In this document: positions 1 through 6,065 of the stretch, one piece after another
Numbering within the stretch: the first letter of the stretch is position 1
Layout of the letters: the number at the start of each line of letters is the position of its first letter
Origin: a virus
Taxonomy: Duplodnaviria; Heunggongvirae; Uroviricota; Caudoviricetes
IMG/VR virus record: IMGVR_UViG_638341086_000005
Length of the DNA: 6,065 nucleotides
Strand: one strand, 5' to 3'
Made by a program: the position numbers and the translations under genes
The notes under the pieces: generated by a model
Told to the model about the DNA's origin: nothing
Database searches by the model: none
The model's input: the letters and a program-made list of their open reading frames with translations, nothing else

Positions 1-66
1 ATACATGTTGATTACACTATGCATCGACAACGATGCCACATTTTTGGCTGGTTGGCAAATCTGTCA

Positions 67-252
67 TCAGGGCGGACAACAACGCCACGATCTCATCTTT
101 CTTGGGCAATTTTTAAGAAAATCCTCAAGGGCAAATCTTTTTGGCCTTGCTTCCTGTTCATGGTCAGGCATTTCATCCATTTCTCTTAATTTTTTTTCTA
201 CCTGTCTTTCAAGTATGGATAATGCGATTTCCCGTAATTCTTCGTTGTTCAT
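67..252 (-). CDS. hypothetical small protein (61 aa), second gene of leftward regulatory operon
   Basis: Minus-strand ORF with strong SD AGGAG 6-7 nt upstream of ATG (revcomp of 253-270 = ...caggagtagacaATG). Charged, helical-looking N-terminus (MNNEELREIALSILERQVEKKLREM...). Sits 57 nt downstream of the 310..507 gene on the same strand. No family recognised. Confidence 0.5.
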   Translation of the reverse strand: MNNEELREIALSILERQVEKKLREMDEMPDHEQEARPKRFALEDFLKNCPRKMRSWRCCPP

Positions 253-309
253 TGTCTACTCCTGTAAAGAAATGCGCCGTAGTTCCTCACACCACGGCGC
301 TGATAGTGA

Positions 310-507
310 TTATTCTGATTCTTTGGCCTTCCGGCGCTGTTCATATTTTAATTTGCGTCCACAGGCATCTAAGACCCATGCGGAAAAATTAGCACTAGGA
401 TTAGTTAATTTTTCTTGTTCAACGCTGGCATCAATCCCATCTATAAGCTCATGTGGGAATCGAATATTTTTCTTTGCTGATTTGTTGTTTTTGTTACCGC
501 TAGACAT
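310..507 (-). CDS. YlcI/YnfO-like small DNA-binding protein (RHH-like), putative element regulator
   Basis: Minus-strand ORF, SD GAGGTG 6 nt upstream of ATG (revcomp of 508-525). Motifs NIRFPHELIDGIDA and NFSAWVLDACGRKL resemble, from memory, prophage YlcI/YnfO proteins and the helix-2 region of ribbon-helix-helix regulators. Positioned divergently from the rep operon next to the palindromic operators. Confidence 0.55.
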   Translation of the reverse strand: MSSGNKNNKSAKKNIRFPHELIDGIDASVEQEKLTNPSANFSAWVLDACGRKLKYEQRRKAKESE

Positions 508-534
508 TGATGCACCTCACTTAAATGGACTTTA

Positions 535-614
535 TGGGCGCACACAATACAGTAAAAAAAATGAGATGTTAAGTATTGACATGTGCGCACACATGATTTT
601 AATCTGTGCGCACA
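535..614. promoter_or_regulatory. divergent control region: three TGTGCGCACA palindromic operators overlapping a sigma70-like rightward promoter
   Basis: Perfect 10-bp palindrome TGTGCGCACA at 582-591 and 605-614; 9/10 copy TGGGCGCACA at 535-544. Candidate promoter: -35 TTGACA 576-581, 16-bp spacer that is mostly the palindrome, -10 TTTAAT 598-603; the third palindrome lies at the predicted start site. Lies between divergent genes 310..507(-) and 713..916(+). Confidence 0.55.
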
Positions 615-712
615 GTTTGAGTTTTGTTACTCAAATTAAGCAACGCCCCGCAGTGCTCGCAACACATGCAGGGCGTCTAACCACCAACGATAGCAACAGT
701 ATCGAGGCAGCT

Positions 713-916
713 ATGAGAAATCATACCACACACCCGCAAGGGCGGGACTCGCACAACCTGAATAAATACATCTGGCGTTTTATCGCCCTGAGCACGGCAC
801 AACCGCGCGTGATTACCATTGAGGCCACCAGCGAACAGGAAGCGCGTCAGCAATCTCCTGATGGCTGCGTGATGGTATTCGCCGCCCGTATTCGTCAGGG
901 GGTGTTCCATGCATGA
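713..916 (+). CDS. small protein (67 aa), Icd-like (host cell division inhibitor family) candidate
   Basis: In-frame ATG at 713 inside the spurious-looking long ORF 5..916, with GAGG 5 nt upstream (704-707). Sequence YIWRFIALSTAQPRVITIEATSEQEARQQ...VMVFAARI matches my recollection of Icd-like small proteins found upstream of primase genes in P4-like elements. Family assignment is from memory only. Confidence 0.5.
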   Translation: MRNHTTHPQGRDSHNLNKYIWRFIALSTAQPRVITIEATSEQEARQQSPDGCVMVFAARIRQGVFHA

Positions 917-1229
917 CATGACCAATTACCAGTACCTGATTAATCCGCATTTTAACTGTGAGCATGATATTGCTAAAAAGGTTTATTCCGCTGCGGATGG
1001 GGCTACTGACAATATATCAATGGCTGTTTCGTCAATTGGTAGCCTGATGTGGTATGCGTCAGAAAATAAGGAATATGACGAAAAGGCCATGCGCATTGAT
1101 ATGGGTAATATCGGTTTGTTACTGGCAATGCTTGGACAGTTTGATATTTCGTTACGGTGCACCATTGAAAATGCCACAGATGCATTAAATGCTATAAAGA
1201 AAGCGAATACTGATTTAAATCGGGGATAA
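909..1229 (+). CDS. hypothetical protein (106 aa), AT-rich orphan gene
   Basis: ORF whose ATG (909) overlaps the stop of the upstream gene by 8 nt (ATGCATGA); G-rich SD-like GGGGGTG at 896-902. Visibly more AT-rich than the rep gene. No family recognised. Confidence 0.5.
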   Translation: MHDMTNYQYLINPHFNCEHDIAKKVYSAADGATDNISMAVSSIGSLMWYASENKEYDEKAMRIDMGNIGLLLAMLGQFDISLRCTIENATDALNAIKKANTDLNRG

Positions 1230-1235
1230 ATAATC

Positions 1236-1535
1236 ATGAGAACATATTTATCTGGCTTGACTGCCAGCGGTTATGCACACCCCCAAATTATCCCCGGCGC
1301 TATTTATCTGGATAAGAACGGTAACAGAGTAACGGTAAAAGAACTGATGTTTGACCGTGTGTATTTTATCCGTGATGGCTATTCATTTCTTAGTTCGCTG
1401 AACGTGGAGATCTTTATTAGCAGATTCAGGCGGGAAATCCCGCTTTCCAGAAATAACCATGTGTCATGTATGGATGTTGATAAAAAACTACAGGAACTAA
1501 AAAACATGATTGCCGCGTGGAGAGAGCAGAAATGA
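1236..1535 (+). CDS. hypothetical protein (99 aa), AT-rich orphan gene
   Basis: ORF starting 7 nt after the previous stop. Its stop overlaps the rep start codon (ATGA at 1532-1535), indicating translational coupling into rep. AT-rich. No family recognised. Confidence 0.5.
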   Translation: MRTYLSGLTASGYAHPQIIPGAIYLDKNGNRVTVKELMFDRVYFIRDGYSFLSSLNVEIFISRFRREIPLSRNNHVSCMDVDKKLQELKNMIAAWREQK

Positions 1536-3655
1536 AAAAAGCGCCAAATTTAAAACACCAGCCACGTGACAAAATGACGGAAGTCATCATTTTTGCGGGT
1601 AGTGATGCGTGGGCACATGCGAAGCAGTGGCAGGAACAGGACGGGCGACTGGCTGGCGACAGCGTGCCTCCTGTCTGGCTTGGAGAGCAACAACTTGCCG
1701 AACTGGATAAGCTGCAAATTGTGCCGGAAGGCCGAAAATCAGTACGCATATTCAGGGCCGGACATCTTGAGCCAGTAATGATCAAGGCGATTGGTCAGAA
1801 GCTGGCGGCGGCAGGCGTACAGGATGCAAATTTTTACCCTGATGGAATGCACGGTCAGGAGGTGGAGAACTGGCGCGAATATCTAGCCCGTGAGCGGCAG
1901 AATCTTTCTGATGGTCTGGTTATTGAGTTTCCGGTAAAGAAAAAAGATACCGGAAGCCATAGCGATGACGAATTAAAGCCACGCGTTGAAAGTCGCGCCG
2001 ATGGTGTTTTCTGGGTAACGCCCAAAGTGGATAAGCAGTCAGGCGAAATTATCCGGCCTGAGACGTGGTTATGTTCTCCGCTTGAACTACTGGGAACGGG
2101 GACGATCGGTAAAGAGCATTACCGCGTGATGCGCTGGAAAAAAACCGCAAACCATGAAGTCATCACAATGGCGATCCCGTGTGGTGGTATCGGCGACCGT
2201 GACGGCTGGCGGTTACTTAAAGATCACGGGCTGAACGTGACAACCAACGGCAAATACAGGGCAATCCTGGCGGACTGGATGCAGTTAAGCGGAAGCCATG
2301 AGGAATGGCAGTTAAGCACAACAACGGGCTGGCATTTTGGCGCGTACATCATGCCGGACGGTTCGATCATTGGTGAATCTGAAAAACCGATCCTGTTTAC
2401 CGGAAAAAGCGCCGCGATTAACGGTTATTCCGTGGCGGGCACGGCGGATGGCTGGCGCGACAGCGTGGCGCGTCTGGCTGGCGGTAATGCCTCAATGATG
2501 CTGGGTGTGGCAACGTCACTGGCAGCGCCTTTAATTGGCCTTGTGGGTGCTGACGGCTTCGGGGTGCATCTTTTCGAACAGTCATCGGCAGGTAAGACCA
2601 CCACGCAGAACATCGCATCAAGTTTATGGGGAGAGCCGGACGCGCAGCGGCTGACCTGGTACGGCACGGCGTTAGGTATTGCCAATGAGGCCGAGGCCCA
2701 TAATGACGGGCTTTTACCACTGGATGAGATAGGCCAGGCCGGAAATGCGCGGGAAGTGTCAACGTCTGCTTATACGCTGTTTAACGGTTCAGGGAAATTG
2801 CAGGGGGCGAAGGATGGCGGCAACAGGGAGATCAAACACTGGCGAACGGTGGCAATCAGCACCGGAGAAATGGACGTTGAGACATTCCTCAAAAGTGAGG
2901 GGATAAAAGTTAAGGCGGGGCAGCTTGTCCGACTGCTTAACGTTCCGATGGAAAAAGCCACGAAATTTCACGAATACAGCAACGGTAAGGAACATGCTGA
3001 CGCGTTAAAGGATGCCTGGACAGCAAATCACGGGGCGGCGGGTCGTGAGTGGGTTAAATGGCTGGCAGGCCACCAGCAGGAGGCAAAGGATACGGTAAGG
3101 GAATGCCGCGAACGGTGGCGCAACCTGATACCGGAGAGCTACGGCGAGCAGGTCCACCGCGTGGGTGAACGTTTCGCCATACTGGAGGCCGCGCTTGTGC
3201 TTTCCGGTCATGTAACTGGCTGGGTCGTGCAGGAATGCCGCGACGCGATACAGCATAACTTTAATGCCTGGGTGAAGGAGTTCGGCACGGGTAACAGGGA
3301 ATTTAAACAGATGGTTGAACAGGCTGAGGCGTTTTTGTCGTCGTTTGGGTTTAGCCGCTACCTTCCGTACCCCAATACAGATGAGCGTGATTTACCGATT
3401 AAAGAGCTTGCCGGATACAGAAAAGGGAGCATTCGCAACGAAGATGACGAGATGCGCTATTACACGTTCCCGCACGTGTTTGAGAGTGAGATAGCGAAGG
3501 GATTTAATCCGGCGCATTTTGCGCGTGCCCTGGATGCTGCCGGAATGCTGGAGAAGGGAAGCGATCGCCGATACAAAAAAAAGGCGCTGGGCAAGATTGG
3601 GGGTAAGCAGCATGTTTTTTACGTGCTGATGTTCCAGCCTGATGATGAAGATTAA
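1532..3655 (+). CDS. replication initiator, primase/helicase-like P-loop NTPase (DUF927-type / satellite Pri-Rep-like)
   Basis: Longest ORF in the window. Probable start ATG 1532 (SD GGAGAGAG at 1519-1526) rather than the GTG at 1517. Walker A-like FEQSSAGKTTT (~2575-2607) and Walker B-like LLPLDEIG (~2710-2735). TTTGWHFGAYIMPDGSIIG segment resembles DUF927-type replication proteins. Followed directly by the iteron array, as expected for a cis-acting initiator. Confidence 0.8.
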   Translation: MKKAPNLKHQPRDKMTEVIIFAGSDAWAHAKQWQEQDGRLAGDSVPPVWLGEQQLAELDKLQIVPEGRKSVRIFRAGHLEPVMIKAIGQKLAAAGVQDANFYPDGMHGQEVENWREYLARERQNLSDGLVIEFPVKKKDTGSHSDDELKPRVESRADGVFWVTPKVDKQSGEIIRPETWLCSPLELLGTGTIGKEHYRVMRWKKTANHEVITMAIPCGGIGDRDGWRLLKDHGLNVTTNGKYRAILADWMQLSGSHEEWQLSTTTGWHFGAYIMPDGSIIGESEKPILFTGKSAAINGYSVAGTADGWRDSVARLAGGNASMMLGVATSLAAPLIGLVGADGFGVHLFEQSSAGKTTTQNIASSLWGEPDAQRLTWYGTALGIANEAEAHNDGLLPLDEIGQAGNAREVSTSAYTLFNGSGKLQGAKDGGNREIKHWRTVAISTGEMDVETFLKSEGIKVKAGQLVRLLNVPMEKATKFHEYSNGKEHADALKDAWTANHGAAGREWVKWLAGHQQEAKDTVRECRERWRNLIPESYGEQVHRVGERFAILEAALVLSGHVTGWVVQECRDAIQHNFNAWVKEFGTGNREFKQMVEQAEAFLSSFGFSRYLPYPNTDERDLPIKELAGYRKGSIRNEDDEMRYYTFPHVFESEIAKGFNPAHFARALDAAGMLEKGSDRRYKKKALGKIGGKQHVFYVLMFQPDDED

Positions 3656-3677
3656 TCCCCTGTGTGAGGAAAAAAAT

Positions 3678-3993
3678 TGCGGGTTATGCGGGTTATCCTG
3701 TGTATAAGTGTATTAAGTGCATGAATATAAAGGAAACCAATAACCCGCACGTAACCCGCAAAATGGCATTTATAACCCGCAAAAGCACGATTATAACCCG
3801 CAGGCGAATAACTGAAGTAACACCGGACAGTCATGCGTAACCCGCAGAAAAAACCCCGTTTGCGGGTTATTTTGAGCGTTTTGCGGGTTACGTGGTGAGC
3901 AAATAATAAACAGGGCGTTTTGCAAAATACTGATATAAAAGGATAAAAAATGGTTAGCACGCTAAGATAACCCAATAACCCGCATAACCCGCA
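3678..3993. repeat. iteron array / putative origin of replication (9-mer TAACCCGCA, 11 perfect copies, both orientations) with AT-rich tracts
   Basis: TGCGGGTTA at 3678-3686, 3687-3695, 3861-3869, 3882-3890. Reverse complement TAACCCGCA at 3741-3749, 3752-3760, 3773-3781, 3794-3802, 3838-3846, 3976-3984, 3985-3993, plus degenerate TAACCCAA at 3968-3975. Spacings of 9, 11, 21, 21 and 21 bp are near helical-turn multiples. AT-rich stretches at 3901-3960 and 4001-4013 (TATATATATAAAT) are candidate unwinding elements. No credible coding capacity (only a low-complexity antisense ORF). Confidence 0.75.
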
Positions 3994-4025
3994 CATGTTT
4001 CTATATATATAAATTGAGGTGGCAA

Positions 4026-4277
4026 ATGACCAGAACACGCAGAGACAGAACAGAGCCAAAATATAAAGCGTTAGACATGACTGAGCACACCTTAAAGGTG
4101 GCAATCAGAACGATAGACCGCCACACGCGGGAAGGATACGCGAAGGAACATCCCGACCTGATAAGCGCATTCATGACCACGGCGGCGGCAAACTTTGCCA
4201 CGCTGACAGAACGGGAGATTGCCGAAGCGGAACAGGTAACAACCATCAACGTTAAAACCGGAGAGGTGGAATCATGA
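4026..4277 (+). CDS. hypothetical protein (83 aa), translationally coupled to ssb
   Basis: ATG at 4026 with SD GAGGTGG at 4016-4022; the track's 4014 start is a TTG a few codons upstream. Stop overlaps the ssb start (ATGA at 4274-4277). No family recognised. Confidence 0.55.
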   Translation: MTRTRRDRTEPKYKALDMTEHTLKVAIRTIDRHTREGYAKEHPDLISAFMTTAAANFATLTEREIAEAEQVTTINVKTGEVES

Positions 4278-4684
4278 CAGCACAGATAGCGGCTTACGGT
4301 CGGCTGGTGGACGACCCGCAGGTAAAACAGACCAGCAAGGGCACACCGATGACGCTGGCGCGTATGGCGGTATCACTGCCATGCAGTCAGGCACAGGACG
4401 GACAGGCGACGTTATGGCTATCGGTCATCGCATTTGGTAAGCAGGCCGACTTCCTGGCTAAACATCAAAAAGGCGACGTTGCCAGCGTATCCGGCACGAT
4501 GCAGGTCAGCCAGTGGACCGGACAGAACGGGGAGACGCGTCAGGGTTATCAGGTTATTGCAGACAGCGTAATCAGTGCCCGTGCGGCACGTCCTGGCGGG
4601 AACAGACGCAAAACCACAGGCGCACAGGGTAATCAGCCACCAGCGGGAGGCGATGACCCTTACGGTGATGATATTCCGTTCTGA
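4274..4684 (+). CDS. ssb: single-stranded DNA-binding protein (SSB)
   Basis: OB-fold-like N-terminal region (GRLVDDPQVKQTSKGTPMTLARMAV...WLSVIAFGKQADFL...SVSGTMQVSQWTGQNGETRQGYQVIADSV), a Gly/Pro/Gln-rich linker, and the canonical acidic SSB tail ...DDPYGDDIPF at the C-terminus. SD GAGGTGGA at 4263-4270. Confidence 0.85.
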   Translation: MTAQIAAYGRLVDDPQVKQTSKGTPMTLARMAVSLPCSQAQDGQATLWLSVIAFGKQADFLAKHQKGDVASVSGTMQVSQWTGQNGETRQGYQVIADSVISARAARPGGNRRKTTGAQGNQPPAGGDDPYGDDIPF

Positions 4685-4694
4685 GGGGGTGACG

Positions 4695-4967
4695 ATGGTA
4701 CATGACCGCATAGCGGAAGAACTCGAAGCGAAAGGATTTTACCGGAGGGCGGCGGCGCGATGGGGTGAAGTCATGATGCTGGTGGAGACAGACAAGGAAC
4801 GGCATCACATCACGATGCGACGGCTGGAATGTTCCAGGAAGGCACAGAGGCCACCGGAGCCGCCGGATAATTACGGAGACCTGAAAAAGGCGGTCGATCG
4901 CACTTATGCCGAAATGGGTATGGATGGTGCTGGTGATGAAATATGGCGAAATTACCAGGACAGATAA
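4695..4967 (+). CDS. PerC-like small transcriptional activator family protein (90 aa)
   Basis: ATG 4695 with SD GAGGGGGTGA (4683-4692) just after the ssb stop; the track's 4575 start would overlap ssb out of frame. N-terminus MVHDRIAEELEAKGFYRRAAARWGEVMM resembles, from memory, PerC-family proteins encoded by E. coli prophages. Followed by an intrinsic terminator. Confidence 0.55.
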   Translation: MVHDRIAEELEAKGFYRRAAARWGEVMMLVETDKERHHITMRRLECSRKAQRPPEPPDNYGDLKKAVDRTYAEMGMDGAGDEIWRNYQDR

Positions 4968-4973
4968 TCACAC

Positions 4974-4996
4974 AGCCGGAGCAATCCGGCTTTTTG
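4974..4996 (+). terminator. rho-independent terminator ending the rep-ssb-perC-like transcription unit
   Basis: Stem AGCCGGA (4974-4980), loop GCAA, stem TCCGGCT (4985-4991), running into a T tract (TTTTTGT) 7 nt after the TAA stop at 4965-4967. Confidence 0.65.
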
Positions 4997-5117
4997 TCAT
5001 GTTTTGTAAATTATTTGTTCGTGGTTGTTCCACGTTGTTCGCTGACCGGATCGGCATATTTTACCCGAACTGAATCATGATTATTCTCGCCCGTGGTGCC
5101 AGGACGCTGGGGCCACT

Positions 5118-5163
5118 TTCCCGCCTGTTAATGTGCTCGCCAATATTCATTACCAGGCGGGAA
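5118..5163. promoter_or_regulatory. perfect 10-bp inverted repeat TTCCCGCCTG-N26-CAGGCGGGAA in the capsid-gene upstream region
   Basis: TTCCCGCCTG at 5118-5127 and its exact reverse complement CAGGCGGGAA at 5154-5163. No following U tract, so more likely a protein-binding dyad or RNA structure than a terminator. Confidence 0.35.
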
Positions 5164-5217
5164 AATGATCGGTGCGATTGCTGATTTCCTTATGAAAAAC
5201 GGTTGAGTGTTTGCCGC

Positions 5218-5254
5218 GTCCTGGAGTTCCTTACTTAACTTCAGGACTTTTTTT
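5218..5254 (+). terminator. terminator-like hairpin plus T7 tract abutting the capsid start codon; possible attenuator / RBS-sequestering leader structure
   Basis: Stem GTCCTGGAG (5218-5226) pairs with CTTCAGGAC (5239-5247): 9 bp with one G-U. 12-nt loop. Seven Ts at 5248-5254, then ATG at 5255. The only SD-like element for the capsid gene (AGGA 5243-5246) lies in the 3' arm of the stem. Confidence 0.4.
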
Positions 5255-5986
5255 ATGCCGAGAATAATCGAATTACGCCAGCAGAAAACCGCCATTAAAA
5301 ATCAGATGCGCGACATGCTGGAGAACGCGGAAAAAGAAAACCGCAGCCTTAACGATGCTGAGGGCGCAAAATTTGACGAATTACGCGCTAAAGCTGAATC
5401 CCTCGATAAAGACATTTCCCGCCTTGAAGCCATTGCAGACGAAGAGCGCAGTAAACCAGGCAAAAACAGCCAGACCACTGACCCCGCAGAACTACGCAAC
5501 TACATTCTGACAGGTGAAACCCGCGCATTAAGTACAGGCGTTCCCGCTGATGGTGGTTATACCGTTATCCCCGAACTGAACACCGAAATCATGCGAATGC
5601 TGGCGGATGAGTCCACCATGCGCCGCATCTGTACCGTGAAGAAAATCAGCAGCAACGAGTTTAAGCAGCTTGTTTCCGCTGGCGGTGCGACCGTTAACCA
5701 CGGTGAAGAGGGTAAGACACGCGAACAGACCAGCACCCCGCAGATTAACGAGGTGAGCATTAAGCTGTATCCGGTCTATGCGTACCCGCGCACCACACAG
5801 GAAATCGTGGATTTTTCCGATGTGGACATCCTTTCATGGCTGACGGGTGAGATTGGCGACACCTTCACGGAAACCGAAGAAAGCGATCTGGTTGTGGGCG
5901 ACGGTGACAAAAAGCAAAAGGTTTTTTATCCGTACCCCGTGCAGAGAAGAACGACAAAGAGCGTGATTTTGGTACGTTGCACGTAA
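5255..5986 (+). CDS. major capsid protein, HK97-type (N-terminal ~60%; reading frame interrupted near 5909-5914)
   Basis: ATG 5255 (the track's 5207 start is a GTG inside the hairpin). N-terminal coiled-coil-like delta-domain region (IIELRQQKTAIKNQMRDMLENAEKENRSLNDAEGAKFDELRAKAESLDKDISRLEAI) followed by GGYTVIPELNTEIMRMLADESTMRRICTV, typical of HK97-fold capsid proteins. In-frame product stops at 5986, but the ORF continues in the -1 frame (see next feature). Confidence 0.7.
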   Translation: MPRIIELRQQKTAIKNQMRDMLENAEKENRSLNDAEGAKFDELRAKAESLDKDISRLEAIADEERSKPGKNSQTTDPAELRNYILTGETRALSTGVPADGGYTVIPELNTEIMRMLADESTMRRICTVKKISSNEFKQLVSAGGATVNHGEEGKTREQTSTPQINEVSIKLYPVYAYPRTTQEIVDFSDVDILSWLTGEIGDTFTETEESDLVVGDGDKKQKVFYPYPVQRRTTKSVILVRCT

Positions 5987-6065
5987 TTAAACCTTCCGAA
6001 TCTCTGGCGTGGACATCTGCGGACCCGCTGATCGACCTGAAATTTGCATTACGTAAAAATACCGC
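5909..6065 (+). other. continuation of capsid coding sequence in -1 frame (open to window end), implying a frameshift / pseudogene / sequencing indel
   Basis: From the A-rich run GACAAAAAGCAAAAGG (5906-5921) the -1 frame reads ...KAKGFLSVPRAEKNDKERDFGTLHVIKPSESLAWTSADPLIDLKFALRKNT with no stop to 6065 and E. coli-like codons. Joined to the upstream frame it gives GDGDKKAKGFLS, close to the GDG-x-KP-x-G-(I/F)-L motif of HK97-family capsids. That frame has a TGA at 5905-5907, so the switch must occur within 5908-5920. Confidence 0.45.

Follow-up and report, generated by a model that had tools for sequence, protein, structure and literature searches.

A very probable internal fragment of an Escherichia coli capsid-forming satellite of the EcCIEDL933 family, with a capsid frame interrupted near the end of the sequence

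The window among described satellites

The closest described system is EcCIEDL933, a 15.4-kb island of the same gene content for which HK106 and HK446 serve as inducers; it is alpA-dependent, builds small capsids of its own and requires nothing but tails from the phage (bioRxiv 10.1101/2022.09.08.507074). We take Sp7 of strain Sakai and CP-933C (O-island 51 of EDL933) to be this same element, equated by size, strain and gene content. Classical PICIs of the EcCICFT073 type have int, alpA and rep modules in common with this family of capsid-forming PICIs (cf-PICIs) (PMC6092414); they carry lambda gpE-like, gpD-like and Nu1-like genes, use the capsid proteins of the helper and are devoid of an HK97 capsid gene, portal, connectors, HNH and TerL. 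P4, too, is a satellite that integrates, has an AlpA/Vis-type regulator and replicates autonomously, but it remodels P2 capsids via Sid, Psu and Delta, has no capsid, portal or terminase genes of its own, and its alpha protein belongs to another replicase family than the Rep described below (PMC10085698, PMC6092414).

The stretch of DNA analysed here, 6,065 nucleotides in length and referred to as the window, very probably comes from the interior of an E. coli cf-PICI belonging to the EcCIEDL933 / Sp7 / CP-933C family, and the break of its capsid gene is likely an error at the end of the sequence. The window comprises the half of the island devoted to regulation and replication, together with the beginning of the head-gene operon. 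The original prediction, a phage satellite possibly of the capsid-forming class, is borne out by near-identity to members of this family, and each gene of the order that it gave was recovered by domain or family profiles, the iterons by exact match; two further genes (909-1229 and 1236-1535, the latter encoding a DUF4222 protein) are present that it had left out. It had also noted the lack of an integrase or attachment site, and indeed no integrase domain, tRNA or att site was found within the 6,065 nt. Since int, alpA, the att sites and the genes following the capsid gene all lie outside the window, we infer the full architecture from relatives. Membership was judged by the 11 core components of SatelliteFinder and the criteria of Alqurainy et al.; the window itself contains a primase-replicase gene with an adjacent origin and an HK97-type major capsid gene of its own, although the frame of the latter is broken at 5909 and 6055.

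Two islands are particularly close. The one in GCA_038070665.1 (locus L036) is 99.94% identical over positions 875-6065 and 100% identical over 875-5908, and has a different left module in place of 1-875. It contains int, AlpA, an intact 385-aa capsid gene, Peptidase_S78, portal, HCP, connector, HNH, Terminase_4 and TerL, and is integrated beside pntB, which corresponds to the tqsA site by comparison with loci L003 and L004. The island of strain TOE17 is 99.1% identical over 645-6065 and spans, by annotation, ∼14 kb between yljB and clpS, with no tail or lysis genes annotated. In complete relatives, which measure ∼14-15 kb by annotation, int and alpA lie upstream, and the downstream part holds protease, portal, connectors, HNH, TerS and TerL; an integrase and AlpA precede the shared region in every relative with an available flank. 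Three integration sites are used: cspD/yljB-clpS, roxA-phoQ and tqsA. Nearly all matches to the window in E. coli genomes are chromosomal (2,704 of 2,707 places), and none of the collections searched contains its exact mosaic.

The original prediction had named P4-like elements in the same breath as PICIs. That the window derives from such a satellite, or from a classical PICI that forms no capsid, is highly improbable, even though an AlpA-type regulator and an Icd-like gene occur in related elements, and modules reassort in this family to the point that classical PICIs whose morphogenesis genes are lambda gpE/gpD-like have an identical Rep (the exact 707-aa protein is present in such islands at the cspD-clpS site). 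In every informative locus, portal, connectors, HNH, TerS and TerL accompany the HK97 capsid allele, and wherever a locus with the window's allele extends ∼5 kb or more downstream, the full protease-to-TerL block is present. SatelliteFinder treats portal and head-tail connector/attachment genes as forbidden in classical PICIs (PMC10085698); judged from the relatives with the same capsid allele, the island would have them. The P4-like part of the prediction fails on its own markers: neither the window nor complete relatives have an annotated psu, sid or delta, no window ORF matches these, epsilon/ash or the alpha primase-helicase in Pfam, NCBIfam or PHROG, and Rep, in which Pfam detects no D5_N/DUF5906 type, has its relatives in SaPI Rep and Cch as a DUF927 protein. 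A similarly slim chance attaches to a piece of an ordinary or defective prophage, as which older annotations (“cryptic prophage CP-933C”, “Sp7, untypable”) and PMC3378721 list the island, whose head and packaging genes are indeed of phage origin. At ∼14-15 kb and with no tail or lysis genes annotated, the complete relatives examined have neither the tail, lysis and immunity modules nor the ∼30 kb or more of a functional temperate phage, as far as their annotation goes, and none of 50,697 phage records matches the window at the DNA level. The capsid lineage is also distant from phages of normal genome size: the protein is at least 58% identical to four “phage” records, of which two are 15-16.5 kb and therefore satellite-sized, one is an unannotated 3.8-kb record and one measures 106.5 kb, and at most 37% identical to the remaining phages among the matches listed (38-40 kb). 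Moreover, the prototype has been mobilised experimentally as a satellite (10.1101/2022.09.08.507074). A large terminase in the flanks had been proposed as a sign of an ordinary phage; this test is faulty, because cf-PICIs carry terL by definition (PMC10085698).

Early operon and replication origin

The rightward early operon begins with the gene for a 67-aa Icd-like protein (713-916, plus strand; NF033153, E 9e-20), which also matches phrog_6196 “transcriptional repressor” (E 1e-45) and occurs in identical form in many related islands. The longer start assigned by PGAP, at 566, would place the putative operators described below within the coding sequence. Next on the same strand are a 106-aa protein annotated as hypothetical in relatives (909-1229; phrog_15327, E 2.8e-70) and a 99-aa DUF4222 protein that represents an allele of the RgdR family (1236-1535; Pfam DUF4222, E 1.4e-16). 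ECs1581 (RgdR) of Sakai Sp7 occupies the same position but is just 29% identical, and its RGD motif at residues 20-22 is replaced by PGA in the window's protein (PMC3378721).

Rep, known as pri-rep in the PICI literature, is a replication initiator/helicase of 707 aa (1532-3655, plus strand; DUF927, E 1.6e-48) that is indexed in exact form in 172 blocks of the public assembly collection and is 97% identical to ECs_1582 of Sakai Sp7. Structural matches were obtained to the SaPI “Pathogenicity island protein” (8tch, E 1e-12) and to a helicase (5dgk, E 0.0025), together with two sub-threshold matches, one of the C-terminus to the Cch HTH and one in NCBIfam to the SCCmec Cch helicase model. SaPI Rep and SCCmec Cch thus share a homologous DUF927 helicase core with the window's Rep, at low sequence identity, and in these systems, too, rep is directly followed by an iteron origin. 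In our searches, neither SaPI Rep nor Cch shares the N-terminal ∼170 residues, to which a primase activity is given by PHROG labels only.

The predicted replication origin (3678-3993) consists of 11 exact copies of the iteron TAACCCGCA, present in both orientations and arranged in opposed sets with A+T-rich stretches between them. By chance, 0.07 copies would be expected. The same 11 iterons are confined to the five loci carrying the window's Rep allele, and a RepA-type relative has different repeats at its origin. This layout agrees with the description of E. coli PICI origins, in which an AT-rich region is flanked by iteron sets and a cloned pri-rep-ori segment replicates (PMC6092414). Downstream of the origin, again on the plus strand, follow an 83-aa protein (4026-4277; phrog_1231, E 5e-53), whose position upstream of ssb is conserved in relatives, a single-stranded DNA-binding protein (SSB) of 136 aa ending in DDIPF (4274-4684; Pfam SSB E 4e-17, TIGR00621 E 1.4e-15), and an intact, PchE-like PerC-family protein of 90 aa (4695-4967; Pfam PerC, E 2.8e-43) that shares 89% identity with PchE of Sakai. 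A terminator-like hairpin found by terminator scan closes the operon (4974-4991, plus strand; -13.2 kcal/mol, z = -3.7).

The capsid gene and its interrupted frame

The last gene of the window encodes an HK97-type major capsid protein (5255-6065, plus strand; TIGR01554, E 1.8e-43), of which the first ∼270 of 385 codons (∼70%) are included. Residues 1-218 differ at only two positions from the solved “Major head protein” PDB 9gyi (216/218). The reading frame breaks at ∼5909, owing to a one-base deletion in an A6 run, and stops at 5986; a second single-A deletion affects another A6 run at 6055. With both A residues restored, 270 of 271 residues match the TOE17 capsid, and the shifted frame remains open. 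Wherever the gene is complete in relatives, it is uninterrupted and encodes 385 aa. L036 reads A6 at the two sites that are A5 in the window, and G instead of the C at 5982; these two deletions and this one substitution are the only differences from L036 over the 5,191 nt aligned, and all fall within the final 157 (P about 3e-5). Two of the three homopolymer runs near the window end are one base short, as opposed to none of 31 elsewhere, and the capsid deletion was seen in 0 of 357 complete genomes and 0 of 28 loci.

Since the deletions and the substitution cluster in these last 157 nt and the deletions are unique to the window, we favor an end error over decay: judging from the alignments, the broken frame most likely reflects an error in the last ∼160 bases of the sequence, not biology. 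The capsid gene had originally been called “decaying or regulated”; the frame break behind this wording does exist in the sequence as given, whereas decay or regulation probably does not, the break likely being a sequence-end artefact. Real frameshifts, which would make this a recently inactivated cf-PICI that is either immobile or uses the capsid of a co-resident cf-PICI in trans, are unlikely but should be kept in mind. Two frame-breaking deletions are what the sequence contains, E. coli genomes hold up to seven places matching the window, so that supply in trans is conceivable, and inactivated genes do occur in relatives (an internal stop in PerC of TOE17, TerL split by IS5 in NMBU-W12E19, a split portal gene in L037). 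On the other hand, the 5.2-kb alignment is identical except for the differences crowded at its end, neither deletion recurs in any other sequence examined, the frame is open after the shift and almost the entire protein is recovered on repair; two independent frameshifts within ∼150 nt of an undiverged gene would be an unlikely course for natural decay. The loss of one base in an A6 run is, in addition, a classic type of sequencing error, which also counts against real frameshifts. The location of both breaks in A runs could further recall programmed ribosomal frameshifting or transcriptional slippage as a means of regulating the capsid gene. We regard this as extremely improbable: the A5 form is found in none of the complete genomes or loci mentioned above, two separate corrective shifts would be required, and efficient slippage is known from runs longer than A5. 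With an end error as the preferred reading of the damage, and with cf-PICIs being a well-known kind of satellite, the finding is correct but ordinary.

Candidate control elements and comparison with EcCIEDL933

At the window's left end, two genes face leftward. The first (310-507, minus strand) encodes a 65-aa protein of the YlcI/YnfO family (Pfam DUF3950; NCBIfam NF041551, YlcI_YnfO_N, E 3.5e-16). A profile of seven YlcI/YnfO alleles aligned over the full length, though weakly, with Arc repressor, an Arc-family protein, HP0222 and NikR (E 0.018-1.2), and the product is therefore possibly an Arc-like ribbon-helix-helix DNA-binding regulator. The second gene (67-252, minus strand; taken from the ORF list) would encode 61 aa, has no family match in Pfam, NCBIfam or PHROG searches and is annotated as hypothetical (WP_001058301.1) in a 100%-identical stretch of strain DETEC-S792. 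Between this unit and the Icd-like gene lies a candidate divergent promoter/operator region (535-614). Here the palindrome TGTGCGCACA occurs in perfect form at 582-591 and 605-614, and with one mismatch at 535-544 (three matches observed, 0.28 expected). A promoter-like site facing left lies at 572-544; by inspection, TTGACA is present at 576-581 and a –10-like TTTAAT at 598-603. TOE17 combines another YlcI allele (43% identical) with another palindrome pair, TGGTACGTACCA.

Ahead of the capsid gene, three TTGTTC boxes with a 10-bp period (5015-5040, plus strand) form a candidate regulator-binding site for the capsid operon. The box pattern has two overlapping matches, with 0.06 expected. In 32 related loci such boxes precede the capsid gene, and elsewhere the motif occurs only near int/alpA, including between these two genes, or at element ends. 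Directly before the capsid ATG, an 11-bp hairpin followed by a T7 run resembles a terminator (5218-5254, plus strand; -16.6 kcal/mol, z = -2.4) and holds the AGGA Shine-Dalgarno sequence of the capsid gene in its 3′ arm. It is kept in 28 of 28 sequences (the window and 27 loci), among which variation is too low for covariation.

To our knowledge, Gram-negative PICIs are thought to depend on the AlpA activator and to have no resident repressor. We tentatively suggest that this branch of the (cf-)PICIs may possess an undescribed circuit, in which the YlcI/YnfO protein would repress the early rightward promoter via the TGTGCGCACA palindromes at 582-591 and 605-614, while the TTGTTC boxes, together with the hairpin before the capsid gene, would control access to the head operon, perhaps by way of the factor that also governs alpA or excision.

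By analogy to the experiments on EcCIEDL933 and EcCICFT073, a helper phage would turn on the island's alpA just upstream of the window, leading to excision and to expression of the early operon in the order Icd-like protein, 106-aa protein, DUF4222 protein, Rep, 83-aa protein, SSB and PerC. Rep, as a helicase related to SaPI Rep/Cch, would bind the 11 iterons downstream of its own gene and start replication with the assistance of the island's SSB. The head operon, led by the capsid gene and continuing beyond the window as in relatives with protease, portal, two connectors, HNH, TerS and TerL, would then produce small HK97-type capsids that package island DNA only and acquire their tails from the helper phage.

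From DUF4222 on, EcCIEDL933 (as Sp7) shows the same order of Rep, iteron origin, 83-aa gene, SSB, PerC and HK97 capsid gene, with 11 identical iterons and capsid-region DNA ∼98% identical to that of the window. The window differs from it in the left module, with its leftward YlcI/YnfO gene, palindromic operators, a different Icd-like gene and another DUF4222 allele, and is devoid of the ∼330-bp segment with a 74-aa ORF that EcCIEDL933 carries between perC and the capsid gene.

Gene content and relatives of the island

The element in the window is, as far as the window reaches, a capsid-forming phage-inducible chromosomal island (cf-PICI) of E. coli, with Rep, origin and HK97 capsid gene as its cf-PICI features. 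ORF listing combined with family scans confirmed the gene order of the original prediction. Two genes point leftward (minus strand), a small one without family match (67–252) and one of the YlcI/YnfO family (DUF3950; 310–507; NCBIfam E = 3.5e-16). On the plus strand follow the genes for an Icd-like protein (713–916; NF033153, E = 9e-20), a 106-aa protein of unassigned function (909–1229; phrog_15327), a DUF4222 protein (1236–1535) and the 707-aa replication helicase Rep with its DUF927 core (1532–3655; E = 1.6e-48). Behind an iteron array (3678–3993) lie the genes for an 83-aa protein of unassigned function (4026–4277), an SSB (4274–4684), an intact PerC-family protein (4695–4967; E = 2.8e-43) and, from 5255, the HK97-type major capsid protein (TIGR01554, E = 1.8e-43). 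The window contains no integrase, tRNA or att site. For identical DNA, RefSeq gives the Icd-like CDS an earlier start, at an ATG equivalent to window position 566; the promoter and operators of the divergent region would then fall within the gene. A start at the ATG at 713, which follows GAGG, is more likely.

A megablast search against 5,426 complete E. coli genomes revealed matches to the window in 1,899 of them, and 2,704 of the 2,707 matching places are chromosomal. Plasmid records gave only six partial matches, some of them in chromosome-sized records, and no DNA match was found among 50,697 phage records. We inspected the best full-length relatives, from strains TOE17, NMBU-W12E19, DETEC-S792 and Sakai, together with their annotation. 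All four carry the same island: an integrase gene, a gene for a small helix-turn-helix regulator of the Phage_AlpA family, the genes of the window and then a late block in the order capsid, HK97-family prohead protease, portal, head closure protein, head-tail connector, HNH endonuclease, small terminase and large terminase. By annotation, these islands measure ∼14–15 kb, contain no tail or lysis genes and occupy three chromosomal sites (cspD/yljB-clpS, roxA-phoQ and tqsA). An exact look-up of Rep additionally identified a GCA_038070665.1 island with 100% identity to window positions 875–5908 and a complete head and packaging block. For the window element, the presence of int, alpA and the remaining head and packaging genes, the lack of tail and lysis genes, a size of ∼15 kb and helper dependence are supported by analogy to such near-identical relatives and to published experiments.

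The replication module agrees with this assignment to a known class of islands. Among proteins of solved structure, the staphylococcal “Pathogenicity island protein” 8tch (E = 1e-12) and the helicase 5dgk (E = 0.0025) match Rep, whose C-terminus shows a sub-threshold match to a Cch-type helix-turn-helix. Between rep and the gene for the 83-aa protein, we found 11 exact copies of TAACCCGCA in both orientations, compared with 0.07 expected by chance. Among the loci fetched up to this comparison, the same number of iterons with the same spacing is confined to the five with the Rep allele of the window and is absent from the 23 others, and a relative with a RepA-type helicase carries other repeats at this position. 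This pairing of iterons and Rep allele supports the assignment as an origin, and we infer that Rep binds the iterons. Opposed iteron sets are arranged around A+T-rich stretches directly 3′ of rep, the layout known from E. coli PICIs, in which a cloned pri-rep-ori segment replicates (PMC6092414).

The interrupted capsid reading frame

According to the original prediction, the capsid gene is decaying or regulated. Its frame is indeed broken in the sequence: an A6 run is one A short at 5909, leading to a stop at 5986, a second A6 run is one A short at 6055, and a single substitution is found at 5982. These are the sole differences from the GCA_038070665.1 island over 5,191 aligned bases, and all three fall into the last 157 (probability of such clustering by chance ∼3e-5). 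Of the three homopolymer runs of at least 5 bases within the final 166 nt, two lack a base, whereas none of the 31 runs between 633 and 5900, A7 and A8 included, differs from TOE17 (P = 0.005). The first deletion occurs in none of the 357 complete E. coli genomes bearing the segment, neither deletion occurs in any of 28 fetched loci, and exact-pattern scans of viral, genome and metagenome collections returned no match to the deleted form; the intact form is present in 24 IMG/VR contigs. Once the two A's are restored, 270 of the 271 translated residues are those of the TOE17 capsid, and no other damage is apparent. The clustering at the end, the shortened runs, their absence elsewhere and the clean repair point to poor sequence at a read or contig end rather than to biology.

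Judged from these comparisons, the apparent decay is probably a sequence-end error. That the capsid gene instead suffered a very recent double mutation strikes us as rather improbable. Programmed frameshifting is unlikely, since an unbroken 385-aa frame is seen in relatives with a complete gene and the frame would have to be corrected twice. The frame break stands as a feature of the sequence, while the 357 genomes without the first deletion and the 28 loci without either speak against both decay and regulation. Preferring a sequence-end error also carries a practical lesson: a frameshift at the end of a sequence should be checked against relatives or read quality before a gene is called decayed.

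Candidate regulatory motifs

This type of element is a known and well-studied one, and the window holds one more copy of it; the sole leads with any novelty are candidate regulatory motifs, which could offer cf-PICI researchers testable sites for switching of the early and head operons. The divergent region (508–712) contains the perfect 10-nt palindrome TGTGCGCACA at 582–591 and 605–614, 23 bp apart, and a copy with one mismatch at 535–544, that is, three matches compared with 0.28 expected. Reading by eye, the first perfect copy lies between TTGACA (576–581) and the –10-like TTTAAT (598–603), the second just downstream of TTTAAT, and the mismatched copy overlaps a leftward promoter-like site. 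In the TOE17 island, whose YlcI allele is 43% identical, a different palindrome pair, TGGTACGTACCA, occupies the same place. Such allele-specific pairs suggest a resident repressor/operator switch at 535–614, a feature not described for Gram-negative PICIs; with two clear allele/operator pairs, the cases are too few for covariation.

A possible repressor would be the leftward YlcI/YnfO protein. The protein resembles ribbon-helix-helix proteins in its sequence pattern. With a profile built from seven alleles, Arc repressor, an Arc-family protein, HP0222 and NikR were matched over the full length, consistently although weakly (E = 0.018–1.2). A single-sequence AlphaFold model was of low confidence (pLDDT 73, pTM 0.34) and contained no strand. 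DUF3950 and YlcI/YnfO are Pfam and NCBIfam families without known function. The “divergent regulator” of the original prediction is therefore plausible rather than proven.

A second group of motifs lies in front of the capsid gene. Three TTGTTC boxes with a 10-bp period are found at 5015–5040, after the perC terminator and before the capsid gene. In 686 kb of related loci, this phased motif is almost confined to four settings: upstream of the capsid gene (32 loci), in the int-alpA gap (15), just upstream of int (6) and near the right end of the element, the latter two in islands with a cspD-clpS-type integrase. One match, just after alpA in locus L007, falls outside all four; further listed sites are L004 15197–15248, L003 11068–11103, and L001 12654–12680 and 26885–26911. 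The boxes may be a shared site at which AlpA or an excision factor binds, or serve as integrase arms, which would tie alpA/excision control to the head operon.

At 5218–5254, an 11-bp hairpin followed by T7 (–16.6 kcal/mol) ends one base ahead of the capsid ATG and holds the AGGA Shine-Dalgarno sequence in its 3′ arm. It has the look of a terminator or of a gate controlling translation of the head operon. The hairpin is kept in 28 of 28 sequences compared; the whole ∼270-nt leader is conserved to the level of coding sequence, and the region is too conserved for covariation to be informative. Antitermination at this hairpin by AlpA, as in Pseudomonas aeruginosa, was considered and dropped: the Pseudomonas protein is Q-like in its fold and has functional residues as far along as position 142 (PMC9371919), PICI AlpA proteins comprise 62–74 aa, and a name in common does not demonstrate that the two are related. 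From the HK97 gene order, cos would be expected between the HNH and terS genes and not in the capsid leader. An Rfam search of the window (E ≤ 1) returned two matches, both at chance level.

Module exchange and relation to known satellites

Sequence comparison indicates that early modules of PICIs and cf-PICIs recombine freely with late ones, since the exact 707-aa Rep of the window also occurs in classical PICIs with a lambda gpE-like, gpD-like and Nu1-like late region at the cspD-clpS site (L029, L030, L032, L033 and L035). The Icd-like protein is also found beside other replicases and other late modules, and window positions 1–700 are 100% identical to an island carrying a RepA-type helicase. 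A two-anchor pattern scan of viral, genome and metagenome collections gave no match to the exact mosaic of the window; searching for exact copies of the 116-aa Icd-like ORF was likewise negative. The capsid allele, in turn, is tightly linked to its head and packaging block: in every fetched locus that carries it and extends at least ∼5 kb further downstream, it is followed by protease, portal, closure, connector, HNH, TerS and TerL genes. The head and packaging proteins of these loci share 87–100% amino-acid identity; int and alpA alleles are far more variable (57–100%). The Sakai, NMBU-W12E19 and DETEC-S792 islands contain a ∼330-bp segment with a 74-aa ORF (WP_001132080.1) that the window and TOE17 lack. 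It is flanked by a 27-nt direct repeat corresponding to window positions 4969–4995 (compare L002 15392–15772), consistent with its loss by recombination between the repeats. In the TOE17 island (otherwise 99% identical), the annotation lists PerC as a pseudogene that contains an internal stop (L001 19050–19322); the intact perC of the window differs from it by one base, at 4742.

The capsid protein is at least 58% identical to those of four “phage” records, two of which are satellite-sized (15–16.5 kb), one an unannotated 3.8-kb record and one of 106.5 kb. The remaining phages listed, of 38–40 kb, reach at most 37% identity. This split agrees with the published separation of cf-PICI and phage capsids.

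The Sakai island carries the annotation “prophage Sp7; untypable”, and Sp7 corresponds to CP-933C/O-island 51 of EDL933 (PMC3378721), a genome matching the window at one place only. EcCIEDL933 is a 15.4-kb EDL933 island with exactly such content; it is induced by phages HK106 and HK446, requires alpA and builds its own small capsids, with the helper supplying tails only (bioRxiv 10.1101/2022.09.08.507074). From strain, size and content, we take Sp7/CP-933C to be EcCIEDL933. Islands like this should not be labelled defective prophages, nor does a large terminase gene disqualify a satellite. The original prediction was wrong in treating this gene as a sign of a phage: terL is a core cf-PICI gene, and only tail and lysis genes would therefore favor a phage. 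SatelliteFinder detected 969 cfPICIs, present in 13% of Enterobacteriaceae genomes (PMC10085698).

Rep is 97% and PerC 89% identical to the Sp7 proteins. The first 218 residues of the window capsid show two differences from the solved “Major head protein” (PDB 9gyi). Together with the relatives' full islands, these identities support the satellite, capsid-forming reading. In published work, LEE1 reporter fusions did not respond to the PerC-like genes of EcCIEDL933 and EcCICFT073 (PMC11773190). RgdR (ECs1581) of Sp7, a regulator of type III secretion in O157 (PMC3378721), is the positional counterpart of the DUF4222 protein but only 29% identical to it, and its RGD motif is absent from the window protein, which has PGA at residues 20–22. 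The P4-like alternative in the original prediction fails, because psu, sid and delta, which define P4-like satellites along with a replicase family of their own, are lacking and the replicase belongs to another family. The element also differs from classical PICIs (PMC10085698) in that its capsid allele is linked to portal and connector genes.

Follow-up and report, generated by a model that had tools for sequence, protein, structure and literature searches.

A candidate YlcI/YnfO repressor and its putative operators in capsid-forming PICIs of Escherichia coli and related elements

A 6,065-nucleotide stretch of a Caudoviricetes sequence (IMG/VR record IMGVR_UViG_638341086_000005; hereafter, the window, with positions counted from its first base) contains three closely spaced copies of a 10-bp palindrome between genes that are transcribed in opposite directions, which raises the question of which protein binds these sites and what effect such binding would have on the adjacent genes. 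The two exact copies and one 9/10 copy that the original prediction had reported were confirmed: TGTGCGCACA is present at 582-591 and 605-614, and its 9/10 match, TGGGCGCACA, at 535-544. No further matches with at most one mismatch were found in the 6065-bp window; at this threshold, 0.28 matches are expected by chance, and only one of 200 shuffled sequences reached three matches anywhere, let alone within 80 bp. An 18.7-kb stretch that comprises an element together with its chromosomal flank (L002), the left part of which is identical to positions 1-720 of the window, holds no matches beyond the same three, and in two other E. coli elements, the differing motifs are likewise confined to the switch sites.

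The window covers the regulatory and replication region of a capsid-forming phage-inducible chromosomal island (cf-PICI) of E. coli, an element class described previously (bioRxiv 10.1101/2022.09.08.507074). On the minus strand, it encodes a 61-aa protein (67..252) and a 65-aa protein of the YlcI/YnfO family, a predicted ribbon-helix-helix (RHH) repressor (310..507). The rightward operon starts with an Icd-like gene (713..916, plus strand; NF033153, E=9e-20), followed by a small ORF (909..1229, plus strand), a small ORF of the DUF4222 family and a DUF927 primase (1532..3655, plus strand), and further to the right are an origin with 11 iterons TAACCCGCA (3678-3993), genes for SSB and a PerC homologue, and the start of an HK97-type capsid gene (from 5255). 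In complete E. coli genomes, this region lies between int-alpA on the left and the genes for a protease, portal, connectors, HNH and terminase on the right. The element is inserted at tqsA in these genomes as well as in L002 and another E. coli element, L001, both of which contain the window sequence or close relatives. L001 and L002 share int, alpA, ylcI and the genes for the Icd-like protein, SSB, PerC, HK97 capsid, protease, portal and HNH but differ in the replication gene, which encodes a DUF927 primase in L001 and a RepA-family helicase in L002; L001 also encodes TerS and TerL, and the L002 stretch stops at the HNH gene. According to their annotation, both combine int and alpA, replication genes with an iteron origin, and a capsid and packaging set of their own, and carry no tail genes, as is characteristic of cf-PICIs. 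A single E. coli genome can contain up to 7 places that match the window, and the ylcI allele of the window is present in 68 of the 5426 complete E. coli genomes.

The AlpA protein is the activator needed for the induction of the islands EcCIEDL933 and EcCICFT073 and the sole regulator named in the published work on these islands (PMC6092414; bioRxiv 10.1101/2022.09.08.507074). In the literature that we searched, no repressor of Gram-negative PICIs or cf-PICIs is described. The published induction of cf-PICIs is accounted for by AlpA alone and does not require a repressor, an observation that counts against the repressor reading considered below.

The palindromes are interleaved with two promoter-like sequences. 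The rightward one, P_R (576..605, plus strand), consists of a -35 hexamer TTGACA (576-581), an 18-bp spacer and a -10 hexamer TAATCT (600-605), with an A-rich tract upstream. An alternative -10, TTTAAT (598-603, with a 16-bp spacer), occurs in the window only, and it is TAATCT whose position is conserved among the loci. Among 20 distinct regions, the TTGA of the -35 is invariant, and the -10 has T at position 1 in 16, A at position 2 in all 20 and T at position 6 in 18. A strict consensus promoter scan of the window did not recover P_R, whose weak conserved -10 and 18-bp spacer make its strength uncertain. The leftward promoter-like sequence for ylcI, P_L (544..572, minus strand), consists of a -35 TTAACA (572..567), a 17-bp spacer and a -10 TATTGT (549..544), so that P_L and P_R stand back to back and 3 bp separate their -35 hexamers.

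Extended to 12 bp, each palindrome copy can be described as a putative operator, and the positions that had been assigned to the two exact copies, one in the spacer of the rightward promoter and one at its start, hold. Operator O1 (ATGTGCGCACAC, 581..592) shares its first base with the end of the P_R -35 hexamer and occupies the adjoining 11 bp of the spacer; O2 (CTGTGCGCACAG, 604..615) extends from the final two bases of the -10 over the expected start (about 611-613). Because the sites cover the spacer and the start, they are likely to repress P_R and hence the rightward operon; the anticipated shut-off of the rep operon by a repressor bound here is thus supported by the placement of O1 and O2. 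The third site, O3 (ATGGGCGCACAC, 534..545), lies across the expected start of P_L (about 536) and the end of its -10 and is for this reason presumed to be the autoregulatory site of ylcI. O3 is exact in the Klebsiella, Rahnella and Erwinia loci with the same type of site, and a T>G change in it is common to all four E. coli variants compared, the window included; among these variants, substitutions avoid the sites and the promoter hexamers.

We compared this region with 35 loci encoding YlcI relatives that were taken from contigs of one genome per species and represent Serratia, Klebsiella, Rahnella, Pectobacterium, Xenorhabdus, Brenneria, Proteus, Morganella, Arsenophonus, Erwinia and other genera, including a Pasteurellaceae taxon and Gilliamella, and three more elements from E. 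coli complete the set. On the side of ylcI, up to a distance of 4 kb, an integrase homologue is encoded in most of the 35 loci and an AlpA homologue in about half, and homologues of the Icd-like, DUF4222 or DUF927 proteins are encoded on the opposite side, again in about half. The site layout is constant in 37 related loci from about 20 genera. From left to right, each locus contains O3, ATACA, an A-rich tract, TTGAC, O1, an 18-bp spacer to TAnnnT, O2 and the leader. In every locus examined, an O1-type site immediately follows TTGAC; O2 is displaced from O1 by +23 bp in 30 of 34 loci and O3 by -46 or -47 bp, and the conserved ATACA after O3 mirrors the arrangement of the -10 and operator at P_R. 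In one locus type, extra sites are present at -24 and -70, and therefore the sites form a ladder with a 23-bp step.

All sites of the compared loci fit the pattern RTGTnn|nnACAY, in which the centre varies from locus to locus, and within a locus the sites change sequence in concert: over the central 6 bp, O1 and O2 differ by 0.74 positions on average within a locus compared to 2.96 between loci. The O157:H7 cf-PICI (L039), which has a more divergent ylcI, contains three copies of GTGGCTGACAC at equivalent positions, L001, with a more divergent allele as well, contains TGTGATTCA repeats, and a further E. coli element with another of these more divergent ylcI alleles (L038) contains two copies of TGGTACGTACCA. 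These variants bear on the explanation that the repeats act as structures, with O1 and O2 forming a hairpin or cruciform that would terminate or attenuate transcription. O1 and O2 are identical palindromes that could pair, and a terminator scan flagged a hairpin at 580-595 with a T-rich tract. However, the repeats of other alleles are direct and non-palindromic (the three GTGGCTGACAC copies in L039 and TGTGATTCA in L001), such that repetition of the sequence is conserved and pairing is not, and O1 is outside the P_R transcript because the predicted start lies inside O2. We regard this structural explanation as exceedingly improbable.

The conserved positions also bear on the sign of the regulation. 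Activators that bind within the spacer are known, and the conserved 18-bp spacer together with the weak -10 would suit activation of P_R by YlcI in the manner of MerR. Activation appears highly improbable, nevertheless, given that O1 is off-centre in the spacer and abuts the -35, that O2 occupies the start and the end of the -10, where a bound protein would prevent an open complex from forming, and that the mirror placement of the operator at P_L is the classical geometry of autorepression. Repression of P_R remains the preferred reading.

YlcI, the candidate ligand named in the original prediction, was compared with the sites across the loci. The operator type is accompanied by a particular sequence at residues 11-14 of the N-terminal arm of YlcI: AKKN is found with TGTGCGCACA (the window and loci L010-L012; L032 has the same sites and a frameshifted ylcI), QLKN with TGTCTACACA (L003), TTKG with GTGTATATGCAC (L006-L008, L019, L020 and others), xYKG with GTGTTTAAACAC (L009, L015, L021, L022 and L035), AQKK with GTGTACCCCCAC (L014), ATKK with GTGTGGCCGCAC (L017), and AKKH with GTGGGTnCACAC (L018 and L033). 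The AKKN arm and TGTGCGCACA occur together in E. coli, Klebsiella and two Rahnella species; the Erwinia locus (L032) has the same sites, and its ylcI is frameshifted in a poly-A run, with the arm reading AKKK...N. In a comparison of these five loci, invariance is confined to the promoter hexamers, the sites and portions of the leader, including the leader hairpin.

Quantitatively, the distance between operators correlates with the distance between YlcI residues 2-15 (Mantel r=0.70-0.72, p<=2.5e-4), and its correlation with the rest of YlcI is not significant (r=0.05-0.08). Because the codons for the arm lie only 30-140 bp from the sites, linkage was checked explicitly. The adjacent non-operator DNA also correlates with the operators (r=0.48-0.55, p<=2.5e-4); the partial correlation of operator and arm with the adjacent DNA controlled is 0.60-0.63 (p<=2.5e-4), and that of operator and adjacent DNA with the arm controlled is 0.16-0.27 (p<=0.008). 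Pure linkage thus explains part of the covariation but not most of it. The strongest association with the operator is shown by residues 12, 14 and 11, which adjoin the nearly invariant IRFP (15-18) with its invariant R16 and hydrophobic I15 and F17, and the spacing of residues 12, 14 and 16 follows the i, i+2, i+4 pattern that a DNA-facing beta-strand would show, as would be seen with a strand placed in the major groove. We predict from this covariation that residues 11-14 (AKKN) are the specificity determinants of YlcI.

The alternative that another factor binds the palindromes and that YlcI is merely adjacent can be evaluated using mosaic elements. Candidates for such a factor include AlpA, the Icd-like protein, the primase or initiator, the 67..252 protein and a host regulator. 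Among regulators of these islands, AlpA alone has been established by experiment; the Icd-like family carries the PHROGs label 'transcriptional repressor', and the TGTG/CACA ends of the palindrome resemble the half-sites of several host regulators. However, L001 and L002 encode an identical AlpA (WP_000953271.1), and yet their repeats differ. L038 is 99% identical to the window from 645 rightward, that is, across the Icd-like protein, the primase, the origin and everything further to the right, and nevertheless contains different palindromes. In addition, the N-termini of the Icd-like proteins do not follow the site types, with the same N-terminus found next to different sites. The origin iterons are unrelated in sequence to the palindromes, and at least 10 types of site that follow a linked protein across genera are not explicable by a host factor. 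The 67..252 protein, which had been put forward as a second possible binder, has no homologue in the 35 related loci and can be set aside. Collectively, these points make binding by another factor very improbable.

What has been exchanged between these elements is a cassette that extends from about 330 to about 645 and comprises the DNA-binding part of ylcI along with the operators, a pattern known from phage immunity regions. Considering that the sites track the N-terminal arm of YlcI and that the mosaics exclude the other candidates, it is highly probable, as judged by sequence comparison, that the palindromes are operators of the YlcI/YnfO protein, in agreement with the original prediction. 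The comparison itself supports the sites as real, conserved in position, specific to the locus and covarying with YlcI; the fold of YlcI, its dimerization, DNA binding and the direction of the effect, repression, are inferred.

YlcI could also be the antitoxin or autoregulator of a cassette that it forms with the 67..252 gene, in which case the overlap of the sites with P_R would be incidental. This possibility is suggested by the small gene downstream of ylcI, but both exact sites are on P_R rather than P_L, and all loci conserve the placement of O1 and O2 with respect to the -35 and -10 of P_R. The 67..252 gene lies behind a terminator-like hairpin (274..300, minus strand; a 10-bp stem and then ATTTCTTT) that belongs to a block conserved between different ylcI alleles; furthermore, this gene is not conserved with ylcI, is absent in L038, and its product matches no toxin family. 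A role as antitoxin, or in autoregulation only, is therefore very unlikely.

The assignment of the 310..507 protein to the YlcI/YnfO family is secure, with 59 bits to NF041551 (cut-off 30; E=3.5e-16) and 30.1 bits to PF13132 (DUF3950; cut-off 25), both above the curated cut-offs, and a match to PHROG 949 at E=1.9e-27. Both PHROG 949 and DUF3950 are labelled 'unknown function', and our literature search found no functional study of YlcI, YnfO or DUF3950. The family includes ylcI and ynfO of E. coli K-12 and an unannotated 64-aa ORF next to cos in phage lambda, with homologues in HK106 and HK446. None of the five alleles searched against Pfam at E<=10, the YlcI of the window included, matched an RHH family, and only the L001 allele gave a faint match to PSK_trans_fac (E=0.017). 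A PDB sequence search with the family profile yielded no chain with meaningful similarity, a Foldseek search of the YlcI model yielded nothing, and no match to an HTH or Stl-like family was detected in Pfam and NCBIfam. The AF2 model of YlcI (110-sequence alignment, pLDDT 76) has an extended N-terminus followed by helices at residues 19-33 and 41-63. RHH proteins recognize bases through alternate residues of the N-terminal strand, and the covariation pattern (residues 12, 14 and 11) agrees with this; the sites are symmetric, 12 bp long and set at fixed 23-bp steps. Mainly on account of the topology and the covariation pattern, YlcI most likely adopts the ribbon-helix-helix fold, which is the best reading although not an established one.

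Downstream of O2, the predicted leader of the P_R transcript folds into three hairpins (-31 kcal/mol, z=-3.3). Hairpin 1 (614..637, plus strand) lies at the 5' end of the transcript; other loci have inverted repeats of a different sequence in the same place, and the E. coli variants retain the pairing via G-U pairs. In hairpin 2 (643..676, plus strand), 7 of the 11 pairs show compensatory changes, with 92% of the cells paired, and it is directly followed by a conserved single-stranded CTAACCA (677-683). Hairpin 3 (688..704, plus strand), CGATA/TATCG, shows compensatory changes at 4 of its 5 pairs (CGTTA/TAACG, CGTAA/TTACG, ATTA/TAAT), and its 3' arm touches the Shine-Dalgarno sequence GAGG (704-707) of the Icd-like gene. 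For hairpins 2 and 3 together, 93% of the cells are paired in 27 sequences and 11 of the 16 pairs have compensatory changes; none of 500 shuffles reaches this level, and slid controls are 27-42% paired.

The C4/isrK antisense RNAs, for which Rfam profiles are mentioned in PMC10111431, were considered as relatives of this leader, and no covariance-model match was obtained in 560-760. More generally, no Rfam family scored near its gathering score in the whole window or in 560-760, where the best matches were unrelated families at 11-19 bits, and therefore the leader is neither a known RNA family nor a C4/isrK immunity leader. A boxA-like reading of CTAACCA, made by eye, was dropped since the match needs indels.

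The layout between the two sets of genes proved to be more complex than a simple intergenic region. The divergent arrangement assumed in the original prediction is indeed present, but a stop-free frame on the plus strand (2..916) runs antisense to 67..252 and ylcI, crosses the operators, the promoters and the leader, and ends with the Icd-like domain. The alpA stop codon marks the opening of this frame in both L002, where it lies 281 nt before the window, and L001; the encoded products of 378 aa (L002) and 377 aa (L001) end in the Icd-like domain. The L038 frame begins 10 nt downstream of alpA. Between ylcI and the Icd-like gene lie 178-217 nt, and in 20 of 30 loci this stretch is free of stop codons in the frame of the Icd-like gene, compared with 2 of 30 for each of the other two frames and 0.46 of 30 predicted by shuffles. 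All 20 open loci have a stretch length of 1 modulo 3, at ten different lengths. In the antisense continuation through ylcI, the offending codon pairs are avoided in 26 of 29 loci versus 9.1 expected, and the frame runs on for another 350-1000 nt to ATG codons with good Shine-Dalgarno sequences. Searches of Pfam and NCBIfam with three products of the long frame detected only the C-terminal Icd-like domain.

We conclude from these sequence patterns that the long frame is kept open by selection, whether for a protein or for the act of translation. Since the frame starts just after alpA, the switch is embedded in the AlpA-driven transcription unit. The long frame fits the published unidirectional, AlpA-driven unit. 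Near the left end of the window, a plus-strand terminator-like hairpin (21-36) has a 6-bp stem and a displaced T-run. As a terminator after alpA, it is a weak candidate, and the terminator scan as a whole did not exceed its shuffles; such a weak hairpin could oppose AlpA read-through.

Taken together, these results make it quite probable that YlcI is a dimeric repressor that acts at O1-O3, silences P_R and limits P_L. The N-terminal arm or strand (residues about 11-16, A-K-K-N-I-R) would read the 12-bp RTGTnn|nnACAY site, here with TGTGCGCACA at its core, and dimers on O1 and O2 would exclude RNA polymerase from P_R, thereby silencing the operon for the Icd-like protein, DUF4222 and the DUF927 primase. 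A dimer on O3, which as a 9/10 copy would be the weaker site, would limit P_L, the promoter of ylcI itself. For the proposal that this is the maintenance switch of the element, working together with AlpA, we see the chances as evenly balanced. The earlier description of the region as an immunity/induction switch is plausible in this respect but incomplete because published induction needs AlpA.

A more tentative part of the scheme concerns how repression would be relieved. Upon induction by a helper phage, AlpA-activated transcription and translation from upstream would probably read through the switch, converging on P_L and passing head-on through ylcI and over the operators; repressor synthesis would then fall and P_R could fire. 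Translation of the long frame would keep the AlpA-driven transcript resistant to Rho, because a translated transcript is protected. This read-through mechanism via the long frame is a conjecture that we think rather doubtful. The same low confidence applies to the broadest formulation, namely that YlcI/YnfO proteins are repressors of many Gram-negative PICIs and cf-PICIs, with the switch nested in the frame and derepression driven by AlpA. If this nested arrangement proved true, the 64-aa ORF of phage lambda and the K-12 ylcI and ynfO homologues would be DNA-binding regulators too.

The diversity of the sites may itself have a function. Serratia sp. Ag1 harbours two islands with different site types in one genome (L004 and L007), and so does X. 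kozodoii (L025 and L031). The large number of specificities suggests that orthogonality between islands is under selection, and the multiple combinations of operator and arm would keep co-resident islands from regulating each other.

Gram-negative satellites have been described as being under the control of one activator, AlpA, and the existence of a repressor was left open in 2018. The present analysis offers a widely conserved candidate repressor with mapped putative operators and the first functional prediction for the uncharacterised DUF3950 / YlcI-YnfO family. The at least 10 orthogonal pairs of arm and operator should help to decipher the recognition code that this fold uses and could serve as compact regulatory parts. 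The region would represent a genetic switch overprinted inside a translated gene, provided that the read-through frame is functional.

Several known systems share features with the predicted switch. The immI region of phage P22 encodes the RHH repressors Mnt and Arc, which act on the Pant and Pmnt promoters through operators of 17 or 21 bp. As in immI, a small RHH or RHH-like repressor is transcribed divergently from the operon that it is predicted to silence, short symmetric operators lie over promoter elements, and the promoter of the repressor itself falls under the same cluster of sites. In contrast to immI, where there is one operator of 17 or 21 bp and the target is an antirepressor, the present loci have three (up to five) 12-bp sites in 23-bp steps in front of a replication operon, in a region that is also crossed by a long open frame, and the P22 proteins have no detectable sequence relationship to YlcI.

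In phage lambda, CI and Cro bind OR1-OR3 between PRM and PR. The similarity to this system consists in three related operators between back-to-back divergent promoters, with the operator nearest to the repressor gene being the weakest and overlapping the repressor's own promoter, and in the exchange of the DNA-binding part and the operators as a block between mosaic genomes, as in lambda immunity. Unlike in lambda, no second, Cro-like protein sharing the sites was found here, and the fold is different. RecA-type induction is not expected because YlcI, unlike lambda CI, has no cleavable C-terminal domain.

In the immunity leader of phage P4, the nested genes kil and eta are translated, and translation across the leader modulates transcription termination; the C4/CI RNA immunity of P1 and P4 is located upstream of icd. 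The present loci likewise have a structured leader upstream of an icd-type gene in a satellite, with an open frame across the leader, and kil/eta is the nearest precedent for the long frame. The difference is that a protein repressor is predicted here and that the frame also runs antisense through the repressor gene.

With respect to its role, the switch resembles the Stl and Rpr repressors of Gram-positive PICIs (SaPIs; PMC6092414), which are similarly encoded divergently from the satellite replication and packaging operon, silence the island until a helper phage is active, as is expected of YlcI, and exist in many allelic specificities. However, the Stl proteins are large HTH proteins encoded co-directionally with int, whereas YlcI is a 65-aa RHH-like protein, and ylcI lies between alpA and the replication genes, opposite to the rightward int and alpA. 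Divergence from the replication operon is thus a feature in common with Stl and Rpr, and co-orientation with int and HTH homology are not; published induction of this element class, furthermore, runs via AlpA. The family member encoded by phage lambda offers no more than a lead to a helper-phage protein that might lift repression.

The element is of the same kind as the AlpA-controlled EcCICFT073 and the cf-PICI EcCIEDL933, with which it shares int, alpA, the primase and the iteron origin, along with the capsid and packaging module in cf-PICIs, and an O157:H7 cf-PICI (L039) has the same switch layout with another specificity. The published AlpA model (PMC6092414; bioRxiv 10.1101/2022.09.08.507074) comprises a single activator and unidirectional genes, and the leftward repressor gene, the operators and the internal P_R are outside it. 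Thus, the logic of the predicted switch resembles that of P22 immI and lambda OR, and its role resembles that of Stl, while it is a member of none of those families. What is most likely new, on the strength of the sequence comparisons, is a candidate switch made of a small repressor and its operators in an element class for which no repressor has been described.

Recombination breakpoints at window positions ~236-330 and ~645 delimit the cassette that combines the arm of YlcI, the putative repressor, with its candidate operators. Different ylcI alleles have in common, on one flank, the 3' end of the gene, encoding the C-terminal tail RRKAKESE, together with the terminator hairpin and, on the other flank, the leader hairpin and the Icd-like gene. 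Two genomes each harbor two islands with different arm/operator types, namely Serratia sp. Ag1 (L004 and L007) and Xenorhabdus kozodoii (L025 and L031), as expected if the specificities prevent cross-regulation between co-resident islands.

The Icd-like family (window 713-916) is labeled 'transcriptional repressor' in PHROGs (phrog_6196, phrog_1743) whereas the NCBIfam name is cell-division inhibitor; the Icd-like sequence does not track the operator types. The gene is preceded by a 5' leader (window 614-704, plus strand) that is predicted to fold into three hairpins, of which hairpins 2 and 3 are supported by covariation, with compensatory changes at 11 of the 16 pairs among 27 sequences. These two hairpins are separated by the conserved, single-stranded CTAACCA motif (677-683), and the Shine-Dalgarno sequence adjoins hairpin 3. 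A comparison of the leader with Rfam yielded no match; the leader may control translation, influence stability or serve as a processing site.

The Icd-like domain is also the end of a long stop-free rightward frame that starts just past alpA (window 2-916, plus strand; 8720-9913, 8575-9765 and 3112-3771 in the E. coli elements L002, L001 and L038, respectively) and runs antisense to the 67..252 ORF and ylcI before crossing the operators, the promoters and the leader. The intergenic part of this frame lacks stops in 20 of the 30 loci compared to 0.46 expected, and in every locus with an open frame, the intergenic length equals 1 modulo 3; furthermore, ylcI avoids antisense stops in 26 of the 29 loci (9.1 expected). 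PGAP labels pieces of the long frame as 'Icd-like' proteins or pseudogenes. In one E. coli variant (L043, NZ_CM163382.1), a 1-nt deletion within O2 (TGTGCGCA-A), equivalent to window position 613, would weaken the operator and shift the long frame as well.

Two terminator-like hairpins were identified in this region, a weak one within the long frame (window 21-36, plus strand) and a stronger one between ylcI and the 67..252 ORF (274-300, minus strand). Because the latter precedes the 67..252 ORF, this ORF may be expressed solely through read-through.

Downstream of the primase gene, the 9-mer TAACCCGCA/TGCGGGTTA occurs 11 times, with both orientations represented, and constitutes the PICI-type iteron origin (window 3678-3993). 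Compared to the 99%-identical L038, the capsid gene contains single-base deletions in A runs at ~5908 and ~6054, so that the ORF stops at 5986; the cause is either sequencing error in the homopolymers or decay of the element.

Finally, phage lambda contains a 64-aa YlcI/YnfO-family ORF (MSTKNRTRRTTTRNIRFPNQ...NFSAWVIEAC; DUF3950, E=1.9e-20) on the minus strand at J02459 48109-48303 (1710-1904 of locus L040). This ORF, which is separated from the right cos end by ~200 bp, is not annotated in the reference record. Lambdoid helpers thus have genes of their own for proteins related to the putative island repressor.

Follow-up and report, generated by a model that had tools for sequence, protein, structure and literature searches.

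The two adjacent small genes ORF1 and ORF2, which lie between an Icd-like gene and the replication initiator gene of an Escherichia coli phage satellite, are best explained as early-operon regulatory or accessory genes of such satellites, an explanation that we hold with moderate confidence. An earlier note on this DNA, made from the letters of the sequence alone, had described both genes as orphan cargo. Our analysis assigns each of them to a definable family of its own, found repeatedly in the early operon of phage-inducible chromosomal islands (PICIs), capsid-forming PICIs (cf-PICIs) and related satellites across Enterobacterales. The molecular activities that we propose below for the two proteins are, taken together, more tentative.

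The stretch of DNA analysed, which is 6,065 bp long and is called here the window, almost certainly represents the regulation and replication module of an E. coli cf-PICI of the EcCIEDL933 type, as judged by sequence comparison with complete islands. A 14-kb island in E. coli TOE17 shows 99% identity to the window. This island is located between yljB and clpS, has the integrase at one end and the terminase at the other, and contains int, HTH, YlcI/YnfO, Icd-like, the ORF1-ORF2 pair, rep, ssb and PerC genes, in addition to a full HK97 capsid and terminase set with genes for capsid, protease, portal and connector proteins; its 14 kb contain neither tail nor lysis genes. From nucleotide 1491 on, the window is 96–98% identical to EcCIEDL933 (the EDL933/Sakai island, also named OI-51, CP-933C or Sp7), the prototype of the capsid-forming PICIs in the cf-PICI paper. 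These identities bear out the PICI context that the earlier note had suggested. The features expected of a cf-PICI of about 10–18 kb, namely an integrase, an alpA-type regulator, a rep gene with an iteron origin, its own capsid, portal, protease and terminase genes and the lack of tail and lysis genes, are all present when judged on the 99%-identical TOE17 island, since the window extends no further than from the regulators to the capsid gene. The features of the window are listed in Table 1. A search against Rfam gave no match to a C4-like antisense RNA or any other RNA element in the window at E<=0.1.

Table 1. Position of the genes and sites of the window, with the evidence for each.
Feature	Coordinates	Strand	Evidence or remark
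Small gene	67-252	-	Left arm, divergent
YlcI/YnfO-family gene	310-507	-	Left arm, divergent
Probable promoter and operator of the early operon	576..614	+	TTGACA at 576-581; function inferred from sequence
Icd-like gene, 67 aa, first in the chain; its stop overlaps the ORF1 start	713..916	+	NCBIfam NF033153 phage_ICD_like, E=9.2e-20; RefSeq annotation in relatives
ORF1, 106 aa, acidic (pI 4.95), predicted helical hairpin, phrog_15327	909..1229	+	PHROG, E=2.8e-70
ORF2, 99 aa, basic (pI 9.6), DUF4222/RgdR family, PGA in place of RGD at residues 20-22	1236..1535	+	Pfam PF13973, E=1.4e-16
Rep N-terminal domain, aa 1-125	1532..1906	+	blastn module boundaries 633-1901; blastp of the N-domain against the bodies; census
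Rep, DUF927 primase-helicase, 707 aa	1532..3655	+	Pfam DUF927, E=1.6e-48; phrog_1139 DNA primase
Iterons (origin field)	3677-3993		Downstream of rep
Small gene, ssb, PerC-family gene and start of the HK97-type capsid gene, in this order			After the iteron field

Both reading frames were confirmed, each with an ATG start, and together with their neighbours they form the chain Icd-like, ORF1, ORF2 and rep. The start of ORF1 at 909 overlaps the stop of the Icd-like gene (914–916) by 8 nt (ATGCATGA), ORF2 follows after a gap of only 6 nt with GGGGA preceding its start, and the rep start overlaps the ORF2 stop as ATGA at 1532–1535, so that the two genes are as tightly embedded in the operon as had been described. 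No promoter-like or terminator-like site was detected on the plus strand from 620 to 3655. Upstream of this interval, two perfect TGTGCGCACA palindromes are found at 582–591 and 605–614 and a copy with one mismatch at 535–544; the search for the TGTGCGCACA pattern returned 3 matches, against 0.28 expected by chance. Transcription would therefore be expected to begin at the operator-flanked promoter near 576–614, and translation would be coupled along the chain from the Icd-like gene through ORF1 and ORF2 to Rep. Because they share this promoter and the coupled translation, we infer that ORF1 and ORF2 are produced alongside Rep upon induction of the island, probably with some low basal production as well.

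The composition of the two genes had been taken as a sign of foreign origin. The GC content of ORF1 (39.6%) and ORF2 (41.7%) is indeed lower than that of the flanking Icd-like gene (55.4%), rep (53.7%), ssb (58.4%) and capsid gene (51.0%). Low GC is also found elsewhere in the window, namely in the minus-strand genes of the left arm (67–507, 38–40%) and in the origin region (42%), and the same interval of other islands is likewise below the GC content of rep, with 39–43% in the small genes of EDL933 and 38% in the DUF4222 gene of Klebsiella. Outside E. coli, the genes of the ORF1 family have a GC content near the composition of their own host. Moreover, the ORF1 family holds the same operon position across genera, and DUF4222/RgdR proteins were reported in all E. 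coli PICIs analysed, which argues against a foreign cassette. The ORF1-ORF2 block of E. coli is thus compositionally distinct and mobile as a module, and its gene families are long-standing residents of the operon, not foreign imports.

Among 5426 complete E. coli genomes, 473 contain ORF1-ORF2, with the complete pair in 470 of these. Comparison of 6–8 distinct E. coli alleles revealed purifying selection on both genes (pN/pS of 0.27 for ORF1 and 0.24 for ORF2), and homologues at 25–65% identity are found in other genera. These pN/pS values, the homologues in other genera and the presence in 473 genomes indicate that ORF1 and ORF2 are real genes and not chance reading frames.

Residues 17–67 of ORF2 match the DUF4222 family with 60.2 bits, well above the gathering cut-off of 27 bits, and the protein also matches phrog_285 (E=2.7e-21). 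The DUF4222 protein of EDL933/Sakai is RgdR (ECs1581), a characterised PICI-encoded protein that Fillol-Salom et al. report from every E. coli PICI in their analysis. BLASTP aligned ORF2 with EDL933 RgdR across all 99 aa at 29% identity (E=7e-12), and the invariant core of the domain (R41, V42, R46, G48, Y49, F60 and F64) is present in both proteins. The RGD motif, from which RgdR takes its name and which influences its activity, is replaced in ORF2 by P20-G21-A22. Among the other aligned members of the family P-G-D is the commonest state at residues 20–22, indicating that RGD is specific to the RgdR subfamily. Since PGA replaces RGD, ORF2 is classified here, from its sequence, as a divergent DUF4222 member and the positional (syntenic) counterpart of RgdR, and not as a strict orthologue of RgdR.

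The published effects of RgdR are activation of the LEE1 promoter and of type III secretion, repression of motility and increased Congo-red binding, and its binding to DNA is weak and non-specific. As the RGD motif is absent, ORF2 probably lacks the specific LEE effect of RgdR, and there is no basis for carrying the LEE phenotype over to it. The relationship is nevertheless informative, because RgdR has been studied only as a virulence factor of EHEC and not in the life cycle of the satellite. DUF4222 proteins are small and basic, and in them a C-terminal helix comes after a short beta domain. The AlphaFold model of ORF2, for which only close homologues were used as input, was poor (pLDDT 49), with four short strands followed by helices as secondary structure, and profile searches of the PDB found no solved structure related to ORF2 by sequence.

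For ORF1, no match was found in Pfam, NCBIfam or PADLOC. A single-sequence search of a word-indexed database returned relatives almost only from E. coli, at 75% identity or more, whereas an exhaustive HMMER search detected relatives of 100–106 aa at 31–65% identity. The profile made from these HMMER relatives led to 136 clusters, with members from Klebsiella, Raoultella, Erwinia, Kluyvera, Trabulsiella and Phytobacter, and further members, from Rahnella, Serratia and Gilliamella, were found when a single genome was scanned for each species. The family comprises proteins of about 100–108 aa in at least ten genera of Enterobacterales and Orbaceae, and its members are acidic (median pI 4.6). Neither gene is thus an orphan, ORF2 belonging to the DUF4222/RgdR family and ORF1 to a satellite family of 136 clusters; the statement that no motif could be placed fails for ORF2.

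Many members of the ORF1 family bear the source name "ubiquinol-cytochrome C reductase". No transmembrane-grade hydrophobic segment was found in the family, and the maximum hydropathy of ORF1 over 19 residues is 1.46. Since no NCBIfam model backs the name and the proteins are acidic and not membrane-like, we treat this label as an annotation error, as the sequences suggest, and reject the idea of a membrane protein. A literature search combining the name with PICI gave nothing relevant. The family as defined here, with about 136 clusters and no Pfam entry, offers a target for functional work and for annotation correction.

The AlphaFold model of ORF1, obtained with an alignment of 54 sequences, is confident (pLDDT 85.8) and predicts a short N-terminal helix followed by a long antiparallel hairpin with helices at residues 19–51 and 58–105. 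The conserved residues of the family (G39, I43, G44, L46, M47, Y56, D64, M65, G69, A81, N88 and A89) map to both helices and to the loop. Foldseek returned nothing specific, with E>=1 against the PDB and E>=0.39 against BFVD, and the predicted fold is that of a generic two-helix hairpin. The profile searches and structure predictions that had been recommended for the pair therefore placed ORF2 in DUF4222, and for ORF1 yielded a hairpin model with no specific match in the fold search.

A match of ORF1 to 13 repeats of P0058, a large NB-ARC/TPR protein, was rejected as a repeat-inflated artefact. This match is limited to residues 41–85 of the E. coli subfamily, the family as a whole does not conserve the motif, no Pfam TPR match was found, and residues 58–105 are modelled as one continuous helix with pLDDT above 90. 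ORF1 also showed no similarity to Ant, Ash or KilA-N/Bro domains, and a tblastn search of all deposited phages found neither ORF1 nor ORF2.

At every locus examined, the ORF1-family gene is located in a satellite-sized element, upstream of a replication gene and on the same strand, with zero to four other small genes between the two. The replication genes downstream are of several types (D5_N/Pox_D5, DUF927 with or without a Toprim extension, and AAA_25), and the operon position is kept in the satellites of Klebsiella, Trabulsiella, Kluyvera, Erwinia, Serratia and Gilliamella. Beyond E. coli, the preceding gene, with its stop overlapping the start of the ORF1-family gene, often belongs to another small family, of 56–65 aa.

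A DUF4222 gene for a protein of 99 aa occupies the identical place in EcCIEDL933 and EcCICFT073, where it overlaps the rep start by ATGA. The same overlap is found here, in EDL933, in CFT073, in Klebsiella and in 75 of the 76 IMG/VR contigs that have DUF4222 with a rep gene downstream, the sole exception being L113, in which it reads ATAA. That DUF4222 always lies directly before rep is contradicted by L174–L179, where it is several genes upstream of rep.

The two families occur both together and apart. Both are present in E. coli, in Klebsiella, where a single gene separates them, and in a set of viral contigs with the order DUF4222, Icd-like, ORF1 family, small gene and rep. EDL933 and CFT073 have DUF4222 but no member of the ORF1 family, and the ORF1 family is found with no DUF4222 gene in Trabulsiella, Kluyvera, Erwinia, Serratia and Gilliamella. 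A census covered 80 IMG/VR contigs that the DUF4222 profile had picked out. Where the allele is of the ORF2 type and the upstream sequence is intact, ORF1 is always present at a constant distance, and wherever a rep gene follows DUF4222 it has the same N-terminal domain; the rep bodies are of the L004 primase type in about 57 contigs, of the DUF927 type in about 14 and of the CFT073 type in 2. In two contigs ORF1 is accompanied by a recombinant DUF4222 with 79% identity to RgdR, indicating that the ORF1 and ORF2 alleles are separable. ORF1 and ORF2 are not an obligate pair.

In E. coli, the interval from the Icd-like gene to DUF4222 is occupied by one of at least three different gene sets, a variability for which the earlier note had recommended a comparison of homologous elements. 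The first is ORF1, found in 473 genomes; the second is the EDL933 type with three small genes, found in 280 genomes and complete in 147; the third is the CFT073 type with four small genes, found in 938 genomes and complete in 256. None of the alternative genes of the EDL933 and CFT073 sets has a Pfam family.

Blastn also revealed how the module was assembled. Nucleotides 633–1901, which run from the promoter through the Icd-like gene, ORF1 and ORF2 to about codon 123 of rep, match at 90–94% islands that have a different rep body, and similarity between the window and the EDL933 and CFT073 islands begins only at nucleotide 1491. The promoter, the Icd-like gene, ORF1, DUF4222 and the Rep N-domain are thus a mosaic unit that is exchanged between islands and joined to interchangeable Rep bodies. 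This unit offers a handle on the assembly of satellite replication modules.

Within the early operon, RgdR is the sole experimental anchor for ORF2, and it shifts host transcription (LEE1 up, motility down). By analogy with RgdR, and in keeping with its pI of 9.6, ORF2 may be a small basic DNA-associated co-regulator of the early programme of the island. ORF1, a predicted soluble protein, would act soon after induction by binding a partner protein encoded by the island, the helper or the host. This role is suggested by its acidic hairpin architecture and by the occupants of equivalent positions in other elements, namely epsilon and cnr upstream of alpha in P4, ant after icd in P1 immI, and the antirepressor and Ash genes that EcCIMP1-like PICIs conserve along with the primase. 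Homology to ORF1 or ORF2 was found for none of these.

A bolder version of this proposal, to which we give little credence, is that the DUF4222/RgdR proteins, ORF2 included, are satellite antagonists of H-NS-type xenogeneic silencing, that ORF1 is a second early effector binding a host or helper protein, and that both form with the Icd-like protein a conserved host-takeover trio of Enterobacterales satellites. The native job of ORF2 would then be to unlock the AT-rich early region and the origin at induction. This reading comes from the RgdR phenotypes, since LEE1 de-repression, loss of motility, increased Congo-red binding and weak, non-specific DNA binding resemble the hns-deficient state.

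The most serious rival to an early regulatory role is a partnership of DUF4222 with Rep, in which ORF2 would be a replication accessory or copy-number factor, like Cnr with the alpha primase-helicase of P4. ORF2 would in that case bind Rep, perhaps through the shared N-domain (aa 1–125), and modulate origin binding at the TAACCCGCA iterons. The ATGA coupling of DUF4222 to rep is kept across at least three unrelated rep bodies, and the Icd-like gene, ORF1, ORF2 and the Rep N-domain (633–1901) move as one unit, as this partnership would lead one to expect. The N-domain is present in all reps adjacent to DUF4222, and DUF4222 is upstream of none of seven reps that lack it, a small sample that is not phylogenetically independent. 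P4 itself has a 106-aa gene directly upstream of alpha, with cnr inside the epsilon-alpha interval, and Cnr is said to interact with alpha. However, the profiles of ORF1 and ORF2 gave an hhalign probability of only about 0.1% against P4 ORF106, used here as the Cnr/DUF5375 reference, and no homology of either protein to P4 cnr or epsilon was detected by sequence or profile. In addition, DUF4222 is separated from rep by several genes in L174–L179, N-domain reps without DUF4222 exist in L012 and L017, and the known phenotypes of RgdR concern host transcription and not replication. We therefore consider a Cnr-like function of ORF2 rather doubtful.

A second rival, favoured in the earlier note, sees the pair, or just ORF1, as cargo for helper interference or anti-phage action that blocks helper or competing phages. 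It would fit the polymorphism of the interval between the Icd-like gene and DUF4222, the low GC of the E. coli alleles and the fact that all the genes of this slot are uncharacterised; small early satellite proteins can also act on helpers, as do Ppi and Rpp, cited in the introduction of the cf-PICI paper. The position of the ORF1 family is, however, conserved over many genera, unlike that of fast-turnover defence cargo, and hairpins of about 100 aa without an enzymatic domain are not typical of stand-alone defence. Neither protein has a PADLOC match, which also speaks against the abortive infection that had been proposed. According to the cf-PICI paper, the prototype does not interfere with its own helper, and the variable regions expected to encode immunity flank the packaging operon, so that the slot studied here differs from the immune regions described in cf-PICIs. 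The RexA/RexB genes of an Erwinia relative are downstream of rep and not in this slot, and the defence hotspot of P4 lies between psu and int in the survey of P4-like satellites. Genes of the ORF1 and ORF2 type go unmentioned in the EcCIMP1 and cf-PICI papers. We found no positive support for helper interference by ORF1 and regard this explanation as unlikely.

The comparative data largely refute a toxin-antitoxin-like module with the acidic ORF1 as antitoxin and the basic ORF2 as toxin, which we judge highly improbable: two small neighbours with pI 4.95 and pI 9.6, placed 6 nt apart and strictly linked in the E. coli contigs carrying this ORF2 allele, do recall such a pair, but each family is widespread without the other, ORF1 is also paired with a recombinant RgdR-type allele, neither protein has a toxin or antitoxin domain, no promoter-like site of their own lies upstream of ORF1 within the operon, and RgdR and its homologue C1493 expressed in E. 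coli from plasmids without ORF1 had regulatory and not lethal effects, RgdR being tolerated by the cells.

The early-operon regulatory or accessory role that we favour for ORF1 and ORF2 can be compared with several known systems. The closest are RgdR (ECs1581) of EcCIEDL933 and C1493 of EcCICFT073, which share with ORF2 the DUF4222 domain, the length of 99 aa, the basic character, the kind of element and the position directly upstream of rep with the ATGA overlap; they differ from it in that the identity is only 29–33%, and in that RgdR has RGD at residues 20–22 where ORF2 has PGA. Like ORF1 and ORF2, P4 Cnr and epsilon are small proteins encoded in an early operon, just upstream of a satellite primase-helicase, and P4 ORF106 has 106 aa. 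Cnr acts on the initiator and epsilon on the repressor of the helper, and their likeness to ORF1 and ORF2 is positional only.

The immI region of P1 has the gene order icd then ant, so that, as would be the case for the Icd-like gene and ORF1, an Icd-type gene directly precedes the gene for a protein-binding regulator; icd and ant are reportedly translationally coupled. Ant differs from ORF1 in being much larger and shows no similarity to it. As to fold, the predicted hairpin of ORF1 may be compared with the WXG100/EsxA-type helical hairpins and with other two-helix hairpin proteins (TraM, Rop, UvsY and Kil/Gp0.4). Nothing in these data departs from the known kinds of system: ORF2 adds a new, divergent protein to a known family, within an element of a known kind, and ORF1 represents an undescribed but widespread family.

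Comparison of initiators related to the window's Rep indicates that this protein is built of modules. The N-terminal ~125 residues retain 45–88% identity among initiators whose bodies are unrelated, namely DUF927, two 'DNA primase family' types and a D5_N/Pox_D5 body in Klebsiella. The Icd-ORF1-ORF2 block and the Rep N-terminal domain move together, and a gene of the DUF4222 family, to which ORF2 belongs, was found upstream in 7 of the 9 rep genes with the domain versus none of the 7 without it.

Analysis of gene order in other loci revealed that, outside E. coli, the preceding gene, with a stop that overlaps the start of the ORF1-family gene, often comes from a separate small family of 56–65 aa, with 34–42% identity across genera and no Pfam match. 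This family may be a partner of the ORF1 family; its position is filled by the Icd-like gene in the window. In six IMG/VR contigs (L174-L179), a short DUF4222 gene (59–60 aa) precedes Icd-like, and the operon reads DUF4222, Icd-like, ORF1 family, 71-aa gene and DUF927 rep (e.g. L179:3032-6629). The first three are the three small families of the window, in permuted order.

NCBI and UniRef label many ORF1-family proteins from Klebsiella, Erwinia, Raoultella and E. coli (P0074-P0164, e.g. L006:6001-6321) as 'ubiquinol-cytochrome C reductase'. These proteins are small, acidic and soluble, the name is not backed by any NCBIfam or Pfam model, and it seems to be an annotation mistake that has been passed on between records. 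In some assemblies the Icd-like gene and ORF1 are annotated as one fused protein. Among the proteins showing such a fusion or partial ORF1 matches (P0002, P0004, P0056, P0015 and P0007), P0015 matches ORF1 in its first 26 residues only and P0007 in residues 23–106 only, which indicates putative recombination breakpoints within ORF1. The 84-aa ORF antisense to ORF1 shows no sign of being a gene, and the substitution pattern across its region is consistent with plus-strand coding.

Features of the window and of related loci (L009, L011, L012 and L028), with their coordinates
Feature	Coordinates	Remark
TGTGCGCACA palindrome, one mismatch	535-544	divergent intergenic region
TTGACA box	576-581	TGTGCGCACA copies around box
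TGTGCGCACA palindrome, perfect	582-591	divergent intergenic region
TGTGCGCACA palindrome, perfect	605-614	divergent intergenic region
ORF antisense to ORF1, 84 aa	983-1237	minus strand
Rep N-terminal domain, aa 1-125	1532-1906	phrog_2850, unknown function
Iteron-like repeats, origin region	3677-3993	3' of rep
Small-family gene overlapping ORF1-family start	L009:5811-6008	
Same	L012:5817-6008	
Same	L011:5828-6004	
Same	L028:4820-4990	

In two A-runs, at 5908 and 6059, the window has five A where the 99% identical TOE17 island has six (A6 to A5). The one-A loss at 5908 causes a frameshift in the major capsid gene and moves the ORF end to 5986; either the sequence contains a homopolymer error here or the gene is a pseudogene. 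The PerC gene is complete in the window and has an internal stop in TOE17.

Satellites with an Icd-ORF1-ORF2-type block were also found integrated within prophages. In E. coli 90-3040 (L004, 5368-16429) the two halves of a broken prophage terminase gene enclose the island, and in Klebsiella (L006, 1-12321) it is flanked by phage capsid and tail genes. In Erwinia sp. S38 (L011), RexA/RexB homologues (10945-12238) lie directly 3' of the rep and origin region of a related satellite, an example of defence cargo outside the Icd-to-rep slot.

The TGTGCGCACA palindrome has three matches in the window versus 0.28 expected by chance, and the copies at 535-614 are likely the operator of the early operon, judging from sequence. 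The origin region contains seven direct copies of (A/G)TAACCCGCA and four copies in inverted orientation, reading TGCGGGTTA, an array that fits an iteron origin of the PICI type.

Follow-up and report, generated by a model that had tools for sequence, protein, structure and literature searches.

The region at positions 3656-4025 of the window (the whole 6,065-bp stretch of DNA analysed here) is very probably the vegetative replication origin of a capsid-forming PICI (cf-PICI), at which the C-terminal domain (CTD) of the island's own Rep protein would recognise 9-bp iterons and Rep would open AT-rich spacers and load itself as a helicase. An earlier note on this DNA had proposed an origin of plasmid or satellite type that is read by its own initiator. 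All parts of that proposal that can be tested computationally, including the homology of Rep, the position of the array, its SaPI-like layout, and the co-variation of repeats with Rep, are supported by the sequence comparisons described below.

Identity and Genomic Context of the Element

Positions 3600-4100 of the window share 99.6% identity with an island in Escherichia coli TOE17, located between cspD/yljB and clpS. The gene order of this island is int, HTH, icd-like, DUF4222, rep (DUF927), the array, hyp, ssb, perC, capsid, protease, and portal, followed by genes for a head closure protein, a head-tail connector, HNH, terS, and terL. Such an order is the organization of cf-PICIs (10.1101/2022.09.08.507074), and it bears out the previous suggestion that the element is a satellite. 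In E. coli Sakai (O157:H7), Sp7 contains an identical 11-copy array at the same relative positions, and its Rep (ECs_1582) is 97% identical to that of the window. The supplement of the 2018 PICI paper (PMC6092414) equates Sp7 with the island of EDL933, which was later named EcCIEDL933, and replication of the whole island after helper-phage induction has been reported for this type (10.1101/2022.09.08.507074). The TOE17 and Sakai annotations also revealed island-resident features of the phage-inducible island type. Thus, by sequence identity and gene order, the window is part of an E. coli cf-PICI of the EcCIEDL933 type.

Query-like sequence was detected in 668 of 5426 complete E. coli genomes, 135 of which cover at least 80% of the query. 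A search of a phage database with the whole window gave no match.

Structure of the Iteron Array

The features of the region are as follows:

1532..3655, + strand: rep, predicted 707-aa initiator-helicase with an N-terminal module of ~145 aa, a DUF927 helicase core, and a putative C-terminal winged-helix iteron-binding domain of ~100 aa
3353..3652, + strand: coding region of the Rep CTD (aa ~608-707), the likely determinant of iteron specificity, whose identity predicts the iteron class
3678..3695, - strand: left tandem iteron pair, 2 x TAACCCGCA with a 9-bp step; position and step are kept in loci with other iterons
3696..3740, no strand: AT-rich spacer 1, GC 0.31, candidate unwinding region that contains a perfect DnaA-box sequence
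3699-3707, - strand: perfect DnaA box, TTATACACA, within AT-rich spacer 1
3741..3802, + strand: four phased direct iterons (3741, 3752, 3773, and 3794; spacings 11/21/21), mostly with an A-rich 3' flank
3803..3837, no strand: central spacer between the modules, GC 0.51, variable in length among relatives
3838..3890, both strands: inner iterons of the right module at 3838-3846 (+), 3861-3869 (-), and 3882-3890 (-), the first two making up an inverted repeat (9-bp arms, 14-bp spacer)
3891..3967, no strand: AT-rich spacer 2, the second AT-rich gap, GC 0.35 (core 3900-3955, GC 0.27)
3968..3993, + strand: right tandem set, a degenerate TAACCCAA (3968-3975) and then 2 x TAACCCGCA (3976-3993)
3997..4013, + strand: T-run with a (TA)n motif, GTTTCTATATATATAAA, immediately past the right tandem iterons and independent of the iteron sequence
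4026..4277, + strand: first downstream gene (83 aa, phrog_1231, hypothetical), which marks the end of the origin and lies outside the recognition system

An exact-match scan of both strands of the 6065-bp window detected exactly 11 perfect copies of TAACCCGCA, every one of them inside 3678-3993. Seven are on the + strand (starting at 3741, 3752, 3773, 3794, 3838, 3976, and 3985) and four on the - strand (3678, 3687, 3861, and 3882). Dinucleotide-preserving shuffles of the window contained 0.07 copies on average and 1 at most, and 11 copies were reached in 0 of 200 shuffles. The array had been described before as eleven exact 9-mers immediately downstream of rep, and all coordinates, orientations, and spacings of that description proved right: a tandem pair with a 9-bp step on the - strand (3678-3695), five + copies at 11/21/21/44-bp spacing, an inverted (convergent) pair at 3838-3846 and 3861-3869 with a 14-bp spacer, 21 bp between the copies at 3861 and 3882, and a second tandem pair at 3976-3993. 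No copies with one or two mismatches over the full 9 bp were found inside the array. A 12th copy, degenerate and 8 bp long (TAACCCAA), is present at 3968-3975, where aligned relatives read TAACCCGC. Within the 24.5-kb locus all 11 copies of TAACCCGCA form one cluster, and neither a second, crr-like iteron cluster nor any further copy of the 9-mer was found elsewhere in it.

Two features of the earlier description can be specified further. First, helical phasing was found for the direct set, i.e., the five + copies at 3741-3846, whose periodicity peaks at 10.75 bp (R = 0.98, vector sum), but not for the two 9-bp tandem pairs, which are out of helical phase. Second, the AT-rich tracts are real but lie mostly within the array rather than flanking it: GC content is 0.31 in 3696-3740 and 0.35 in 3891-3967 (0.27 in the core, 3900-3955), compared with 0.50 for the window, and one tract (3994-4025, GC 0.28) follows the array. 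The resulting pattern can be written as << AT(GC 0.31) >>>> and > << AT(GC 0.35) (>)>>. It is a layout of the origin type, with 11 exact iterons and one degenerate copy, in which AT-rich DNA is bordered on either side by two or more iterons of opposing orientation.

The array is non-coding, as had been assumed. Neither TOE17 nor Sakai has a RefSeq gene annotated in the interval from rep to the following CDS, and the spacers of relatives differ by indels (1, 2, 8, and 9 nt in the alignment), including frame-breaking ones. Two open reading frames that overlap the array, 3652-4104 (- strand, 150 aa) and 3664-3840 (+ strand), were rejected as genes based on the frame-breaking indels among relatives and on their lack of annotation in TOE17 and Sakai. 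Rfam search returned no family at the gathering threshold; the segment 3838..3890, folded as RNA, has a z-score of -3.3, as expected of an inverted repeat. Neither GATC sites nor strict IHF consensus sequences were detected in the origin. One relaxed IHF-like match and one Fis-like match are also present in it.

Conservation of the Array Scaffold among Relatives

The comparative set comprised 121 sequences (the window and 120 related loci), among them 37 loci from species-representative genomes (Enterobacterales, one Pseudomonas, and one Lonepinella), 80 IMG/VR contigs, and two E. coli loci selected as natural recombinants. Nearly all of the 121 sequences have their own repeated 8-9-mer within 650 bp after rep, with 4-13 copies in 115 of them. 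Altogether, 19 iteron classes were distinguished among these loci, e.g., TAACCCGCA, TAACCCAC, TGAACCAAC, TGAACCGAC, TGGGACAAC, TGGGATAAG, TGAGGCAAC, and TGGTACAAC. The repeat sequence differs from class to class while the orientation string, --+++++--++(+), and the spacings are kept.

The array of the window starts 23 bp after the rep stop codon, in line with the previous claim that it is immediately downstream of rep; the first iteron lies 21-47 bp (mostly 22-29 bp) past the stop codon in all relatives but L035. The left part of the scaffold consists of a 9-bp tandem pair on the - strand, an AT-rich gap, and + copies at 11/21/21 bp. An AT-rich gap of 44-57 bp (GC 0.09-0.35) occupies the position of spacer 1 in 17 of 19 class representatives, and the 11/21/21 spacing recurs in classes TAACCCAC, TGAACCAAC, TGAACCACG, TGGTACAAC, and TGAACCCA. 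In the right part, the convergent pair and the copy that follows it show conserved 22-24/21-bp spacing across classes. All 13 representatives that have a right module show another AT-rich gap, which spans 43-77 bp and usually 44-45 bp, and the right tandem position is occupied by two or three (once four) full copies at 8-9-bp steps. Each long-form origin inspected, whatever its iteron, has the motif TTTTG-N(1-3)-TATATATA after the right tandem iterons; the motif is absent from short-form origins, which are found in many E. coli relatives and consist of the left module alone (--++++).

Of the 111 spacings between same-strand neighbours in the class representatives, 34 belong to tandems with 8-9-bp steps, and 66 of the 77 non-tandem spacings fall within 1.5 bp of a multiple of 10.5. 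Within the TAACCCGC class, alignment columns in iterons are more conserved than those in spacers (97.9% vs 87.1%, P-value = 1.6e-5). A perfect DnaA box was identified in 26 of 34 origins of this class and in none of the 18 other classes. A general involvement of DnaA in these origins was thus rejected.

Followed along the opposite strand, the right module has the order tandem iterons, AT-rich gap, and phased iterons, as does the left module, so that each long-form origin has two mirror-image modules built from the same three parts. The start-to-start distance across the central spacer varies from 17 to 411 bp among loci, and the internal spacing of both modules is constant. A recent inverted duplication as the source of the two modules is not supported, as it is the iterons that carry the mirrored alignment, and the similarity between the two AT-rich spacers is not significant (score 25, against 19.4 +/- 3.5). 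The symmetry of the modules is thus architectural. The variable distance between the modules, together with the occurrence of the left module alone in many islands, suggests that the left module (3678-3802), the counterpart of the short origins seen in many E. coli relatives, probably represents the minimal origin, and that the right module may be an optional second loading site.

Such a dispensable right module could also be expected if the repeats served only copy control and incompatibility (handcuffing) or partition, and not initiation. Iteron clusters outside the minimal origin have these functions in P1, F, and R6K. We consider this highly improbable for the present array, as no par genes are present, the 24.5-kb locus has no second iteron cluster that could be the true origin, and the left module possesses the complete anatomy of a SaPI-type origin.

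The Rep Protein

To the gene upstream of the array the role of initiator had been assigned, and homology searches agree. Its product matches the Pfam family DUF927 (1.6e-48), and no D5_N, Pox_D5, or Rep_3 domain was detected by the Pfam scan. Against PDB, sequence search retrieved 8tch (1e-12) and 5dgk (0.0025), and Foldseek, using a moderate-quality AlphaFold model of full-length Rep as the query, retrieved 5dgk (SCCmec Cch, 1.8e-8) and 8tch (1.1e-7), both with a probability of 1.00; no other hit had an E-value below 0.2. The model is confident only at residues 1-127 and in parts of 150-340 and 480-580, and pLDDT is below 50 in the ATPase core and the CTD. Structure 8tch is described by its depositors as the SaPIbov1 "initiation of replication protein with helicase activity". 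Judging from sequence and predicted fold, Rep is a homolog of the SaPIbov1 Rep initiator-helicase. Its N-terminal module of ~145 aa is common to D5-type PICI primases.

The CTD is a putative winged helix. Its match to Pfam HTH_56 (the HTH domain of Cch) reaches 24.5 bits, below the threshold of 26.2; among 17 variants of the CTD, 9 match this family at E<=1. A search of PDB sequences with the CTD profile gave no match, and the AlphaFold model of the CTD alone (pLDDT 42) is unusable. Comparative analysis of Rep proteins revealed that CTD types are discrete and mosaic relative to the rest of the protein, although all can be aligned on an invariant scaffold; the variation sits in a helix-turn-helix-like stretch and a basic hairpin.

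Co-variation of Iterons with the Rep CTD

We compared 101 unique Rep proteins in pairs and asked which part of the locus predicts that two members of a pair have the same iteron class. Identity of the CTD (the last ~100 residues) predicted it with an AUC of 0.996 for these 101 Reps, the pairs of which are not phylogenetically independent since many loci are close relatives. Weaker predictors in the same set were the helicase core (0.866), the N-terminal module (0.73), the first gene downstream (0.64), and the DUF4222 gene on the upstream side (0.59).

Considering this non-independence, natural swaps provide the clearest and stronger argument. The Rep of locus L056 is 98% identical to that of the window in the core and 35% in the CTD, and its iterons are TGGGACAAC. 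Similarly, the Reps of L040 and L039 share 100% identity in the N-terminal part and 90% in the core, compared with only 31% in the CTD, and their iterons are TAACCCGCA and TGAGGCAAC, respectively. The reverse case is offered by L040 and the window, whose Reps share only 47% identity in the N-terminus and 91% in the CTD, and which have the iteron in common. We infer from these comparisons that iteron specificity maps to the last ~100 residues of Rep.

It was also observed that two loci in one genome (L019 and L034) have Rep cores that are 100% identical and different iterons.

Alternative Functions of the Array

The array is located directly upstream of the next gene block, and plasmid iterons can double as operators. 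It might accordingly be mainly an operator or enhancer for the downstream ssb-perC-capsid operon, bound by Rep or by another regulator, with replication starting elsewhere or independently of the repeats. The extended -10-like TTTTG..TATATATA motif, which abuts the right tandem iterons in all long-form origins inspected regardless of their iteron, fits such a role; the corresponding motif of the window, GTTTCTATATATATAAA, may be either a melting site or an extended -10-like element. However, several observations make this reading quite unlikely. A sigma-70 consensus scan of 3400-4400 identified no promoter; terminator-like matches were found only at the level expected by chance. The (TA)n tract at 4002-4013 stops ~12 bp short of the ATG, and the GAGG ribosome-binding site at 4016-4019 would therefore probably be missing from a transcript that starts there. 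The repeat class does not follow either neighbouring gene (AUC values given above), and one downstream gene family occurs with several classes: the phrog_1231 family is also found beside another iteron class, GGGACAAC, and in other TAACCCGC origins ssb is the next gene. In addition, short-form origins have neither the TATATA motif nor the right module, yet they keep the left module. Finally, AT-rich gaps with opposed iterons are the architecture of SaPI origins (PMC9371898).

The island also encodes HNH, TerS, and TerL. Terminase small subunits often bind arrays of short repeats, and the repeats could in principle be recognised during packaging by the small terminase of the island itself, as a cos or pac accessory site. 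There is hardly any probability left for this, as the array is ~5.5 kb away from terS and directly after rep, its sequence tracks the Rep CTD, arrays of the same design in L039, L040, L058, and L002 precede other genes (ssb, ProQ, or PerC where called, considering downstream genes only), and the same design follows the D5-type Pri-Rep of EcCICFT073, an island that has no terS (PMC6092414).

Proposed Mechanism and Implications

Initiation at this origin could proceed as follows. Helper-phage induction, which is AlpA-dependent in this type of island, would lead to the production of Rep. The winged-helix-like CTD of Rep is predicted to recognise the 9-bp iterons, and Rep may then assemble on the phased and tandem iterons and distort and open the adjacent AT-rich spacers. 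By analogy with SaPIbov1 Rep, for which this has been shown, the protein would subsequently load itself as the replicative hexameric helicase. What the comparisons above show is the repeats, their spacing and conservation, the homology of Rep, and the co-variation of iterons with the CTD; Rep binding, opening of the AT-rich DNA, self-loading, and the part played by the second module are inferred.

The conserved (TA)n motif beside the right iterons and the position of the array upstream of ssb-perC-capsid leave room for an additional regulatory role. A more elaborate reading, which seems rather unlikely at present, is that the long-form origin is a dyad of two separable mirror-image half-origins. 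Rep bound to the right tandem iterons beside the (TA)n motif could then open DNA on which another helicase is loaded in the opposite orientation, and could also gate transcription of ssb-perC-capsid; in parallel, exchange of a cassette consisting of the CTD and the origin could let co-resident islands, such as L019 and L034, escape each other's replication control. If this were true, late gene expression would be coupled to the start of replication.

The simpler reading of the array as a Rep-dependent replication origin locates the origin and the likely specificity domain for the replicon of the prototypical cf-PICI (EcCIEDL933/Sp7 type). No description of the origin of EcCIEDL933/Sp7-type cf-PICIs was found in the accessible cf-PICI papers. 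A full-text search for the 9-mer itself returned only unrelated primers and sequences; the iterons in Fig. 2a of PMC6092414 are part of an image and lie outside text search. The earlier note did not recognise the 9-mer from characterised systems, and indeed it does not occur in relevant searchable text, although the same array does sit in the well-studied EcCIEDL933/Sp7-type island. The 19 iteron classes share one scaffold, and each goes with a CTD variant of its own, which amounts to a table for working out a DNA-recognition code of the CTD. Such a table may help to predict which satellites are compatible and to build orthogonal Rep/ori pairs.

Comparison with Known Replication Systems

Iteron plasmids such as pSC101, F, P1, R6K, RK2, and pPS10 resemble the window in the phased periodicity of ~21-22 bp beside an AT-rich unwinding element, and in the presence of a DnaA box beside the iterons. 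In the relatives of the window, however, the DnaA box is limited to one iteron class, and the conserved core is 9 bp. The initiators also differ: those of the plasmids are of the double winged-helix Rep_3 type and recruit host DnaB, whereas the initiator encoded in the window is predicted to be the helicase itself.

SCCmec Cch (5dgk) is the best fold match of Rep, contains DUF927, and has an HTH domain to which the CTD shows a near-threshold match. Cch belongs to a cassette chromosome and not to a phage satellite, and we know of no iteron origin that has been defined for it.

P4 is a satellite whose single multifunctional initiator-helicase binds repeated octamers via its C-terminal domain. 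Its iteron is TGTTCACC, and replication also needs a second cis element, crr, which is several kb away. The analogy with P4 ori/crr that had been drawn holds as a functional likeness. On the other hand, P4 alpha combines a primase with a D5-type SF3 helicase and Rep of the window has DUF927, the iterons differ, and there is no crr-like cluster in the 24.5-kb locus. The initiator and origin of P4 are also discussed in the 2018 PICI paper (PMC6092414).

For Gram-negative PICIs, origins with the same organization have been described, and the pri-rep-ori region of EcCICFT073 replicates in tests (Fillol-Salom et al. 2018, PMC6092414). EcCICFT073 is an island of the same type as that of the window, with the same order of DUF4222, rep, ori, hyp, ssb, and perC and with iterons flanking an AT-rich stretch after rep. 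The N-terminal 145 aa of its Pri-Rep are 78% identical to those of the window Rep, but the remainder is a D5_N/DUF5906/Pox_D5 (SF3) helicase and not DUF927. EcCIATCC25922 and EcCIIHE3034 (PMC6092414) are also of the D5 type. Because of this difference in helicase family, EcCICFT073 is a precedent for the design and not a homolog. A search of the 9-mer against known P4 and PICI origins had been suggested before; the same array is found in the EcCIEDL933/Sp7-type island, and the iterons of EcCICFT073 are CTGTCTACC-like, different from the TAACCCGCA of the window.

The analogy with PICI origins proved accurate, as the region follows the SaPI/PICI design of rep followed by an iteron origin. SaPI Reps have a C-terminal winged-helix domain that recognises short iterons, and the protein loads itself as a helicase; SaPI origins directly follow rep at its 3' side, and their 6-12 iterons surround an AT-rich centre, with two or more on either side in opposing orientation (PMC9371898). 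Like the SaPI Rep-ori systems (SaPIbov1, SaPI1, and SaPI5), the window has a homologous Rep (sequence, 1e-12, and predicted fold), an origin 3' of rep, and opposed iterons around AT-rich DNA. CTD specificity and a self-loading helicase are likewise expected for the window Rep, based on co-variation and homology, respectively. In contrast, the window comes from a Gram-negative host, its iterons have a length of 9 bp instead of 5-6 bp, Rep carries an extra N-terminal module of ~145 aa, and the origin is made up of a mirror-image pair of modules, each with its own AT-rich gap, and has 9-bp tandem sets at both ends and a conserved (TA)n motif. The replicon of the window is thus a Gram-negative one that is homologous to the Rep-ori of staphylococcal SaPIbov1 and not to the D5-type replicon of EcCICFT073. 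Current understanding is not overturned by this finding, and the array follows the design expected for PICI elements.

Motifs Flanking the Iteron Arrays

The long-form origins inspected, in which the left module is followed by a mirror-image right module, carry a further motif at their right end.

Window 3997-4013: TTTTG-N(1-3)-TATATATA(A) motif, directly 3' of the right-hand tandem iterons

This motif adjoins the right-hand tandem iterons in all long-form origins inspected (the window and the related rep loci L003, L101, L004, L010, L015, L021, L022, L026, and L035), independently of the iteron sequence. Short-form origins, which consist of the left module only, lack it. The motif could serve as a melting or priming site; alternatively, it could be an extended -10-like element that is overlapped by Rep sites.

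Two additional elements were found around the left tandem iterons.

Window 3699-3707, minus strand: perfect DnaA-box sequence TTATACACA, within AT-rich spacer 1 and next to the left tandem iterons
Window 3656-3677: alternating purine-pyrimidine motif followed by an A-run, between the rep stop codon and the left tandem iterons

The perfect DnaA box is present in 26 of the 34 unique TAACCCGC-class origins and was detected in none of the 18 remaining iteron classes. The alternating purine-pyrimidine motif with its A-run is common to different iteron classes, occurring at this position in the window and in other loci in the forms CTGTGTGAGG, CACACAAGG, and CACATGTGAGG.

Several relatives may depart from the usual rep-origin layout. 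Loci of Dryocola clanedunensis (L023) and Serratia sp. (L037) carry Rep relatives, and no clear repeated 8-mer was found within 650 bp after rep in either of them (top k-mer count of 2); their origin may be located elsewhere, degenerate, or lost. In two IMG/VR contigs (L045 and L046), the rep frame does not end at its usual stop codon but extends into the left tandem iterons, which could reflect either stop codon loss or a sequencing error.

PerC-Family ORF

Window 4575-4967 (counterpart at 13096-13368 in the related locus L001): PerC-family ORF

When listed from its GTG start, this ORF overlaps the end of ssb. Its counterpart in E. coli Sakai is annotated as pchE, and that in E. coli TOE17 is listed as a pseudogene interrupted by an internal stop.

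Divergence and Modularity of Rep

Two islands, L019 and L034, reside in a single genome of Symbiopectobacterium purcellii (CP189882). Their Reps have 100% identical cores and C-terminal domains that are 89% identical, and their iterons are unlike (TGAAACCCAT vs. TGAAACCAC). It is possible that these islands represent specificity divergence of satellites sharing one genome.

Window 1532-1966 (Rep residues 1-145; counterpart at 8242-8730 in the related locus L122): N-terminal module of Rep

The N-terminal module (approximately 145 amino acids) is predicted with confidence to adopt an alpha/beta fold (pLDDT 85-93). It is mosaic among DUF927 Reps, with 47-100% identity and no dependence on the core. 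It also shows 78% identity to the N-terminus of Pri-Rep from the PICI EcCICFT073, whose remaining part is an unrelated helicase of the D5/SF3 type. The module is thus shuffled between two helicase families.

Follow-up and report, generated by a model that had tools for sequence, protein, structure and literature searches.

In the trp, pyrBI, bgl and T-box attenuators, three mutually exclusive helices form in the 5′ leader, and the regulated gene is immediately preceded by a terminator. P2 Cox and P4 Vis are RDF (excisionase-type) proteins that double as transcription regulators. PMC7498355 describes RDF sites as direct repeats one helix turn apart and RDFs as proteins that can double as transcription regulators, with 186 Apl as a case in which such repeats are common to an att site and a promoter. 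Pseudomonas AlpA acts in antitermination: it lets transcription continue past an intrinsic terminator positioned shortly after its target promoter (PMC7969949). In the P. aeruginosa AlpA and lambdoid Q systems, including PR′-tR′ of Stx phages, the lytic or late operon of a mobile element lies behind a promoter followed by an intrinsic terminator within about 160-200 nt; according to PMC7547250, the terminated late-leader RNA of the Stx phage late promoter, StxS, acts as an sRNA. The putL RNA of phage HK022 is about 70 nt long and consists of two stem-loops just downstream of PL (PMC9378689).

The window analyzed here (the whole stretch of viral DNA, 6,065 nt) shares 99% identity with an island of E. 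coli TOE17 (near-identical island, L001), in which the gene order is int, AlpA-family gene, primase, SSB, PerC, capsid-protease-portal-connectors-HNH-TerS-TerL. The element is a phage satellite, namely a capsid-forming PICI; islands of this kind make capsids themselves and take nothing but tails from phages. Our literature search found no description of the mechanism that switches on their capsid/packaging operon, and no sRNA or transcript map at the Sakai/EDL933 locus. The AlpA protein of L001, whose gene lies outside the window, matches PF05930 at 1.7e-16. Overexpression of alpA alone leads to capsid production by EcCIEDL933 (10.1101/2025.02.11.637232), the prototype capsid-forming PICI, in which the identical leader type is present. 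Since the island's own alpA suffices for capsids, no helper-phage factor is required. The helper-phage-dependent activation suggested in the initial annotation is therefore unnecessary, as are helper-phage Q or N as triggers.

We compared 89 distinct leaders from >120 related satellites, as well as 105 distinct upstream sequences aligned relative to the first leader hairpin (HP1). In the phage database, the leader was carried by satellite-like records only. The family as a whole comprises >120 loci in IMG/VR, and the type-1 leader, to which the window belongs, occurs in about 8% of complete E. coli genomes. The features are collected in Table 1. In TOE17, the counterpart of the regulator gene upstream carries a PerC-family annotation, and in Sakai it is named pchE. 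An upstream terminator ahead of the roughly 250 bp before the capsid gene had been proposed earlier, and the terminator scan bore it out (4974-4991 plus a T run); its ΔG is −12.0, and it is kept in type-1 relatives. The capsid gene continues past the window end, and in the window copy the A runs at 5908 and 6054 have each lost 1 nt compared with TOE17. We regard the stretch upstream of the capsid gene as the region that controls the late operon (capsid/packaging) of this PICI, a view that we hold with about even confidence as part of the two-level explanation given below.

Table 1. Positions of the features in and around the putative control region (window coordinates unless L001 is named)
Feature	Position	Strand	Basis and remarks
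PerC/PchE-family regulator gene	4695..4967	+	Pfam PF06069, E = 2.8e-43; borders the control region on its upstream side
Intrinsic terminator of the upstream (early) transcription unit	4974..4996	+	7-bp GC-rich stem, 4-nt loop, TTTTTG tail
Upstream site array	5002..5040	.	Box TTTTGTAAATTAT (5002-5014) and three TTGTTC repeats, 10-bp phasing
Predicted −35 element, TTTACC	5060..5065	+	TTT at −33 to −31 relative to HP1 among the most conserved columns (105 sequences)
Predicted −10 element, TATTCT	5082..5087	+	T-A-T-N-N-T columns −11 to −6 relative to HP1 nearly invariant (105 sequences)
HP1, 5′-terminal hairpin	5093..5116	+	GUGGU-G-CCAG-GACG-CUGG-G-GCCAC; ΔG −15.6
Putative antiterminator strand A, CCAGGACGC	5099..5107	+	HP1 apex; perfect 9-nt complement of 5216-5224; duplex ΔG −21.7
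HP2, long hairpin adjoining HP1	5117..5164	+	Inverted repeat of the initial annotation; ΔG −22.6 kcal/mol as RNA
Small type-1-specific linker hairpin	5167..5186	+	ΔG −5.2; only in 165-166-nt type-1 leaders
Putative antiterminator strand B, GCGUCCUGG	5216..5224	+	Covers 7 nt of the terminator 5′ arm
HP3, terminator-like hairpin and U7, SD-sequestering	5218..5254	+	Terminator scan, folding
Shine-Dalgarno (SD) AGGA	5243..5246	+	8 nt before ATG; in the HP3 3′ arm; base-paired in the MFE fold
HK97-type major capsid gene, first of the capsid/packaging operon	5255..6065	+	Pfam PF05065, L001 annotation
TGTTCG arrays of the att arms	attL arm of L001, 5257-5275 and 5330-5370; attR arm, 19562-19596		

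The spacing of 16 nt between the two promoter elements is fixed across the 105 distinct upstream regions. They match the consensus at 8 of 12 positions, which is under the scan threshold and thus makes the promoter weak. From these sequences we infer a conserved weak sigma-70 promoter in the control region, with a predicted transcription start at 5093-5095. A 35-codon ORF (5077-5184) was rejected as a leader peptide and hence as the leader-peptide input of an attenuator: its ATG lies inside the conserved −10 region, has no SD, and is ATA, ATC, CGT and others in relatives. By inspection, we also rejected a sigma-54 promoter and an RfaH ops element in HP1/HP2, for which the spacing and key bases are unsuitable and the features are not conserved.

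Upstream of this promoter, direct sequence reading confirmed the three TGTTC repeats described initially (5016-5020, 5026-5030 and 5036-5040), with a spacing of exactly 10 bp. The window has one occurrence of TGTTC-N5-TGTTC-N5-TGTTC, versus 0.01 expected (200 shuffles). The repeat unit in full is TTGTTC, and a fourth phased TTGT lies within the box TTTTGTAAATTAT. Relative to the predicted start, the repeats are at about −78, −68 and −58 (centres about −76, −66 and −56), and the centre of the box is at about −87. Because the repeats lie upstream of the predicted promoter, they would be DNA sites (about −80 to −55) outside the RNA, so that the three signals once thought to be stacked in one leader fall into two layers. 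The box is near-invariant, and its distance to HP1 is fixed throughout the 105 distinct upstream regions; both repeat classes retain the phased T-K-T-W-C units. The dyad CGTGG-TTGTT-CCACG (5020-5034) reported with the repeats is present as well, but CCACG becomes CCAGG and others in relatives, and we consider it incidental.

Phased TGTTCG arrays were also found in both att arms of the island (3 matches versus 0.04 expected). The array thus has the form of RDF or arm-type sites, with at least three direct repeats about one helical turn apart that recur in the att arms. The presence of such arrays in both the att arms and the control region suggests that they are read by a recombination-type DNA-binding protein, for which an AlpA/RDF protein appears the most plausible candidate; the arm-binding domain of the integrase is equally possible. 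The arrangement resembles that of 186 Apl. In contrast to 186 Apl, P2 Cox and P4 Vis, binding is only predicted here, and the repeat class does not follow the AlpA allele clusters: the same AlpA/Int clusters occur with both classes, and one class occurs with several AlpA clusters. Across satellites, the repeat class had no clean association with alleles of AlpA, Int, PerC, RgdR or the phrog_1957 protein.

We then considered the leader as RNA. The 4965-5275 region folds with z = −5.97 versus dinucleotide shuffles, and for the leader the + strand exceeds the − strand in stability by 11 kcal/mol. Across genera HP1 stays invariant, and it has only two alleles among the 89 leaders, with an invariant GACG loop; all 9 of its pairs form in 100% of these sequences, with 3 compensatory changes and 1 wobble. 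Targeted IMG/VR scans for further HP1 alleles returned chance matches only. The perfect inverted repeat placed at 5118-5163 in the initial annotation is real and one base longer (5117-5164). In this hairpin, HP2, TTTCCCGCCTG (5117-5127) pairs with CAGGCGGGAAA (5154-5164), and a further 5-bp extension brings the arms to 20 nt with 90% complementarity. Among the 89 leaders, 11 of the 12 basal pairs have substitutions in both partners, and as many as 5 pair types are seen. Its covariation score was 0.258 versus 0.149 in shuffles (0/500 reached 0.258) and at most 0.104 in slid controls, and the ratio of G-U to A-C in its columns was 64:27. Covariation was thus found in both HP1 and HP2, and RNAalifold independently predicted HP2. 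Since its sequence is free to vary while pairing is kept, HP2 is an RNA hairpin rather than a protein-binding palindrome, and a DNA pull-down with it would probably be uninformative. The position and the strand-specific RNA covariation speak against a cos/pac site or a replication origin. A search with the covariance models of Rfam 15 gave best E-values of 0.1-9 to unrelated families, far under the gathering scores.

HP3 was found as first annotated, with the only SD inside the stem: its arms (5218-5226 and 5239-5247) form 9 bp, including one G-U, and are followed by U7 at 5248-5254 and the ATG at 5255. RNA folding, proposed as a check in the initial annotation, gave with RNAfold a hairpin of 11 bp (5 G-C) with an 8-nt loop, ΔG −14.6 and the SD paired; the major allele in relatives has ΔG −12.7. 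HP3 is the second-best terminator-like site in the window by terminator scan, with the sequence traits of an intrinsic terminator (a GC-containing stem of at least 5 bp, a short loop and an immediate U-rich tract), and we infer that it acts as one at the U tract. The U7/U8 tract is present in type-1 leaders only and is specific to the Escherichia/Shigella lineage, while the type-2 leaders of most relatives (79/89) have no U tract after HP3. Control by termination would therefore be confined to that lineage, and the function conserved at the core of the leader may be translational or of another kind.

An 11-nt perfect pairing between 5079-5089 and 5259-5269, which is the closing helix when the entire intergenic region is folded to its MFE, was rejected as a conserved element, as it is broken without compensation in relatives (T5081G in Sakai/EDL933, C5259A in Shigella). 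Since 5079-5089 is inside the −10 element, this pairing would be absent from RNA of the predicted promoter and could be relevant for read-through transcripts only.

A second partner for the HP3 5′ arm was found in HP1. The repeat finder reported 9/9 Watson-Crick pairs between 5099-5107 and 5216-5224, an alternative helix that sequesters one terminator arm, as in attenuators. The GACG/CGUC core is invariant in 89/89 leaders, and between type-1 and type-2 leaders the HP1 apex and HP3 5′ arm have 4 invariant and 3-4 compensatory pairs. These segments were paired in 80.5% versus 25-48% in slid controls; all changes belong to one type-1/type-2 split, so this covariation counts as a single evolutionary event, and an inverted DNA repeat bound by one protein would give the identical pattern.

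In simulated transcription, the MFE of prefixes ending at 5226-5238 was the antiterminator form (−52.1). Once the HP3 3′ arm was present, HP1 plus terminator reached −64.7 versus −54.1 with the antiterminator forced, and type-2 leaders showed the identical energetic flip with transcript length. As the OFF form is about 10 kcal/mol more stable at equilibrium, some factor or kinetic effect would be needed for ON. The mutually exclusive pairing of the HP1 apex and HP3 5′ arm points to a terminator/antiterminator/anti-antiterminator architecture. The resemblance to the trp, pyrBI, bgl and T-box attenuators thus extends to the three exclusive helices and the place of the terminator, the antiterminator being favoured here only before the terminator 3′ arm is made. 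Unlike them, our leader has no conserved leader peptide, recognisable ligand- or tRNA-binding domain or Rfam match, its anti-antiterminator is a near-invariant hairpin at the extreme 5′ end, and most relatives have the hairpin set but no U tract.

Taking these features together, we propose a two-level control, in which a repeat array and weak promoter are followed by an HP1-HP2-HP3 RNA switch before the capsid gene; we give this explanation roughly the same weight for as against. At the DNA level, a weak sigma-70 promoter (TTTACC-16-TATTCT) would lie behind four helically phased sites (the TTGTAAAT box and three TTGTTC), which would probably be bound on island induction by a recombination-type DNA-binding protein, most plausibly the AlpA-family RDF/regulator. 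The transcript would then present HP1, HP2 and, about 100 nt later, HP3, which would serve as both an intrinsic terminator (U7) and a cover of the only SD. With HP1 closed, HP3 would form, transcription would halt one base before the ATG, and any read-through RNA would be poorly translated. Opening of HP1, or its invasion by way of the invariant GACG loop, would instead lead to the antiterminator (9 bp with the HP3 5′ arm); RNA polymerase would then enter the capsid gene and the SD would be free. The earlier idea of a leader gated by antitermination or riboregulation has gained conservation in >120 satellites, strong covariation and an antiterminator partner; its helper-phage activation was dropped.

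Processive antitermination without an RNA switch is an alternative that we consider unlikely. Here, RNA polymerase starting at this promoter would become terminator-resistant, either through AlpA in the manner of Pseudomonas AlpA or lambda Q, or in cis through HP1-HP2 in the manner of HK022 put, and would read through both the leader terminator and the post-capsid terminator, the HP1-HP3 complementarity being secondary. Like the P. aeruginosa AlpA and lambdoid Q systems, our locus has a late operon behind a predicted promoter and a predicted intrinsic terminator, the latter at about +125 to +161, and as with P. aeruginosa AlpA, induction of the element is under the master control of an AlpA-family protein. 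The island AlpA falls into the Pfam family of Pseudomonas AlpA (PF05930), so that a protein of the antiterminator's family is encoded by the element (L001 AlpA), and alpA overexpression is enough for capsid production. A GC hairpin with a U tract follows the capsid gene in 54/73 loci, so the operon has terminators that would need bypass. However, by eye, no motif resembling the Pseudomonas AlpA element GGGACG-N5-GGTA was seen in the 16-nt spacer between −35 and −10; the candidate sites here are instead phased repeats at −55 to −90, and the leader RNA is conserved and structured, with an internal antiterminator. Processive antitermination also leaves unexplained the complementarity of the HP3 5′ arm to HP1 in two differently wired leader types, and most leaders have no leader terminator to bypass.

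HP1 and HP2 are, like putL, two abutting stem-loops at the extreme 5′ end, within a few nucleotides of the predicted start and with terminators downstream, and the invariance of HP1 across genera would be expected if it were read by the conserved host polymerase. Yet an nhmmer search of the whole HK022 genome with the 89-sequence leader profile matched nothing, and short-word blastn against HK022 gave only 10-13-nt chance-level matches (best E-value 0.067). In contrast to put, the second stem-loop here is hypervariable, and an action on polymerase is putative. That HP1-HP2 represents a second, unrelated family of put-like, cis-acting polymerase-modifying RNAs seems to us rather improbable. If it were true, the near-invariant 24-25-nt HP1, made at +1, would dock on the conserved host RNA polymerase, the polymerase would resist the leader and post-capsid terminators, and the whole 8-kb capsid/packaging operon would be expressed only by transcripts from the promoter ahead of HP1; with host polymerase as the target, HP1 would stay invariant across genera despite diverse island regulators.

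A passive mRNA architecture is decidedly unlikely in our view. HP1 would protect the late mRNA from 5′-end-dependent decay, HP2 would be a spacer or processing hairpin, HP3 would tune translation, and U7 would be an A/U-rich SD-ATG spacer. mRNA-stabilising 5′ stem-loops of the ompA type are well established, HP1 begins at the predicted +1 with no 5′ overhang, most relatives have no U tract, and the SD-ATG spacing (8 nt) is normal. Nevertheless, 24-25 nt of HP1 and the GGUUUCACGUC / GCGUCCUGG segment are invariant in sequence to a degree that far exceeds what a generic stabilising hairpin needs, and this explanation does not account for a 9-nt perfect complementarity with compensatory change. 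A hairpin of −14.6 kcal/mol across the sole SD for the most abundant virion protein also calls for some means of release.

We think it very unlikely that the leader is a stand-alone sRNA of about 160 nt (5093-5254) with its own promoter, ending at U7 and functioning in trans like StxS. In type-1 leaders, promoter, structured RNA and intrinsic terminator do make a complete unit. Type-2 leaders, however, keep HP1-HP2-HP3 without a terminator, and a cis role is suggested by the 3′ hairpin, in which the SD of the capsid gene lies and which leaves 0 nt before the ATG. The supplements of PMC4104026 list no Hfq-bound sRNA at the Sakai locus, which is weak evidence, as the cells were uninduced. Finally, it is highly improbable that HP1 and the CGTC segment are inverted operator copies (at +1 and +125) for one dimeric or looping protein, with HP2 as a cruciform or protein site: palindromic HP1 does overlap the predicted start, a typical repressor position, and a concerted change of two inverted motif copies would mimic covariation, but the HP2 stem is unconstrained in sequence with its pairing kept, as no protein site behaves, G-U wobbles occur on the + strand (U-G in type-1 HP1; G-U in HP3), and the 11 kcal/mol strand asymmetry and the G-U excess in HP2 speak for RNA.

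The leader represents a widespread structured RNA family absent from Rfam, which could mark these satellites. For the prototype EcCIEDL933, the control region becomes concrete and testable, with a predicted promoter, a candidate array and a proposed RNA switch in which the nucleotides to mutate are named. An array common to the att arms and the control region would link excision to late transcription. If the trigger is AlpA, or the RNA itself acting on polymerase, this would be a new antitermination system in satellites.

From position 633 on, the window is 99% identical to the chromosomal island of E. coli TOE17 (L001). Encoded on this island are int, an AlpA-family gene, an icd-like gene, DUF4222 (RgdR-like), a DUF927 primase, SSB, and PerC, and after these come, in order, HK97-type capsid, protease, portal, head closure, connector, HNH, TerS, and TerL, a gene order that is found in capsid-forming PICIs such as EcCIEDL933 (10.1101/2022.09.08.507074). 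The intergenic region before the capsid gene is also present in the Sakai (Sp7) and EDL933 copies at 97% identity, and at least 80% of it is held by about 359 of 5,426 complete E. coli genomes, in all of which a "phage major capsid protein" gene adjoins. Bases 1-632 have no alignment to the TOE17 island despite the 99% identity elsewhere, which makes the early region mosaic. No AlpA gene is visible within the window. RgdR (ECs1581) is the OI-51 regulator of the LEE1 promoter (PMC3378721).

An intact PerC/PchE-like gene is present in the window, with TAC at 4742 where TOE17 has an in-frame TAG and an annotated pseudogene. It adjoins the capsid leader in place of the phrog_1957 gene (74-82 aa), which is absent from the window and is the usual gene directly upstream of the leader in most related loci (e.g., 5771-5995 of locus L003, ECs1589). 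The capsid reading frame of the window is broken at 5986, whereas the TOE17 gene is intact (385 aa). Compared with TOE17, one A is missing in each of two A runs, at 5908 and 6054, which reflects either a sequencing error in the homopolymers or recent decay into a pseudogene.

The initial annotation described phased TGTTC repeats, a perfect inverted repeat, and a terminator-like hairpin before the capsid ATG, and direct reading of the sequence located all three where they had been described. Chance would give the phased triplet 0.01 times. The inverted repeat measures 11 bp and can be extended to 20-nt arms with 90% complementarity, and only one terminator-like site of the window scores above the last hairpin with its U7. 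The whole intergenic region is structured, folding far better than shuffles (z = −5.97). The dyad noted at the repeats is not conserved in relatives. The interpretation of gated capsid expression was partly supported and sharpened, with the repeats becoming a promoter-upstream array and the inverted repeat a covarying RNA hairpin; the hairpin that buries the Shine-Dalgarno (SD) sequence is upheld and gains a putative conserved competing partner.

Features of the window and of the TOE17 island (L001)
Feature	Sequence	Position	Basis or remark
YlcI/YnfO-like DUF3950 ORF		window 310-507	− strand
DUF4222 protein related to RgdR (ECs1581)		window 1236-1535	
Predicted −35	TTTACC	window 5060-5065	conserved columns in 105 loci; 16-nt spacer to −10
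Predicted −10	TATTCT	window 5082-5087	conserved columns in 105 loci
HP1		window 5093-5116	
HP2		window 5117-5164	the inverted repeat
HP3		window 5218-5247	U7 at 5248-5254
att arms	core TGATAGTTATYTATCA	L001 5237-5400 and 19562-19720	TGTTCG arrays and doubled GGTGTAGTYAAT on both sides
Two TGTTCG arrays, attL arm		L001 5257-5275 and 5330-5370	upstream of int
TGTTCG array beside attR core		L001 19562-19596	
Post-capsid GC-rich hairpin, U-rich tail	often GGGGC-UUCG-GCCCC	L001 13463-13484, beyond window	between capsid and protease genes

We collected 89 distinct leaders, from the HP1 hairpin to the capsid ATG. All 89 show the same order of folds, namely HP1, an abutting long HP2, a linker, and HP3, which ends 4-8 nt before the ATG. 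They fall into window-like type 1, whose HP1 version is GTGGTGCCAGGACGCTGGGGCCAC (carried by 11 further viral contigs), and type 2, found in other E. coli satellites and in Rosenbergiella, Citrobacter, and Erwinia. Type-2 leaders have in common a 25-nt hairpin, GTGGCACTCAGACGTGAGCCGCCAC, which occurs at no fewer than 120 loci in an IMG/VR scan and is identical in 108 of the 109 distinct sequences among the matches listed. Type 1 has an extra 50-nt insert with a small hairpin, and a U7/U8 run follows HP3 in this type only, most relatives being without a U tract. In the phage database the leader is present in satellite-like records only, and no Rfam family matches it. In a different E. coli satellite (L002, 7197-10040), the upstream repeat array of the window is combined with a type-2 leader; a ProQ/FinO-domain protein is encoded just upstream, and downstream are only a 499-aa capsid-like gene and one small ORF, packaging genes being absent.

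HP1 is paired in 100% of cells of the 89-sequence alignment, and between the two types three of its pairs change in a compensatory way and one goes from C-G to U-G. HP2 has changed on both sides at 11 of its 12 basal pairs, and a single pair can take as many as five types. Its covariation scores 0.258, compared with 0.149 for shuffles (0/500 reach 0.258) and at most 0.104 with a slid partner. RNAalifold independently recovers both helices. The leader of the window is more stable by 11 kcal/mol when folded as the + strand than as the − strand, and the G-U pairs lie on the + strand. From the HP2 covariation and this strand asymmetry, the inverted repeat is therefore an RNA hairpin constrained in structure and free in sequence.

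A repeat finder revealed a perfect 9-nt complement between the HP1 apex (5099-5107, CCAGGACGC) and 5216-5224 (GCGTCCTGG), the latter overlapping the terminator 5′ arm by seven nt. GACG in the HP1 loop and its partner CGUC are invariant in 89/89 leaders, and their flanks are compensatory between types (A-U to G-C, U-A to C-G, A-U to G-C), a covariation that rests on one split between two alleles; targeted IMG/VR scans found no further HP1 alleles. In type 2, the complementarity extends over GGUUUCACGUCU, a sequence that doubles as the HP3 5′ arm. For transcript prefixes ending at 5226-5238, the MFE form (−52.1 kcal/mol) has HP1 open and its apex paired with 5216-5224; when transcription has added the 3′ arm, HP1 and the terminator are favored (−64.7 versus −54.1 kcal/mol with the alternative helix forced). 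Such modeled folding is the behavior expected of an attenuator. Together with the burial of AGGA, the only SD, in HP3, the alternative pairing points to a design in which HP3 would gate both transcriptional read-through and translation initiation. The default state is probably OFF, because HP1 forms first. Termination at U7 is predicted, as is a trigger for the switch. With the U tract missing from most relatives, HP1-HP2-HP3 may have a conserved role in translation or one exerted on the polymerase itself.

HK022 put RNA is the best-known cis-acting antiterminator; a leader profile search of HK022 found nothing. Processive antitermination, by AlpA (precedent in Pseudomonas, PMC7969949) or by a put-like RNA (PMC9378689), stays a serious rival to attenuation because a GC hairpin with a U-rich tail is conserved after the capsid gene in 54/73 loci, a second terminator-like element inside the late operon. 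That the type-1 leader is a stand-alone sRNA, like StxS (PMC7547250), is possible; the Hfq-bound RNAs of Sakai did not include it.

Upstream regions of 105 distinct loci, anchored at HP1, could be aligned without gaps. Counted from the first base of HP1, conservation is highest in TAT..T at −11 to −6 and TTT at −33 to −31, which would place the transcription start on the first bases of HP1. A promoter scan missed this predicted promoter because only 8/12 positions match the consensus, which suggests that it probably requires an activator. A 35-codon ORF from the ATG at 5077 was rejected as a leader peptide; this ATG lies within the −10 region and is often missing in relatives. Perfect complements link the promoter region to 16 nt that span the capsid start codon (5051-5058/5254-5261, 8 nt; 5079-5089/5259-5269, 11 nt). 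These pairings, not conserved in Sakai or Shigella, are possible only in a read-through transcript from upstream and would block capsid translation.

Upstream of the promoter elements, at a fixed distance from HP1, lies a near-invariant box, TTTGTAAATTAT, followed by three T-K-T-W-C units in 10-bp phasing, which in the window are the TGTTC repeats (centers about −76, −66, and −56). In the other repeat class, A replaces T at the fourth position of every unit (GTAC/TTAC). At 5006-5020, an invariant GTAAA box and, one turn on, TGTTC/TGTAC resemble the tandem direct-repeat sites of response regulators of the OmpR/PhoB family. The CpxR consensus is GTAAA-N5-GTAAA. By this likeness, a host factor could read the array.

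In the TOE17 island, phased TGTTCG arrays like that at the capsid promoter occur in both att arms (3 matches versus 0.04 expected), each adjoining a doubled GGTGTAGTYAAT motif; among the att-arm motifs, only the TGTTCG array recurs at the capsid promoter. Recombination directionality factors (RDFs) typically have sites made of direct repeats spaced by one helical turn, and some RDFs also regulate promoters (186 Apl, PMC7498355). Island AlpA is required for PICI induction (10.1101/2022.09.08.507074), and EcCIEDL933 capsids were obtained by overexpressing alpA alone (10.1101/2025.02.11.637232). Because of the RDF-like repeats, the AlpA-dependent induction, and the alpA-only capsid production, AlpA would be the most plausible reader of the phased array. 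Across satellites, the repeat class is tracked by neither AlpA nor Int allele clusters.

In sum, this region represents a family of late-operon control regions that had not been described before and that is carried by capsid-forming satellites. The proposed mechanism, in which an attenuator-type leader lies behind an activated promoter, is of a kind already known; unusual are the invariant hairpin at the predicted +1, the two wirings of one competition, and the site array in common with the att arms.

Follow-up and report, generated by a model that had tools for sequence, protein, structure and literature searches.

The frameshift that appears to interrupt the major capsid gene in the DNA analyzed here (a stretch of 6,065 nucleotides, hereafter the window) is probably a sequencing or assembly error located at the end of the sequence and not a biological feature of the element. 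The real gene would be an ordinary intact gene encoding a 385-aa HK97-fold capsid protein, without any recoding. The window copy departs from its relatives by three differences clustered at its 3′ end, and the -1 frame that follows the break encodes capsid sequence. From these differences, their uniqueness, their clustering and this capsid identity, all of which were directly observed, we infer errors rather than mutations. There is nothing novel in the apparent frameshift. The chief value of this work lies in quality control: an uncritical reading of the sequence would lead to the annotation of a capsid pseudogene or to the proposal of a candidate for recoding, and the evidence is against both. 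The same approach (finding a near-identical relative, listing all the differences, then testing whether they are private and clustered at an end) can be reused for other "frameshifts" located in homopolymers.

Two reading frames of a single capsid gene

The first-pass annotation, made from the letters of the window, had described a capsid ORF closing at position 5986 after about 244 codons. This ORF is indeed present and extends from an ATG to a TAA (Table 1). Its product matches the Pfam Phage_capsid profile (PF05065) with a score of 86.6 bits for a gathering cut-off of 24.2. The match covers residues 100-220 of the product, corresponding to positions 1-122 of the 280 positions of the profile, and it ends at residue 220, which is the AAG codon of the junction. 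The break, at profile position 122 of 280, falls midway through the HK97 fold. A single -1 repair, in which the two frames are spliced, lengthens the coverage of PF05065 to positions 1-142, and the intact orthologues cover positions 1-279 of 280. No single frame of the window copy holds the complete Phage_capsid domain, the rest of the gene being located beyond the window.

In the -1 frame, a TGA occupies 5905-5907, and no further stop codon is found between 5908 and the last base of the window. Its translation from 5908 is QKAKGFLSVPRAEKNDKERDFGTLHVIKPSESLAWTSADPLIDLKFALRKNT, and the reading past the CAAAAAG run includes KKAKGFLSVPRAEKNDKERDFGTLHVIKPSESLAWTSADPLIDLKFALRKNT. The peptide encoded in this frame by positions 5914-6063 was found to be identical at 47 of 49 residues to residues 221-269 of PDB 9gyi_B (E=1e-25), a 385-aa protein described as "Major head protein". 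The proposal that the -1 frame restores a capsid-like sequence was therefore correct and, as judged from these sequence comparisons, the likeness is not a chance resemblance. An alignment of the two frames to capsid profiles had been advised at that stage; carried out with PF05065 and 9gyi_B, it indicates that both frames are capsid and that they are joined at the A run. The 23-aa tail of the zero frame has no match among the sequences of solved structures (PDB; best E=1.2). The possibility that this tail is an alternative C-terminus of its own was considered and discarded, given this lack of a PDB match and the closure of the frame after 23 codons.

Table 1. Features of the interrupted capsid gene and of its private differences (window coordinates).
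Feature	Position	Strand	Description
Zero-frame capsid ORF, truncated	5255-5986	+	ATG at 5255, TAA at 5984-5986, 243 codons plus stop
Product of the 5255-5986 ORF			residues 1-220, authentic capsid; residues 221-243, out-of-frame
-1-frame continuation	5908-6063	+	codes for capsid residues 219-269
First one-base deficit	5909-5913	+	A5 (A6 in relatives), inside CAAAAAG 5908-5914; orthologue alignments
Unique C	5982	+	G in relatives; orthologue alignments
Second one-base deficit	6055-6059	+	A5 (A6 in relatives); orthologue alignments

Three differences clustered at the 3′ end of the window

A base-by-base alignment with three orthologues showed that the break of the frame in the CAAAAAG run corresponds to one missing A. 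It also revealed a second A6-to-A5 loss and a substitution, both of which were beyond what the first-pass annotation could see. The G-to-C substitution changes a Gln into a His in the true capsid frame; in the zero frame, it belongs to the codon ACG (5981-5983; AGG in the relatives), located directly before the TAA. The second loss, 6 bases short of the window end, disrupts the restored frame for a second time, the wild-type RKKYR becoming RKNT. The earlier statement that the -1 frame is open to the end of the window holds from 5908 onwards as far as stop codons are concerned, but this second deficit takes it out of the capsid frame.

The closest relative of the window (locus L045, GCA_038070665.1) was found by an exact look-up of the primase allele of the window. 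Over the 5,191 bases aligned with it (positions 875-6065 of the window), only a single mismatch and two gaps were found. These are the three differences described above and all lie inside the last 157 bases, the 5,034 bases that precede the junction showing none. If differences were placed uniformly, the probability of finding all three in the last 157 bases would be about 3e-5. All the other homopolymers of at least 6 bases found in 875-6065 (12 of 12, up to A8 and T8 and including A7, A8 and T7 runs) agree with this relative. At the other end, bases 1-843 of the window are identical to those of strain ESDR8.

Distribution of the variants in other genomes

The comparison with orthologous elements, which had also been recommended, revealed no capsid gene ending at the break: wherever examined, the orthologues read on as a single 385-aa ORF with six A at this site. 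The gene is present in 357 complete E. coli genomes (375 places, with up to three copies per genome), of which none has an exact match to the A5 junction and all have A6 at the first site. Over positions 5955-6065 of the window, none of 351 complete E. coli genomes reaches 99% identity; the best value, 98.2%, is exactly that expected from the mismatch plus the gap. Exact-pattern scans of IMG/VR found no contig with the A5 junction, with the C at 5982 or with the second A5, and found the A6 junction in 24 contigs. The A5 junction is likewise absent from the JGI metagenome contigs and from the GTDB representative genomes (exact-pattern scans). In the loci that were fetched and include the capsid gene, the first site is A6 in 32 of 32, a count in which 24 loci had been chosen by the A6 pattern itself and only the other eight are independent at this site. 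The second site is A6 in 31 of 31 fetched loci and position 5982 is G in 28 of 28.

The truncated capsid, whether it starts at the ATG (243 aa) or at a GTG (259 aa), is absent as an exact product from an index of 153 billion genes, unlike the SSB and primase alleles of the window, which are common. Three loci that carry the identical primase (L040, L043 and L045) possess the intact 385-aa capsid gene.

The island and a solved capsid of its type

Judged by its near-identical relatives, the window probably corresponds to the regulatory and replication half of a capsid-forming PICI (cf-PICI) of E. coli, followed by about the initial two thirds of its capsid gene. It includes the Icd-like, DUF4222, primase, SSB and PerC genes and the 5′ part of the capsid gene. 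In the relatives, the order is: integrase, AlpA-type regulator, YlcI/YnfO, Icd-like, DUF4222, DUF927 primase, SSB, PerC and major capsid, and then S78 prohead protease, portal, head closure, connector, HNH, TerS and TerL, without any tail genes. This complete tail-less layout was observed in the closest relative, L045, and in L001 (99.0% identity to the window). We take the combination of capsid, protease, portal, head-tail connectors, HNH and terminase subunits without tail genes to be the layout of cf-PICIs.

An island of this kind has been reported to form capsids of its own, to which the tails of a helper phage are added (10.1101/2025.02.11.637232). The capsid of the cf-PICI EcCIEDL933 has an HK97 fold with T=4 and 240 subunits, its "connector loop" corresponds to residues 227-248, and mutations of D257, K290, D295, E319 and R345 reduce or abolish the transfer of the island (10.1101/2025.02.11.637232). 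The capsid of the closest relative of the window belongs to this type, since it matches residues 1-385 of 9gyi_B (PDB 9gyi, 385 aa) with E=8e-256. The two frames of the window together give residues 1-269 of the same protein with one substitution but, unlike the EcCIEDL933-type capsid, the window copy reads as broken at residue 220 and once more at residue 269. Since the break at residue 220 is located upstream of the connector loop and of the residues needed for transfer, the truncated protein would not be able to build a capsid.

Error, mutation or recoding

An error at the end of the sequence would have arisen from a poor consensus at the 3′ end, leading to two A6-to-A5 under-calls and one substitution. 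Candidate sources are a contig end with low coverage or a contig that breaks within a multi-copy gene of the island, in combination with a platform or an assembler that miscounts homopolymers. Position 6065 is probably the end of a contig: the length of the window, 6065, is not a round number and would fit either a whole contig or its last piece. The three variants have what is looked for in artefacts, i.e. they are private and clustered where quality would drop, and two of them are A6-to-A5 losses in homopolymers. Single-base deficits in two A6 runs, private and located at the extreme end, resemble the homopolymer miscalls known from assemblies, but they differ from the platform-wide kind because the other homopolymers of the window are correct, so that the problem would be local. 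A homopolymer error extending over the whole window, which would be the signature of nanopore, 454 or Ion Torrent, was rejected since 12 other runs match the closest relative and positions 1-843 are identical to ESDR8. The import of the end by recombination from a divergent allele was also rejected, the variants being found in none of about 350 complete genomes nor in IMG/VR. Given the accuracy of the rest of the window (12 homopolymers and a clean 5′ end), an error requires a local drop of quality at one end only. Both this requirement and the fact that A6-to-A5 losses by replication slippage are also common natural mutations count against an error. In the main rival reading, the A5 frameshift, alone or together with the other two changes, would be a real and very recent inactivation making the capsid gene a pseudogene and leaving the island without capsids of its own. 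Pseudogenes do exist in these islands, as exemplified by the PerC gene of TOE17 and of isolate AF39 (see below), and the remainder of the window is of high quality. However, we consider such an inactivation unlikely: with no difference in the preceding 5,034 bases, neutral decay predicts about zero in the next 157, where two further changes are found, one of them being another A6-to-A5 loss; the variants occur in no other genome or contig searched; and nothing in this reading accounts for the three changes lying together in the terminal bases of the window. It is because the second A6-to-A5 loss and the unique substitution cluster with the first loss in the terminal 157 bases that we prefer an error over a real pseudogene. 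That all three changes are real, which would make the element a capsid-null cf-PICI at the first step of its decay with the rest identical to functional copies, seems quite unlikely. If they were, the N-terminal capsid fragment of 220 residues might disturb the capsid assembly of co-resident islands, and a trace-level rescue by slippage of tRNA-Lys on A_AAG might occur. Even so, the window would only carry one copy, disabled not long ago, of a satellite family that is already well described, without any new mechanism.

The full-length capsid could also be restored from the sequence as it stands by programmed or adventitious recoding, either through a -1 slip of the ribosome on C_AAA_AAG or through stuttering of the RNA polymerase. 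We reject programmed frameshifting, and we regard recoding of any of these kinds as extremely improbable. A slip of the A-site tRNA-Lys from AAG (5912-5914) to AAA (5911-5913) would yield exactly the wild-type ...GDGDKKAKGF, and no tetramer is more prone to shifting in E. coli than A_AA.G (PMC4066793). However, stimulator-less tetramers promote about 0.15% shifting in E. coli for a background of 0.11%, and A_AA.G is efficient only when accompanied by a strong pseudoknot (PMC4066793). In the 81 nt located downstream of the motif, the predicted folding energy is -17.7 kcal/mol (z=-1.81), a value reached by 12 of 200 shuffled sequences in a pseudoknot-free model, and no distinct local hairpin was found 5-8 nt after CAAAAAG. 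The first-pass annotation had likened the junction to the slippery site of dnaX. This comparison stands for the AAA_AAG core, on which a -1 re-pairing of tRNA-Lys is possible as at the A_AAA_AAG sites of dnaX and of the IS3 family, which have an upstream SD-like sequence and a downstream structure. It fails for the first base: C_AAA_AAG lacks the first A, which breaks the X_XXZ_ZZN rule defining slippery heptamers (PMC4066793) and leaves only an A_AAG tetramer. Furthermore, unlike the dnaX and IS3 sites, the site found in the window shows no significant downstream structure in the pseudoknot-free model, is not conserved in orthologues, falls inside a fold and not at a domain boundary, and would need a second shift at AAA_AAT (6055-6060), which is even less slippery. 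RNA polymerase is not known to slip efficiently on a run as short as A5. The orthologues are in one frame with A6, and no conserved two-frame arrangement was detected (0 of 357 genomes and 0 of 32 loci). Besides, a capsid takes hundreds of subunits, and a structural protein needed in such numbers could not be supplied in this way. The earlier judgement that an indel is likelier than programmed frameshifting thus agrees with the single 385-aa ORF of the orthologues, with their A6 and with the position of the break inside the fold. The location of the break in a homopolymer within a coding sequence could also evoke phase-variable (contingency) expression, the length of the A tract switching the capsid on or off in the population. 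This is hardly conceivable, and we reject it because the length of the tract does not vary across strains: A6 is invariant at both sites (357 genomes with 375 places and 32 fetched loci at the first one, 351 genomes at the second one). Typical contingency tracts are longer than six bases.

Other features of the island

A dense field of iterons was found at 3677-3993, in a non-coding gap of 370 bp that follows the DUF927 primase gene. It includes about 13 copies in both orientations: the 9-10-mer (A/G)TAACCCGCA has seven copies in one orientation, and about six copies of its complement TGCGGGTTA(T/C) are found in the other one. The spacing is often 9, 11 or 21 bp, and the field is followed by an AT-rich palindrome at 3998-4013. 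The 3677-3993 region is probably the replication origin of the island.

The primase-SSB-PerC module, with identical primase and SSB alleles, precedes two unrelated head modules in different strains: (i) a lambda gpE-type capsid (PF03864) with a head decoration protein (PF02924) in loci L028-L034, L038, L039, L041, L042 and L044, and (ii) an HK97-type set of capsid, protease, portal and terminase in loci L035, L037, L040, L043 and L045. In the loci of the PF03864 group, the similarity to the window ends at about 4918-4995, at the 3′ end of PerC. It looks as if classical and capsid-forming PICIs had exchanged modules where PerC meets the capsid gene.

The window itself is a mosaic. Its positions 1-843 correspond to the island of ESDR8, which carries a different replication gene (AAA-ATPase), and from 875 onward it follows L045. 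The differences concentrate at 844-906, within the Icd-like gene, and point to a recombination junction there.

The PerC gene (4695-4967) is intact in the window, with a TAC codon at 4740-4742. In TOE17, otherwise the closest complete genome, PerC has a TAG at the equivalent of window position 4742 and is annotated with an "internal stop"; in isolate AF39, it is frameshifted. Accessory genes of these islands do become genuine pseudogenes.

Finally, an open frame of 303 codons (5-916, plus strand) lies antisense over two genes of the minus strand, a 61-aa ORF (67-252) and a gene of the YlcI/YnfO family (310-507). Some gene callers predict products of 219-307 aa without any Pfam match in the 5-916 region. 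In RefSeq, only the 3′ part of this frame is annotated, under the name of an Icd-like cell-division inhibitor whose length varies.
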